Assembly: GCA_027923505.1 (NCBI GenBank)
Contig: BROI01000025.1
Location: 372,001-436,000, forward strand
From: Mayamaea pseudoterrestris
Lineage: Eukaryota
DNA: 64,000 nucleotides
Direction of reading: 5' to 3'
Made by a program: the position numbers and the translations under genes. The notes under the pieces are model-generated. The model was not told the origin of the DNA, did no database searches, and saw only the letters and a program-made list of their open reading frames with translations. Shown here piece by piece: positions 1-64,000 of this stretch (position 1 is the stretch's first letter; each line of letters begins with the position of its first letter).

Positions 1-2015
1 AATGAATTGGATCTCTCTCGGTTACTAGGTGACTGGCTCTGCGCATCCTCCAAAGCGCTGGGACTATGAGCAGTCGAGTTGGAGCGAGTGTAACCGATGA
101 CTGGGTCGACAGACATGTCTTCCTCGTACGCAGAGGAGAAAAATCGCGCAGTGACATTCTCTTCCGCCTTTGTGCTTCCCGTAGATATCTTTTCCATAGA
201 ATCGAAATCAGAGTGAGCCGGTGACACAATGAGCTTACGATACTTTTCACGGAGGGCCTTGCGAAATGAGCTGCCATCCTGTCCTTCTTCCTCGAGCGTG
301 TCAACTGGTTGAATTGGCTTGAAAGGACTAGCAAGGCCTGCTTCGCTTCGCTCATCGGTTATCGGCCCATCCAAAGCAGCTGGGATTGTAGAGGAGGCAC
401 TGGGAGATGTTAGGCTAGATGTTCGGGTAGGTGTAGCATACCTTCGTTTGTCACGACGAGCCTGAATGGCCCGTCGGTACATGGACTTGGACCCAAGCGA
501 CACGAGATCACGACTCTCGAATGATCCGACAGAACCAGAATCAGGTGCCCATGATTTTGCTTGCAAGTTATTCTTGCCTTCTTGTTCCTTCAATGACTCA
601 ATGTCAATGACGGTCCGCAAGGGTTTTGTGGTGGAGCTCCGACTAACGCTTTCTGTTTTGGACAACGAGGGAGCAATCTCCACCTCGCGATGCTGCGCCA
701 TGCGCTCGGGGCTATCGCGATACTTGGCAGCATTGTTCTTTCCATCGCCGGAGCGGTTATACTGCACGGCACCAAACTCTGTCTCCAAGCTCGGCGAAGT
801 AAAAATGGGTTCCGGTGCAGAGACACTTGACTCACGTGCAAAGCGTTCCTGACTGACATTTCGAGCGCGGTTAATTCGAGACCTAATTTCTTCGTCTCCA
901 CTTTCGTCGGAGCTAAACACGAGATCATCGTCCAATGCCTTCTTATTGTTTGAGAAAACTCCGGCTTGGGTGGGCATTGATCCAACCTGCTGAGAATTTC
1001 GCGTCAACAAATGATTAACATTTACTTTATCGTCTTGCATTTGCTGCTGTCTACTCCGGCTCTCAATCACTTGCTCCGTTAAGCGAAAGAAGCTGCTGCT
1101 GTGGTCCGGACCTTGATCGGGCGAGCTCGAATAGTCGAGACGAATGTTGTGACCGGATGAAGGTGAGACGGAAGCCGACGACAGTTGTTGCTGCTGCTCC
1201 TTGTGAATGTACTCTGTCTCAAGGCTTGGACTTATCTCGATTGGATCTGGAGATAGGCCACTGCGGTCGCGAATAGCGTTGCTGTCGCCAGTTAAGCTAT
1301 TCGACTTGTGTTGATCATGCTTCTTCGTCTTGACAATTAACTCCTCTTCCAAGCTCGGCGTCGCGGCAATAGTATCAACCGGGTACTCATGGTTCCGGTA
1401 GCGTCGCATGTTTTTATTTCCATCGATATCAATGACTTGCTGTGAAATGCGGAGACCACCACTTGAACCACCTTTTATTGCTTGGGCCGACACCAGTGCC
1501 AAATGGTCATCATCATCCTGAAGGATCTTGCTGACATCATCAAGCTCGCTGCTAATGGAAAAGGTGATCCGTTGACCATCACGCCGCACTGGAATGGGCT
1601 TGACAGTTTTTTGTGATGGCTGTTCATGCGTACGATGATGGTGAACGGAAGGCGCTGCCGAAGATGTCGACTTGTCCGATGAATGATAATGATTTGCTCG
1701 ACGAGGCGCCGCAATATTGATCCTTCCAGGTTCGGTTGTCTCGTCGTCATTACTCATCATATCATGCATGGAGGCGTAGTCCATGGAAGTGAGGCCCGTT
1801 CTAGTAGAAACGTCATCGTCAAAGCTAATGTAGCGGCGTCCATGAGCAGGTGCTTTCGCCGTCGCTGCGCGGGTCGGCGGCTGACCACGTGTAGACGACG
1901 AAACAGAAAAGGCTGACGGAATAGCAGCAAAGCTGTTGCTCTCTTCATATTGTGTCAAATCAATCAGGTTGTCAATCATGACTGCAGACTGCCCAGTTAC
2001 TGTAGACCGTGACAT
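1..2015 (-). CDS. Hypothetical Ser-rich, probably disordered protein (671 codons or more; runs off the left edge)
   Basis: Manual translation gives an open frame from ATG 2015 (MSRSTVTGQSAVMIDNLIDLTQYEESNSF...) to the window edge (...AQSQSPSNRERSNS) with no stop. An in-frame TGA lies upstream of the ATG. Absent from the ORF track because its stop is outside the window. Confidence 0.75.
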   Translation of the reverse strand, partial: MSRSTVTGQSAVMIDNLIDLTQYEESNSFAAIPSAFSVSSSTRGQPPTRAATAKAPAHGRRYISFDDDVSTRTGLTSMDYASMHDMMSNDDETTEPGRINIAAPRRANHYHSSDKSTSSAAPSVHHHRTHEQPSQKTVKPIPVRRDGQRITFSISSELDDVSKILQDDDDHLALVSAQAIKGGSSGGLRISQQVIDIDGNKNMRRYRNHEYPVDTIAATPSLEEELIVKTKKHDQHKSNSLTGDSNAIRDRSGLSPDPIEISPSLETEYIHKEQQQQLSSASVSPSSGHNIRLDYSSSPDQGPDHSSSFFRLTEQVIESRSRQQQMQDDKVNVNHLLTRNSQQVGSMPTQAGVFSNNKKALDDDLVFSSDESGDEEIRSRINRARNVSQERFARESSVSAPEPIFTSPSLETEFGAVQYNRSGDGKNNAAKYRDSPERMAQHREVEIAPSLSKTESVSRSSTTKPLRTVIDIESLKEQEGKNNLQAKSWAPDSGSVGSFESRDLVSLGSKSMYRRAIQARRDKRRYATPTRTSSLTSPSASSTIPAALDGPITDERSEAGLASPFKPIQPVDTLEEEGQDGSSFRKALREKYRKLIVSPAHSDFDSMEKISTGSTKAEENVTARFFSSAYEEDMSVDPVIGYTRSNSTAHSPSALEDAQSQSPSNRERSNS

Positions 2016-2475
2016 GCGGAGCGGAAGCTGGTAATGGACGAGACTGCAATCGTCACCTTTTCAAAGCTCTTGATCAGAAGCAGAGACCCGTCAAGTGCTC
2101 TTCCACTGTATCAAAGCAACCAAACAAGCTTTCTAAGAAGCAATCCTTTCCCATGGCCAGTTGTTGATTGGAATCCAACGAGGAAGATATCATGGAGAAA
2201 CCGAAGGTTCGGCTGGCGCTCCCGAAGCGACGAGTTAGCGAGGAAGGCCTAAGTATTCATCGCAAAATTAAGAAGCGGTTTTGAAAACTTTGGTTACTTA
2301 GTACACAAATTCTCCCGACTGGCACGCGATGCTCTGAAAACCGCTCCGATACTACTTTTCTGTCTCGCCACGCATTCGTCGACTCGCGGTGAACAACCAT
2401 GAACATTGCATTGCTTTGCACTTTTGGTTCCGATTCTTGCCATGTACTGCGGCTGCAACAGCAGGAGCCATCACG

Positions 2476-3723
2476 ATGCACGGTAATAGAATTTTTAGCT
2501 TTGGCTCTTTGTTTGCGTTTCTGCTGATTGTGGCAGTGACTGCTATCCAAATCAAGAATGAAACGACGAGCACCAGTGCATGGAGCGTCTGGTTAGACGA
2601 CCTTTCATCACTTCCTTCCAATGGTTCGTAATGCTTGCGAGCATCGGACAAAATTGCATTGTTCTTTAAATCATCTCATTCGTAAGTTATAATTTTTTCG
2701 CTTTCAGTTCCTTTTCCTGGCGAGAAATGGCTTGACCGCATCGCTTCCGATTCATCACTGTCAACAGCTGCACCCTTTGCCTACAAGAACACTTTATATT
2801 CGTCCGTCTATGCAGCCTTTCTCGACAATCGACCTCTTGATTACCCATGTCGGAATTTGAATGCCTGGATCAATTCATTTTTCCTGTCGCCCTCGCTCGC
2901 TGGACTCGTAACGGAACAATTGCTTTCACTGGGAATTTCACTTGACATGGTCCATTACATGCTTTGCTACTTTCGCAATTTTATTGGCGCCATGATTGTA
3001 TACTATGGCACGGCCGCTGCCTTCCACTATGTCATTTACATTAAGAACGGAAGCACTTACTTTGCGGATCGACCAATGCCAACGGCGGCAATCATGTGGC
3101 ACCAAGTCAAGCTTGCGCAAGCCTCCATGATTCTGTACGTTCTGCTACCCGCAGTTGACGAGTATATTGTGGAATCTGGATACACTCCACTTGTCTACTA
3201 CACGATTGCTGACATTGAGGGCTTGCCGTGGTACTTGTTCTACACGGCCGTTTACTTTTTGGTGGTTGAAGTCGGCATTTACTGGATGCACCGGACGCTG
3301 CACACCAACAAGTTCCTCTACAAGCACTTGCACCTCAAGCATCATCAGTACAATGCGCCCGATACACTGACACCTTGGGCAAGCATTGCGTTTCATCCGC
3401 TCGATGGTATTCTGCAGGCGAGTCCGTATGTATTTACACTCTTTCTTGTTCCTTGCCACTATCCGACGCATTTCGCCATGCTTTTTTTCACCGCTATATG
3501 GGCAACATACATTCACGACTCTATGGAGTACAATCCACTCGTTTTAAAGAAACCAGTCATCATGGGATCGCGCTACCATACCATGCATCATACGCACTAT
3601 TCATGCAACTATGGGCAAGTGTTGACACTTTGCGACTGGTTTTGGGGAACATTGAAGGAGCCCGACACGAATAAGTGGAAGACTATGAGTGCGGCAAATA
3701 GAAAGAGTAAAAAGATAATGTAA
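2476..3723 (+). CDS. ERG3: Delta7-sterol C5(6)-desaturase (lathosterol oxidase), 2 exons
   Basis: His boxes HRTLH, HLKHH and HTMHH, the AFHPLDG motif and NYGQ..TLCDWFWGT. Exon 1 is 2476-2623, GT..AG intron 2624-2707 (84 nt), exon 2 is 2708-3723 and joins in frame. Confidence 0.9.
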
Positions 3724-3831
3724 ATAGATCATTTCTGTGTTCGTCTTATTCTTGTTTTGCTCATGAACTTCATCACCAATCGACTGGGGCTGCCGTGCCA
3801 AAAAGATATGCGTCGTTATTCACTCAATGCG

Positions 3832-6003
3832 CTAGTAAATATCAGGCAAAGAAGTAGTAATAACGTTGCCTTCCATCAGTGTCAGCTTGATCTGGCTCTG
3901 CGAACGCGGCAGTGATCCGCCTTCGTCCCCACTCTCCATAGTGGGACTCATGCCGCCCATCGTAGTGTTGCGCGCTACAATCGACTTTAAAAGCTCTTGA
4001 GAGGTGTAGCCGTAAGTCTTTACGTCGTTCAAGCTCAGTATGGAGTCTCCGGGGTTGAGTTGTCCAACTAGTGGACTATTTGACGCCACAAACTGAACCA
4101 CCGGGTAGTCCATTGGCCCTACGGCATCGAGGAATTGAAGTCCAAGCGAGACAAGCATGTCGTCCGCTGATGAACCTTGGAGTAAGGCTGGAATGGGGAA
4201 GTGAATCTCTCGCACATATCCAGCCTTTCCCAAATCAAGTAATATTTCTTCCAAGGATCTACTGGGTTCCGTCACATCCGAAGGGACCGCCGTATCGTCC
4301 AAATCTAGCTCCAGCTCAATTTCCTCACTGGTGCAATGATTCACTATGCTATCTGATGACAGGGTGAAGAAGCCAAACGATGAGGTGACCGACGTGTTCA
4401 CCTCTTCAATCGTTTGTTCGCCGTCTTGGAGAGGAATGTCCTCTCCGAGGAGACGGGGCGTGCGCGTCGTCTCAGCATTTTCCTCGTCATAGTCATTATC
4501 TTCGTCAATCTCAGAAGCTTCACTCATGTTGCTATCTGACCAAGCCATTGCATCTCCGTCGTCTCCGGCACCGTCGCTCTCGGTAAGGTCGGAGCCGTCG
4601 TCGCTGGATGACACATTTAGACCCGAGTCACCGTCACTTTCATCGTCGTCCGATTCTCGGTGGTCCACACTTGGGAATGGCGACGACATCATGGCCGCTA
4701 GCAGAGAAGTTTGCATGCCGCACAAGACACCCGCATCATCGCGAGCAAGTTGTTCTAGCTGGTAAATTGCCTCGAAACTTTCTTGCCCGCCTAAGGAAGG
4801 GGAATCATAGGCAAGACTAGGTTGAATCACTGACTTCACCAATGCGACGGTACGGTCATCCACGGGTTGCGCAAGCATTTGCAGCTGCCTGCTTTCCGCA
4901 CCAGTCAGAGTCAAATTATGATTCGAATTCTTTTCTGCTAAGCGCCGTTCGTCGGGCTGTTCGCTCCGGCTGCTCGTTCCGTCGCTGTCGTCCACCTCAC
5001 TTTCCTCTTCTTCCTCCAGTACACTCGAAATGCCGTGCGTATCACTGCTTTCTCCGCCACTCTCGTCCAAAATGCTGTTTGTCAGCGTTGAAAGCCGGGA
5101 GAGACCGGAAATATAGGCCAGTCCATGTTGCTGCTCCGGCGATGCGGATGACAGTGACGACGATACGGACGATGAATGCCCATGCGAACTTTTCGCTCTT
5201 CCACTCAGCTTGCTTGATGTGCCGCTCATGGGGAGCGCCTTGATGTCCTGGATCCATGGATTTATTGGTCGCTCATGACCAGAGTTCAGTATTGCCGCGC
5301 TCGTGGCCTGAGCAGCTGGTTGCGTCGGAGACAAAGGAGGCTGACACCAAACCTTTTCGTCGCGCTGTTCATCCTTGTACTCCTGGTAGGCAATAGCTCC
5401 GTCTTCGTCGCGAGCATGGCTTGTGGGTGGATCATACGGGCTCATGCTGCCACTAGCAACGCTTTGGTGGTCGCAGCCATCGTCGCCATCGGGATGCTCC
5501 TTTGACCGAAACAATCGCTTACGCAATCGGCACAGCCTCGTCCAACCAAAAAGGCAGCAGCCAAAACAAACAATGGTCACAGATAGTGACAGAAACATAA
5601 CTGGAATTCGCCATTCAGACTGAAGTTGTCTATACTTGTTTACTGGTGTCTTGAGTCGACGACGAATAAACGGAACAGGTGTGGAGGTCTTGTTTTTATT
5701 AAATGGTGAAATTTTGTTATATCGAAGCTATCAGATACAATGAGAAAACCAATTTAGATATCAAACGAAACGTCTTTGCAGTGAAAATTTGACATGAGTA
5801 TGTGCACTTACAGTCGAGGCAGCTTGAACAGCGTCAGGTGCGCCGTCCTCCTTGTTTACAACGCGTACAACAAAATCTACAGGTAACTTCTCCTTGACTA
5901 GTGATCCATCTCGAAAAGGATCTGAAGCAAAACTGATCCGAATGAATATATGCCAAAGCCATAGTGCAAGTAGGATCGACAGCACCACCTGATACGGCTT
6001 CAT
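3832..6003 (-). CDS. Type I membrane protein with an acidic disordered tail and a C-terminal PDZ-like domain, 2 exons
   Basis: Exon 1 6003-5812 (hydrophobic leader MKPYQVVLSILLALWLW), GTAAGT donor, intron 5811-5728 (84 nt, phase 0), exon 2 5727-3832. TM segment VMFLSLSVTIVCFGCCLFGW. PDZ-like segment SLGLQF...PVVQFVASNSPLVGQLNPGDSILSLND. Confidence 0.7.
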
Positions 6004-6787
6004 GGTAAAACTGCAGGATGCGGAGACCAAGTGCAATCAACGAAAGATCAACTATAATCGACCAATGTGAAACCCATTTGGTTAAGAGAGACTGGGCCAT
6101 TTGAGTCTCCTCTTGGCAATCTTCATCGTGTTTTCTCGCATTGAAAAGTTGGAGTCGCCATCAGCAGTTTTGACTCGTGGCTTGCATTCTTGGTGCGTAT
6201 CAATGCCACTGCTCCAATGAAATTCATCGCTAGTCCTGCACCTTTTTAGCAGGAAACATCCGTAAGTCGTTTGCCAGCGCAGCATGTCTTGGAAGCGAAA
6301 AACAAAAACTTTTAACAGCAAGCGATGGGCAAGACAAATGCATGCGTGACGACGCGACGACGGGGCCTTTCGACAATTACGTGCATCGTTTTGAAGACTG
6401 CTTTTATCAGATTCATAAGTGAATGTAACCTCCGCGCGCAGATTGTTGCACAAGTTTATTTACATTAACCTGTACGCTTATCGATTTATACCAAATAGTA
6501 CCGGTACCAGCAGCAATCTTCCTCGTTGTTTGCTGTTGTCGATGGTCGATTACGAGTACCGGTCCGAGTTTCGTGCATTTGCTTATAGATACTCCCAGTG
6601 CGTAGTTTTCATGATCACAAGACCTCGCCGATCCCGCATGCGCACTCTTTGTCCCACAGTCGCTGGCTAGGTTTGATCGTTCGCCCCTCTATCTGCCGCC
6701 AACTTGGTTCACGCTTCGATCACCGCACACTGTCTTGATGTATCTAATGTACGCTGAGAGTCCTCTAACTTCTCCCTTGGAATAAAC

Positions 6788-7957
6788 ATGACAATCAAGT
6801 ATGTGTTAATGGTCGGTATGGCTGGCGTTGCCTCGTTACTGATAGTGAAACAGCTCAGTTTGGAGCGCTCGCTTGTGGCTCTCCTGTGGCCGACAGAGTC
6901 GGCAGGCTCGACGCAACAAAGTGTTTCTACATTGTCGCACTCTTCTGGGGCTTACCACTTGCTTGTAGAGCCGCCAGAGAGAAAAGATGTTCCTTATACA
7001 CCAGCCTCAAGCGAAGCCTACGCGAATGATCATGCGGAAGAGTTGGGCTTTTTGGCAAACGATACCGACACCATGACCATGGCGTCATGTCGCATCTTTA
7101 CGGACGCTGAATTGCCAACTCATAAAAGTCTGCAAGCGTATCGGACGGAACTGACGGAATATACACGTCGCGTGGATGAATTTTCAACAGATATTCCAGA
7201 TTTGCGAGTTCCTCTGCAAGCTGGTGCAGATAGGGAGCAGCTTTGTTCTACTTTGGATCTGAATTTGACGGATGTATTCGCCGAGTCCAAGCAGTTATCG
7301 CATGGAAGCTTTGGCTATGCCGAGCCTCTCCTTCCTCCTATGCGTCATCCCGAGTTTTGTTTCGGCCGCCGCCAGCACTTGATGGCGTTAAATTATTTGA
7401 TTCATGACTGGCCGGCCATGTGCAAACGATTGACGCCATTCTCAAGAACCGTCTTTATTGACATGGGAGCCTCGCTTGCATTTCACTCCAACCGACAATC
7501 GCCAGCTATCTACATTCTGGAAACATACAAAAAGTTTGGCTTTGCCTTTGACCATGTTTATGCATTTGAAATTACCAAGCAGGAGCCGACGAGAGTGTTT
7601 GAAATGGTTCCGTCAAATATGCTTCATCAGTATCATTGGATCAACGTTGGCGTTGAATCAGATCCTGAAGGCAAGATGAATCCACTGCGCATGCTTTTGG
7701 AGCAGTTTAAGGAGGATGACTTTGTCGTTATCAAGCTTGACATTGACACTGGCTGGATCGAGGTGCCGCTCGCTCATCAGCTATTAAATGATGATCGATA
7801 CAGCAAATTGGTGGATCAGTTTTATTTTGAACACCATGTTTGGCAGTTGGAGCTGGCAGGTGATTGGGGCTCCTCCAAGGAAGGAAGTATCAAGTCATCC
7901 TTTGACCTCTTTGGCGGATTGAGAAAGAAGGGCATTGCTGCGCATTACTGGGTCTAG
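6788..7957 (+). CDS. Type II membrane protein, putative SAM-dependent methyltransferase (FkbM-like fold)
   Basis: 389 aa with an N-terminal signal anchor. FIDMGAS, HVYAFE, VIKLDID and FYFEHH resemble FkbM-family motif spacing. Confidence 0.6.
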   Translation: MTIKYVLMVGMAGVASLLIVKQLSLERSLVALLWPTESAGSTQQSVSTLSHSSGAYHLLVEPPERKDVPYTPASSEAYANDHAEELGFLANDTDTMTMASCRIFTDAELPTHKSLQAYRTELTEYTRRVDEFSTDIPDLRVPLQAGADREQLCSTLDLNLTDVFAESKQLSHGSFGYAEPLLPPMRHPEFCFGRRQHLMALNYLIHDWPAMCKRLTPFSRTVFIDMGASLAFHSNRQSPAIYILETYKKFGFAFDHVYAFEITKQEPTRVFEMVPSNMLHQYHWINVGVESDPEGKMNPLRMLLEQFKEDDFVVIKLDIDTGWIEVPLAHQLLNDDRYSKLVDQFYFEHHVWQLELAGDWGSSKEGSIKSSFDLFGGLRKKGIAAHYWV

Positions 7958-8545
7958 CCTAGCAGCTTTGCGGGCATGATATAGTTTAATAACATATAAA
8001 ATTGTTAAATTTGGGGAGTTTTTAAGAGATCGAATAGGGTAGGCAGGCGAGAAACAATGACCGCAGTCGGTGACGAGGCAAGAAGCAAGATGCGAGGTGT
8101 CTTAGGTCTTAGATAACGGGCAAGCGATGCGATAATGAAGAGTGATTGACACATGACCTCATCCACACAATCGGTCCTTGTATAACTGCAACCGGTAAGC
8201 ATTTAGAGAACTACTATCTGCAATTTTGTGTTGAATTCGCCGCATACAAGGCACACCGCCACGCCATGGTCGTCGCTTTCGAAATCGTGACACGAAAAAA
8301 TGTGCCGATTCGTTGCGCCAGCCGTGCTTTCTGAGTACTCTTGTTTCAATAGACATTCACGCCAGCCTATCATCGAGGAAGGTTACTTAAGCTCGGCTGA
8401 TAATTCAAGTCCGTTGATGAATCATGTGCCGACCGTTCCATCATCGAGCTCCGCCATGGCGCGCTCGACCATGCGATGATGACGAACGACGAACAACAAT
8501 CCATTAATTTTATCATCCACACGACTTAGATTTGACGCGTTCACC

Positions 8546-9871
8546 ATGGCAATGCAGTCTCTCCTGCTTCTATTACTTATAGCGCTTCTGCATCCGCTGC
8601 ATGCGCAGCAAGATAGCATAACAACTGACGACGAAGACGACAATTTGCTGTCTCTTCCCTTCGGCTTGCTCGACCTTCAAATTCGATCTCGATCGCCCTC
8701 AACACTCAACGAGTTTTTGTTCAATATTCTCTCGGAAACATCCACATTTCTCGATATTTATTTGACGCAAGCATTTCACAAGGGCGTCTTGTACTCGCAC
8801 GTGACCCTTGCCGTCGACTCGTACGACTTGACCACGACGCCTACCATTGCCGTCAATGCGAGCGCGGCAACGGAAGACAAGGTCTTGTCGTATGCAAGCA
8901 ACTATGATGCGACAGTCAGTCTGTCTGGAATGGCGCTCTTTGATACTGATGGAAAGAAGCCATGGAAACTGGAAGTGACGAACAGTGTCCGCAGGGTGCT
9001 ATTGGCGCATGCCAATGAATTGGAGCGGCGTTTGGCAGCCACCAACAATGAACTCTTGAGGGACTTGAAGTTCGTCATTGTCACGCTGAATGGAGAAACC
9101 ATGGCGGGGGGAAACTACACGGAAAGATTTGCCGGTGCTCAGCCCCGAGGAAGTGCTGATTCAATAGCAAGCCAAGACGATGATTCCTTGTCATTACCTG
9201 CTTGGTCAATGGCTGTCATGACGGGCTTGGGATCGTTTATCATAGTCCTGGCTTTGATTTATGTATGTCGTCATATTCGCCGAACGATGCGGCGCAATCG
9301 ATCTGGTCGGAGGGGCGCTCCGACGCAAAAACTCACGACAGATACGGACGACTATCGCGACAATGATATTGATGACGACGAGGATGCGGAGGAAGCTTCT
9401 CCCATGCACAGCGACATTGTCTCAGTCGCGAGCTCAGCTTTTACCTACAATCCATCACACTTATATGGCAGCGGTATTAGTAGGTTGACTCCAACATCTG
9501 CTGGACGAAACGCTGCAAACGCAAACTCTCATTCTGCAACCACAAGCTCAAACAATGCCGCCACCACCAATCCGCTTCTTCTCTTCCACAATGACATTAG
9601 CGCAATATCCAACAAGAAGGACTTGAGTTTAATTGATGAAGAGCAATCCGAGGATGCTAGTACAGCATCATCGAGCGAGCTAGGTTCGCCGCAGAATGCT
9701 GCAGCCACTAGGCGACGCCATAATTTAAACGCCAATGCAGACATGCCCAATGCGCTCGACTTGAATGGACCTTCGCAGAATGTCATTGATGATTTGAAGG
9801 ACTTGTCGGCGCAGATTGATACCTTTCGACGATCAAGCAAGGGTGGCATTGGAGCAGGTGATTTTGCTTAA
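8546..9871 (+). CDS. Hypothetical type I membrane protein
   Basis: 441 aa. Signal peptide (SLLLLLLIALLHPLHA), TM WSMAVMTGLGSFIIVLALIYVC followed by a basic stop-transfer stretch, Ser/Asn-rich tail. Confidence 0.75.
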   Translation: MAMQSLLLLLLIALLHPLHAQQDSITTDDEDDNLLSLPFGLLDLQIRSRSPSTLNEFLFNILSETSTFLDIYLTQAFHKGVLYSHVTLAVDSYDLTTTPTIAVNASAATEDKVLSYASNYDATVSLSGMALFDTDGKKPWKLEVTNSVRRVLLAHANELERRLAATNNELLRDLKFVIVTLNGETMAGGNYTERFAGAQPRGSADSIASQDDDSLSLPAWSMAVMTGLGSFIIVLALIYVCRHIRRTMRRNRSGRRGAPTQKLTTDTDDYRDNDIDDDEDAEEASPMHSDIVSVASSAFTYNPSHLYGSGISRLTPTSAGRNAANANSHSATTSSNNAATTNPLLLFHNDISAISNKKDLSLIDEEQSEDASTASSSELGSPQNAAATRRRHNLNANADMPNALDLNGPSQNVIDDLKDLSAQIDTFRRSSKGGIGAGDFA

Positions 9872-10445
9872 TCGACCATGTATGTTTCTTGTGTCTGGGT
9901 TTTGATATACAGGATGATGATTGCTCAATAGCCTTAACGTCTAACCTAGTTTTCGTAAAGTATATAAAGCAATAACTTTGGATTCATCAACGCGGACTTT
10001 TACCGTACATAGTTTACGGTACATAATGGCTCCGCGGCCACCACTTTCAAACCGTCAATTAAGTACAGTAATTAGCTTCATCACAGGCCAAACACTAGCA
10101 GCATTCAATTAATCGGATACTAGCGCTTTTTGACAGTAGCGTTTTTGTAAAGGCTCTTTTGCGGCTCCTCCGAAGAGAAGTCGAGTAATGTGCATCAAGT
10201 CCGGGAAAACAGAGCAATGCGAAGGAAAACTATGACGTCACGATGGCATCATCAACGCGCCGTTCGAGCCGACCATGCCGCTTTTGGGTATCTTTCAAAA
10301 CATGATTCGGCGACGAATATTGGATTCGTCAAATAAGCGATCCGTGATCATCAATTGCTGCAACCACCATCCCACTTTCTTGGAGTCGACAATGAGACGA
10401 GCCGACTATTGACGACTTATTATACTATTTACATACGCAGCCAAG

Positions 10446-13211
10446 ATGTTACGCACTTCAATTATCTTTCTGTCTACAGCGATGCTTGTTGCTTTTGCGT
10501 CAGCTCGCGTCGGACAACATGGTAGTGACATCGAAAATCCTCCATCCATCCACAACAAACGAAGCAGCTACGAACGCACCAACAGTGGAGCTATGTATCC
10601 CTTGAAGGAGCGACGTTTGCGAGAAGCAACAGAGCACTGGACCATGGCTGACATTAAGGAAAAGTACATGCTGACCTTCAATGAAGACAGTCCCCCCAAG
10701 CCGCTTGAGCTCTTTCTCTTGCAGCTGATTGAGACCGATGGACACCTACCTAACGAGCCCTCTCTTGACACGATAACTACCGGCTTGGAAAACTTTCTCA
10801 CGGCGGAGCTTAATGCGCTCTTTGCTCCAACTCATAAGATTCAAGAGATTGAAGCAACAATAAAAGAGCAGCAGGCCATTGCCGACGGAAGCGAGCTTCT
10901 GACAAGCGTCGAGGTCACCTTCATGTATGAGCCCTCGCCCGAACAAGCCATTCTCGAACTTTGGGTCCAAAGCATTATGGCGAATCTGACCATGCTAGTA
11001 TCAAATATTACATCCCTTGCTGACGGCGATCCCGAGCTGGCCAATTTATCATCTGCCCAACGAGCGGTATATGCTCCATCCGACGGAGGAACCTCGGGCA
11101 TTGTTAGCGACAAAGACCCAGTCAGCAGGTCTCCAAATTCCGATTCCATGCCGTACATTATCGTTCCGGCCGTCCTTGCAGGCGTCTTGCTGGTGGGACT
11201 CATAGTGTTGCTCTCAGCCCAGCGCAGCAAGAAACGACGCACACAGCTCCTTTGCTTCACCGCGCAAGATCCGAACGAGCATCCAAGTCGATCGCTAGCT
11301 CGAGCTAACCTCCAAAAAGACATGAACAACACTTCCAAGGCAAACAACAGCAACAATAACACCAGTGGTCAGATCTCCGTTTTCATGGAGGATGATAGCG
11401 ACATTTTCTCAATCGAAACCGGCCTTATTGACTCGCCTGCGGCGAAGCGACGCCTCGAATCACCAACAAACAAGCGATCAAATGCCAAGATTCCAAAGTT
11501 GTACTCTGAAACCGACCTTTTCAGTGGTTTGGAGAGCGGGGTTACCAGTCCGAAAAATGGCGCAAGTGGAGCCAGCATCTTTTCCTTCTTGTCAGGTTTG
11601 ACTAATCGCAGCGAGGCGACCATTCCTGTCAGCAACACTACCACAGCGAACAGCAAGAGCGCGGCATCATCTAACGGGTACACCTTGGGCATCAGTAGCC
11701 GTCATAACGGTACCGACATGCAAAGTGGTACACCTCACTCACAGGTGGGCAGCTTGTTTGCCTTTAGCGAGGAGGGAGAGGAAGATGATGATACCGACGA
11801 AGAAGAAGACGACGACGACGACGACGAAACCTACCCGGTCCCTCCTGTCACCAGCCCCAAGACACCATATGATGAAGAAGCACAACCTGAGGTTGTTGAA
11901 GACTTTTTGATTGACACGGCCAGCATGAACTCTGAGACACACATGCGCGAGCATTACGACGATGAAGCAATGGTCAGTCCAAAGAATGGCTTTAACATTC
12001 CCAGCCCTGCATCGGCTGGACCGTCACCTCCTGTCGCTGCTCATTCAGTCGAAGCACGTTTCCCAGACACCGAAGAAGAACCAATGGAAGTTCCCAAACA
12101 AGAGTCACCGAAGAAAGGGTGGTTTAACTTCTTCGGGCCAAAGAGCTCCACCAAGGCTTCTCGACAAAATGAGCCAGCTGATGACGATTCAACGACCTCT
12201 GCGGAACTAAACGAGCAGATTGTGGAGGAAGCATCCTCCCCCATGTCGGCGGAAGTGAACGTTGCCTGGAACGACGCTGCAAATGCACAGCGCAACGCGG
12301 CTGCAGCTGCCGCTTTTGTGGACGTCGTGAAGTCAAACTACGAGTCACCCACGGAAGCTGAACAGCATAATGGACGAGGACGTCGCCATGCCAAGACCAC
12401 CAACACTGACGGGACAGAGCAGTACCAACGCGAAACCATGGAACACAATCCGGAATGGTCTATTGACGAAGGAACCATATCAACTCCGAGTGCAGGATCT
12501 CCTGAACGTCGAGAAAAAGCTGTACACAATAGCTATGGAATCTGGCAGGCTGAAACAGGCCTGTTGCCGCTTCAGAGCAAGACTCCCGTCCCAACAAGCA
12601 CGTCCAAGGCCAAGAATGAATCTAATATTTCTGGGCTTTCAAGTATCCAGCAATACAACGTCTCGGGCAATGCTTCTAGCAGCGTAAATGTTTCCAACAG
12701 CATCAATACGAGCAGTAGCTTGCCGTTTGATGCAAAGGCGAGTCCCAGCAAGCAACTGGTGGATGACCTCAAGTGGTTGGAGAAACAGTTGAAAGGACAG
12801 GTTCACAAAGTTTTGTCTCCGTCGAATGCCGATCCTGCCTGCACCGAGCCTTCCTTGAATGCTTCGGATTCAATGTCATTCACTTCAGAGTCTGAGCTAC
12901 AGCAACCAGTGTCTAGCGAGACGGAAACCTCCTCGCTATTGCCACCCCGCGAATCAATCATCTGTCGCGACTGTATTGCACCACCTGGAAAGCTCAAGAT
13001 CATCATCCACTCAACCAAGGATGGACCAGCCGTGCACACGGTCAAGGAAGGAAGCGCGCTCGAAGGTCAGATCTTTCCTGGCGACCTCATTATCAGCGTC
13101 GACAATGTTGATACTCGCTCCTACACGGCAGAACAAGTTATGAAGAACATGACGGCCAAGTCAAAGTATGAGCGAACGATTACGGTCTTGCATATTGAGC
13201 AAGACTCGTAA
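10446..13211 (+). CDS. Type I membrane protein with a C-terminal PDZ-like domain
   Basis: 921 aa. Signal peptide, RRL motif, TM YIIVPAVLAGVLLVGLIVLL, long disordered tail. C-terminus APPGKLKIIIHSTKDGPAVHTVKEGSALEGQIFPGDLIISVD is PDZ-like. Confidence 0.8.
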   Translation: MLRTSIIFLSTAMLVAFASARVGQHGSDIENPPSIHNKRSSYERTNSGAMYPLKERRLREATEHWTMADIKEKYMLTFNEDSPPKPLELFLLQLIETDGHLPNEPSLDTITTGLENFLTAELNALFAPTHKIQEIEATIKEQQAIADGSELLTSVEVTFMYEPSPEQAILELWVQSIMANLTMLVSNITSLADGDPELANLSSAQRAVYAPSDGGTSGIVSDKDPVSRSPNSDSMPYIIVPAVLAGVLLVGLIVLLSAQRSKKRRTQLLCFTAQDPNEHPSRSLARANLQKDMNNTSKANNSNNNTSGQISVFMEDDSDIFSIETGLIDSPAAKRRLESPTNKRSNAKIPKLYSETDLFSGLESGVTSPKNGASGASIFSFLSGLTNRSEATIPVSNTTTANSKSAASSNGYTLGISSRHNGTDMQSGTPHSQVGSLFAFSEEGEEDDDTDEEEDDDDDDETYPVPPVTSPKTPYDEEAQPEVVEDFLIDTASMNSETHMREHYDDEAMVSPKNGFNIPSPASAGPSPPVAAHSVEARFPDTEEEPMEVPKQESPKKGWFNFFGPKSSTKASRQNEPADDDSTTSAELNEQIVEEASSPMSAEVNVAWNDAANAQRNAAAAAAFVDVVKSNYESPTEAEQHNGRGRRHAKTTNTDGTEQYQRETMEHNPEWSIDEGTISTPSAGSPERREKAVHNSYGIWQAETGLLPLQSKTPVPTSTSKAKNESNISGLSSIQQYNVSGNASSSVNVSNSINTSSSLPFDAKASPSKQLVDDLKWLEKQLKGQVHKVLSPSNADPACTEPSLNASDSMSFTSESELQQPVSSETETSSLLPPRESIICRDCIAPPGKLKIIIHSTKDGPAVHTVKEGSALEGQIFPGDLIISVDNVDTRSYTAEQVMKNMTAKSKYERTITVLHIEQDS

Positions 13212-13525
13212 TTTGGATTGCGCTGAATAAACAAGCTGCAACTATGCGAATGTCAGTACCGGAAGTTGCTTAAAGAGGTAATCCCTTTATACAAAATATC
13301 TTGCGCTCATAAGTTAGTCACAGTATAGGAAGCAATGGTAGAGGTTGTCATAGGAGAGAGGTGACTGTATTTACTTTTACAGGTAGCTGACACCGGATTG
13401 CACTTGTCTCACTGGTTTACAGTGCGTGACAAGATCTTCCAAAAAATTCGACGAGCGTACCGGTAGACCATGAGATTCATTCCTTTCACCGTGCACATCA
13501 AAGCTGTAAGCAAATGCCTTGAAAT

Positions 13526-14365
13526 ATGTCTTCATCATTCCAGAGACTTCATCGCTACTATAAGCTGCACTGGACAGATCTTCCTCGTCGCATGGCAACG
13601 ATCTGCATTGGCGTTCCCATTCTCTGGCGTATGTTTCTCGACGACTGGTTGCGAACAGTCTTCTTTCACGGCCTACTTGCTGTCATTCTTTGGGAATGGA
13701 TGCATATTAGCAAAAGCTACAGTCTTTGGTGGAGTTTACTGTTAATTCATGTGCCAAGAGAATTGTTTCTGCCGTCACTCGTCAGCGCGGTGGCAATGTC
13801 ACAAATATTCAAACCGACCGACAAGGAGAAAGGATCTCCCTTTATGACTGGATCACTCTTGATAACGATACCCTTTTATAGCTGGATGCACGTACAAAGC
13901 TTGGGATTTGGTTATGTCGTTTCGCTACTTCTGGTGACTTGGAATGTGGATACTGGGTCGCTCATTGCTGGGCGGATGCTTGGAGCCAAAGGACAACCGC
14001 TATGGCTGACGCGCGTCTCGCCAGGCAAGTCCATTGCAGGACTCTTTGGAGGTTTGGTGGGAGGGCTTGGTACGTTTGTGTTGCTGGGCCGCTTTTGGAA
14101 GCTTATTTTGCGTTTAAACTTGGCGTCATTAGATTCTGTCAAGATCAACCTGGAGCTAGATACAATGCACGCAGTTTACATTGGGGCATCGCTGTCCGTG
14201 GCGGCATCTCTCGGCGACTTGTGGGAGTCGAGTCTAAAGCGGCAATGGGGCGTCAAGGATACTTCCAAACTGCTGCCTGGACACGGAGGGATCCTCGATC
14301 GATTCGATAGTTCGCTCGTGGCTGTCTTGCTTTACGAATTCTACATTAACCAGGGATTAGTTTGA
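13526..14365 (+). CDS. cdsA: Phosphatidate cytidylyltransferase (CDP-diacylglycerol synthase)
   Basis: Polytopic protein. SPGKS..G..GG and GDLWESSLKRQWGVKDTSKLLPGHGGILDRFDS are the CTP_transf_1 signature. Confidence 0.93.
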   Translation: MSSSFQRLHRYYKLHWTDLPRRMATICIGVPILWRMFLDDWLRTVFFHGLLAVILWEWMHISKSYSLWWSLLLIHVPRELFLPSLVSAVAMSQIFKPTDKEKGSPFMTGSLLITIPFYSWMHVQSLGFGYVVSLLLVTWNVDTGSLIAGRMLGAKGQPLWLTRVSPGKSIAGLFGGLVGGLGTFVLLGRFWKLILRLNLASLDSVKINLELDTMHAVYIGASLSVAASLGDLWESSLKRQWGVKDTSKLLPGHGGILDRFDSSLVAVLLYEFYINQGLV

Positions 14366-14481
14366 TCAACAAGAAATCTTTGCAGAATCGTGAACAGTTT
14401 TACTGTTAACAGTCGGGAGCTTCATACATACAACATTAACATTGCTTCCTGGCTCTGCCTCGCTATCGCCTCCACTCTCAT

Positions 14482-15555
14482 TTACTCGTCCTCCGCGACG
14501 CCAAACAAGCATGGCGGAGCATTAAAGACGTGCGCAGGCGGCAAACTTTCCTCCTTACTTAGCTCTTCGGCCGGAACGTCGTTTCGTTCAAAAATGCAAA
14601 TATGCATTTCGCAATGCACACTCTGCATAAACTTGTGCAGTGTTGGAAAACAAATTTGGTCCGGAATCGCAGGATCACCGCAATAGTGCACATCCTTGAA
14701 CACTTGCGGCAGAAAATGGTTGCGAAAGGCAACTGCGTCGGCTTCTGCAATGGGCTGAATATCTTCCACCACAAGCAAACCACCCGGCGCCAAACGGGGA
14801 AACCAGAAAAACACCGTCTTGGCCATGTGTTCGGAAATGTGCGCGCCATCATCGATGACAAGTTTGAGTGGAGGAGCGCTAGGACTGCGCATGTCGCTCC
14901 AAACGCGTACAAGTGTGTCGTAATCGTTCGCGTCACCGCAGTGCAGTCGGTTCGAATCAATGAGCTGTTGATACTCGGCGTGCTCAGCGGCAAAGTTACC
15001 ATACGGCCACTTGCCCTCACTCTGTGGCCCTCCGGGAAGACACGAGATCTCCAATGAGTGAGCTTCCGCCCTCGGCATGAATTTTCGAAAAGCGTCAAAG
15101 CCTCGTCCATTGAAGAAGCCTATCTCAAGCATTTGAAAGGGCTCAGCATTGTCTCCAGCAAACAAGGGACCAAGCCTCGCATTGTACATTGTATGATAGA
15201 AATGACTTGCTCCAGTTCGACACTTTGGTTCAGCTAGTTGCGGTTGGGGACAGTCCTCTAAATTCTTTAAACAATGCGGCAAGGTATAGGGACCTTCCAC
15301 CTTGTCCGTGCCCGTCGAAAGACCGATTGCTTCAAAGTCGTACAACCGCCGCGACGACGATGCAACGAAAGTGTTGGAAGACGAATCTTGGTTTTTTCTT
15401 GCTGCCAATGGTACACCGTCCAACAGCAGTAAAGATCGCTGCTGGATCGTCGTGACTGCAACAGTCAAGAGAATCACTAAGACAATACATGGTATTGCAC
15501 GGCCACCGCTGCTGACAATTCCTTTGTTGCTGTATATTCGCTGCGTTCTTGCCAT
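14482..15555 (-). CDS. Type II membrane class I SAM-dependent methyltransferase (sugar O-methyltransferase-like)
   Basis: Signal anchor CIVLVILLTVAVTTI. Motifs GTDK, MLEIGF, VIDDGAH and LAPGGLLVVED, as in MycE/TylE-like sugar O-methyltransferases. Confidence 0.75.
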   Translation of the reverse strand: MARTQRIYSNKGIVSSGGRAIPCIVLVILLTVAVTTIQQRSLLLLDGVPLAARKNQDSSSNTFVASSSRRLYDFEAIGLSTGTDKVEGPYTLPHCLKNLEDCPQPQLAEPKCRTGASHFYHTMYNARLGPLFAGDNAEPFQMLEIGFFNGRGFDAFRKFMPRAEAHSLEISCLPGGPQSEGKWPYGNFAAEHAEYQQLIDSNRLHCGDANDYDTLVRVWSDMRSPSAPPLKLVIDDGAHISEHMAKTVFFWFPRLAPGGLLVVEDIQPIAEADAVAFRNHFLPQVFKDVHYCGDPAIPDQICFPTLHKFMQSVHCEMHICIFERNDVPAEELSKEESLPPAHVFNAPPCLFGVAEDE

Positions 15556-15978
15556 TGCTACGCAGTTTGAAGAATGAAGAATACGGTGATAGTTGACTGT
15601 CTCATCAGTGAAAATGCAAAGCGAAGCGGGTCAAAAAAGTGACGTCGGGAGAAGGCGATCCGAACGCCGAGCGGCCGAACGCGCCGATGACAAAGCGCGG
15701 CAAAATTGAAAGTCCCGCGCCGGACGTCGGCCCGTCCATCAAGCTCTTGTATAGTTAATGCGCTGTACGAAATGCAGTTTTCTGAAAGTCTTGTATTGCA
15801 TCAACTATGGGACCGGCATCAAGTCAGTGCGATGTATAAGTACTGTACTCCCGGGCATGCTTTACCTCATGGAGTACACCGAGTAAGACTTAGTACTGCT
15901 TACTAACTTAACTACCAGTATTTTTCTTTACATATACTTACGTTTTACTGTGTTAAAATTTCATTGCATGGGTTTAAA

Positions 15979-17886
15979 TTACTCAACAGCGACTGGTGCT
16001 TGGTTAGTGACTTCCTCTGCCGCAGGCTCGGGTCCCATTTCTTCCTCATTTTCAGACGCATGTGACAGGTTGGACATGGCCTTGCTTGCAACAGCAACGA
16101 CTTCGTCTACTTCCACTGGAACATTGGATGCTTGCTCTTTGACGACATGGCTGTTGCTCTTCTTAGCCAGGATCGATCTTAGAGAGAAGCGAGAAGCCTT
16201 GGACTGCTTGGACGCGACAGTTGGTTGGTCAACCACAACAATTACATCCTGAGCAACTTGGTCTGGTTGTTCATCGTCTCGCCCTTCAACTTCCTCGTCA
16301 TCGACTTGGCGATCTTCCGTATCTTCACGTTCTCCAGCTTCGTCTACCGGTACATCAGCGAAATCCGCAACACTGATATGAGCAATTGATTCCTCTCGGA
16401 CGAGTGCCTCTTCTTCCTGAGGTGCCATCTCGGCCTCGAGACTTGCCTTGGCTTCAAGTTCTTCCATTGTTACCTCTTCAGTTGGAACATTGTCGTAGTC
16501 CTTGATCTCGCAGTGACCGCATTGGCGCATGTAACCACTAAAGTCCTTGAGTAGAACTTCGAATCCACGTTCGATGCGTTCTGTGTGCGACATGAATCGA
16601 ACCATTCCAGGTATTTCCTGCAAATTTTCCATGTCATTTTCAGTTGCAACCTCGTCTGGGACGGCGCTCTTTCGTGAAAAGCGAGACATGGCAGCGGAAA
16701 TGATGCTCGCTCTTGAGCGCTTGCTCCTCTTGGATCCATCACTGAGAGCTGTTGCAACAGCCGGAATGGTGGCTGCTTCCTCGGCTTCGGCTTCAACTTC
16801 AGCTTCCTCCTCTTGAAGGGTCTCTTCCACGACCTCCTCTGTCTCTACTTCCTCATCCTCAATCTGAGCGACTTCTTTTTCTTCTTCGTCGTCTACTACT
16901 ATTTCGTCCACTTCACTAGGAACAGCGACGACTGGGGCATCAATCTTTTCCTCGTCGACGTTCACGACGGCGAGTGCCGCCGCACCACCTCCAACGGCTG
17001 CAGCAGTTCCGACAACAGCACCAGTGGTTGCACTGGTCGACTTGCATGCGGCGCACCAACCAAAAAGTCCCTTGATAATAGTTGGCGTTTCAGTCGCTTC
17101 CGCAGAAGCGGCCTTGGCGACATTTTCAACAACCTTCTCATCGTCAACCGCAGCCTCCTTGTCGACGAGCGATGGCGAGTCTTCCTTGGTTTCACTTTCC
17201 TTATTTTCTGCCTCGTCGACATCGTTCTCTTCGATAAGAGTCAATCCCTTGACGCCGGCAGCCGCCTCTTCCTTGCGCGTTGCGATATCCTCGATGGTGC
17301 TCTCCTGCCCAAGCGTTGACGAAGTGGCACCAGAGGCTCGACTACTGTCGTCGTCATCGTCTTCAAACTCTTCTTCCATTGGGCGAGCGCCACCTCCCAA
17401 CATGCAAACATTGGAGAGAGTCTTGCCAATGGAGTCAAAAAAGTCAGTGGCCGCGTTTTTCGACTTGGGTGACTTGAGTAGCGCATGCGGAGTCACGGGA
17501 GGCGTCATAATGTCATCCGGATCATACTCTACAGGTTCCGGCAGCGTCGTAGTGGTGATTTCCTTGGGAGGAACGGTGCCTTCAGGGTCACGCGGCTCGG
17601 CTGAAAGATTGACCAAGTTGCGACTGGCAGGAGCATCGGGCTTTGAGCCGGTGGTGCTTGCGACCGGCTGAATCTCTTCGGGGTCTCGAGACTCCATTGT
17701 TTTGATACCATCAGGCTCAAGACTCTTCTGACTTTCAATCGAGTCGTTGCGCGCAATCAATCTTCCGTCGTCGACCGACGCGTCTTCAACCATAATAATC
17801 GGTGCCTTGATGTTGCTGCCAGTCGTGACAGCTTCCTCAACTGTAGCCGACGCCTTCTTTTTTCCAAGCTTATTGAGAAAGCCCAT
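15979..17886 (-). CDS. Hypothetical acidic (Glu/Ala/Val-rich) disordered protein
   Basis: 635-aa ORF. The MGFLNKLGKKK N-terminus may be myristoylated and polybasic. No recognisable domain. Confidence 0.75.
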   Translation of the reverse strand: MGFLNKLGKKKASATVEEAVTTGSNIKAPIIMVEDASVDDGRLIARNDSIESQKSLEPDGIKTMESRDPEEIQPVASTTGSKPDAPASRNLVNLSAEPRDPEGTVPPKEITTTTLPEPVEYDPDDIMTPPVTPHALLKSPKSKNAATDFFDSIGKTLSNVCMLGGGARPMEEEFEDDDDDSSRASGATSSTLGQESTIEDIATRKEEAAAGVKGLTLIEENDVDEAENKESETKEDSPSLVDKEAAVDDEKVVENVAKAASAEATETPTIIKGLFGWCAACKSTSATTGAVVGTAAAVGGGAAALAVVNVDEEKIDAPVVAVPSEVDEIVVDDEEEKEVAQIEDEEVETEEVVEETLQEEEAEVEAEAEEAATIPAVATALSDGSKRSKRSRASIISAAMSRFSRKSAVPDEVATENDMENLQEIPGMVRFMSHTERIERGFEVLLKDFSGYMRQCGHCEIKDYDNVPTEEVTMEELEAKASLEAEMAPQEEEALVREESIAHISVADFADVPVDEAGEREDTEDRQVDDEEVEGRDDEQPDQVAQDVIVVVDQPTVASKQSKASRFSLRSILAKKSNSHVVKEQASNVPVEVDEVVAVASKAMSNLSHASENEEEMGPEPAAEEVTNQAPVAVE

Positions 17887-18288
17887 TGTTGCTGCTCTTG
17901 TTGTTTACTTGTCGTTGCCGCTCGTTGCAACAGAAACTGAAGAGAGTAAGTGAACGTTGTGTACTTCCAACGCGGTGCGTTTCTCGCCGACCCATCGCTC
18001 TTCCAGAAATCGCGAGCTCGGCCGGCTCGCGAGTCGCCGATCCACAGCCTGGCGTCATTGTAACCATGATTGGCACGCCCAGCGTGTTATGTGTGTACCT
18101 GTATTACTTAAGAGAGTGAAAAATACATAGGCACTTAACGGCTCCAAACACGCTTCAGTTGCGAAATTCGTGCGTTGAAAGATCAATTCAATGAGCAGCA
18201 TCATCGCCTCACATCATTCGTTGTTGCTGTTCCGTTCAACCATCACAACTCGACCTTGCTACACCCGGACGGTTTTGTTACGATTACA

Positions 18289-19083
18289 ATGAAACAGGAA
18301 ACGAGAACATTTGGTAGCTTCTGGTCCTGCGGCTCGTTGTTACCAGAAGATGAGGTCAATACTCTCACTGGTTTCCTGACATGCAAAGCCCCCGACGCAC
18401 CCCCCGCAGCTGCTGCGACGACAGTAACTGCCAAGCAATGCAGTGCCACTAACCAAGATCCAGTCACCAGTAACACAACTGATGCTAGCAGCCGGCCATA
18501 TCAACGAACTAGCTCGCCAGCCCGGCCATGGGCGATGCAGGTAGGAAGCAGCGATGCTCCGATCGACATGAGAGACGCCGCGTCAACAGTTGCAACGCCA
18601 ATTGAACCAAAGCGACCAGCTCGGGAAGTGAAAAAAACAACGATGCTACGAGAACTGCGACAGCAGCGAGAAGCTACACCCACGCGAGTGGAACGTCCAA
18701 AAACAGCGACGCCGCCAGTATCAGATGACAATAGCATCACCGAAAAAGCCGCACCACATTTTCCTGGGCCAGAAGTTGCCTACCGACATCGGCGAACACC
18801 GGAACCCGAGCAGCGCAGAGTTCACAACATGCGTTTGTCGCCAGAAGGCCGAATCAAATCGACATTGGCGTCAAGCAAGAATCAAGGCACGGGAATTGAG
18901 CTGCGCAAGGTGTTTGAAAACGAAGAGTTTGTCACCTTTCGCAAGGTTGCGTACTCGGGCAAGACGAATATACCATTTTCTATGCATGACAGCGAATTAG
19001 AACCTGACTCTGACGATAGCCAGAGTCGAAAGAGTTCGTCGCATCAAGTGCTTGTTGTCACAAAGAAGCGATATCCGAGGTAG
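18289..19083 (+). CDS. Hypothetical protein (about 264 aa)
   Basis: Open frame; the first in-frame ATG is at 18289 (the track starts at a TTG at 18175). AT-rich sequence follows the stop. Confidence 0.6.
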   Translation: MKQETRTFGSFWSCGSLLPEDEVNTLTGFLTCKAPDAPPAAAATTVTAKQCSATNQDPVTSNTTDASSRPYQRTSSPARPWAMQVGSSDAPIDMRDAASTVATPIEPKRPAREVKKTTMLRELRQQREATPTRVERPKTATPPVSDDNSITEKAAPHFPGPEVAYRHRRTPEPEQRRVHNMRLSPEGRIKSTLASSKNQGTGIELRKVFENEEFVTFRKVAYSGKTNIPFSMHDSELEPDSDDSQSRKSSSHQVLVVTKKRYPR

Positions 19084-19292
19084 CCATGTACATATGAACA
19101 TAGTATGAAGGTACCGGTATTGTAGGAGCACATGCAGAGTATTCCGCATGTAAAGAGTAGCAAGCCTTGAATTTTATATTTATATATTTCAAACGGTACG
19201 ATATTAATGAAAGGTCGGTGCTTACGCTCTGTACATTTTAATCTACCGTTTTACATTCCTAAACCATTCGTTATCAATAATTCCGCCGAAGA

Positions 19293-22200
19293 TTAGTATG
19301 CTTGAGAGTCGCCTAGTGTTGACATTGGATCGAGCGGATTTTCCCATACCGTGTGCGTTCGATCCAAAGTAAAGTAATAGTACGCGCCGCTTTTTGGATC
19401 CAGTGCCTTGGCCCAGCCTATTTCAAACAAATCTTCATCGGATGGAACAACGGACTCATAGCTGCTGCAGCTGTCAGATTGCGACAAGGATAAATCACTT
19501 TCCAGACTCGCTTCAGCGTCTGGTCGTCTGCTGACCGGCGTATCCGGCGGGCCACGAAGTTGTTGTTGAGCCGGGTGTTGAAATGGTTGTCGCAGAGATG
19601 ACACGCTGGAGAATACGGATCCACTTTCCACTGTCGCCAGGTTTTGGCCGAACAACATGGATGATTCGTCCATCGTTGTCGTCAAAAAGGCCGATGATCC
19701 GTCGGTAGAGTAGTCAAGAGACAAAGGATTACTCAAGTTATTGCCCATTTGCGGCGTGTGTCGCCGAACCAATGGAGACGTGACTGGGTCCATCGCGTAC
19801 CTGCTTGATCGCGTCGTGAATGTAGACGAGGCATTCGGACTTGACGATACGCCGTGATTCTTGGGAGTTGCATTTTGCGCAAAAGATCTTTCTTGAGAAT
19901 CTGACCGCTGACTCCTTCCGTGCTCAAGGAAGACGGACTCACTAAAGTGGCGTGGCGTCTTACTCTGCAGCGACTCACCAGGAGGGTCTGAACCTGAGCT
20001 AGGAGACCCTCGAGGTCTCGACATGACAACCAAGTCAGAAGACAGCCGAGGCACGGTCGCTGTGTTAACAGTTGTCATTCCAGATTCAACTGCAGAGTCA
20101 ACTGAGAACCTCGTTGCATTTTTGACGCTGCTTCCAAAACTGCTCGCTGTTTTTGATGGGCTTAACCCAACAACTCCCGCATTTGAGCGATCATGCCTCG
20201 AATCCATCAGAAATCTCTCGTCGTTTACGTCGTCGCCGTCCCCATCCCCATCCTCGTCCTCCTCGAGTCCTTCAAACAGCTCATCTTCGGTTTCTTCTCT
20301 TATGCTCTTCATGGCCGCCACTGCTGCTTGTTGGTAATCTGAAGCTGATATTTTGACGGGCGCAGCGGGTGCTACCGAGACACTAAGCGATTGCGCTTGA
20401 CTCTTTTGAAATGCTGGTACGCGCTGTTGCTCGTGTGGCGTGTCTGGCTTGATCGGAGTGCTCGTACTCGTATTCGTTTTGTAGCTAACATTGTTTGTTA
20501 CTTCGCGCGCCATAAATCCACTTGAGCTCGGATCGCTGCACCCACACGCCACCGCCAAGAGCATAGTGGGCGTCACCAGTTTTGGAATAGGTACACTCGT
20601 CCAATCACGCGCTTTCTTGTCCCAGCTCTTGTTTAAAACGTTCAACAAGAGCGACCTGGTCATGCGCGTCGTATACGGGGGATCAAAATTGGGCGCAAAA
20701 TAATTGGTTGGTGTTCCGTTGCGAAACAGATACAGCCCATGCGGGTATGCCACTTCGTCCGCCGTCGCGCCGCCTTGCAAAAATGATAGTTCCGGATCGA
20801 GATACTTTGGGCCGCGCTGTTTCCACTCCTCCAATATCTTTTCCGCCTTGCTAAAGTATCGATTCATGTGTTTGACAGTCTTCCATCTTACTTGCTGCGC
20901 CAATGTGATGCTAAAGGGTCGCTCCATCCATTGCGCACCAAGATTAATGAAATACTCGTACAGTTGATTGTGCATAAATTCAAGCGACCAATTTGGCCAA
21001 TCGTCAGGGACAGAGTCGTCTTCGGTGCGGTCGCAGTCGAAGCGCACGACAAGACTAGGCGGAGACGCGCCTTGGACCGACAACGCTTCAGGTAGTACAG
21101 CCATGTGCGGAATGAAAATGTCTCCCGAAGCAAGGGCTTGAATGACCTTCGAGACGGCTGCTTCATTGGGACAGTCAATATGGATAATGGGAATGTGGAC
21201 TTGATCAATGGTTGGAACCTTGGCTGCCGAAGGTGTTGTTGGTGATGCTGGCTTGTTGGGCGGCGACGCATTCAAATCTTTGTTTTCATCGCTTAAAGCG
21301 GTTGATGATCCTCCTTGCTCTCCTCCACCCGCCCTCCATCCATGCTTGTCAGTCGAACTAACATACTTGTAGCTGCGATCTTGTAACTCGTTGAAATCAA
21401 AGGCAGTTTGTCGCGTCACCGTCTCCGAATGTCCAACGGCGCTTTGCCGACTCAAGCACAAACCAATAGTCACGGAATGCGGTCCACGTGGAACCGACTG
21501 TTCCATTCCATCGCGCCCTTGATGCTGCGCACTCATCATCATGTGCGAACTTGCACCATCCCGTAAACTTCGAACGTGACTTCGAGGCGAGCTCGTTTGT
21601 AGTGTTGTTCCGCTTGACTTGTAGCCTCCATTGACACTCCCACTGCCACCAGCGTTTGACGCACTTGACCGACCTGGCGTCGCTGCACACTGCATGAGCA
21701 AGGGACCCGCTCCACTAACACCATTTCCTCCATTGGCAATGGCTTCATCTCCAGTACAGGCATACGCCATGCTACGTAACACACTTGGCGGACCAACTCC
21801 TCCAGGAGCGCCAACGGCTCGATGCACATGTTGCGTCGACTCGGATGCCAACCGCGCCGCCTTTTGTGCTTTTAGCAGTCGGTACTCGCGATCCGCCATT
21901 TGCGCTGGACGCATCGTTTTTGGATTATCCGTCACTTCGGAAACGAGGGCGCGCGCAAAGAGTGCCGAAACGGGTGGTTGCTTTTTTGTTTTCTGGCGGT
22001 GCTGCTGCTTCTTGGCGTGACAATCTTCGTCCCAGTCGGCGGCGTCGTTGGCCGCAATGGAAGCGTCGTCTTTTTCGTCAAAATCATAGTAATCGTCATC
22101 CTCTTCTTCATCTTCTTCGTCGTCGTCATCGTCCAAAAACCCTTCAAAGTGCGACCGCGTCGGAGAGGAAATGCACATAACGTCCGCTTTGTGCAGCATC

Positions 22201-22403
22201 CGCGTCGCAAGATTGGTTCCCTCGTACTCGGCTGGATCGGTGGTATCAATGCTTCCGCAAAACGTCTTTTCCAAAAAGGCGGATCCAGGAAAGGTTTTGA
22301 ATCGTTCCCTATTGTGTTCGTAATCCTTGGCCGAGTATGGGGTTGATGCTCTTCGACCTTTCGACGAGGAAACCCCCATGTTGTGATGCGATGAGAATGG
22401 CAT
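19293..22403 (-). CDS. Large protein with a C-terminal WW domain
   Basis: 1036 aa. IGWAKALDPKSGAYYYFTLDRTHTVWENP is a WW domain. An alternative start MGVSSSK at 22379 resembles an N-myristoylation motif. Central globular region is unassigned. Confidence 0.8.
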   Translation of the reverse strand: MPFSSHHNMGVSSSKGRRASTPYSAKDYEHNRERFKTFPGSAFLEKTFCGSIDTTDPAEYEGTNLATRMLHKADVMCISSPTRSHFEGFLDDDDDEEDEEEDDDYYDFDEKDDASIAANDAADWDEDCHAKKQQHRQKTKKQPPVSALFARALVSEVTDNPKTMRPAQMADREYRLLKAQKAARLASESTQHVHRAVGAPGGVGPPSVLRSMAYACTGDEAIANGGNGVSGAGPLLMQCAATPGRSSASNAGGSGSVNGGYKSSGTTLQTSSPRSHVRSLRDGASSHMMMSAQHQGRDGMEQSVPRGPHSVTIGLCLSRQSAVGHSETVTRQTAFDFNELQDRSYKYVSSTDKHGWRAGGGEQGGSSTALSDENKDLNASPPNKPASPTTPSAAKVPTIDQVHIPIIHIDCPNEAAVSKVIQALASGDIFIPHMAVLPEALSVQGASPPSLVVRFDCDRTEDDSVPDDWPNWSLEFMHNQLYEYFINLGAQWMERPFSITLAQQVRWKTVKHMNRYFSKAEKILEEWKQRGPKYLDPELSFLQGGATADEVAYPHGLYLFRNGTPTNYFAPNFDPPYTTRMTRSLLLNVLNKSWDKKARDWTSVPIPKLVTPTMLLAVACGCSDPSSSGFMAREVTNNVSYKTNTSTSTPIKPDTPHEQQRVPAFQKSQAQSLSVSVAPAAPVKISASDYQQAAVAAMKSIREETEDELFEGLEEDEDGDGDGDDVNDERFLMDSRHDRSNAGVVGLSPSKTASSFGSSVKNATRFSVDSAVESGMTTVNTATVPRLSSDLVVMSRPRGSPSSGSDPPGESLQSKTPRHFSESVFLEHGRSQRSDSQERSFAQNATPKNHGVSSSPNASSTFTTRSSRYAMDPVTSPLVRRHTPQMGNNLSNPLSLDYSTDGSSAFLTTTMDESSMLFGQNLATVESGSVFSSVSSLRQPFQHPAQQQLRGPPDTPVSRRPDAEASLESDLSLSQSDSCSSYESVVPSDEDLFEIGWAKALDPKSGAYYYFTLDRTHTVWENPLDPMSTLGDSQAY

Positions 22404-23105
22404 GGCGAATGTTGATTGCTAGCTTTCTACAACGTCTTTCGTGACACCGTCCGTGACTCTTTTGCGTCGGACACGGAGTATATTTCCGTCTACCAGTGGA
22501 GAGTTTGTTCAAGTTTCACACAGCAACGACCATGGTCGGAATATTTTCGTCGGCCTGCAATTTTTCGCGAGGCCGTGGGGTTTTGGCGATCACACGAGCG
22601 ATGTCGCAGGGCGTTGAATCTTCGAGTACCGCCTCGGATTCCAGTCAAAAGTCATAATGACCGATGATTGGGCCTTGTCAATGTCAATGGTTAACCGGCC
22701 ATAAGTAGGTGTGATTGATCATATAGGCCCATTGATAAAACTGGCATTCATGAAGTCAACCAGGATCAAGTTGCGGAGAATCGGCCCAGTTATCGAGTAT
22801 TCAACGTGAAGAATCTGTCCGACATGCCGCAATGCGATGCGGCGTTCGCAAGTGATATTTACTATCGATATAATAGTCGACTAAAGCGTCGTCGAACGCC
22901 AGAAATCCTTCCTCACGAACAGGCACGACACTGACATTTGTCTAATGACCGCATGGAACAGCCTCTTCCGCCTCACTGGGTCGGTGTCGTGTTCCCCTCC
23001 GCGTCTCTTGCTTGTCAGTGGAAACAAGGCCGCCCTTGCCACTTGATCACTTCATCACTTGATCAACTCGCTCTTCTTATTCCCTCACGCACTTTTAGTC
23101 TCAAG

Positions 23106-24766
23106 ATGAACCATTCATTAGCAGCAGACCAATCAACAAACGATTGTTTACCATTAGCCATGCAAATGCCTCAATCTCATTATCCCCAACAGCATCATGT
23201 TCCGCAAATACACTTGACAAAGATGATGAGCGCGACAACAAGTCGCAGACTCACGGACCGGATTCATTCCAGTGTCCGCGAAATGGTTTCCAAGAGTCGC
23301 CTCAGTCGACTGCAGCAAGCGGAACAATTGCTACTGCTCGACAGGAGTCAACTAGTCACACTGGAACTACTCGGCACTGGAGCCTTTTCGCAGGTGCACT
23401 TGGTGACAACGACGCACAGCCATTGCGTCTACGCCATGAAGCACGTGAAACCCGAACTCCTTCGGTCCAATAACGAGAATTGCGACGCATCGTCGAGCGA
23501 CAGTGCTGCCAGTAACAGCAACTTTTGTTTGGCCGCCTGCGAACTCGCCGTGGAAGCTCACTTGCTGGCATCCTTTGATCATCCACACATTATTTCCATT
23601 CGTGGATGGGCTGCCAATGGAGTTGCCTCCTTTTGCAGTGGATGTCGACATGACTCCTTCTTTTTGCTGCTGGATCCACTGGAGGAGTCGCTGGATCAGC
23701 GGCTGTCGCGATGGAAGGAGGAGCGACTGGTGTTGCATGGAAACGGTTCGTCGTCTTCGTCGTCAACGTCATTGACAGTGTCTCCACTACGCCCCCGCCA
23801 GGATGGCTTTTGGAGTCGATGGGCTGCCTCGAGTCTTCATCCGCAGCTACAGCATGTGCACAATGAGCAGCAGGAGTTGTTAGAGCAAGAGTTCATTGAC
23901 GACCCGGAACTTTACTCCGACAAGCTTCGCATTTGCGCCGAGATTGCCTCGGCCCTGGCCTACCTGCATTCGCTGCATGTCATTTATCGGGACTTGAAAC
24001 CAAACAACATTGGCTTTCTCAGCGATGGACGTGTGCAGCTCTTTGACTTTGGTCTCAGTCGGGAGCTTCCGAGCGCCACAAGCAACTTGTCAGACTCGTT
24101 CAACATGTCGGGCAAGGTTGGAACATTACGATACATGGTAAGGAGCATTTTGATTGTTGTTGAGATTGCTTTGAGTCATTTCAGACGACTTACCTGCCAT
24201 ATTTTGCTTGTTTGATCCAGTCTCCAGAAGTGGCAACACACCAGCCCTATGCCGTATCGGCGGACGTTTACAGCTTTGCCATGGTTGCTTACGAAATACT
24301 GACTCTGCAGAAGCCTTTTCAGGGCTGGACGCGTGACATGCACTCCAAGTTGGTGTGTGGAAAACACTTGCGTCCGGATCTTGCGCCTCTGACGCTCACC
24401 ACGACGGCTGCCACACGGCCGCCCTGTAGTCAGCTCGTGAGACCACTCATTGAGGCAAGCTGGAGCGCCGTTCCAATGCAGCGACCGTCCATGCAACTTG
24501 TATACGAGCAGTTGAGCTTGGTGCAGCGTGACTGCCTCATTGTGGCCATGTCCATGGAGCAGCAGCCGCAACAACGAATGGGGCAACCGCTGCAAGGACT
24601 AGTACATGTTTCGCACCAGTCGCCAGCACGTTCCGTCTCTGTTGAATTACCGCCAGACTTTGAAGTCCGCAAGCCACCCGCTCGAACTATTTCGGCCGGT
24701 ACCAAGACGACTGCGAGCATGAGCGCGAGCGCCAGCTTGGCAGCCGAGCACTTTTTCTTTGGTTAA
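23106..24766 (+). CDS. Protein kinase (TKL-like, diatom-expanded type), 2 exons
   Basis: [40 protein letters not shown]. Intron 24138-24220 (GTAAGG..CAG, 83 nt) restores the subdomain VIII SPE motif. The start ATG is uncertain. Confidence 0.92.
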
Positions 24767-25096
24767 CGCGAATCATCTGATTTCATGGCACGTTAACTAA
24801 TTATATTATTATAGATGGATACACATACCAGTAGCGTCAATCTATTCCGTCACATTTGTTTATGAACTAAAAGAACGTGTTACTTGACGTACTTCCTACA
24901 AACGACGAAAACAATGGACGGGTGGAGAATGAGCTCTTTCGAATGTATGAATATACTGTGAGCCACTAAATACTCTGCCTCCTCGCTATGAATCTAGATT
25001 TTATTCCACAGTAGAGTGCATGCTACATTTGCTTGCTATAGTGTGTAAATTTTCTAATAATTTATAGTAGCGCAAGCCCTTCGTAAATTTGGGTCA

Positions 25097-26737
25097 TCAG
25101 CGTCTCTCGTTTCCATCGGCATCCTCCTCATCCACAGTCGGTACTAAATGAAGGTAATCTAGTCCCTTTGCCACTCGTCCAATGCAAACCTCATTCTTGG
25201 AAATCACTGCATCGTCGGCCAAGTAAATGCGCAAGTACAAGACGTGAATGATGGAATCTACCACTGCCGACTGCAACGCGACGCTTCCGGCCTTGTTGCA
25301 CGACTTGGAGTCTTCGACAAACTCTAACAATGGCGAGCTAGTGGCTGTTTGACTCGAAACTCGTACAACGTTCGGTTGAATCGTTTCGAAAAGCATTTGA
25401 TCCCACTGGTGATTGTCAATCTGCTGCAGCAGGACATTCACGGCATGCGGGGTGTCATCGGAAAGATCCAACACAATGGGAATCTCCTTTTGCGCATTCT
25501 CGTGTGCATCTACTTGCGGCGCATCCAGTGTGAGTTGGAGCGTGACAACAATCGGTTTATCGTCGAATCGCTCGTGAATCTTGTCGCGAGCATTCAACTG
25601 AATTCGCACGTGAACATGCTCCAGCTCCTGCTGCAACCGCTGATTCTCAAGCTGCAACGCTTCCAATGCTTCGCTGGATGCGCCGTCACTCGTTGTCGTT
25701 GTTGTGACTTGAGCCGCCGCATGCACCTTTTTGGCCGCTTGATCCATCCACATCATTTGATCCAAAATGTGGGACCGCTCCTCGTCGTACTGATCAAGAC
25801 GCGATCGATGCGCCTTGACCTTGTGGTGCGAGTCATAAATCATGACGGTCAAGCAAACGAGCGCCAGCAATTGGAAAAAGTGAATGGGCGTAAAAAAGGA
25901 GCGAACTTGACAGAGCCAAAGGCTACTCGAAGAAGAAACATGTTTGGATCGCTTCTGCGGTGCTGCTTGCGGCGGTCTGTCTGATACAAAGATATTGCTG
26001 GAATTATGATGGCTGCTGTTGCTGCTTAAATGCTTGTATTGTGAAGTATCTGAAAGGTCCATGGAATGGCGATGTCGTCCGCGTGAAATCTTTTCGTGAG
26101 AATGTAAGTGAGTGTTGGAAGCAGCAGCAGAATACGTTGGTTTCCACAAGAGTCCATCAGGAACTGATCGAAACAAATCTTCATTTCCGGAACGACTGCT
26201 CCGTGCGGATATATCCAGTAGGTCGGCATTGGGTGACAGTGACTGGTTTGACCCTTGTCGCTCCAATCTTCCGCGAAACCCAGTCCCAATGGTACCTGCT
26301 GCTGCACTTCCCTCCAACGTCAAGGGAAGAGGTCTGGTATTGGAAACTTGTCGTCGGCGTCGCGCGTAGCCAGTCTTGCTTTCCGACGTATGAGGAACTG
26401 TTGGTGCAGCATTCAAGTGAATCGTCGGCGGTGACGACAGCGGGCCATGATTGCTTCCTCCGGCAGTAATGACTCCGTTGCTTGCTGCTGCCCCTCCTGC
26501 ATCAGACTGTAAATTGCGAATCGTCGGCTGCGGCGCCTTGTATAGACGCGTATGTTGCATCATGTTTGAGTCATGCGGTGGAATACTGGTTGTACTTGCT
26601 GAAGGTCGTTTGGAAGACGCCATGGCGGGTCGTTCGCCGTAGTAGGCTGCCGCGGCTGTTTTTGTCAAGTCCCCGCTGCGAGACATTTCATGACGAGAAA
26701 AAGATTCATGCATTGCAAATTCGAAGGATCGATACAT
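25097..26737 (-). CDS. Membrane-anchored coiled-coil protein with a divergent cyclophilin-like C-terminal domain
   Basis: 546 aa. Disordered N-terminus, TM FFQLLALVCLTVMIY, coiled coil. IVLDLSDDTPHAV...NKAGSVAL...CIGRVAKGLD recalls the cyclophilin fold without the PPIase residues. Confidence 0.6.
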   Translation of the reverse strand: MYRSFEFAMHESFSRHEMSRSGDLTKTAAAAYYGERPAMASSKRPSASTTSIPPHDSNMMQHTRLYKAPQPTIRNLQSDAGGAAASNGVITAGGSNHGPLSSPPTIHLNAAPTVPHTSESKTGYARRRRQVSNTRPLPLTLEGSAAAGTIGTGFRGRLERQGSNQSLSPNADLLDISARSSRSGNEDLFRSVPDGLLWKPTYSAAASNTHLHSHEKISRGRHRHSMDLSDTSQYKHLSSNSSHHNSSNIFVSDRPPQAAPQKRSKHVSSSSSLWLCQVRSFFTPIHFFQLLALVCLTVMIYDSHHKVKAHRSRLDQYDEERSHILDQMMWMDQAAKKVHAAAQVTTTTTSDGASSEALEALQLENQRLQQELEHVHVRIQLNARDKIHERFDDKPIVVTLQLTLDAPQVDAHENAQKEIPIVLDLSDDTPHAVNVLLQQIDNHQWDQMLFETIQPNVVRVSSQTATSSPLLEFVEDSKSCNKAGSVALQSAVVDSIIHVLYLRIYLADDAVISKNEVCIGRVAKGLDYLHLVPTVDEEDADGNERR

Positions 26738-27240
26738 GTGTATTTAAAAGGCGTGTAGCTTGAGTCAATTTCGGGAGTAACTTACTTTCAATCTCAGTCT
26801 CTCAATCCGTTTCTTGCTGGTGAGGAGCCTCTGAAGAATTCTGATTGACCGGCGCTGTAATCCCAGCTCCAAAGTCAGAAATAAGTTATGCACGCAGTTC
26901 AGCCAGCCACGATCAATCGCAAGGTCCGTCAAGGCTCTGTTACAGGCGTTCAGGGAGAAAGAGGACCATTCATGGAAGCTTCTTGCATGCTGTGTGTGTC
27001 ATCCATCTTGCGGAGGCACTTCGCGCTCAAACGATGTGGAAAACTCAAAACCTTACAAAACTGCGTCCGAGAATGGGGTAGCTAATGTCTCGTCTAATAT
27101 ACAAGTAGCGTAGATTCAGGTCAGTTTACAAGTAGATTAAAGTTCTACAACTGACTAAACATACTTGATGGGACAACGTTGCACGTAAAAGAGACGAAAT
27201 TCGAGCGCATCAACCGACTACAACTCGAGGCGTATTCCAT

Positions 27241-28221
27241 TTAGCGGCGACCCTTGATCTTGCTGCTGCCGCTTCCAGATCCAGAGCCACTGCCTCCCTT
27301 GGCCTTTGATCCTTTCACTCCCTTGCTGCTTCCACTGCCGGATCCAGAAGCACTGCCACCTTTTCCACCCTTGCTGCCCTTGACACCCTTGCTACTGCCA
27401 GATCCAGAACCAGATCCGCCGCTGCCCTTGATTTTGCTGCCCTTGGACTTGCTACCCTTGGTTTTGCTACCCTTGGTTTTGCTGCCCTTGACGCCCTTGC
27501 TACTTCCACTACCAGATCCAGAGGAGCTGCCAGAGCCAGAGTTTTGGACATGGCCCGAGTGATGGGAGGCGCTGCCACTTCCAGAGTTTTGGTTGTGGTT
27601 GGAGTGACGAGGGACGCTGCCGCTTCCAGAGTTTTGGTTGTGGCTGGAGTGATGAGGAACGCTGCCGCTTCCAGAGTTCTGAACGTGGCCCGAGTGGTGA
27701 GAGACGCTGCCCGAGTCAACAATGACAATGGGTCCAGCAGATCCGCCAGAGCCAGATCCATGGGTGCTGCCGCTACCGGATCCACTTCCAGAACCATGGC
27801 CACTTCCACTGGAAGATCCTGATCCCTTGACGCTTTTGGATCCCTTGCTAGACTTGCTCGCCTTTGGTGCCGTCAGCTTGGATGCTTTCGCGCCTCCCTT
27901 GACGGACTTGGACTTGGAGTGCATTTTCTTGGTATATGAGCCAGAACCCGAGCCAGAGCCCGAGTAGAGCTCTCTGCCACGAACTCCATATAGTTGTGCC
28001 TGCGGGTTTTATACATTCGAATCAGATCGAGCGCGCGTTAGCCAATGCATGAGTACAAGGGCACTCTGAGCGAGTAAACATTTCCATTGAACATTGAACC
28101 AAGTCGCCAATTTACTCATCACCCGATACAATGCAACAAGTCACACACATACAAAACGTACCTCCTGGGCGACAACACACGCCACGACGGCAAGTAGAAT
28201 AAGGTTGGATAGCTTGGACAT
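27241..28221 (-). CDS. Secreted silaffin/cingulin-like Ser/Gly/Lys/His-rich protein (272 aa), 2 exons
   Basis: Exon 1 28221-28162 encodes the signal peptide MSKLSNLILLAVVACVVAQE. Intron GTACGT..CAG 28161-28000. Exon 2 27999-27241 begins AQLYGVRGREL (RXL), followed by dense KxxK motifs (KASK, KSSK, KGSK, KGVK) and SGSGS runs. Confidence 0.8.
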
Positions 28222-28646
28222 GATTATTGAAGAGTGAAGTGGTTTGGTGGACGAGGTGAGTCGAATTATGATGATGATCGCGCAAGTTGCTTCCATCCGT
28301 TTTTCAAACGAGCTATGCACATGCGCCGCATGCCTTCTACTTAACAGTATCAACGAGCCCGCAAGGTTTGAACGTCGACCAGCTCATCGGCATTTTATCT
28401 AGTTAGATCAATCGTGTCGGATCAAATGGATGGGTCGGCTTGGATACTTAGATGTTTTTATACATGCTTGAATGGGCTCAGACTGTATTTTGTCCGTTCA
28501 AGATCCGATGAGCCAAAGCGCAAATCAAATCACGGAGCGACGTATCATCGTTCCAATTCGTCCATGGAAGAACCTGTGCATCTTGACATCCAACATCCAC
28601 CATCCATGCATCCGATCCTTTATTGTTGCCACCAATAGTAATCAGA

Positions 28647-29150
28647 ATGTCACGCGATCCTCCAGCTCCCTTTCATCCTACAGCAACCCGTCGCGTCAGG
28701 GGATCCGTCCGCGTAGGCGTTGGTGTCATTGTTTGCCAAGGCCACAAGATTTATGCTGGCCTTCGAAAAGGATCCCATGGAACTGGCAAACTCGCTCTGC
28801 CGGGAGGACACTTGGAACTTTACGAAAGCTGGGAGGATTGTGCGATTCGGGAAGTAATGGAGGAAATGAATGTACACATAAGTGGCGTTCGGTTCGTCCA
28901 CGTGTGCAACAATCCAATGCCTGACGAAGAGAAACACAACGTGACAATATTCATGATGGCGAGAATAAACGATGATGCAATAGCGCCTGTGAATACTGAA
29001 CCTGAAAAGTGCGAAGGATGGAATCTTTACAGTTGGAATGAGCTTAGGGAAATGATGGACGCGGACAAGGTGTTTTCTCCATTGGAGTGTCTCGTTAGGG
29101 AGGCGCCAGCTGCTCTCCTGGAATTTCTGCACAAAGTGAACAGCAGGTGA
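28647..29150 (+). CDS. NUDT15: Nudix hydrolase, NUDT15/AtNUDT1-like
   Basis: Nudix box GGHLELYESWEDCAIREVMEE, plus the VGVGV strand and EPEKCEGW motif typical of this subfamily. Confidence 0.85.
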   Translation: MSRDPPAPFHPTATRRVRGSVRVGVGVIVCQGHKIYAGLRKGSHGTGKLALPGGHLELYESWEDCAIREVMEEMNVHISGVRFVHVCNNPMPDEEKHNVTIFMMARINDDAIAPVNTEPEKCEGWNLYSWNELREMMDADKVFSPLECLVREAPAALLEFLHKVNSR

Positions 29151-29546
29151 TGAGTCGTCTCTGTTTCCTACGAATGCAACGGCTTTCATTTTTATCGACA
29201 GTAGGCTTGCGTATAGAGGCGCGTCGACAATGCCATGGCCTCAAAGGCTGGATTTCCTAGTACGCTTTCTTTGCACAATGAATGCAGGATTTGATCAATA
29301 AGATAATGCGGATTATAGTTTGCACGTGTATGATCGTCTTCAAAGTTAAGATACTGCAGCACTGTTTCATTTAAAGACACTGGCTGCTGCTGCTAGAATT
29401 TATCTCGACATCGCTGCGGTACTCATTCACGAACGACTTCTTGTCGCCTTCGAAACTTCAACTTGGCATGGATCGAGCCTACGTCGCACATCACTTCTTG
29501 GTAGTTTATTTCTTCCTTACAATAGACTTGACTTACAACTACGACA

Positions 29547-30887
29547 ATGAAGGTCGCTTTCAGTTTATCTGCAGTATTGCTTACTCTCGGCTCGTCCACC
29601 GCGTTCTCACCCTCAGTGCGAACGACGAGGACAACTTCATCACTATCGGCATCGGTGGAGCAAGCGACAGCGTCCGCATCAACTTCCAAGGACTCGCACG
29701 ACGCCCCTCTACTCATTCGGGCTGCCCGCGGCGAACAGGTGGAACGAACTCCCGTCTGGATGATGCGACAGGCTGGTCGACACATTGCCGAGTATCGAGA
29801 ATTATGCAAAACCTACCCCACCTTTCGCGAACGCTCCGAAATTCCACACGTTGCCGTCGAAGTGTCGCTGCAGCCTTGGCGCAACTACCAAACAGATGGT
29901 TGCATTTTGTTCAGTGACATTTTGACGCCACTTCCAGGCATGGGATGTGAATTTGTCATTGACGAAAAGAAGGGACCCGTCATGGCGTCGACGATTGACT
30001 CCTGGGACAAGCTTGACACGATTCACGCATTGGATCCGACCAAGTCAACGCCATTCGTCGCTGAAACACTTCAACTTTTGCGGCAAGAGGTTGGACCAGA
30101 AACGGCCGTTCTTGGATTCGTTGGTTGTCCGTATACACTGGCCACGTATTTGGTGGAAGGCAAGTCGTCCAAGGAATACTTGGAAATCAAAAAGATGGCC
30201 TTGAATGAGCCAGAACTGCTGCATGCCATTCTTCAAAAGCTTGCTGACAATATTGGAGACTATGCGCTCTATCAGATTGAAAGTGGCGCTCAACTGATTC
30301 AAATGTAAGTGACGAGAAAACAGTTGCGTCCGGCGTACTGTTTTGCACCTGCAGGCAAGAACGGGTATCAGAAAAAAACACTTGCAAACGAGAGAATAAT
30401 CTGACTTGCTTATCTTGGTCGTTTCAGTTTCGACTCATGGGCCGGTCACTTGAGTCCACGCGACTACGACGCCTTTGCCGCACCTTACCAAAAGCAAGTC
30501 CTTGACAAGATCAAGGCTGCTCACCCTGAAATTCCAACGGTTGTTTACATTAAGCATTCCGGAGCCTTGATTGAGCGCATGGCGGCAACGGGAGTTGATG
30601 TCGTGTCGCTTGACTGGACGGTGGACATGGCGGATGGACGCAACCGCGTCGAAGCAGGTCGCAAGGCTGCCTGCTTGAGTGGACGTGGCGGTGTGCAAGG
30701 CAACTTGGACCCAGCTGTGCTTTTGGGCAACCATGATATGATTAAGGAACGGACGGAAGAGATCCTTAAGAAGGCCGGTAACACTGGTCACGTAATGAAC
30801 CTTGGTCATGGTATCGAGGCGTGCACACCAGAGGAGAATGCAAAATGCTTCATTGAGACTGTGCGAAACTATAGACACGACGCATGA
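29547..30887 (+). CDS. hemE: Uroporphyrinogen decarboxylase, plastid-targeted, 2 exons
   Basis: PVWMMRQAGR, FSDIL, QI|FDSW, QGNLDP, NLGHG. Intron 30305-30427. Bipartite presequence: signal peptide ending STA-F, then a Ser/Thr/Arg-rich transit peptide. Confidence 0.96.
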
Positions 30888-31012
30888 AGTATCTGAAAAC
30901 ACAACCATTCGTTTGTATCATGTATGGTGAAAGTGTTACTAAGGTACGGATAACGGATAGTCTTTTACTATAATGCCTTAGGCTACGAAACATACATGCA
31001 ACTGCCAAACAT

Positions 31013-33343
31013 TTAGTATCCAGCAATGGCCAAAAGAGTAATTTTTCTCTCCTTCTGGTTCGATTTTCGCGCCATGAGTCGGGTCAAGGTAGCTGCCGTC
31101 ATGCCACGAGTGTCCTCGTCATCCAGTCCGACAATGAGGTCACCAGCGTTGATCAAACCCAGCATTGGAGAAGTGGGCTTCAGCGAGTGCACACATGGAC
31201 CCTCCTTCGTTGTGTCAACGACGATTCCAATCGGACCTGCCGGAGCAAAGACATCGTAGAGACCTCCTCGGCGCACCGCCGATTCGTAGGAAGCTGGCAA
31301 ATTGTCAAGTTGCTGCGGTCCATCGTCGCGCAAAGGGCGAGCGCCCAGGTAACCAGTTGATTCCATCGTCGGCTGCTGTGACTGGTGCTTCGCTTTCATC
31401 TGCTGCTGTTGCGGCTTCTTCTTTTTCTTGCCCGAGAGGATGTTGTTAAAGAAAGAGCTAGCAACTGATTGCCCGGATGCGGATGTAGACGGTGAATCCA
31501 TAGCGATGGGAGCCGCTCCTAACGTTCCACCCATGCTTTTGGTCAACATAAGTTCCTGATCGTCAACGTAGAATGAGGGGTTTGGCTGACCATTGTAGTA
31601 GATCCCGGCCGGCGCTGCAAACTGCGCATTAGGTTGATTGTGCATTCCAATATGTTCATTCGCACCTCCTGGACGCGCTCCAAGGACTTGACGCATCATG
31701 TGAGCATGGTCGCGAGACGTTGTCGGATCGATTCGGAAGCCATACTGTTCATAGTTTGCCTCGGAAACTCCAACCTCCGACTCTGTTGGCGGATCCACCG
31801 ACCCATGGCTTCGCTGCAATGGAATGTTCGTGAGCTGGCCACCCCCCAAGCACTCTGCTCCAATCCTTTGGTTCAAGCAGTCCAAGTCGCCGAAAATATT
31901 GTCGGACATGATGGATGGTCGACCGGTATTTTCTTGGTGCTCCTCGTTTTCCTCCGTCGCTGACTGGTTAATTGCAGCTGCCATTTGCTGCTCGGTCAAA
32001 ATGGTATTATCGGGATAAGTGCGTGCCTCAACAAAAGCGTTAGGGTCCATGTAACTATCCTTCATTGGATACTGCTGTTGCATGCCAAACTCGTTCACCA
32101 TCATGGTGCCAGTCGACGATCCTCGTGGACTGTCAAGGGCTTCGCCATATTCGGACAAGGTGTAGCTACGCACCGAGTAAACAGCGGCACCAATTGCCAA
32201 TCCAACCGCCACCAAAGCAATGACAAGAATGGCCGACAGACCACCTGCGGATATGGCCTTTTCGGAAGCGTTGGCGTTGCCTTGAATGGCGCTGGCGTCG
32301 ATTGGACGCAGCGGCAAAAAGACGTCATTGTAATTGCCGAGCATGTGGATCCAAAGCTCATCCGGTTTCTGAAACAGTGAATTAAGCGCAGCGAACAAGT
32401 CAAATTCTGTATCTGCGCCAGTGTAAATGGCTGTGACTTCAAAATGTAGCTCCAACAATGTTGATGACTCTGACGTCGTTGTTACTTGTTGTTGCTCAAG
32501 CGTGCGCTCACTCGGCGGCGCGCCATCCACCTTGTAGTCGGATGTGGCCGTGACGCTTGTCTCTGTCCCATCCGTTGTCATGGTCATGTTGAAGCCTCGC
32601 GTCACAAGGGCTTGAAACTCCAAAACGACTTGCGGAACGCTGAGTCCACCGTCAATCGACAGCTGATCAATGTAGTCTTCCGTTCCAGTGACAAAAGCCA
32701 ATTGCTCCTCGCTTGTCAGCTTTTTCGTAAGCTCCAAATGTGCTGTGAAAAAGGCCGACTGCGTACCAATGTAGGTTGGAACGTTGCTTGGCATGCTTGA
32801 TACCGACGGACTCGCTGATGGATTAAGGGAAGGCGCTGCCGAAACGGTCGGACTACTGGAAGGAGTTTTTGTTGGTGAATACGACGGACGTGATGATGGC
32901 ATGGGAGAAGTCGTTGGCGAAGGAGATGGCGGTGATGACGGTGCCTCTGTCGGAAACCGCGTTGTGGTGGGTTGGAAACTTGGTTGCGGACTGTCGGTTG
33001 GCGCAAGAGTAGGCGTATACGATGGGCTTGGAGAAGGTGCTGGTGACTCTGTGGGCGAAGCTGTTGGGCTTCCAGTCGGCTCGGGTGTAACAGTGGGAGT
33101 AATGGTCGGTGTATAGCTTGGGCTTGGTGAAGGTGCTGGACTTTCCGTCGGCGAGCTAGTAGGGCTGCTGAGTTCATCAGCGGTTGTATTGGTGGCGTTC
33201 ACAGCTGTCGCATTCTTCAAAAGGCCGCGCACGCCTTGTGACGGAACGACATCAATAGAGCGACGAGGGTAGTTCCAAGCCTTTGTTGAATGCAGCAAGA
33301 CAGCACTGAGCAAGAGAGTGGTGGCAGTCCGATGGTTGATCAT
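31013..33343 (-). CDS. Type I membrane protein with a Pro/Ser/Thr stalk and a C-terminal PDZ-like domain
   Basis: Signal peptide from ATG 33343 (the ORF extends to 33406), SPT.SP repeats, TM GLSAILVIALVAVGLAIGAAVY, PDZ-like APAGPIGIVVDTTKEGPCVHSLKPTSPMLGLINAGDLIVGLD. Confidence 0.8.
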   Translation of the reverse strand: MINHRTATTLLLSAVLLHSTKAWNYPRRSIDVVPSQGVRGLLKNATAVNATNTTADELSSPTSSPTESPAPSPSPSYTPTITPTVTPEPTGSPTASPTESPAPSPSPSYTPTLAPTDSPQPSFQPTTTRFPTEAPSSPPSPSPTTSPMPSSRPSYSPTKTPSSSPTVSAAPSLNPSASPSVSSMPSNVPTYIGTQSAFFTAHLELTKKLTSEEQLAFVTGTEDYIDQLSIDGGLSVPQVVLEFQALVTRGFNMTMTTDGTETSVTATSDYKVDGAPPSERTLEQQQVTTTSESSTLLELHFEVTAIYTGADTEFDLFAALNSLFQKPDELWIHMLGNYNDVFLPLRPIDASAIQGNANASEKAISAGGLSAILVIALVAVGLAIGAAVYSVRSYTLSEYGEALDSPRGSSTGTMMVNEFGMQQQYPMKDSYMDPNAFVEARTYPDNTILTEQQMAAAINQSATEENEEHQENTGRPSIMSDNIFGDLDCLNQRIGAECLGGGQLTNIPLQRSHGSVDPPTESEVGVSEANYEQYGFRIDPTTSRDHAHMMRQVLGARPGGANEHIGMHNQPNAQFAAPAGIYYNGQPNPSFYVDDQELMLTKSMGGTLGAAPIAMDSPSTSASGQSVASSFFNNILSGKKKKKPQQQQMKAKHQSQQPTMESTGYLGARPLRDDGPQQLDNLPASYESAVRRGGLYDVFAPAGPIGIVVDTTKEGPCVHSLKPTSPMLGLINAGDLIVGLDDEDTRGMTAATLTRLMARKSNQKERKITLLAIAGY

Positions 33344-33693
33344 TTTTGCTGTCAAATCGAGGGCAACGTTACTGCTTGCAAATTTGTACAGAATAGCGCC
33401 ACTCAAGGCTGCTGCTGTTTGGAGAGAAAGAAAGTTATCTGCGGAGTTGTCTTGTAGTCACTTTGATGAGACAACAAGAGGCAAGGGCAGCATGGAGGTG
33501 AAGGAATTGGAATATGAACGATTTGGCGATGGAGACGTTGCCTTGTGAAGGCATGGCAGGCGCGCGGATGACCGCCCGGCTTGCTAATGTTCACGATGCG
33601 ACATGGGTCACACGCGGCATCAGCTGCCGCAAATCTTTTTCTTTCGCACCATTCTTCCATCTTCACCATTACGGAGCGATTCAAGGACGTGCA

Positions 33694-35169
33694 ATGGCAA
33701 GCATCAGTCGAACAAGGCTCCTCAATGCCGCGAGAGGGTTGCTAGATAGCAAAAATAAGTCGCTTGGAATTTTACGATGCTTTCCGTTGAAGCGTCAGCA
33801 CGTGGAAACATCGCCTCCGACACCCGCTGACTTCCACACGACCCTTTGTCATTTGATTCGAAACGCAAAGCAACGAGTAACGCTGGCGTCTCTATACATA
33901 GGACCAGCAGCGGATGTTGTTTACGAAAAAGAGGTGGAACTACTGAATGCCATTCGCGAAGCGTCATCCAACGGCGTTGACGTCAAGATTCTGTTGGATC
34001 AACATCGAGCACTTCGGCTTGTACCCATCAAAGGAAGCAAGAGCAAGAACATTACATCTGCGGAAGCATGTAAACGAGTACTAAATGAAAGTGGGAAAAT
34101 TCATCTACTCTCTGTTCTTCCGCCGATATTGGATCGGTTACTCCCGAATCCATACAATGAGATCGCTGGAGTCTTTCACATCAAGGCCTACATTATTGAT
34201 GACCATTTGATACTTAGTGGGGCCAATCTTTCGGAAGAATACTTTGTCGACCGGATCGATCGATATTTATGGGTTACTTGTCCAGACTTGGTGCAATGCT
34301 ACCAAGACATTGTTGACGCTCTGTCTGATCATGGTGTCGAATATTGCGACCATGGAAGACTGCTGCCGCCAAAGACAACCCGACAGCAGCTACTCGACGC
34401 ACTTCGAGCCATCTTGACTACAACGGAAGCAAATGAATACAACCTTGACTCATTCCACGGCGTTGACGATCCGGTCGCCTACGCTGTGCCAACATTTCAT
34501 GCGCCTCCATCCTACGTTCGTCGCTATAGCATGTTTCGAAATGACCATCAAGTCTTGAAAGGCATTTTGCAAGAAGCCGCACACCAGCAGGAGCAACTCC
34601 GTATACCACTGTCATGCCGCATTTCCACAGCCTACTTGAATCCTACCGATGCATTTCTCAAGCTTCTTTCGCCGCTTCAGCGCACCATTTTTCTCACGGC
34701 TGGAAGAGTTTCACATGGATTCAAACCAAAGCCAAAGGCAGGCAACAAGGGACGCGACTGGATACCCACCGTCTTTGAACATTCCGCGCAACTTGCTTCC
34801 CAAAAATTGGACAATGTGAGTGTTTCCTACTACCAGCGTCCAAACTGGTCGTTTCACGCCAAGGGCGTCTGGCTGACGAATGAGTGCATGACGAACAAGG
34901 CAACCGATCATGACGATCCACGTCTTTCGGCAGACGCTCACGTTTACGCCGTGACGCATGGCTCCTCCAACTATGGTCAGCGATCCGCTCACCGTGACAT
35001 GGAGAGCAACTTGTTTTTGATCTTGCCCGAGTTTTCGCCACTGGTGAAGGAACACATTGATGAATGGAACGCATTGTGCGAATACTCAGTGTCAGCTGAA
35101 AGTGAAGGCACGAGACCAATCTTGCCGCAGATTCGGGGAGCCTTTCCCGTCATTCGATACTTCTTCTAG
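33694..35169 (+). CDS. PGS1: CDP-diacylglycerol--glycerol-3-phosphate 3-phosphatidyltransferase (PLD-type PGP synthase), probably mitochondrial
   Basis: LASLY, HIKAYIIDD..ILSGANLS..YF.DR.DRY, FHAKGVW, GSSNYG.RS..RD.E. The likely start MASISRTRLL resembles a transit peptide; the ORF is open from 33514. Confidence 0.9.
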   Translation: MASISRTRLLNAARGLLDSKNKSLGILRCFPLKRQHVETSPPTPADFHTTLCHLIRNAKQRVTLASLYIGPAADVVYEKEVELLNAIREASSNGVDVKILLDQHRALRLVPIKGSKSKNITSAEACKRVLNESGKIHLLSVLPPILDRLLPNPYNEIAGVFHIKAYIIDDHLILSGANLSEEYFVDRIDRYLWVTCPDLVQCYQDIVDALSDHGVEYCDHGRLLPPKTTRQQLLDALRAILTTTEANEYNLDSFHGVDDPVAYAVPTFHAPPSYVRRYSMFRNDHQVLKGILQEAAHQQEQLRIPLSCRISTAYLNPTDAFLKLLSPLQRTIFLTAGRVSHGFKPKPKAGNKGRDWIPTVFEHSAQLASQKLDNVSVSYYQRPNWSFHAKGVWLTNECMTNKATDHDDPRLSADAHVYAVTHGSSNYGQRSAHRDMESNLFLILPEFSPLVKEHIDEWNALCEYSVSAESEGTRPILPQIRGAFPVIRYFF

Positions 35170-35277
35170 CGTGCTTGCGAATAGTGGTATTGCTGGTGGT
35201 GTGACGATAAAATACACGTCGCGACTGAACACACAATAAATATATACCTAAGAATAAACTTTAACAAATACGCCTGC

Positions 35278-36132
35278 CTACCTGTCTCGACGTTTCTTGT
35301 CCTTCTGTTGCTGTGGACCTCCTCCATACGACTTGTGCCACAGTCGTCCAGTATCGGTTCGAAAACTCTTTTGAATACTGCCATGGTCATAATCCACGCG
35401 ACACGGACGACCCAAGACAACAATTGGTGACGCCGTGGCCTCCTGCGCATGCTCCACCGCGTCGAACTCCACGTAGGCAAAGCCTCTGGACCGCTTGGTG
35501 GCATTGTGACGAACGACGCGCACGCCGCCCGGCACAATGTTGGCATCGGCGCCAATGGCTTCCGCAATATCATCCTCCGTAGCGTCATACGACAAGTTAT
35601 GTAACACAATCGTCTTGGATGGTTCGCCTTGCAGTGTTTGTTGTTGCGTCGTTGATTGACCAGCGGACGGAGCATTCGCCGGAGCAATGCTCAAGTATCG
35701 CTTCTTCAAATACAGACGCTTGGCACCGAGTGCACATGCCGACTGCTGAAGGTCGCGTGTCGCAAATACAACGTGTCCATATCCTTTGAGGCGACCAGTG
35801 TCGGGCCAGGTTGGTAGACGCACGTCGGAAATGATTGCATCGGCATCTTCTTCCGTCGCGTTCAAATGCTGCACAAAGAACGCGACTACATCCTCGCGGG
35901 TACAATCATATGGTATGCCTTCCACAAAGACTGTTCGATCGACTTCGCGCTCCTTGGTGTCGGCATCCTTGGCCGCAGCGTCAAGTTCATCATCTTCCTT
36001 GTTTTCTTCGTCGTCGTCAGCCTTTTTGCGTTTTCTCTTGCGCTTGCGACGCTTCTTCCCGTCGTCAACCGCCTCTGGAATCTCATCGACTTCCAGATTC
36101 TTTTCCTTAAAGGATTCCTCGTAGTCTGCCAT
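35278..36132 (-). CDS. Two-RRM RNA-binding protein (nucleolin/gar2-like)
   Basis: RNP motifs VFVEGIPY/KGYGHVVF and IVLHNLSY/RGFAYVEF; basic NLS KKRRKRKRKRKK. Confidence 0.85.
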   Translation of the reverse strand: MADYEESFKEKNLEVDEIPEAVDDGKKRRKRKRKRKKADDDEENKEDDELDAAAKDADTKEREVDRTVFVEGIPYDCTREDVVAFFVQHLNATEEDADAIISDVRLPTWPDTGRLKGYGHVVFATRDLQQSACALGAKRLYLKKRYLSIAPANAPSAGQSTTQQQTLQGEPSKTIVLHNLSYDATEDDIAEAIGADANIVPGGVRVVRHNATKRSRGFAYVEFDAVEHAQEATASPIVVLGRPCRVDYDHGSIQKSFRTDTGRLWHKSYGGGPQQQKDKKRRDR

Positions 36133-36395
36133 GCTAGATATGATAAGTGCAGCCGAAGAGCAAAATCAAGCAACGGCAGATCGAAGAGAAAATGGATGGT
36201 CGGATGGAGAAAATCAACTGTGTACCGTTACGACATAGTGACGGATCTTCTATTGTTTCACGAGTCAAATCCAGCGCCGCCGCGCTGGCGCGCGCAAACA
36301 TTGGCAATCAATCGTCGCTTCTCATTCATTCGGCCAAGATTGGAGTTCATACCTTTGCTTCATCGTACCATCTCAGTCAATCTCTCTCATTCGCA

Positions 36396-36767
36396 ATGAG
36401 ACTTGTTCTCTTCTACCTTCTTGGCATTGTTGTCACAGGTGTGGTGTCGAAATTGGTGTCCGCAGCTTCGCCACCAGAGCAAGCTCGCTTGGGTCATGGT
36501 TCAGCGGCAGCTCGCACTTTGAACACCTTGCCGACACCGACATTGAATGCACCCGAGCGACAGGACTCAGCAAGCGTGCATCAAGAATACTACAAGGGCA
36601 CGAAAGATGGCAAGGAAGCTTCGCAAGCTAGGATGGTCGTGACCAAGCCCCGACGGGTCATGGGAGTCGCGCCGCCGCCCACTCGTGGAGAAGTTCACGG
36701 GAGACCTCGCGACTTTTTGCAGCCTGGATTGTTTGGACCTTTTCCAAAGTGGTCCAGTCGACGTTAA
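36396..36767 (+). CDS. Small putative secreted protein (123 aa)
   Basis: ATG followed by the hydrophobic leader MRLVLFYLLGIVVTGVVSKLVSA. No recognisable domain. Confidence 0.45.
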   Translation: MRLVLFYLLGIVVTGVVSKLVSAASPPEQARLGHGSAAARTLNTLPTPTLNAPERQDSASVHQEYYKGTKDGKEASQARMVVTKPRRVMGVAPPPTRGEVHGRPRDFLQPGLFGPFPKWSSRR

Positions 36768-37151
36768 TAGTCTCTTTGTAATAGTCTAAATAAGTAAAAT
36801 ACTGTACAATGTCACGTGAATCAGTTAGATCTTATGCGTGGACAAGCTGGATCTTGCAAATGCTTGTAGATGGTATGTAAGGGACAATCATCGTTTTTGA
36901 GCATGAATCGTCAAAAGCATGGGAAGAATAACTTCATGCTTCACCACAACAGCGATCGCTTGCCAAAGAAAAGTGGAGTAGCACAGAATAAAACCGCTAA
37001 GACTCAATGACTAGATCGTGGTGCGACTTTTGCACTGACGTTGTGTCCACTCGCACGCTTCGACCATGAAACCATGAGGAACGAATGAGGCTCTACTGAC
37101 GACTTATTTCCGCCTTTATCGCAGCAGACACTTGAACTGGATTTACATATT

Positions 37152-37925
37152 ATGCAAGACAATAGAAAGCATACGAAAGGCATGGCATTCATTTCTGGAC
37201 GACTTTTAATGCAGCTTCTGATGTTGATGATTTCATGTTTCGTGATATCAGGCTTCTACATTAAACCTACCTTCTACAAGGCGGATAGAATAGGACTAAA
37301 GATGAATAGTCAACTCATAATATTGCATGCAACATTGAACCCAATCAATGGCGAACGAGACACGCAAGCCGCTGAAGATTTCACATTTGATCTCGCTGAT
37401 GCTGCCGATATCGATGAAAGTGAAGTCATGCCAACTGCTCCACCAGTCACTTACAAGAAATTTATCACCATGCAAGATAAACGCGTTCTAGTTACCATTC
37501 GATACTCGGGGGAGTCAGGATTAAGGCCATACTTTTTGACGGTTGCCAAGCGATTGAAGCAATCACATCCCGATGTCATAGTTGAGCGACGCATTCTTCC
37601 ACCAGCAGCCCATGTATCAAGTGAAACTAGCATGGAGGCAGAAGCTACATTTGAAGTACTGGTGGATGGAACAATGGTGGTAGGTAGGACCAGGGCTAGG
37701 CGGGCCAAGGTAGCGCGGGTGGACATGAGTCGAAGTAGAAGTGTGTACGTGAGCATGCAGGAATTAGACGTTGCCATTGCGAGAGCTAGGAGAAGGCGAC
37801 GGCCATCAACTACTGTCTATGGAGATGCGGCAGCGGCTCAGAGTGGCGCCATGCGCAAGGAAATGCTGCGAGACAAGAATGGCGCAGAAGATGGTAGTAG
37901 TGGTAAGGATGATGCGTTTCTCTAA
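37152..37925 (+). CDS. Rdx/SelW-like thioredoxin-fold protein lacking CxxC/U, possibly plastid-targeted
   Basis: VTIRYSGESGL.PYF...AK.LK..HPD...TFEVLVDG follows the Rdx-family layout. Hydrophobic leader ends VISG-F. Confidence 0.55.
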   Translation: MQDNRKHTKGMAFISGRLLMQLLMLMISCFVISGFYIKPTFYKADRIGLKMNSQLIILHATLNPINGERDTQAAEDFTFDLADAADIDESEVMPTAPPVTYKKFITMQDKRVLVTIRYSGESGLRPYFLTVAKRLKQSHPDVIVERRILPPAAHVSSETSMEAEATFEVLVDGTMVVGRTRARRAKVARVDMSRSRSVYVSMQELDVAIARARRRRRPSTTVYGDAAAAQSGAMRKEMLRDKNGAEDGSSGKDDAFL

Positions 37926-38301
37926 AAGCATTACACATGATTGCCGTAGCGAAATGAACCTATGACCTATGATTGTCGGTGGCTGATATTGCTTAACTTA
38001 CAAATCACTTAATGAACAATTATAAGATGGTATTTAGTACAGTGCTGCACCTTGGGTACCGGGGTAGTTTGCCTACAAGTCGTCGCGGACTGCATCTTGG
38101 TTGCTACTTTGCTTCCAACTGACGCTCTTGACGGCTCCGTCATGTATATTGGGTGGATCAATAAGCTCAAGCTCGACAAACAAAAAGTGTAGGAGTATCG
38201 CAATACCGCACTTGTTGTTCCGCTCACCTTTTTTACAATGGTTTAAAGAGGACAACTACTATGCTACGGTTACTCTGCCTAAACTATCCGACCTTGCTTG
38301 C

Positions 38302-38361
38302 TGACGTGTCGACTGACTCAAATTGACTTGTGACGTGTCGGAAGCAACATTGGAACACGTG
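38302..38361. promoter_or_regulatory. Cluster of bZIP-type motifs (TGACGTGTC x2, TGACTCA, CACGTG)
   Basis: Four ACGT/AP-1-type elements within 60 bp of intergenic DNA, about 360 bp upstream of ATG 38723. Confidence 0.35.
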
Positions 38362-38722
38362 GCAGCTGCTTCGCTGCTTAGGCTTAAGTAAACTTCAAGT
38401 AGACAAATCTCTATTCAAGGCGCAGATGGCCGAGAAATCGACGTGTCTTTGTTGTTCAATTTGAATAACATCCAAGAGCCGATTGTATGAACAAGCTGAC
38501 CATTCTACCCACCATACGTTAAAGAAAAGGCCCGAGGAGTTGGTAGATCATGACTCTGTAATAAGGCTCTTCACTCAGAAAGCACTTGCTTGTGACACTA
38601 CGATCATTTGCCGACTTCCACTCATTCGAAAGTCGACGCAGCAAAGACGCAAGTGTCCCGTTCCGGCAAAAGTTTCGATTCAGTTCTGCCAATTACCGAA
38701 ATCAAGTAACGTATATAGTAGA

Positions 38723-40096
38723 ATGTCGGACTATCCGCGTGGAAATTATCGCGACAACGATGAGGATGGCTCGGAACGTAGCAGTGCCTTCACGGACGAC
38801 GCGGGGTACCAAAGCTCCAACGATGGCCGACAGCGTCGACCCTTGAATCCATCAGACGCAGCTCCGAACAACGAGCGACAGCAAACCTTTCAAAGAGAAG
38901 AGGACAAAAAAGATGTTCCGCTGCAAGCAGGTTTTCAGTCATCTGATCCATCTTCTCATTCTAGCTCATTTATGGAATCGATTGGGCTAGCAGGACAGTA
39001 TGAAGGGCAAAATTTGGATGCAGATACAGCTGCATCAATTAAAAATGCTGCTGGCTCATACCTCGCGGTAGACACATCCAGCAAGTTGTTTGCAGGGTTT
39101 CGCAATGTTGGGTTTGCTGCAACTCAAGAACACGAACGAGTCGATCGGCCGACTATTTACGACCCATTGGGCGCCACCAGTACGCACAGGGAAAGCTCTC
39201 ACTGTCATCAAGAACCTATGGGTCCTCCGTTGAGTCGGATTCAAGCTTCTAGTCGTGAAGGCTCCATGTATGGATCCGACGATGGACAACGTGACACAGC
39301 AGGTCGATACTCTCCGTTTCACGGCAGTACGACTTCGAGTATCAGTCAACTACACGAGACCATGGAGGCTGAAGATGATAATGTAAAGCTCGATCATGGT
39401 GCAGATACTCCTCCTCCTAGTCTGTCCGGGGCAGATGATATGGAAGAAGGATCACAAGCTGGCGGTGAGGACGACTGCGGAAACTCACTCGATGTGGAGA
39501 CGCACTCCGTTCACTCCATGGGAGCGAGATCCGTTTATAGCCAAGATGACACTTCGTTTTTGCCGCAAGTAGAGACGGCGAGCATTCATGATGTTCCCTC
39601 CTTTGATCCAAGGCAACTGCAAGGCGTTCCGGGCGGCGGCGTGAATCACAGTCCACTCGGCTCTACCGAGGCATTTGGCGCTGTGGACAACTCTCCCTAT
39701 CAAGAAGCCTTTTTGCATGCGCCAGGTGAAAATTACGACAACGCGGAAACCACCCTTTTAAAAGTGGCTGAGGCTAACAGAGCAGCCTATCAGCACCAAG
39801 GCCGCGACCAAGATTTAATGCCAATGACTGTGCCGGCCAAAATGTACGCAGATGCAGACGAGGAAATCGTCTTTGATACAGCTAGTTTACAAAACAATCG
39901 ACGGCGGGTACAAGCGGATTGGGTCAGTATTGAAGATCAATACCGCCATCGAGGAGTTGGGCGACGCAGTCGTAGCCGGAGTAGGAGTCGAAGCCCCAAT
40001 CAGAGTGGGGAAGAAGAAGGAAAGCCGGCAGCTCGTTCGCAGTCAAGCGGAGGTGACGCTCATCATCCGCACGAAGACCCTGCCCGATCATTATGA
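38723..40096 (+). CDS. Hypothetical disordered protein with a C-terminal RS dipeptide tract
   Basis: Open frame; the first ATG is at 38723 (the track starts at a TTG at 38483). D/S/G-rich, with RSRSRSRSRSP near the end. Confidence 0.7.
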   Translation: MSDYPRGNYRDNDEDGSERSSAFTDDAGYQSSNDGRQRRPLNPSDAAPNNERQQTFQREEDKKDVPLQAGFQSSDPSSHSSSFMESIGLAGQYEGQNLDADTAASIKNAAGSYLAVDTSSKLFAGFRNVGFAATQEHERVDRPTIYDPLGATSTHRESSHCHQEPMGPPLSRIQASSREGSMYGSDDGQRDTAGRYSPFHGSTTSSISQLHETMEAEDDNVKLDHGADTPPPSLSGADDMEEGSQAGGEDDCGNSLDVETHSVHSMGARSVYSQDDTSFLPQVETASIHDVPSFDPRQLQGVPGGGVNHSPLGSTEAFGAVDNSPYQEAFLHAPGENYDNAETTLLKVAEANRAAYQHQGRDQDLMPMTVPAKMYADADEEIVFDTASLQNNRRRVQADWVSIEDQYRHRGVGRRSRSRSRSRSPNQSGEEEGKPAARSQSSGGDAHHPHEDPARSL

Positions 40097-40258
40097 CAAA
40101 CAAAAACAGCCGACGCTATTTGAGACTGCTATCTATCATTATTGTGTTGCTACGAGTCATAGATGACTCTGCTAAGATCAAACGCATTTAGAAAAGTATT
40201 CAATCGTTTCGCGGGTGAATTGGTAGAGCATCCGCCAGTCAAATCTCGCCATTCTCGT

Positions 40259-41651
40259 TTACGATGGCGGATGCTGATCCTCCAGCGAGCGACGAATCGC
40301 CTCGGCAATCATTTCCTCCTCCGTCAACTCTTGATCTGATGCCCCGCCAGGTTGGCGAGGAGCTGCATTCCTATTGGCAATGTTGCTTTCACCAGCAGCC
40401 GACGGCATCATGCTTGCAAAGCCGCCAACCGGCATCCCCATGGCTTGCATTTGCTGCATGGCTCGAGGATCCTGCATCATGGCTTGCATTCGCTGCATGG
40501 CTTGAGGGTCCTGCATGAGCTGCGTCATTTGCGCAAGCATTTGCGGATTGTTGGCCATTTGCTGAAACGCTTGCCGCATCATGGGATTGTTGGCGACTCG
40601 AGGATCATTCATCATCATGTTTTGAATCATGGGATTCTGTGAATACAAGACAAGAGAGGGTAAGAATGGAAACGTTGTATCGAATCAAGACGCATTACAT
40701 CATGTGTTTATTTACCTGCATCATGCTTTGCAACAAGGCTGGATCACGCATAATTGCCGCTTGAATATTATTCATGTCGGGCGGCATATTTGCTCCCAAA
40801 CCCGGCAATCCTCCTCCCGGTGGCAACAAGGATGGTAAACCAGTCGCTCCTGCAGGAGCCAAGGGCATGTTGCTAGTAATGTTTCGCGCCGCATTGACTT
40901 GCTGGACGGCTCGCTCAACCTTGGTTTTGGTTTCCTGCAGCTTTTGCCAAGCGTCGGCATTGGCATGCATAACGTAGACTGGCGCTCCACTTTCCGCGTC
41001 CGTCTCGCTGACAAAGCCGGCGGCAAGCAAGACAGCATCCCCTCCCACTAGATTTCCAAGGCGACGTGCAAAGGCTGGATTCTCCTTCTTGACGCGTCTA
41101 TATTTTTCCTCCAATGGGTGCTCCAAAATATTGAAAAGCAATTTATCCAAAACTTGTACTGCCGTTTGATAGTCGGCTGGAGAGTTGGATGCTCGCATGG
41201 CTTGCAGAGCGGCAAGGAGAGGATCGTTTGGTGTCAATGGTTGCGCTGTAACGGCGGCTGCTGCTACCGATGGAAATCTAATGGGAGCAGGGGCCGTCAT
41301 CATGCTGGCGGAAGCGACTGGTAGAGTCGCGGCTGCAGCTGATACTGCAGAATTCACTTCTTGAGTAGTAACGGCAGTAGCAGACTCTGCCTGGACAGCA
41401 GGTTTTCCCATACAGTGAAGTACACTTCCATCCTCCATTTTGTATTCTTGAACAGCAATTTTCGTTGCATCGCTTGCGATCAATCGACCACGAAAAATTA
41501 GCTTGAGCGTTCCAGGTGGGATCTTGGTGCTATCGCTAACGCGCTTCAATAAATCTAGCGCTGAAATATTGCTAGGGACTTGGATAGGGACCCGAGGCGA
41601 TCCTTCCGCTCCTGTAACACTCAAGTGAATGGTAATCTCGTCGTTGCTCAT
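40259..41651 (-). CDS. Ubiquilin-like adaptor: UBL + PUB + STI1-like + UIM, 2 exons
   Basis: UBL (LKLIFRGRLI), PUB (KLLFNILEHPLEEKYRRVKKENPAF...LLAAGF), M/Q/N/P-rich STI1-like repeats, UIM (TEEEMIAEAIRRSL). Intron 40715-40637 (79 nt). Confidence 0.85.
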
Positions 41652-41903
41652 GGTCGCTTCCGTCGCCTTCCCCGTTCGCTCGATTGCTTTTGTGGAAGCT
41701 GCAGCGCGCGCACGCGATGCAGCGCGATTTGCGGTAAAACCGCTACGACATACCGGTACTAAAATCTTTGCGCAGAACGCGATTGCTCCTACCGTCAGCA
41801 GGGCGGCTTTGCATCTCGTGGATCAGAGCTATGGCAAGCTACAATTTTTAAAAAATGCGTCCGACCCTTTCAACAATTCTGCAAACTCTATCATTCTATC
41901 ATT

Positions 41904-44692
41904 TTACCGTATTTCCATTACTTTGATCTTGGCAGACGACGATATCTTGAGCTCAAAACTCGCAATTTTGCCGCGATCATAGTTTGTCACTAGCAGCGTG
42001 TAAGTGCCATGAGGCAGCAGCTGGCGTTCCGACGCGACAAAACCATGGCGATACTTGCCAGTGTCAATGATTGGTTTCACGACATTTGATGCAGTAACAG
42101 CCTGTCCATAAGCCGCGACTGGGACCAGTATGAAACAAATGGCGCTTGTACGAATCGTCGTGACCGTAATCTGGATCATTGATCCGCCCGTCGGAGTCGC
42201 CAAGGCAAACTGGGGGTTATTGTAGGCGTACTTGGTACCTAATGCTCCGCCGGCCTTTTCGTCCGTCCATTGAGAGAACAGTTCGATGCAAAGTGGTAGA
42301 TCCTTTGGCGGGCGCGTCAAGATGAATGGCTCTGTGCAGAAGCACGACAAGGTATAATTCAAGTCGTTTGACTTTTTGTATTGCGACAGTATCAGCGAAA
42401 GAAATTGATCCTCTTGCCCTTGGAGGTCGTAGCGAACAAGTACATGCGGATTGTTTGTATATGCACCAGTCAGAATGCAGTCGCCGCCCTTGCCGGCGTA
42501 CCAGATTCTATTCTTTTGTTCCGTGTTTCGATGGACATGGACAGTGAGATAGTCATTTACCTCTATCCCTTCTTGCTCTTGCTTGTCAACGTGGCGTGAC
42601 GCAAGGATCCAAACCGTTGGTTGTCGCCTTGCTGCAGCCTCCGAAAAGGCGACTATGTACTGTGGGTTCTCGCCAACGTTAAACGAGTCATCGTCCGGAG
42701 CCACGTTTCGAGGCCAGCGCCCATGACGAACCACGCGATGGTTAAAGAGCCGAGGATTCCACGACAAGTGGAAGTTATGGAAGTGAGTGAGAAGATCCTC
42801 CCAAGATATCCAAAAGACGCCATCCTCTTTGCACTTGCCACCCTTACTTGGTTTGTAGCCAACCTCAGCGCATAAGGAAGGCGTCCAGCTATCAGTATCA
42901 GAGCTGCTGTACTTTCCCTTCCACTCCTGCTGGCCCCATGGATTCTTGAGCAGCAGCAGTCGTGTTCCATTCGTTGTTTGGACGACATTCAGCACAGCAT
43001 ACGCATGCTGTGTAACTATGCCGTTGTCCAACACCATTTCCTCCCGACCGTCCGCCGTTCCCTTGCTTGCGGTTGTTGAGACTGTCACGAGGCAATCCCC
43101 AAACGCACTTGCTCCAAAGATGCGGTCCCAGACTCGCTCTGGTGCTGTTTCATAGTCTCGCACGTTGGAAGCATCCGAAGCAAAGAGGACTCGCTCTGGA
43201 ATCCAGCCAGTGAGCGAGAAAAGATCGACGCCACTGTTGGAACCAGGAAAGTCGTAGCCGCCGCATAGTTTCATGTACGCCTTTTCGATCAATGGAACCC
43301 AAAGCTCCAAACTTCGCGGCTGCTGCTGATTGGTAATTGCACTAAACGTGGAGACACTGCACAAAAGGTTGCCGTACTTGTCAACTGGCAAGTAGTCGTC
43401 AATAACGACGCATCGTGGCACTCCATTGAACCACAGCTTGACCATGTACTTGCCCGTCGGGCTGACTATTGGATAAATTCTCGAGGCGCCGGCAACTGAT
43501 GACTGCCTTTGCGGATGGAGCATGCTTGAAACAATTTGCGTTCCAAACCGTCGTTCCAATGCGGCGCAGATACAAAGACTGGCTATAAACGAACAGTCGG
43601 TAACATATTGCTGCGTAATGGAAAATGGTGTCATGTTTTGAATCACTCGGATGGAAATTGATTGCTGAGATGCATGCATGCGTAGTTGTTGTTGTCGCAG
43701 ATGGATAATTTCGCAAGGTCTTGCCCACTTGTAAAAATGCTTTTGCTGGCGTGCATTGAGGCGTAGATGACCTTGTGGATCCTTGTACAAGTTTAACTTT
43801 TGTTGGCTTGATAAAGTTGATACAGATTCTCTCGAAAATTGGTTTGCCTCCTCATCGGACCACGGAAGAAACAAGCCGCTGGCCATGAGTGAGGATTGCT
43901 TCAACACTTGCACTTCCTCTGATGACAGTTTACTGCTGGATGCTGGTATTGAAGGCAATGGTGCAGGTATCTCTGCTGACTTGGTAATTGTTGTATTAGA
44001 ATGTTTCAATTGCTCAATGCGATCAAGTGTTTGCTCGAGTCGTCGCTTCCATGTGACAAGGTTTACTTGATTGCCTATTGCTTTCGCATGAATCTGAATC
44101 GCCTGCAGATAAAGTTCGGCCGCCTGCATGTAGGCTTGAATTATGGCTTCCTTCTTATCGCTGGTTGTAGATTGTCGTTGCTGCTTTTCGTCTATATCGA
44201 TAGCGATTAAGAGTTTGGCATTAGCTTGAGTGGCGAGCGTTAGTGCCTGCGAGGAAACAACTGGAACTGTAGGAGTTGCTGCAGGAAAGAATGCCTGCTC
44301 TGAAGTCTGTAAAGAAACGGGAGACCTCGGACTCATGTTGTTATATTTTAACTTGTTCCGCGACGCATCCGACGAGTCATCGTTGACAAGTTCCTTGGCA
44401 ATGCCTTCATAGTGGGTCGCCTTTTCCGTGAGCAAGCGTCGCGTATTTGCATACTGAGGAGTGACTGGAAGATGCTGCACATGGGTTCGAATCAAGTAAA
44501 CTGCTTCATAGTACTGCTCAATAAATTAAGATTGTATGAGGAATAAAGCATTGCTTTCGTGTCACAAAGTTGCTCATTCGTGCTCACCTTGGTGGCGGCT
44601 TCAATCCGCTGCGTCCCAGACTCTTCCAATGTATTCGCCAGTTTCAAGAGATCAAATATGTCTTCAAGAGTACCGGAAGATGCAGCTGCCAT
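41904..44692 (-). CDS. CAPN7: Calpain-7/PalB-like cysteine protease (MIT-like region, CysPc, two calpain-III domains), 2 exons
   Basis: Catalytic QQYVTDCSF, HAY and NPWG; LIEKAYMKL; GGYDFPGSNS; N-terminal MIT-like helices. Exon 1 44692-44588, intron 44587-44514 (74 nt). Confidence 0.9.
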
Positions 44693-45099
44693 AATTGCAA
44701 TGTGTAATGGAGATCATTGTTTGTCGTCTTGGTCTTGATACTGCTATAGAAGTAAGCAAAAGCATCACAATGCTGCACCATGATGCTGACGACGAGGTTT
44801 CGCTGCTGTTTTGTACTATTGCCTGATGACGCAGATTCAATATTGCCTATCACTTTGTGCTGTTTGATCTACAGTGCCAAATCATGAGTATCAAACTTAT
44901 TGGCACTACTTTTAGACTCACAGTGCCATAAACTTTGAAATATATCAAAGTTTTTGGCACTACACTTTGTTCAACAGTCGATTCATCACTCCGACATGGT
45001 TGACGACCAACCATTATTATTTCGTTTCGTTCCATTGCACATCACTTTCTTCTTTCAAGCAAAAGCAACAGCAGCTATACACCCAAAAGCACTAACATC

Positions 45100-46947
45100 A
45101 TGGCGGAACAAGTCCAGGCAATTTTAGACGGCATGGTTGCGCCGCTGCGGGACTTGGAGGAGCGCAAAGTCTTTTCTTCCGACGAGATTCGATCCATTGT
45201 GAATCGGCGTCGAACCTCAGAGTACGCCCTGCAGCGTCGGAAAGCTCGACAAGCCGACTATATTGAATACATTCAGCAAGAAATTCAATTAGAGAAACTG
45301 CGAGCGCTTCGAGTCAAGCGAATCAAGCGCCAGCAGCCTCATGACGAAACGACGCAGCAAGGAGCAACGACAAGGTTCATTGGCGACAAGCACATTGGCT
45401 CTCACATTCATTTCATTTGGACACGAACCATTCGCAAGTTTCGGAGTGACATGGCAGTCTATCTCATGTATGCCGAGTATTTGGAGGAGACGAAAAATTA
45501 CAACAAACTGTCGCTGCTGTATGCGCAAGCCCTGCAGCTCTTTCCACGCGAAACTGGACTTTGGATCAATGCGGCGTCGCACGAGTACTTTGTGGCTGGA
45601 AATATGCAGTCGGCTCGAGTTTTGCTGCAGCGAGGCCTGAGAATCAATCCAACGTCGCAAGAGCTTTGGGTACAATCCTTTGTTTTGGAAATGCACGTTG
45701 TCCAAAAGATGCAAGGGCGAGAAGCTATTTTGCGAGGTGGCGGCGATGTTGTAGCTAATGGATCAATCGACATTCTAATTGACGAAAATCATCCACTGGC
45801 ACTCTCCAAACTTGTCTATGATCATGCCATACAAAAGATTACAGACAAGGTGTCCTTTCGACTGGCGTTTCTACAGCAGTGCAGCTTGTTTCCAAACACA
45901 CAAGCCTTGGCGCAACACATTTTGCAATCCATTATCAAGGATTGTGGTAATCAACCAGATGCTTGGATCGTCAAGGCCATGTATATTTTACAGCAGGAGC
46001 AAGTAAAACATGTAGTTGAGCCTGTTGATGATGCAGGTCCAGTCAGCAAGAAGCAGCGAATGGACGATGCAAATGGATCGTCATTGTCGCCTAGTAGAAC
46101 CATCGATGCAGTTCGGCAGGTGCTTTTGGAAGCGACGCAGCAACTGGCAACGACGGAAATGTATACACGAATTTTGCAGTACTTGAAGGAACTGGTGGAA
46201 GAAGGCAAGGAGGAGAGTGATGGAGTGATACAACTTGCCAAGCAGTTTGTGAATCAAGCGTCGGACGACGGAATGTTGTCGAATGACTTAATCATGGCGT
46301 ACGCAGCCTTGGTTGTAGAAGGCGACGATGAGCATGTTGGTCAACTCATTGAACGTTTTCAGCAAACGTCCGAAAAAATTACAGCCTCGTTATGGCTACA
46401 GCTTGCGCAATCAGCAGCTTCCGTCGAACAAGCAATCGTCATTCTTGAGCGTGGGCTAGAAGCAACTCCAATGGTACAATCGGACCATTTGATTCTTCTT
46501 CTGCAACTACTCGGAGCCAAGCTAAAGCTTCATTCGATTAGTATGGGGGACTTGTTGCGAACTCAGGAGCGCATACTATACTTGGCGCCTGGGTTCGTGA
46601 ATGTTGGTGACAACGACGACGCGCCGTTTGGAATCATCAACGTCATGGATGCGTGTTTGCAATGTTTGATGCATGTTTGGAAGCATGATGGACTCGGCGC
46701 TGCACGCAAAGCGTACTTGAACGTTTTATTTCAAGCAAATACTGCCAAACTATACATGCGAGACGGCTCCGACCATGTTAAGGAATACTTGGATGCGGCG
46801 ATCAGTATCGAGACAAATTGCCAAGACGTCATTGACCGTCAACGACGTCTAGCGCGAATCTTTTCGTATGCATTGGAACTATTCGCCGGTACGGAAATTG
46901 GCAAGGAATATCGGAAGCTTTCGTTGGAAGCAAAACAAGACAGGTGA
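45100..46947 (+). CDS. UTP6: U3 snoRNA-associated protein 6 (possibly spliced to the downstream JmjC ORF)
   Basis: N-terminus MAEQVQ..LD.MV..L.DL....FS..EI..IV.RR...EY.L.R and HAT repeats (LWINAASHEY...SARVLLQRGLRINP). Confidence 0.9.
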   Translation: MAEQVQAILDGMVAPLRDLEERKVFSSDEIRSIVNRRRTSEYALQRRKARQADYIEYIQQEIQLEKLRALRVKRIKRQQPHDETTQQGATTRFIGDKHIGSHIHFIWTRTIRKFRSDMAVYLMYAEYLEETKNYNKLSLLYAQALQLFPRETGLWINAASHEYFVAGNMQSARVLLQRGLRINPTSQELWVQSFVLEMHVVQKMQGREAILRGGGDVVANGSIDILIDENHPLALSKLVYDHAIQKITDKVSFRLAFLQQCSLFPNTQALAQHILQSIIKDCGNQPDAWIVKAMYILQQEQVKHVVEPVDDAGPVSKKQRMDDANGSSLSPSRTIDAVRQVLLEATQQLATTEMYTRILQYLKELVEEGKEESDGVIQLAKQFVNQASDDGMLSNDLIMAYAALVVEGDDEHVGQLIERFQQTSEKITASLWLQLAQSAASVEQAIVILERGLEATPMVQSDHLILLLQLLGAKLKLHSISMGDLLRTQERILYLAPGFVNVGDNDDAPFGIINVMDACLQCLMHVWKHDGLGAARKAYLNVLFQANTAKLYMRDGSDHVKEYLDAAISIETNCQDVIDRQRRLARIFSYALELFAGTEIGKEYRKLSLEAKQDR

Positions 46948-46985
46948 GAGGATGATCTACGCTTCGCTGCTACACTAGACTTGAC

Positions 46986-48095
46986 ATGACTGTCTGCTCA
47001 CCAACATCATATTGCGCTTCTGGTAGAGATGTCGCTGTTAATGGAGTCAAGGAAGTCCTTTCGGGCGCACCCATCGTGCCGAGTATGGATGTTTCGTCGT
47101 CGGACTTCTCACCGATAGCGTTTGCTACGACTTTTGACTTGTTCAAATTAGTGCATTTGCGCAACCTTTCACATAAAAGCAAGAGTCGCAATGCTATTTC
47201 CTGGCAGAACTTGGCATTAATCTACGACACTATCAATGCCGACGACCAGGCGACTTGGTGCGTGGAAACGAAGGAAGACGACTCCATGGAGGTATCTCCG
47301 GCAACCTTTTTGAGTGGCAATGGCGATGCGGTCCGTGCCTACTGCAGTTTTCTTGTACAAAATGACAAAACTGTTTTGGAAGACACGTTGGCGAGACTTC
47401 CAGTACAAGAGATTGATTGTCTGCAGGACTGCACATACGAGGACGCGCTGTGGTTTTTCTTTGGCCGCAATCCTCGCGTCAAGGGCGCTTTGAATCTCAG
47501 CGGCAGATCAGAGCATACTGATTCCGTTTCACATGATGGAACTTGGCACTACCAACTTTCAGGTAGCAAGATTTGGGAGCTGCGGGCCTCGTCCTGCATG
47601 AAGCGCCACTTGGATCAGCATTTTGCTTGTGGCTGGGACGAGTCAAAGCGTTTGGTGGTAAAGGTGGAACAGGGTGATGTGTTGGTTATCAATACTCGCC
47701 TTTGGTTCCACCAGACGATAATTCCTCCGCAGCGTGTTCCTTCCGTCTCGTATGCTCGCGATTTTTGCTTTGATAATAATGCATCGGACAAAATGAATAG
47801 CACCCACATGACGAACGTTGACGGTATGTATGCGACCTCGGATATAGAGGAAGGTACTATTCTGTTTCGCGAGGCCGATATGCCCTCCTGTGAACTGCAC
47901 CGTGCAACTAATGACGCAGATGCAAATTGCGATGTGGTGGAATTGGAAGATGGGACGAGTGCTGTTGTCAGCACGAGGAAAATTGCGGCTGGTGAGTTCT
48001 TTAGCGTCCCAGAGAGCGACGACGAAAGTGGCGACGGCGACGAGAGTGATACGGTTGAAGACGACGAGTCGGCCGCTGACGAAGATAGCAATTAA
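46986..48095 (+). CDS. JmjC/cupin 2-oxoglutarate-Fe(II) oxygenase-like domain plus a degenerate SET-like domain
   Basis: HTD...WHYQLSGSKIW...VEQGDVLVINTRLWFH gives the HxD..H triad and 2OG Lys. GMYATSDIEEGTILF ... ANC ... VSTRKIAAGEFF is SET-like. Acidic tail. May be exon 2 of UTP6. Confidence 0.7.
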   Translation: MTVCSPTSYCASGRDVAVNGVKEVLSGAPIVPSMDVSSSDFSPIAFATTFDLFKLVHLRNLSHKSKSRNAISWQNLALIYDTINADDQATWCVETKEDDSMEVSPATFLSGNGDAVRAYCSFLVQNDKTVLEDTLARLPVQEIDCLQDCTYEDALWFFFGRNPRVKGALNLSGRSEHTDSVSHDGTWHYQLSGSKIWELRASSCMKRHLDQHFACGWDESKRLVVKVEQGDVLVINTRLWFHQTIIPPQRVPSVSYARDFCFDNNASDKMNSTHMTNVDGMYATSDIEEGTILFREADMPSCELHRATNDADANCDVVELEDGTSAVVSTRKIAAGEFFSVPESDDESGDGDESDTVEDDESAADEDSN

Positions 48096-48333
48096 AAACA
48101 GTACTATACTTTAGTTGACTATATAGTCTTACTTATGTGGCAACTCATCATTTGATCGGCCTAATAGTCTACCGGTAGAGCAACGATGACGAAGAATCAC
48201 CGGGAGAAAGCTGAACGTCGCACACTCGTCGTAACGGCACTCGTCTCACAGCCAAGCAAAAATTGGATCGAAACCATGGCATGCCGCCGTTTCAAGGCAT
48301 CTCTCTCATTTTATTGACAGAGTCTTATTCACC

Positions 48334-50832
48334 ATGCCCAAGAAGCAAAAGCGCCCAATAGCTGCAGCGCCAGACCCAGATGATGATGACGATTCGTCAA
48401 TTGCTTCGGACGACGCCTTTGACTCGGAGGATGAGCGTCGCTACGGAAGCTTCTTTGAGGAGCGTGACAGGGCCAAGGCCGAGGGAGGTGACATGGATGA
48501 AGATTCAGAAGACGAAAGCGATGATGATGACAGCGACGTAGAAGATGTTGAAGAGAATGAAGTAGCTGACGAGGATGAGAGCGATGATGAAGACGACGAC
48601 GATGACGACAGCGAAAGCGACGCTGAAGATGAAGAAGGAGATGGCGGGGACTACATGCTCAGTCTGCTCGACAAGATTGATGACAAGAAGCGCAGCCACA
48701 AAGACGAAGATCCGTCGCATGGAATTGCTACTCACACCAAGGAATCAGAGTTCGCAGCGTCCGTCTTGAAAAAGGGAGACTTGACCCTCGACGCGTTGAT
48801 GGGATCCATTCAAGATACGGCTGGCTACGGCAAGGTGCAAAAGCAACTGAAACATGTAGCGCACGGCGAAGCAACATCAGCTCCAGTGGCTCGCATAATA
48901 TCAGAGCGCATCCAGCGCAAGATTGACTACGAGGAGCAGTGCAAGGAAGTGAGTCAGTGGATGACGGCCGTCCAGCAGAATCGTCAAGCCGAAACGCTAG
49001 ACTTTCGACCCAAGCAGCGCCTGCAAGTGACGCAGCAAGGTTTGGTGGATGGTTTTGTACCCACGACAGACTTTGAAAAGCAGATTCATGCAGCCTTGCA
49101 AAAGGCTGGTCAAGAGGATGAGGAGACGGTTTTAAAGCGAGAGCGCGACCGCCTCCAGGACGACTTGGATGCCAATGAGATTACGATGGATGAGTACAAG
49201 AAGCGTCGAAGTGACTTGGCGCAAATGCGAGCCCTCATGTTCTATCACGAGCAAAAGCGTCATCATATCAACAAGATCAAGTCGAAAAAGTACCGTCGCA
49301 TCCGGAAGCGGCAGCGCGAGCGTCTGCAAGGTGACGAGGCGGAGTTAGACGCGGATGCGTTGAAGGAGCAAGAGGAAGTGGAGCGCATTAAGGAGCGCGC
49401 CAGCTTGGCTCATAAAAACACCAGCAAATGGGCTAAGCGAGTTCTCAAGCGAGGCAACAAGGTGGACGTGAATACTCGCAAGGCGTTGTCGGAATCCTTG
49501 CGCCGAGGCGACGACCTGCTTAAGCGCATGAAGAGCACACGTGGTGGTGACGAGTCATCCGACTCGGAGAGCGAAGATCTGGTGGCGTCAGCCAAGGCTG
49601 TATTGGCCAATATGGATGACGATAATGATGTTGTTCCCAGTGGTAAAGGCAACGCGCTGTTTCAAATGGCTTTTATGCAAAAAGGCATTGAAAAACAGAA
49701 GGCTCGCGCTCGTGAGGAAGCTCGGGAGCTTCTAAAGGAATTAGAAGCAGAGGAGCGTGATAGTTCATCGGACGCTGAGGAACAGGGCGCAGATCTGGCG
49801 CCAGTAAAGAAAATTCGAATGTCGAGCAAGGCTGAGATGAAAAATGTACTGCGAGAGAGTGAACTTGTTGTTGCGTCGCTGAAACTCGGGCAGAAGCATC
49901 AAGTCGCTGTTAGTGGTCATATCGACATTGGTATGGACGAGAACCGGACAGTTCCTGCCGGGAAGGTTGAAGGAGCCAAGAATACTACTTTGAGTGAGCA
50001 TAGTGTCACACTCGATCAGTTGGAAGTTGTGGCCGACGTTTCATCTTCGTCAAGGAAGCAGGATGCACCAAAGCGGCCGGCCGCTACTCAATCTCGCCTT
50101 GTTGCTGATGCCGATGAAGTCAACCCTTGGCTAGCAGATCAAACAGATAACGTGACGAACAAGAAGGCGACAAAAAAGATGGGCAATGCTTTACGCGGTA
50201 TGGTTGATGTTGAGAGCGCAGTCGACCTACTCGAGGCGGCTCCGACAAGGGCAACTACTATAGCTGCTGCAACGGCAACCGTCGACAACAGTACTAGCAA
50301 GGCAATCACGAGCCTGTCACAAGGCGAGCTTGTCCGTCGTGCATTTGCTTCCGTGGCGGATCTAGAGGAAGATGACTTTCAGAAGGAGAAGGTTAGAGTG
50401 GCGGAGCAAGAAGATCCTACTCGAAAGCAGCTACAGGCAAGCGCGAAACTGGCTGCATCCAAGGGATGGGGCTCTTGGACCGGTGCAGGTGCTCCACCGC
50501 CAAAGCCTCCTCGCACAATGCCAAAGAGGCTTCAGCCGCCGGAAAAGACATTAGGAAAGCGGGCGCGGGCGGACGAGAAGAAGCCCAATGTAATATTGAG
50601 CGAGAAGCGAATGAAGCGACTTGCAAACAATTACATGCTTGCTGCTGTTCCGTACCCTTTCACATCGCGCGAAGAGTATGAAAAGGCAATGTCTGGAAGT
50701 CTAGGTAAGGAATTTAATGTGACTGGGGCATTCAAGGAGATGACTCGCCCAGCAGTCATGACCAGGCCAGGCAAGGTTATACAGCCCATTTCCAAAACAG
50801 TCAAGGTTAGGAGAAGCGCTGCAAAGTTCTAG
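48334..50832 (+). CDS. UTP14: U3 snoRNA-associated protein 14
   Basis: RALMFYHEQK..HINKIKSKKYRR, ERIKERASLAHKNTSKWAK, GWGSWTG, VPYPFTSREEYE...LGKEFN. Confidence 0.93.
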   Translation: MPKKQKRPIAAAPDPDDDDDSSIASDDAFDSEDERRYGSFFEERDRAKAEGGDMDEDSEDESDDDDSDVEDVEENEVADEDESDDEDDDDDDSESDAEDEEGDGGDYMLSLLDKIDDKKRSHKDEDPSHGIATHTKESEFAASVLKKGDLTLDALMGSIQDTAGYGKVQKQLKHVAHGEATSAPVARIISERIQRKIDYEEQCKEVSQWMTAVQQNRQAETLDFRPKQRLQVTQQGLVDGFVPTTDFEKQIHAALQKAGQEDEETVLKRERDRLQDDLDANEITMDEYKKRRSDLAQMRALMFYHEQKRHHINKIKSKKYRRIRKRQRERLQGDEAELDADALKEQEEVERIKERASLAHKNTSKWAKRVLKRGNKVDVNTRKALSESLRRGDDLLKRMKSTRGGDESSDSESEDLVASAKAVLANMDDDNDVVPSGKGNALFQMAFMQKGIEKQKARAREEARELLKELEAEERDSSSDAEEQGADLAPVKKIRMSSKAEMKNVLRESELVVASLKLGQKHQVAVSGHIDIGMDENRTVPAGKVEGAKNTTLSEHSVTLDQLEVVADVSSSSRKQDAPKRPAATQSRLVADADEVNPWLADQTDNVTNKKATKKMGNALRGMVDVESAVDLLEAAPTRATTIAAATATVDNSTSKAITSLSQGELVRRAFASVADLEEDDFQKEKVRVAEQEDPTRKQLQASAKLAASKGWGSWTGAGAPPPKPPRTMPKRLQPPEKTLGKRARADEKKPNVILSEKRMKRLANNYMLAAVPYPFTSREEYEKAMSGSLGKEFNVTGAFKEMTRPAVMTRPGKVIQPISKTVKVRRSAAKF

Positions 50833-50939
50833 CAACTGAGCGGGTCGCTTGACTTGATTTTGTAGCAAACAAAGTAAACGTAAAAGTTTTTAAAAGTTAC
50901 GTAATAGTTAATTTAGCGTGCCAAAAATCAAAATATAAA

Positions 50940-52376
50940 TTACGGCGTCACCTCTTGACAAAATTGAGTTTCCTTCATAAACGTCGAGCCGGACATGAAC
51001 ATGGCGCGATGCTTTTGAATTTGATCAAAGTTGGTCGCGTACATGCCATAGCGGTTTCCACATGCTGCTTCAATCTCCTGCGAAGACAGTTCACCAAACG
51101 AGTGTTGCTGCGCCTTGCGGTTGCCATTGTGCGGTAGCTGCAACTGATGACTCGGCAACCAACAATCGCAAGCGTCCATTTGACAGTTGATATTGTTGCG
51201 GACGCAAAAGCAGTCGGCGTGACAGCAAGGTTCATTCTGTACGGCTTGATGCAGAATCGTCTCCAATTCTTCGCGCGACGGTGCACTTTCGTGAGGCAGC
51301 AAATGACGCTTGCGAAGCTCCTTTTTCAAGTCGTTTATGTTCAAGCGCTTGGCTTGCGCCTTTTTGCTCGTGCCGAGTGAGCTGCCAACGTGAACGACCA
51401 GCTTGCGACAGTTGCATCCGGCTCGTTGACTGCGACTGTTGCGGAGCTCCTCCAGCTGGTTGCGAACGGCATTGACATCCAGTTGCGTAAAGGTTTCATT
51501 GAATTGTTGCTCCGTCGTTGAGTGCGGTGCCGTGGGTCGCGTGCGACGCGTGGAATTAATCACCTCCCCCGACGACGAGAACGATCCCGACCGCGCGCGA
51601 TGCTTGCGAGGCGCAAGTCGCGGAGGAGAGCCGGAGAGTTGCGGCTGCAGTACGGCATCGTGTCCATCTCCATCTTCGTCGTGCTCCGCCGACGAGTAGT
51701 TCAAAAACAGCTGCCGGCGCAAGTTTTCCGTCAAACTTCCAAAGAGTGGATTCTTGTGATTGCTGCTGCGATAGTCCCATTGCCGCGTTTCAAGTACTCT
51801 TGTAGATGAGCCATTGGTATGAATTGGCGACGTCGCTGAGTCATCATCATCATCGTCTACTTTTAATTGCGCGAGTCGTTCCTGCAGACGCTCCTGCTTG
51901 GCTTGCTCATAGTCGTCTACTGAGACATTTGAAATTTCCAACACCTCGTCGTTCAATCCCAATGGCCAGGAACCAGAGGCTGGAACACCGTCCACACCCA
52001 AGCAGCGATCCATGCTTTTAACGGTGACATTGCCAAAGCTTAAACTGCAGTTGCGTTGTTGAGTTGACTCGACGGCGCGCTTGGTGCGCTTGTTTTTGCG
52101 GCGCTGGCGGCGCTTGGCCGAAGTACTTGTTGGTGGCGTCGCATGCGGCTGCTGCTCGTCTTGATCGTCGTCTTCGTCATCATGATCGTCATTGCTACTA
52201 CTGCTACTGTTTGATGGCGACTCTAGCAGGGTCGGAGGTGAATGAACCGTCGTTGCAACAGTTTTCGTCGTCAAGGAAGAAGAGGAGTTGATGTTGTCGT
52301 CGTCCGAGTCAATTTCGGAGTCATAATCATCGAACTTCCACAGGTACGACTTGGAAGGCGGCGGAGGCGGCGGCAT
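50940..52376 (-). CDS. CSRNP/AXUD1-like cysteine/serine-rich nuclear protein
   Basis: LSFGNVTV..MDR.LG.DGVP.SG..PLGL and LEELRNSR...GCNC...CC...C.C....INCQMD.CDC...CGN match the CSRNP conserved blocks. Ser-rich N-terminus and basic NLS. Confidence 0.7.
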   Translation of the reverse strand: MPPPPPPSKSYLWKFDDYDSEIDSDDDNINSSSSLTTKTVATTVHSPPTLLESPSNSSSSSNDDHDDEDDDQDEQQPHATPPTSTSAKRRQRRKNKRTKRAVESTQQRNCSLSFGNVTVKSMDRCLGVDGVPASGSWPLGLNDEVLEISNVSVDDYEQAKQERLQERLAQLKVDDDDDDSATSPIHTNGSSTRVLETRQWDYRSSNHKNPLFGSLTENLRRQLFLNYSSAEHDEDGDGHDAVLQPQLSGSPPRLAPRKHRARSGSFSSSGEVINSTRRTRPTAPHSTTEQQFNETFTQLDVNAVRNQLEELRNSRSQRAGCNCRKLVVHVGSSLGTSKKAQAKRLNINDLKKELRKRHLLPHESAPSREELETILHQAVQNEPCCHADCFCVRNNINCQMDACDCWLPSHQLQLPHNGNRKAQQHSFGELSSQEIEAACGNRYGMYATNFDQIQKHRAMFMSGSTFMKETQFCQEVTP

Positions 52377-52550
52377 TTTAGAGTATTCAATTGTTGCAAA
52401 TCAGATTGCAATGAGGCAACGAAGAGGTCCCGATGGCAAAGTAACGACGGATGAATGATGCAGCAGTATACAACCACCAGGAGCTCGTCAAGATCTTCTG
52501 CCAGCTGCGCGAAACGTGCACGAGACCAACCTGACTGAGCAGGCAATAGT

Positions 52551-53009
52551 ATGAAACGAGTGCCAGTGAAAACGAAGCCAAAAGGCTTATGTATGAAACG
52601 GGTGCCAGTGAAAACGAAGCCTAAAGGCTTATGTACGAAACAAGTGCCAGTGAGAACGAAGCCTAAAGGCCTATGTAAGAAACGAGTGCCAGTGAAAACG
52701 AAGCCGAAAGGCATATGTACGAAACGAGTGCCAGTGAAAACGAAGCCTAAGGGGTTATGTATAAAACGAGTGCCAGTGAAAACGAAGCCAAAGGGGTTAT
52801 GTACGAAACAAGTGCCAGTGAAAACGAAGCCGAAAGGCATATGTACGAAACGAGTGCCAGTGAAAACGAAGCCTAAGGGGTTATGTATAAAACGAGGCCA
52901 ACAGCCAAGGGTTATACGAAAGGTGAACCAAAGATGTATGAAACGAGTGCCAGTGAAAACGAAGCCTAAAGGGGTTAAGTATGAAACGAGTGCCAGTGAA
53001 AATGAAGCC
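52551..53009. repeat. 42-bp tandem minisatellite (8 full copies, 1 degenerate, about 2 further partial copies)
   Basis: Unit approximately AYGAAACGAGTGCCAGTGAAAACGAAGCCTAAAGGCTTATGT, repeated head-to-tail between the divergent CSRNP-like and UBA3 genes. Confidence 0.95.
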
Positions 53010-53183
53010 TGAAGGGTGAGACGAGCGCTGCGTCTCCCACCATGGGAAATCTTCTCGACACATACGCTTTGCGGCAGCCGCTGCATATTCGCAAGTACCT
53101 TATTATAAAGCCTACGGTGCAATCGAAATTCAGTCATTTTTCGGTTATATACTTTCAATATAGCGTAATTGTAGTTTTGATCC

Positions 53184-54753
53184 ATGGCGAAGCGCTCTTT
53201 TGAAGGGCCGAACGATCAAACAGACAACAAGAAAGGATCTCCTCAGCCAATGGTACGTTTGGAAAACTCTTCTTGACCATAGACTAAGAATTAAATCTGT
53301 CGGCGGTAATCTTTCTCTGTATAACTTTCTTACGCACTGAGAATCTTCACACGAAAATCTACTTTCGCAGGAAATGGAAAGGTCTGCTGCAGCTACAACG
53401 AAAACCGCTTCCAATATGCGAGGATCGCTTCTTACACTATTAAATCGTCCATCACCATTTGCAAACGAGATGGGCACTCTTCCATGCGGTGAGTTTGAGC
53501 CTGTATCGCTTGCGACGCACAAGACGACTTCTGCCTTGGACTTTTGGACGTCGGTTGAAACGCCACTCTCCCTGACCAAGGTTTTGGTCGTTGGCGCTGG
53601 AGGGTTGGGATGCGAAATACTCAAGGACTTGGCCCTGAGTGGCATTCGCAATGTCCATGTGATTGATTTGGATACAATTGACGTGACAAACTTGAATCGG
53701 CAGTTTCTCTTTCGGCAAGCTGACGTCGGACAGTCAAAGGCATTCACTGCCGCTTCCTTTATCAACAAGCGCTGTCCGTGGATGCAAGTCACGCCACACC
53801 ATGGCAAGATTCAAGACAAAAATATTGACTTTTATGCATCTTTCAGTTGCGTCTTGTCGGGCCTTGACAATATTGAGGCGCGGCGATGGCTCAACGCCAC
53901 TATGGTTAAGCTAGTACAGACGGACGAGGACGGTGACATTGATCCTTCCACGATTATTCCTCTCATTGACGGTGGAACGGAAGCCTTTTCGGGTCAAGCT
54001 CGCTTGATACTCCCAAACCTGACGAGCTGCTTTGAGTGCACCATGGACTCGTTTCCGCCGCAGCAAACAACCTTTCCCTTGTGCACGATTGCTGAAACTC
54101 CACGCCGACCGGAGCACTGCATTGCGTACGCTTTGATTCTCCAGTGGCCCAAGGAGTTTCCCGACAAGAAGCTTGACAAGGATTCTGCCGAACACATGCA
54201 GTGGATTCATAAAAAGGCATTGGAGCGAGCAGAAACATATCAGATTCCTGGCGTGACGTATCAGCTCACGACTGGCGTTGTCAAGAACATTATACCAGCA
54301 GTGGCGAGTACGAACGCGATTATATCCGCCGCCTGTGTCAATGAAGCAGTCAAAATCCTGACCTACTGCTCGCAAACAATCAACTCTTACATGATGTATA
54401 TGGGCAGTGCGACCGGTATTTATTCCCATACATTCGAGTATCAAAAGCTGGAGCATTGTCCAGTTTGCTCACAAACGGTGATTCAGTTGCACACAACAAA
54501 ACATCAGACGCTTCGTGAGTTTATTCAGATTCATTTGACTGGCGGTGCGTCGTCTCTGCGGCTGACTTCACCGAGCCTTGCAGCGAGCAGTGGGACGACC
54601 CTGTACATGCCCAAGCCACCAGCCCTTGAGCAAGCAACCCGTCCAAACCTGGACATGCCTTTGTCATCCTTGATTGCTGACGGCGAAGAAGTGACTATTA
54701 CGGATCCCTTGTTGGAAAGTACTGCCATTACGGTTCAAATCCACTTTGAGTGA
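53184..54753 (+). CDS. UBA3: NEDD8-activating enzyme E1 catalytic subunit, 2 exons
   Basis: VGAGGLGCE, DTIDVTNLNRQFLFR, GLDNIEARRWLN, FPLCTIAETPR.PEHC, IIPAVASTNA. Exon 1 53184-53252, GTACGT..CAG intron 53253-53370. Confidence 0.95.
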
Positions 54754-55036
54754 AGCAGTATTGAGCAGATAAACATAAGCCTTGCCTTTTTGGTTGGCAA
54801 GAATTAAATGACAGGTTGTGGTTAGTGTAACTATGTACGTAATGTTTTTTTCCGTCGCTTTGGCAGTTGTGAAAAATATAAAGGACGCAACAAGTGCGTC
54901 GTAGTAAATTGGTGAGTACCGATGCGAGCTCAGAGTTTTGGGGCGCCGACGCGCCTCGTCTTGTGCCATTTCGCAAGATCCGCTCGAGGATAACGAGCCT
55001 CGATGCGAAACGTCCAACTGTCCTGTTACAATCATC

Positions 55037-56479
55037 ATGTCCCGTCCCATTGTCCCTCCAGCTGCACCCTTTCATGCAAGTGGCGCCAAGTCGAATAGCA
55101 AGACTAGCAAGACTAACAAGTCGGGCAAGGGAGCATCATCAGCCGCCGCCATGAAAAACAAGCATCAGTTTCGTCGTACACCTCGTCGCAGTCGACTGGA
55201 AATCATGAGCTCGCAGACAAAGCTCATCTTTCGCATCACTGCCTTTGCCTTGATAATGGGACAGCTGCTTTCAAAAACTTACTTTGACTACTTGCTTCCG
55301 CATGGACGGCCCGAAAAGCTTTCGGAACGACCCTCGCCACTGCCGATTGATCGAAACTCTGACTTGCTGCGGTTTCGTCATGGACGCACCCAACGAATCT
55401 ACGAGCGAGTCGAGGAGAATGTCAAGCCCAAACTGCATGGACCGGAGACTGTTGTGATAAATCCAAAGACTGGAGATTTGTACGTCATGACGGCAAATGC
55501 ACGATTGCTGCAGCTTAGTGATTTGGAAATAGACTCGAATGATGCAACTAGAGTCACAGCCAAGGCGACGGATTTACATTCCTTGGGAGCCGGCCGTCCA
55601 CTAGGAGGAGCGTTTACAGCAGATGGCAAGACTTTGTACGTTGCGGATGCTGTCCTGGGCTTGACGCGTCTGCATAATCCAACGGATCCTAAGGCCAAGG
55701 TAGAACTAGTTGTTGATACCATTGCTACCAAGAATACGAACGGAACACTTGTACACGAGCGACTCTGGTATGTTGATGATGTTTGCATTGGTCCAAAGTC
55801 GGGCAATGTTTACTTTACCGACGCGACAGACATTGCTCCGGAGCGATTTGGACACAAGCAAAAGGCACATTGGGATACGCTGTTTGCCTCCAAGCTTGAC
55901 TTGGTGCGCGGCAGGCCTATGGGTCGTGTTTTGGAATACAATCCTACGACTGATACTACTCGCGTGCTTGTAGGTGACCTGAATTTTGCCAATGGCATTG
56001 CCGTGGACAAGGATGAACAATATTTGATTGTGTCACAAACGTTTGGACCGCGTGTGTCCAAATACTATTTAAAGGGCGACAAAGCGGGCACTTTGGAAAC
56101 AATCTTGGGGCCCAACCAATTGACTGGTTATCCAGACGGAGCGGATTGTGCATGGGAGGGGAACCGAAAGTGTTACGCCGTCTTACCAAGTGCATTCTCC
56201 CCAATCCACGCCTTGTACAGCAAGCTACCCGACCCAATGGATCGCGTGTTGCGAGTCATTCTCTTGCTGCTACCTCGCTGGCTGGCTCCTCGAGTGCAAA
56301 AGTATGGCGGCATTGTCGAGTTTGACCCGATGACCAAGGTGCATCGGTATATCCAAGATCCGACTGGAAAAGACATTGCCATGCTTACGGGCGTCACAAT
56401 TTACAACAACAAGCTGTACTTGGGTTCGCTTGAGAATGATTACATTGGTGTTTACACACTGGAGGCTTCAGAGCTATAA
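55037..56479 (+). CDS. Strictosidine synthase-like / APMAP-type six-bladed beta-propeller, membrane-anchored
   Basis: HGPE, GRPLG, VYFTDA, GRVLEYNP, LNFANGIA, GYPDG, LYLGSL; N-terminal TM. The ORF is open from 54938. Confidence 0.88.
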   Translation: MSRPIVPPAAPFHASGAKSNSKTSKTNKSGKGASSAAAMKNKHQFRRTPRRSRLEIMSSQTKLIFRITAFALIMGQLLSKTYFDYLLPHGRPEKLSERPSPLPIDRNSDLLRFRHGRTQRIYERVEENVKPKLHGPETVVINPKTGDLYVMTANARLLQLSDLEIDSNDATRVTAKATDLHSLGAGRPLGGAFTADGKTLYVADAVLGLTRLHNPTDPKAKVELVVDTIATKNTNGTLVHERLWYVDDVCIGPKSGNVYFTDATDIAPERFGHKQKAHWDTLFASKLDLVRGRPMGRVLEYNPTTDTTRVLVGDLNFANGIAVDKDEQYLIVSQTFGPRVSKYYLKGDKAGTLETILGPNQLTGYPDGADCAWEGNRKCYAVLPSAFSPIHALYSKLPDPMDRVLRVILLLLPRWLAPRVQKYGGIVEFDPMTKVHRYIQDPTGKDIAMLTGVTIYNNKLYLGSLENDYIGVYTLEASEL

Positions 56480-56588
56480 CAGATACATAGATAAGCTGAG
56501 GCATAAAGCTCTGTAAAGCATTGTACTGTTATCACATTTCTACTGTATATACAATATATTCAAAATTGAGTGGACGAGCCACCTTCAC

Positions 56589-59500
56589 CTACGTGTGACG
56601 CGTCCATTGGGCAGGCAAACTTATGCGTCTGGATGTCGGGTCTTTGGGCAACTTTCGATAAAGCTCTGGTACAAACTCTCTCAGAGCTGCCAACACTCGG
56701 CTGCTGACAAAGCCTTCTGCGCTGCACCGCTGCAAAATGACGCCTGCAATGCGATTACGCTCATCCATGTTGGCCAAATGTCGACCAATAACTTGGAAAA
56801 AGTTGACATAAATGTAAGAGTTCGGCTTCACGCCGCATGATCCATCCGTCAGGGCAGTCATGACTTGCAGAGCGATATGTACGGCGTCTTGCGAGTGGTC
56901 GTTGTGCGTGTAGGCACACGCATTCAAGACTGCCGCGAATGCGTGAGCGCTCGGCTTGCTATCCAAGTCGCCACGCTGTTGATACCCCTTCATGAGTCGT
57001 TGGAGCAAGCCCCACGCGACAGCAGCCTTGTTAGAATGATTGCTCTTGGCGTATGCATGAATTAGTATGGTTGTACAACGAGCGTCCGGTTTCGCCGCGT
57101 GATTGCCGCTCTCATTTGCGTCTGTCATCTCCCGCATTAGTTCCTCGAGCTTGTCCAGCGTGTATGAACCTATTTCGAGATTGCTTTTCAAGTGAGCAGT
57201 CATGACCGACGAATATAGCTTCTTGTCGGGTGCATGTGCAATGCCATAGCGCGATGCGCGCTTCACCCGATCAAGAATCTTGTCGGCTTCTTGGCCAGCG
57301 ATTGATGGATTATTGTGTATCCATGCGGCAATCAACGCTTGGTAGGGTGCCGCTCCAAGAAGGCCAAGGGAATCGTCTCCTCGTCCGGTCAGGGTTTCGA
57401 GTCGGTCGAGTATTAACTCGCATTTCACATGGCCGTCTGAAACGCTGCTCCACGCGTACATGGACGAGACAAGACAAGGCAAATCCGGTGTTACAGTTTT
57501 ATTCTTCTGCATTTCATTCAAAAGATTCTCAATGGTCTCCGCTGCTTCAGCGGTACCAAGACGGCTGAGCGATTTAAAAAGAACTTGGTAAATCCTTAGA
57601 TCGGGCTCCACTCCATCGCCTCTCAAATCGTCGAGGATTTGCTTAGCTTTGTTTGGTGTCATAGAATTGTCAGTCAATATTAAGGTCGTGTAATGCACCA
57701 CGCTTGGTTTCAAGTTTGCGTCTCCGTCAGTCTGCTGTTTGAGCCGGTCAAAAATTCGCTGACACTGTGCTGAAGCCTGTGGATGTCGCGATCGACTCCA
57801 TGCCACCATGACGGATGCATAATCGTGAGCTGACAATGTTACGATTTCCTTTTCCAGTGTCTTTTGCCAGATACCCATGGCTTGCTGCGCTGCTGGAGCA
57901 GTCCCAATCTTGGCGAGCGCCTTGAGTTGAACTGAAAAGGACTTGGAATTTCGACGGATTTTAGGATTCGATGTCATTTCTTTCCAAAGCCTGCTGACTC
58001 GATGTGGTTTATCTGCGTCATAATTTGCCTCCATTAGCAAATTCCAATGAAAGGTGTCCGTGTCTGAATCCACAACAACATTGCTCTGACGCAGAGTAAT
58101 ATGCTTCGCTTCCATTAGCTCCAACAGTTCTTGTCTATATGCTTTGGAGGACGTTGAAAATTCCGCTCCTTTGAAAGCCAAAATTGCCAAGTAATAAAGA
58201 TGCAGCGTCGGCAAGTCATTCGGATACATGGACCGGAGCGGCTCGAGCAACGCCTTGACAACATCTTCACGCTCCATCACAGAAAGCAACGTAGATGCTT
58301 GCAGTACTCGCGTGAGGGTCTTGATAAAACGCTCGCAAAGGTCAGTCTGCTGATTGCTGGCAGCTGCCGCCGCGAGAATCTCAGCTTGCTTTTCGGAAGA
58401 CGCTAGTACATCGCGCAGGCGCCAAAGCAACTCCGTCCAAACGTTAGTGGCAATTCCTTGGTCTGATGACTGACACAAGCAGTCAAGTCCGTTACACAGT
58501 ATCTGCACGTGCCTTAACAAGTCCTCCTTTTGTAGTGTAGTCTGCTTGTTTTTCGCAATGAGTCCATCTGCCTGCTTTATAGTTTGAAGCATGCTGGTTC
58601 GAATTGACATTACTTCATCACCTGCCAACGTATTACCTCCTCCTGTTGCAGGCAACATTGCCACATTCGCCAAGCAGTCCGACACGAGTGCATACGTTGT
58701 CAGCGTTGGCGTCATGTAGTATCCCGTCTCCTGCAAATGCTCAAGGACTTCCATGGCGATGCGCGCCACCGTAAGCTTTGCATCAAGACTGTCACTACTT
58801 TCGGCCAGCGCTGCTGCTTTCGACATTGTGTTACAATCATCACTGCGTATAGCTGCATTTTGTTTCTGTTTCCCGCTGGACCTAAAGACGCGGAGAAGCA
58901 AGTGGTAATCGTCGAGCGAGGCTGCCAGTTCCAAGTCTCCTCCAAGCGTTTCGTTCCAGTCGTTCATCACCTGAAGCGCGCGGGTCGAGTACGACTCGCA
59001 ATCGTTAAGTTGCGCAACATGAGCATATACTTGCAGCATGACGCGATGTGGAAGGCTGCTCGACGGACTGTCACTGCTACTTGATGATGGCGTGCCAGCA
59101 ATAGCCTTGTCAAGGTTCTGCCAAACTTGATACAAGTCATGCATGCGCTCCAGTGCGTCGGCTACTGTCAATGATCTGTCGCTATCAGTTGAGGCTTCTT
59201 CAACGTGATTCGACGCGAGCAATGCATCCCGCCACTGCACCAGCAAGTCTTGTATTTGTGCGCGTTGCGTAAGGTCTGAATGCGAGGCAGTTTCGGCTAG
59301 TAGTCGCTTGGACTGATGCTCCAGGTCTTGCAGTCGCATTGCGCTTTTCGACAACAGTGAATTAGATTGAGAGCTGCTCCATCTTGTATTCGCATGAATG
59401 AACCCGCGACGCTCGACTGATCTAGAAGGATGCAACAGAAAGGACGAGGCTGTCCAAGGCGATGATGCTCCTGCTGGTGCAAAGTTAAACGCTTCACTTT

Positions 59501-59708
59501 TCATGTTGAAGCGATTAGCGCTTCTCCATCGTTTCGAGTCCAAGTGATTAAAAGCTGCTCGAGATGAGGAATGGAATAAATTTGGCGGGTCCTTGATGAG
59601 TGCTGGAAATGTTAACGCGTCATTTGGTCTTTGTCGTCGTCGACGAGTAGGTGTTTGGCCGTCGAGCAGTCGTCGGCGCCCTTTTAGAAGAAGAAACTTT
59701 CGCAGCAT
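56589..59708 (-). CDS. Pentatricopeptide repeat protein, probably organelle-targeted
   Basis: Repeated PPR-like helices (PSVVHYTTLI, PDLRIYQVLFKSL, PDKKLYSSVMTAH, PDARCTTILIHAYAK, PSAHAFAAVLNACA). Arg/Ser-rich presequence. Confidence 0.85.
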   Translation of the reverse strand: MLRKFLLLKGRRRLLDGQTPTRRRRQRPNDALTFPALIKDPPNLFHSSSRAAFNHLDSKRWRSANRFNMKSEAFNFAPAGASSPWTASSFLLHPSRSVERRGFIHANTRWSSSQSNSLLSKSAMRLQDLEHQSKRLLAETASHSDLTQRAQIQDLLVQWRDALLASNHVEEASTDSDRSLTVADALERMHDLYQVWQNLDKAIAGTPSSSSSDSPSSSLPHRVMLQVYAHVAQLNDCESYSTRALQVMNDWNETLGGDLELAASLDDYHLLLRVFRSSGKQKQNAAIRSDDCNTMSKAAALAESSDSLDAKLTVARIAMEVLEHLQETGYYMTPTLTTYALVSDCLANVAMLPATGGGNTLAGDEVMSIRTSMLQTIKQADGLIAKNKQTTLQKEDLLRHVQILCNGLDCLCQSSDQGIATNVWTELLWRLRDVLASSEKQAEILAAAAASNQQTDLCERFIKTLTRVLQASTLLSVMEREDVVKALLEPLRSMYPNDLPTLHLYYLAILAFKGAEFSTSSKAYRQELLELMEAKHITLRQSNVVVDSDTDTFHWNLLMEANYDADKPHRVSRLWKEMTSNPKIRRNSKSFSVQLKALAKIGTAPAAQQAMGIWQKTLEKEIVTLSAHDYASVMVAWSRSRHPQASAQCQRIFDRLKQQTDGDANLKPSVVHYTTLILTDNSMTPNKAKQILDDLRGDGVEPDLRIYQVLFKSLSRLGTAEAAETIENLLNEMQKNKTVTPDLPCLVSSMYAWSSVSDGHVKCELILDRLETLTGRGDDSLGLLGAAPYQALIAAWIHNNPSIAGQEADKILDRVKRASRYGIAHAPDKKLYSSVMTAHLKSNLEIGSYTLDKLEELMREMTDANESGNHAAKPDARCTTILIHAYAKSNHSNKAAVAWGLLQRLMKGYQQRGDLDSKPSAHAFAAVLNACAYTHNDHSQDAVHIALQVMTALTDGSCGVKPNSYIYVNFFQVIGRHLANMDERNRIAGVILQRCSAEGFVSSRVLAALREFVPELYRKLPKDPTSRRISLPAQWTRHT

Positions 59709-60052
59709 CTTCCGACACTGTTTATCAGTACTTTGATACTATATTTAGTAGTTGGGTCAATATATGCGGCTCATTTGTAACGAGACGATAGAATAGAGCA
59801 AGAGCAAGAAATGTGCGACGAGCGACGAATGAGTTGGCTCGTCAAAACCGCTGCGATTGAAAATGAGTACCGTTACGGGAGTCGACACGAGCGCGCGACG
59901 AAAGAGAGGCGCGACGCCTTTCGTCATCGTCAAACGGACCATCAGTCTTGCTTGCATATGACAGTCTTGCTTGCATATGAATGTGACTATTGGAGAGCCT
60001 TCTCTATTCTGTATCGCTATAAATATACTGCATCGTCTAGCTAGTAGTCATC

Positions 60053-62452
60053 ATGGGAGTTATACAGCATGATGACGACGATGCGTTCATTGAGCCTATA
60101 TCTGCGACAATCGTCGAGGCCTTTCCCGAACAGCAACAAGCCCAAGGGAACAGTATTAACGAAGCGCCTCCAACGGTTGTGGCGGGTGCTGCTAATCCGT
60201 CTATGCATGACATGGAATCGCAGCAGCAAGACCCTTACGCCGAACATTTCGCCGAGCAGTACATGGAGCCGCAGCAGCACCAGTCACTGAGCAACAATAG
60301 TAACGATTTCTCCGTTTCCGAATCGTCCATTCGTCGACGAACCTTTTTGTCGCGCCATCGCCAAGACTTGGATCATTTGGAGACGGACGCGGCGCACAAT
60401 TGCTCGCATCCCATTCCGGAACCGACGCGTCCATTGGAAGCGCAGAATCCGCAGATGCAACAACAGACGGCGACGAGAGACTCGCTCGATCGATGGGATC
60501 GCATACAATCCACCATGACAAACTTTACGCAACTACCAAAGACTCCGGATGCACTCTTGACATTTTTTCTTCCAGCGTGGAGATGGCTCAAGCAGTACAA
60601 TTTAAAGACATCCTTGCGCAAGGACATTATTGCCGGCTTGACGGTGGGAGTCATGGTCATTCCGCAAGGCATGAGTTACGCCAAGCTGGCCGGCCTGCCC
60701 GTTCAGTTTGGACTATACTCGGCCATTATTCCAGTGTACATGTACGCACTCTTTGGATCCAGTCGGCAGCTCGCCATTGGACCAGTCAGTATGATTGCGC
60801 TGCTGCTGAATACTGGTTTGACGACGATTATGCGAAACAATTATGCGCAAGTTTCCGAAGCAAAATATCAATCCATTTACTTGCAGCTGGCACTGCAAAC
60901 CAGCTTTTTGGTGGGACTTATCAACATTTTTCTGGGTTTGGCGCGCTTGGGGTTTGTTACCAATTTCCTCTCGCGCGCCGTCATTTCGGGTTTCACGACG
61001 GGAGCCGCCGTCATTATTGGATGCACGCAGCTGCCCAGCATTTTTGGCTTTGGCGTCACTTACGACTCGATCAAGATTCACAAAATACTGCAAGCATTTT
61101 TTCGAAACATTCATCAAACCAACTGGAAATCGTTCGTTTTGGGAACAGTGTCAGTGTTGCTCCTGGTGTTGCTCAAGCATATAGGCAAGGCGCGACGAAA
61201 GTATCGATGGGTGCAGGCGCTTGGTCCGTTGACAGTCACAGTGATTGGCATTGTATTTACGGTTGGTATGGATTTGGATGTTGATGCAAATATTTCGGTT
61301 GTGGAAGACATCCCAAAGGGCTTTCCACAAGTCAGTGCACGCGACATTTTTCCAATGGATCACTTTCGCGAACTGATACTACCAGTCATTAGCATTACCT
61401 TGTTCGGATTCATGGAAAGCGTGGCCATTGCCAAGCGGCTAGCAGCGACGCACCGCTACGAGATTGACAGTAGTTTGGAGCTGATTGGATTGGGCGTGGC
61501 CAACTTGTCGGGCAGCATGTTTCAAGCCTTTCCAGTCACTGGGTCGTTTAGTCGATCAACTATTAACAACGACTGCGGAGCCGAGTCGGGTATTGCTGGA
61601 GTCGTGACGGCGACACTAGTTTTGGTGGTTGTGATCTTTTTTGTAAAGATCTTTGAGCGTTTGCCCCTTTGCACGCTCTCGGCCATTGTCATGTCGGGTG
61701 TCTTTGGCTTATTAGACTACGCGGAAGCAATCAAGCTTTGGAAGGTCCACAAGAAAGATTTTGTCTGTTGGATGTGCGCCTTTGTTGGAACATTGTTTTC
61801 AGGTGTCGAGATTGGCTTGCTGCTGAGCATTGGGGTCTCTGTGCTCATTGTTTTGTACGAGAGCGCTTACCCGCATACGGCCGTTCTTGGTCGACTGCCG
61901 TCAACGTCCGTTTACCGCAACATTAAGCAGTACCCCGACGCGGAGGAATACATCGGCATACTCATTATTCGCGTCGACGCTCCGTTGTATTTTGCGAACG
62001 CTCAGAACGTTCGTGAGAAGATTCGCAAGTACCGACTGGCGGCGGAGGAAGACACGGCTTACGAGCATGGTGACGTCAAGTTTTTGATTCTTGATTTGAC
62101 CCCAGTCTCACACATTGATACGACGGCTCTTCATTGTTTGGAAGACATGTGCGACAATTACAAATCACGCAACCAGCAACTCTGCTTCTGCAATCCCAGT
62201 TTGGTCGTCATGAAGCGTTTTGACGACATTGGTTTTACGGAAAAGGTCGGCCGCAAGTTCTTCTTTTCTTGCACACATGACGCAGTCAAATGGTGCTTGG
62301 CAGAAATGGACACGGATGCCACTTCGGCGCACGAAACACAACTGCAGACGAGCGACGGGGCACACGGGTCACGGACGAATTGCAACGACGACCTTGGTTG
62401 CCCGGTTCGTGTCACTAGGTTAGCTCCTTTGGAGGTTGTCTTTGACGCGTAG
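60053..62452 (+). CDS. sulP: SulP/SLC26 anion (sulfate/bicarbonate) transporter with STAS domain
   Basis: DIIAGLTVGVMVIPQGMSYAKLAGLP..FGLYS, GSSRQLAIGP, GSFSRS; STAS motifs RVDAPLYFAN and ILDLTPVSHIDTTAL. Confidence 0.95.
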   Translation: MGVIQHDDDDAFIEPISATIVEAFPEQQQAQGNSINEAPPTVVAGAANPSMHDMESQQQDPYAEHFAEQYMEPQQHQSLSNNSNDFSVSESSIRRRTFLSRHRQDLDHLETDAAHNCSHPIPEPTRPLEAQNPQMQQQTATRDSLDRWDRIQSTMTNFTQLPKTPDALLTFFLPAWRWLKQYNLKTSLRKDIIAGLTVGVMVIPQGMSYAKLAGLPVQFGLYSAIIPVYMYALFGSSRQLAIGPVSMIALLLNTGLTTIMRNNYAQVSEAKYQSIYLQLALQTSFLVGLINIFLGLARLGFVTNFLSRAVISGFTTGAAVIIGCTQLPSIFGFGVTYDSIKIHKILQAFFRNIHQTNWKSFVLGTVSVLLLVLLKHIGKARRKYRWVQALGPLTVTVIGIVFTVGMDLDVDANISVVEDIPKGFPQVSARDIFPMDHFRELILPVISITLFGFMESVAIAKRLAATHRYEIDSSLELIGLGVANLSGSMFQAFPVTGSFSRSTINNDCGAESGIAGVVTATLVLVVVIFFVKIFERLPLCTLSAIVMSGVFGLLDYAEAIKLWKVHKKDFVCWMCAFVGTLFSGVEIGLLLSIGVSVLIVLYESAYPHTAVLGRLPSTSVYRNIKQYPDAEEYIGILIIRVDAPLYFANAQNVREKIRKYRLAAEEDTAYEHGDVKFLILDLTPVSHIDTTALHCLEDMCDNYKSRNQQLCFCNPSLVVMKRFDDIGFTEKVGRKFFFSCTHDAVKWCLAEMDTDATSAHETQLQTSDGAHGSRTNCNDDLGCPVRVTRLAPLEVVFDA

Positions 62453-63039
62453 ATTGCTTGTTTTCTGCAGTAAAACACCACCTTTATCTAACGAAGTATT
62501 AGAAAAAGGTTGCACAATCAATTGCATGTACAGGTACAAGGTTTGCTGTGTCAAGCACACTGAAGCGTCCAAAGCATGTGGAGCACAAGTCTTAGCAAGC
62601 AGCAACCTTAATTTTGAAAACCCATATAGTCATGTATCGGCCAAAATTTAATTGGATGGTTTCAATAATATTGATCTACAAGATAGAATGCCTGGCTGGT
62701 GTCCCTGTAAACTGCAATGCCTTTGGTGAAAACTCCTCACAATTTCAGCTGCCAATTAGCCTATAATTAAAAAAATACGTAGAACCATTAGGTTCAAATC
62801 ACACAAGGATGGCGCCTACACCTTTGCTGAGTATGCTTTGCAAGGTAATTGCTTGGTAGTTCCCTAAGTAGACTGCAATGTGACTAGTGAGAACTTCTCA
62901 CAAGTCTCAGCCCACAGATGCGCGCGCTCATGGTGCTAAAATGTGGCCCTTTACCACTAACCCTGTAGTCCATTTCCATCCAATCTTGTTTGGCTATGCT
63001 TTGGGAGTAGTATGTGGTAAGATTGGTGCAGCTCCAAGA

Positions 63040-63744
63040 TAGTGATGAATGCATTGCACTTTTGACATCATAAAACAATGCCTGTCAAAGTTCAACTGCC
63101 AGCAATCAATTTACACCTCTCTGGCTGCTGGAGTGGGTTATGGCAGCCTGCTATGTTGGACAAGCCTGGGGACACGAAATTCTGGCAGTCCCTGTCAACG
63201 AACTTGAAGACTACATAGGCTAGTGCTTAATGGATTGCACTTTTGACATCATGAAACAATGCCTGTCAACTACCAGCTAACAATTTATACCTCTCTGGCT
63301 GCTGGAGTGGGTTATGGCAGCCTGCTATGTTGGACAAGCCTGGGGACATGAAATTCAGGCAGTCCCTGTCGCTGAACTTGGAGACTACATGGACTAGTGC
63401 TGAATGGATTGCACTTTTGACATCATGAAACAATGCCTGTCATTTGCCAGCAATCAATGTATACCTCTCTGGCTGTTAGAGTGGGTTATGGCAGCCAGCT
63501 ATTGTGGACAAGCCTGGGGACACGAAATTCTGGCAGTCCCTGTCACTGAACTTGGAAACTACATGGGCTAGTGATGAATGCATTGCACTTTTGACATCAT
63601 GAATCAATGCCTGTCAACTGCCAGCAATCAATGTATACCTCTCTGGCTGCTGGAGTGGGTTACGGCAGCCTGCTATGTTGGACAAGCCTGGGGACATGAA
63701 ATTCTGGCAGTCCCTGATGCTGAACTTGGAGACTACATGGACTA
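63040..63744. repeat. 174-bp tandem repeat, 4 copies
   Basis: Anchor TTGCACTTTTGACATCAT at 63054, 63235, 63409 and 63583 (spacing 181, 174, 174). Copies align along their length. Confidence 0.93.
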
Positions 63745-63746
63745 TT

Positions 63747-64000
63747 GGCACCAACCAGGCAGTCAACATATCTTGTAGCGCACTTGAAATAAGGATGTTA
63801 GAACCATTCTGGCTTGATTTGGGCATACATATGGCTCACGGTATGGGCCTTTGAGAGGCATGGCATCTGCTGGCTGAGACTGATGACACGTTGTCACCAA
63901 TCACATTGCGAGCATCAGAGACACCAGCCATTTAGATATTCTTGTAGCGCACCTAAAATAAGGATGTTAGCGTCATTCTGGCTTGATTTGGGCATACACA
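63747..64000. repeat. Second repeat family (about 169-bp period), truncated by the window end
   Basis: TCTTGTAGCGCAC...AAATAAGGATGTTAG...CATTCTGGCTTGATTTGGGCATACA occurs at 63771 and 63940. Confidence 0.8.

Follow-up and report, generated by a model that had tools for sequence, protein, structure and literature searches.

A probable two-exon gene of the diatom Mayamaea pseudoterrestris joins UTP6 to a JmjC-type domain and a truncated SET-like module

Introduction

JmjC hydroxylases are known to mark ribosomal proteins and translation factors. The ribosomal oxygenases (ROX), comprising NO66/RIOX1, MINA53/RIOX2 and YcfD, have as their defining architecture a JmjC domain with dimerisation and winged-helix domains behind it, and all three are free proteins. 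Their known targets are large-subunit proteins, and the titles of the corresponding PDB entries name the ribosomal proteins L8, L27a and L16 as hydroxylated. SET methyltransferases, in turn, carry an NHSC cofactor motif and a catalytic C-terminal tyrosine, and the SET domain of MLL5 is itself inactive. On the side of ribosome assembly, canonical UTP6 is a subunit of the UTP-B complex of the small-subunit (SSU) processome, built from a U3_assoc_6 domain, HAT repeats and a helical C-terminal solenoid. We know of no JmjC hydroxylase that is built into a ribosome-assembly factor.

Here we describe a locus at 45100-48095 on the plus strand of the window, a 64,000-nt stretch of contig BROI01000025.1 from the diatom Mayamaea pseudoterrestris, for which an initial annotation made from the DNA letters had proposed a UTP6-JmjC-SET fusion. 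We conclude that the locus is a single two-exon gene encoding a complete UTP6, a JmjC-type domain and a truncated SET-like module, and we put the probability of structure and domain identities jointly at roughly 0.8 (Table 1). The Mayamaea protein shares the architecture of canonical UTP6 but has an extra 355-residue enzyme-like C-terminal extension, and, unlike in the ROX proteins, its JmjC-type domain is fused to an assembly factor, one that acts in small-subunit biogenesis.

Results

Gene structure and the junction intron

The UTP6 reading frame opens at the ATG at 45100 and ends in CAA GAC AG/GTGAGA; the GT of the intron lies at 46944-46945, so that the UTP6-frame TGA falls inside the splice donor. 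A stop in this position is not a signal in itself, because every phase-2 intron whose donor reads GTAA or GTGA (NN/G TRA) yields one. The downstream frame is open from 46956 to 48095. In-silico removal of 46944-47026 gives a 2913-nt CDS with one terminal stop, a junction reading AKQD-R-DVAVNG and a 970-aa translation, which is identical (970/970 residues) to the deposited Mayamaea pseudoterrestris protein MPSEU_000983900 (P0003). The gene models of this species are described, in a section of the genome paper, as RNA-seq-based and made with funannotate (PMC9724779). An exhaustive listing of in-frame GT..AG introns between 50 and 200 nt long in the vicinity of the stop gave only two for the window, of 83 nt and 140 nt, and a pyrimidine tract is present in the 83-nt intron only, whose donor and acceptor are both near consensus. 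The 140-nt alternative (46944-47083), which also keeps the frame, was rejected for its missing pyrimidine tract and its conflict with P0003. An Rfam scan of 44500-48400 gave no match within the intron, upon which the idea of an intron-hosted snoRNA was dropped, and returned a single sub-threshold miRNA match (20.8 vs 69 bits).

Table 1. Coordinates of the features of the UTP6-JmjC-SET-like locus, numbered from the first letter of the window.
Feature	Position	Strand	Description
Exon 1	45100..46943	+	Complete UTP6, 615 codons, last codon split; U3_assoc_6 at residues 9-82, then HAT/TPR repeats, helical solenoid
Intron	46944..47026	+	83 nt, phase 2, GT..AG; donor CAG/GTGAGA, CTCAC at 46997-47001, pyrimidine-rich acceptor ..CTTCTGGTAG ending at 47026
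UTP6-frame TGA	46945..46947	+	Read upon intron retention; product would equal plain 615-aa UTP6
Downstream-frame ATG	46986..46988	+	Within the intron, 38 nt after the UTP6-frame stop
Exon 2	47027..48095	+	Short linker, JmjC-type domain, SET-like module, acidic tail, TAA stop at 48093-48095
JmjC-type double-stranded beta-helix	47055..47813	+	About residues 10-262 of exon 2; from fold searches
HxD, His-Thr-Asp (H163, D165 of exon 2)	47514..47522	+	Putative Fe(II) ligands; H163 and D165 invariant in 74/74
Lys181 in G-S-K-I-W	47568..47570	+	Putative 2-oxoglutarate C5-carboxylate ligand; invariant in 74/74
His228 in W-F-H-Q-T	47709..47711	+	Putative distal Fe(II) ligand; invariant in 74/74
Truncated SET-like module	47820..48020	+	Residues 265-331 of exon 2; partial fold match to MLL5 SET
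Acidic C-terminal tail	48024..48092	+	Low confidence; pLDDT <50 at residues 949-970 of the full-length model

On re-reading the sequence, the TGA inside the donor, the CTCAC near 46997 and the acceptor end at 47026 that the initial annotation had given all proved exact to the base, and the product of about 970 aa that it expected from joining the frames by removal of 83 nt is exactly 970 aa, equal to the deposited model. It had further argued that an ORF start only 38 nt after the UTP6 stop leaves too little space for a 3' UTR and a promoter; the distance is right, but the argument carries less force than was claimed, because Utp14 begins just 238 nt after the stop of the fusion gene. Utp14 is the next gene on the same strand, and its adjacency was found at none of 80 related loci.

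Contig evidence for splicing

The library kind of the sequencing runs X1-X4 is not on record, and their nature was judged from the behaviour of their contigs, which were aligned to the window at 90% likeness. Direct support for the splice is thin; it comes from a single study and consists of one low-depth X3 contig and one loose end in X2. The X3 contig, which has a depth of 2 and a shorter side of 41 letters, lacks precisely the 83 nt of the GT..AG intron (46944-47026) and carries the junction 46943^47027 that had been predicted; the X2 contig begins at 47025 with 30 loose upstream letters, of which 24, compared by eye, match the end of exon 1 at 46912-46941. The X2 and X4 runs behave like RNA assemblies, because contigs of both also skip the 74-nt minus-strand intron of the nearby calpain gene (44514-44587), in agreement with the local intron size noted at the outset. 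Neither joint is present in the X1 contigs, which retain the intron and look like DNA; one of them has a 1-nt deletion at 47011, between the downstream ATG and the acceptor, which would put that ATG out of frame in the variant. The letters near the junction differ from the window, so the contigs stem from a diverged allele or strain.

Exon 1 encodes UTP6

The identification of the first reading frame as UTP6 is borne out by Pfam, which finds U3_assoc_6 (PF08640) at 81.4 bits against a cutoff of 24.7 (E 4.4e-23), together with TPR_14 at 43.5 against 23.5 (E 2.5e-11) and HAT_PRP39_N at 32.4 against 27.7 (E 1.2e-7). Exon 1 aligns end to end with the stand-alone UTP6 of diatoms, an oomycete and a green alga, and in the predicted structure of the full-length protein the UTP6 part is all-helical with high pLDDT. 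A UTP6 protein search restricted to shared words returned P0003 as its sole Mayamaea-named match. Solely from orthology, we infer that the fusion protein belongs to the UTP-B complex and the 90S pre-ribosome.

Exon 2 has a JmjC-type fold

Structure prediction, a check that had been suggested for the joined protein, gave exon 2 a JmjC-type fold (pLDDT 88.9 for the exon-2 model). Foldseek returned at least 500 matches at E<=0.001, led by NO66, JMJD7 and TYW5. The best of them, NO66 4y3o_B (E 7.8e-8), is statistically tied with JMJD7, TYW5, JMJD5 and FIH, so that the likeness to NO66, MINA and YcfD put forward initially holds for the top match but does not set these enzymes apart. VIA-align, with 195-220 residues aligned over the JmjC domain, gave Z scores of 13.1 for JMJD3, 13.0 for JMJD5, 12.8 for TYW5, 12.5 for JMJD7, 12.3 for JMJD6, 11.9 for FIH, 11.8 for YcfD and 10.6 for NO66, and fold scores are equal for the ribosomal oxygenases, for other JmjC hydroxylases and for the lysine demethylases JMJD3/KDM6B, PHF2 and KDM7A. 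With the ROX enzymes the domain shares the double-stranded beta-helix (Z 10.6-11.8) at a sequence identity of 14-18%, but exon 2 has no space for their dimerisation and winged-helix domains, the JmjC fold being followed by the SET-like module (265-331) and an acidic tail that runs to residue 355. JMJD5, JMJD7, JMJD6, TYW5 and FIH match the fold equally well or better over 195-213 residues, share the HxD...H pattern and probably have an equivalent lysine, but their identity is 11-18%, and both the UTP6 fusion and the SET-like module at the C-terminus are absent from all five.

The residues of the HxD...H triad and the lysine are invariant in all 74 aligned family members, stand-alone ones included. 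Lys181 lies in a G-x-K-x-W strand, and we take it to be the equivalent of the lysine of FIH/JMJD6-type enzymes that binds the C5-carboxylate of 2-oxoglutarate. In Pfam, JmjC_2 (the model of the NO66/MINA/YcfD group) stays below its gathering score on the window protein (12.4 vs 22 bits, E 0.12); over the 74 members it matches 12 at E<=0.01 (best 1.1e-6), Cupin_8 matches one and PF02373 JmjC none. A profile search of PDB sequences retrieved no JmjC entry, its sole matches being three KMT2C SET domains with weak scores (E 0.06-0.1), and a search of a protein-cluster atlas gave a diatom cluster again, along with generic JmjC/Cupin_8 clusters. In the full-length model pLDDT falls below 50 at residues 616-621, directly after the exon junction, where we place a short flexible linker, and the pTM of 0.62 indicates no defined packing between the domains. 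The predicted fold and the conserved motifs support the assignment of exon 2, resembling a JmjC hydroxylase already on first reading, as a JmjC-type 2-oxoglutarate/Fe(II) oxygenase fold in which the HxD...H triad is intact and the lysine invariant.

The SET-like module

Behind the JmjC fold, VIA-align matched a short module to the SET domain of MLL5/KMT2E (5ht6_B; Z 9.9, rmsd 1.5 A, 62 residues aligned of 109). SET-N and SET-C have aligned counterparts in its G-x-Y-A..DI..G and PNC...G-E-F-F segments, but compared with MLL5 it has no SET-I insert and the middle part of the SET domain is missing, and where KMT2C has the Asn-His of the NHSC motif and a ..DY end, the family consensus has His-Arg and ..ES. 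Pfam SET stays below threshold on the window protein (12.9 vs 22.4 bits, E 0.15) and matches 6/74 family members at E<=0.01 (best 4.1e-4); between the family profile and the C-terminal part of the KMT2C SET domain there is a weak match (E 0.06). The label SET, given initially, is thus kept for a truncated SET-like fold and withdrawn for a canonical domain, whose motifs are replaced.

Occurrence of the fusion

Sought among other diatoms, as had been proposed, the fusion was found in deposited models of Fistulifera solaris (GAX11651.1; 952 aa, 38% identical over its full length, 982 alignment columns) and Epithemia clementina (ACA910_021339), both with the same UTP6, JmjC and SET-like order, and in unnamed relatives. 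Their records name these two only 'U3 small nucleolar RNA-associated protein 6' or 'hypothetical protein' and leave the enzyme-like C-terminal module unannotated. PF08640 is carried by 9 of the 15 longer relatives, P0003 counted; P0012, among the deposited fused models, has PF08640 and the C-domain, and P0009 aligns to the C-terminal half of UTP6. An intergenic gap would not fit on the 3064-nt contig of P0006 (975 aa), nor on the 2063-nt contig of P0020 (646 aa), which spans the junction.

At each of the four metagenome loci where UTP6 lies upstream, the homologous junction contains a GT..AG intron that keeps the frame (83, 83, 84 and 74 nt). Retention would bring an immediate TAA in L001, L002 and L055 and a stop two codons later in L003. 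An alignment of the five junction introns shows no conserved element apart from the splice sites. Among fused proteins the C-domain is 49-55% identical, compared with 20-45% for the UTP6 part.

The JmjC-SET-like family comprises 553 clusters at E<=0.001, and its protein stands alone in centric diatoms, araphid diatoms and other algae. In the tree, one starred set of 22 rows (SH-aLRT 95) contains 20 of the 21 rows linked to UTP6, which speaks for a single origin and places the UTP6-linked forms in one clade of raphid pennate diatoms; the fusion spans at least three raphid orders, Sellaphorales, Naviculales and Surirellales. Two members of this clade are apparently unlinked, namely P0250 of Seminavis robusta, with 400 aa, and locus L005, where 6000 nt of upstream sequence contain no UTP6, so that the tether can be dispensed with. 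The fusion has also spread a wrong name: many C-domain proteins that stand alone are called 'U3 small nucleolar RNA-associated protein 6' without having UTP6 sequence.

Discussion

The structure of the locus could be read in two other ways. If a plain UTP6 were followed by a separate JmjC-SET-like gene with its start at the ATG at 46986, the fused model and the spliced contigs would reflect rare read-through or an annotation merge. The downstream frame does have this in-frame ATG of its own, but it is probably not a conserved start: the C-domain frame of L001 has no ATG at its beginning, the 1-nt indel variant at 47011 would frameshift the ORF from 46986, and only 38 nt separate it from the UTP6-frame stop. 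C-domains of about 350 aa and UTP6 proteins of about 600 aa are listed separately in databases, some apparently from the same contig (P0287/P0181, P0303/P0215), but these split models come mostly from metagenome gene callers, which we believe do not model introns. Fistulifera also has a plain 622-aa UTP6 model, GAX20701.1, and in Asterionellopsis glacialis UTP6 and the C-domain lie on different transcripts. Set against this are the continuous ORFs of P0006 and P0020 on short contigs and the in-frame intron kept at 4/4 adjacent loci, where chance would keep the frame in about one of three each, and we regard two genes as very improbable. A single gene with regulated intron retention, in which the retained form is the canonical UTP6 and the fusion a minor or condition-specific isoform, seems unlikely to us, if less so. 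Retention would leave a complete UTP6 whose end coincides with stand-alone UTP6 ends, the stop sits at or near the donor in all four relatives, and the intron is present in the X1 contigs, though X1 looks like DNA. Yet the immediate stop is automatic for a phase-2 GTRA donor and no evidence of selection, the intron sequence is unconserved outside the splice sites, and donor and acceptor are near consensus.

Under the reading that we prefer, a single two-exon gene, a JmjC-SET-like gene would have been captured once behind UTP6 and the junction turned into an intron, retention of which would give plain UTP6. Through the fusion, the UTP-B module would permanently carry an active protein hydroxylase, which may modify a ribosomal protein or assembly factor in the SSU processome during 40S biogenesis, and the SET-like piece, without methyltransferase motifs, may serve as a substrate- or peptide-binding module. 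That the exon-2 domain is an active hydroxylase acting on the pre-40S particle or processome is a tentative proposal, to which we give somewhat less than even odds.

The module might instead act on chromatin, for example as a JmjC lysine demethylase with a SET-like histone-tail binder, brought to rDNA by co-transcriptional UTP-B binding; JMJD3/KDM6B ranks first in VIA-align, PHF2, KDM7A and KDM2A come within about 1.5 Z of the hydroxylases, and histone methyltransferases typically possess a SET fold. However, HxD is the metal motif here, as in the hydroxylase-type enzymes among the matches, the Pfam matches of the family go to JmjC_2 and none to PF02373, and canonical SET motifs are absent, so that we consider a chromatin role decidedly unlikely. 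HxE is the motif of many demethylase families in a table of PMC2938197, and the same source, in one section, describes NO66 and MINA as nucleolar. A catalytically dead domain, serving purely as a structural extension of the UTP6 solenoid, would suit a window protein that lies under the Pfam thresholds, but it is hard to credit when triad and lysine are invariant in 74/74 members, including those that stand alone, and the C-domain is better conserved than UTP6.

The initial annotation knew of no description of this architecture. Public databases already contain it, fused in MPSEU_000983900, GAX11651.1 and ACA910_021339, and here the remark falls; for print it stands, our literature search having found no paper that discusses a UTP6-JmjC-SET-like architecture. 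The arrangement is, apparently, deposited and common to related diatoms with no discussion in print.

For the widespread, uncharacterised algal JmjC-SET-like family the fusion acts as a 'Rosetta stone' that points towards small-subunit biogenesis. At its boldest, and we think this a long shot, the reading is that raphid pennates have hard-wired an active Fe(II)/2-oxoglutarate/O2 hydroxylase onto UTP-B, tying a 40S step or a small-subunit mark to iron, oxygen and 2-oxoglutarate, and that the orphan family is a processome or ribosome hydroxylase. If this were true, the function of the family in other algae would be revealed, and ribosome production would be coupled to the iron and carbon/nitrogen status that limits diatom growth.

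Gene structure and the junction intron

The forward-strand interval 45100-48095 is a single gene with a conserved in-frame intron and identified domains: its first exon encodes UTP6, and its second encodes a JmjC fold followed by a SET-like module, together referred to here as the C-domain. The initial annotation had proposed a fusion at this position from a UTP6 stop codon inside a splice donor, a CTCAC branch-like site, a pyrimidine-rich acceptor and an unusually close downstream ORF, and all of these sequence statements hold on reading the window. The first in-frame ATG of the downstream frame is at 46986, 38 nt past the UTP6 stop. When the predicted 83-nt intron, 46944-47026, is taken out, the frames join into a coding sequence of 2913 nt with a single stop at its end. 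The window offers two in-frame GT..AG choices of 50-200 nt at this junction (83 and 140 nt), and a proper acceptor is found in the 83-nt one only. The product, foreseen at about 970 aa, is exactly 970 aa and identical to the deposited P0003, 'hypothetical protein MPSEU_000983900 [Mayamaea pseudoterrestris]'; PMC9724779 describes the gene models of this genome as derived from RNA-seq reads via funannotate.

The position of the stop codon within the donor is thus as first described, but the meaning attached to it is not upheld. An unspliced phase-2 intron reads NN/G and then T-R-A, so that translation would halt at once at any GTAA or GTGA donor in this phase; such a codon comes with the intron and carries no signal in itself.

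Features of the fusion gene and its neighbours (positions in the window)
Feature	Position	Strand	Basis or remark
Calpain-family protease gene	41904-44716	-	Peptidase_C2, E 1.2e-38
UTP6 ORF	ATG 45100 to TGA 46945-46947	+	sequence reading
Splice donor CAG/GTGAGA	GT at 46944-46945	+	sequence reading; UTP6 stop inside
Downstream open frame	46956-48095	+	ORF reading
CTCAC	46997-47001	+	sequence reading
Acceptor, pyrimidine-rich, ..CTTCTGGTAG	end at 47026	+	sequence reading
Utp14 gene	48334-50832	+	PF04615, E 1.6e-126; start 238 nt past fusion-gene stop

Utp14, the next gene downstream on the same strand, encodes a second SSU-processome factor; this adjacency was found in none of 80 related metagenome loci.

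Splicing in public sequencing runs

Four public runs, X1-X4, all from one study and with no library kind on record, supplied assembled contigs for comparison with the window over 41500-51000. In the calpain gene, 74 nt at 44514-44587 with CT..AC ends, that is, a minus-strand GT..AG intron, are skipped in X2 and X4 contigs; in this respect the two runs resemble RNA assemblies. The junction that had been predicted in the fusion gene appears in two of the runs: one X3 contig (depth 2, shorter side 41 letters) skips exactly the predicted 83 nt with GT..AG ends, and in an X2 contig starting at 47025, 24 of the 30 printed upstream loose letters agree, judged by eye, with 46912-46941, in the last part of exon 1. 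These two contigs belong to a diverged variant in which the frame is still open. X1 looks like DNA, its depth being even (21-55 in 29 of 30 bins), with the intron present and neither splice joint seen. Coming from low-depth contigs of one study rather than from reads, this splice evidence is thin, and it agrees with the deposited model.

The X1 contigs over 41500-51000 also fall into two classes: 50 match the window at 99% or more, and 38 at 90-95%. Members of both often cover one place (for example 43445-43868), which points to a pair of diverged haplotypes or strains. At 44670-44986, in the intergenic stretch separating the calpain gene from UTP6, X1 depth spikes to 147 against about 40, with a joint that 'goes back 34' and several loose ends at 44922-44979. 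The repeated words ..TTGGCACTAC.. and ..CAGTGCCA.. in this stretch point to either a dispersed short repeat or a small inverted-repeat element.

The fusion in relatives

Fifteen longer proteins related to the downstream ORF were found, most relatives being metagenome sequences; PF08640 is present in nine of the 15 (P0003 counted), and one longer relative, P0009, aligns to the C-terminal half of UTP6. Fusion or adjacency recurs in proteins of Fistulifera solaris and Epithemia clementina (P0012) and in four metagenome loci. In Fistulifera solaris, GAX11651.1 (P0354, 952 aa) is a fusion with 38% identity along its full length, and GAX20701.1 (P0352, 622 aa) is a plain UTP6 model. In a like case a 307-aa C-domain protein, P0215, is apparently on one metagenome contig with P0303, a near-identical plain UTP6. 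These differences probably reflect a differing splicing call between homeologous copies. The junction is crossed without a break in P0006 (975 aa, 3064-nt contig) and in P0020 (646 aa, 2063-nt contig). Among fused proteins the C-domain is the better conserved part, at 49-55% identity against 20-45% for UTP6.

At least 2900 nt lie upstream of the C-domain in 27 of the 80 loci. UTP6 is directly upstream on the same strand in three of these (L002, L003, L055) and in the shorter L001; the other 24, several of them near-identical copies of each other, gave no upstream UTP6 (tblastn E<=1e-5; UTP6 HMM E<=0.01). The UTP6 frame of each of the four linked loci ends within or just past a G/GTAAA donor, and excision of a GT..AG intron (83, 83, 84 or 74 nt) brings the frames together.

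A quick maximum-likelihood tree was built from 56 C-domain rows: the window, 10 fused proteins, the four adjacent loci, the 24 loci without upstream UTP6, 11 named or long relatives, and six inferred contig-mates of UTP6 models, linked solely by the matching lengths of their source contigs. The remaining 52 of the 80 loci, with too little upstream sequence, stayed outside it. Twenty of the 21 UTP6-linked rows fall within one starred set of 22 rows (SH-aLRT 95); the exception, P0245, is an inferred contig-mate. The other two rows of the set are sisters: Seminavis robusta P0250 (400 aa) and L005, where 6000 nt of upstream sequence contain no UTP6. They may represent a secondary separation (fission) of the fusion. 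The named fused species span three orders of Bacillariophyceae. Outside the linked set lie Cyclotella atomus (Thalassiosirales), chlorarachniophytes, Tetraselmis, and Asterionellopsis glacialis, whose UTP6 and C-domain are on separate MMETSP transcripts.

The stand-alone C-domain family comprises 553 clusters at E<=0.001, mostly of 300-470 aa. Some members of about 300-400 aa, for example P0187, P0189, P0204 and P0206, bear the name 'U3 small nucleolar RNA-associated protein 6' or, in the case of P0250, 'UTP6 ... homolog', yet they align to the JmjC-SET-like part only; the name probably spread from fused entries like GAX11651.1. Five long relatives, P0013-P0017 (647-763 aa; Amorphochlora, Chlorarachnion, Tetraselmis and others), have 300-400 additional residues; they lack a UTP6 part, and Pfam gives no match at E<=0.01.

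Structure of the C-domain and of the whole protein

Exon 2 was modelled with AlphaFold on an alignment of 74 relatives (mean pLDDT 88.9), and the JmjC likeness first seen in its sequence motif is borne out by structural comparison. The top Foldseek match in the PDB is NO66 (4y3o_B, E 7.8e-8, TMq 0.40), followed by JMJD7, TYW5, JMJD5, MINA53 and FIH at E 1e-7 to 2e-6. VIA-align, run against 48,161 chains, matches residues ~10-262 to JMJD3 (Z 13.1), JMJD5 (13.0), TYW5 (12.8), JMJD7 (12.5), JMJD6 (12.3), FIH (11.9), YcfD (11.8) and NO66 (10.6), scores so nearly tied that they do not resolve the JmjC subfamily. H163, D165, K181 and H228 (exon-2 numbering), which their motif suggests to be catalytic, are invariant in 74/74 sequences, a pattern typical of JmjC hydroxylases. 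The window protein itself falls below the Pfam threshold (JmjC_2 E 0.12, SET E 0.15); among the relatives JmjC_2 is matched in 12/74 (best 1.1e-6) and SET in 6/74 (best 4.1e-4).

Of the SET assignment, only a partial, SET-like fold survives. Residues 265-331 resemble the MLL5 SET domain (Z 9.9, rmsd 1.5 Å over 62 residues) and align weakly with the SET-N and SET-C segments of KMT2C, whose cofactor-motif Asn-His and terminal Asp-Tyr are replaced here. Because of this partial match and these replacements, we read the segment as a truncated SET-like fold that is probably no methyltransferase.

The full-length model (96 aligned sequences; mean pLDDT 89.9, pTM 0.62) shows low confidence only at residues 315-323, 616-621 and 949-970. 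Residues 616-621 start right behind the exon junction (residue 615), so the intron marks what is predicted to be a flexible connection of two well-folded modules. The model predicts no fixed packing of UTP6 against the C-domain.

Discussion

No paper with both 'UTP6' and 'JmjC' was found, in keeping with the initial view that the architecture is undescribed; the fused models are already public, however, and as a database record the gene is nothing new. Titles and abstracts retrieved with 'UTP6' and 'diatom' concern other topics (Skeletonema proteomics, Aspergillus). In the main text of the JmjC survey PMC2938197 there is no 'HAT repeat' passage, and the one SET-domain passage there is a JMJD2/KDM4 fusion list.

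In yeast and Chaetomium, the N-terminal region of Utp6 binds Utp18, which by analogy fits a tolerated C-terminal addition. In our functional reading, to which we give a probability of about 0.35, the UTP6 part would place the fusion protein in UTP-B or the 90S pre-ribosome, where the fused putative Fe(II)/2OG hydroxylase, if active, would modify a ribosomal protein or an assembly factor in its vicinity; the SET-like piece would assist in binding the substrate.

That the two frames are separate genes is very improbable. An X1 variant carries a 1-nt deletion at 47011, within the intron and past the ATG at 46986, so an ORF begun at that ATG would frameshift, and L001 has no in-frame ATG from which the C-domain could start alone. 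A regulated intron-retention switch between plain UTP6 and the fusion, also raised at the outset, would be compatible with an anchored hydroxylase and seems unlikely; the intron sequences of the window and the linked loci show no conservation on alignment. We consider a chromatin or demethylase role of the C-domain at rDNA slightly less likely again, and a dead structural domain, set beside the four invariant residues, hardly credible.

The new aspect, then, is that gene fusion appears to have recruited a JmjC-only hydroxylase-like family, SET-like tail included, to a processome scaffold.
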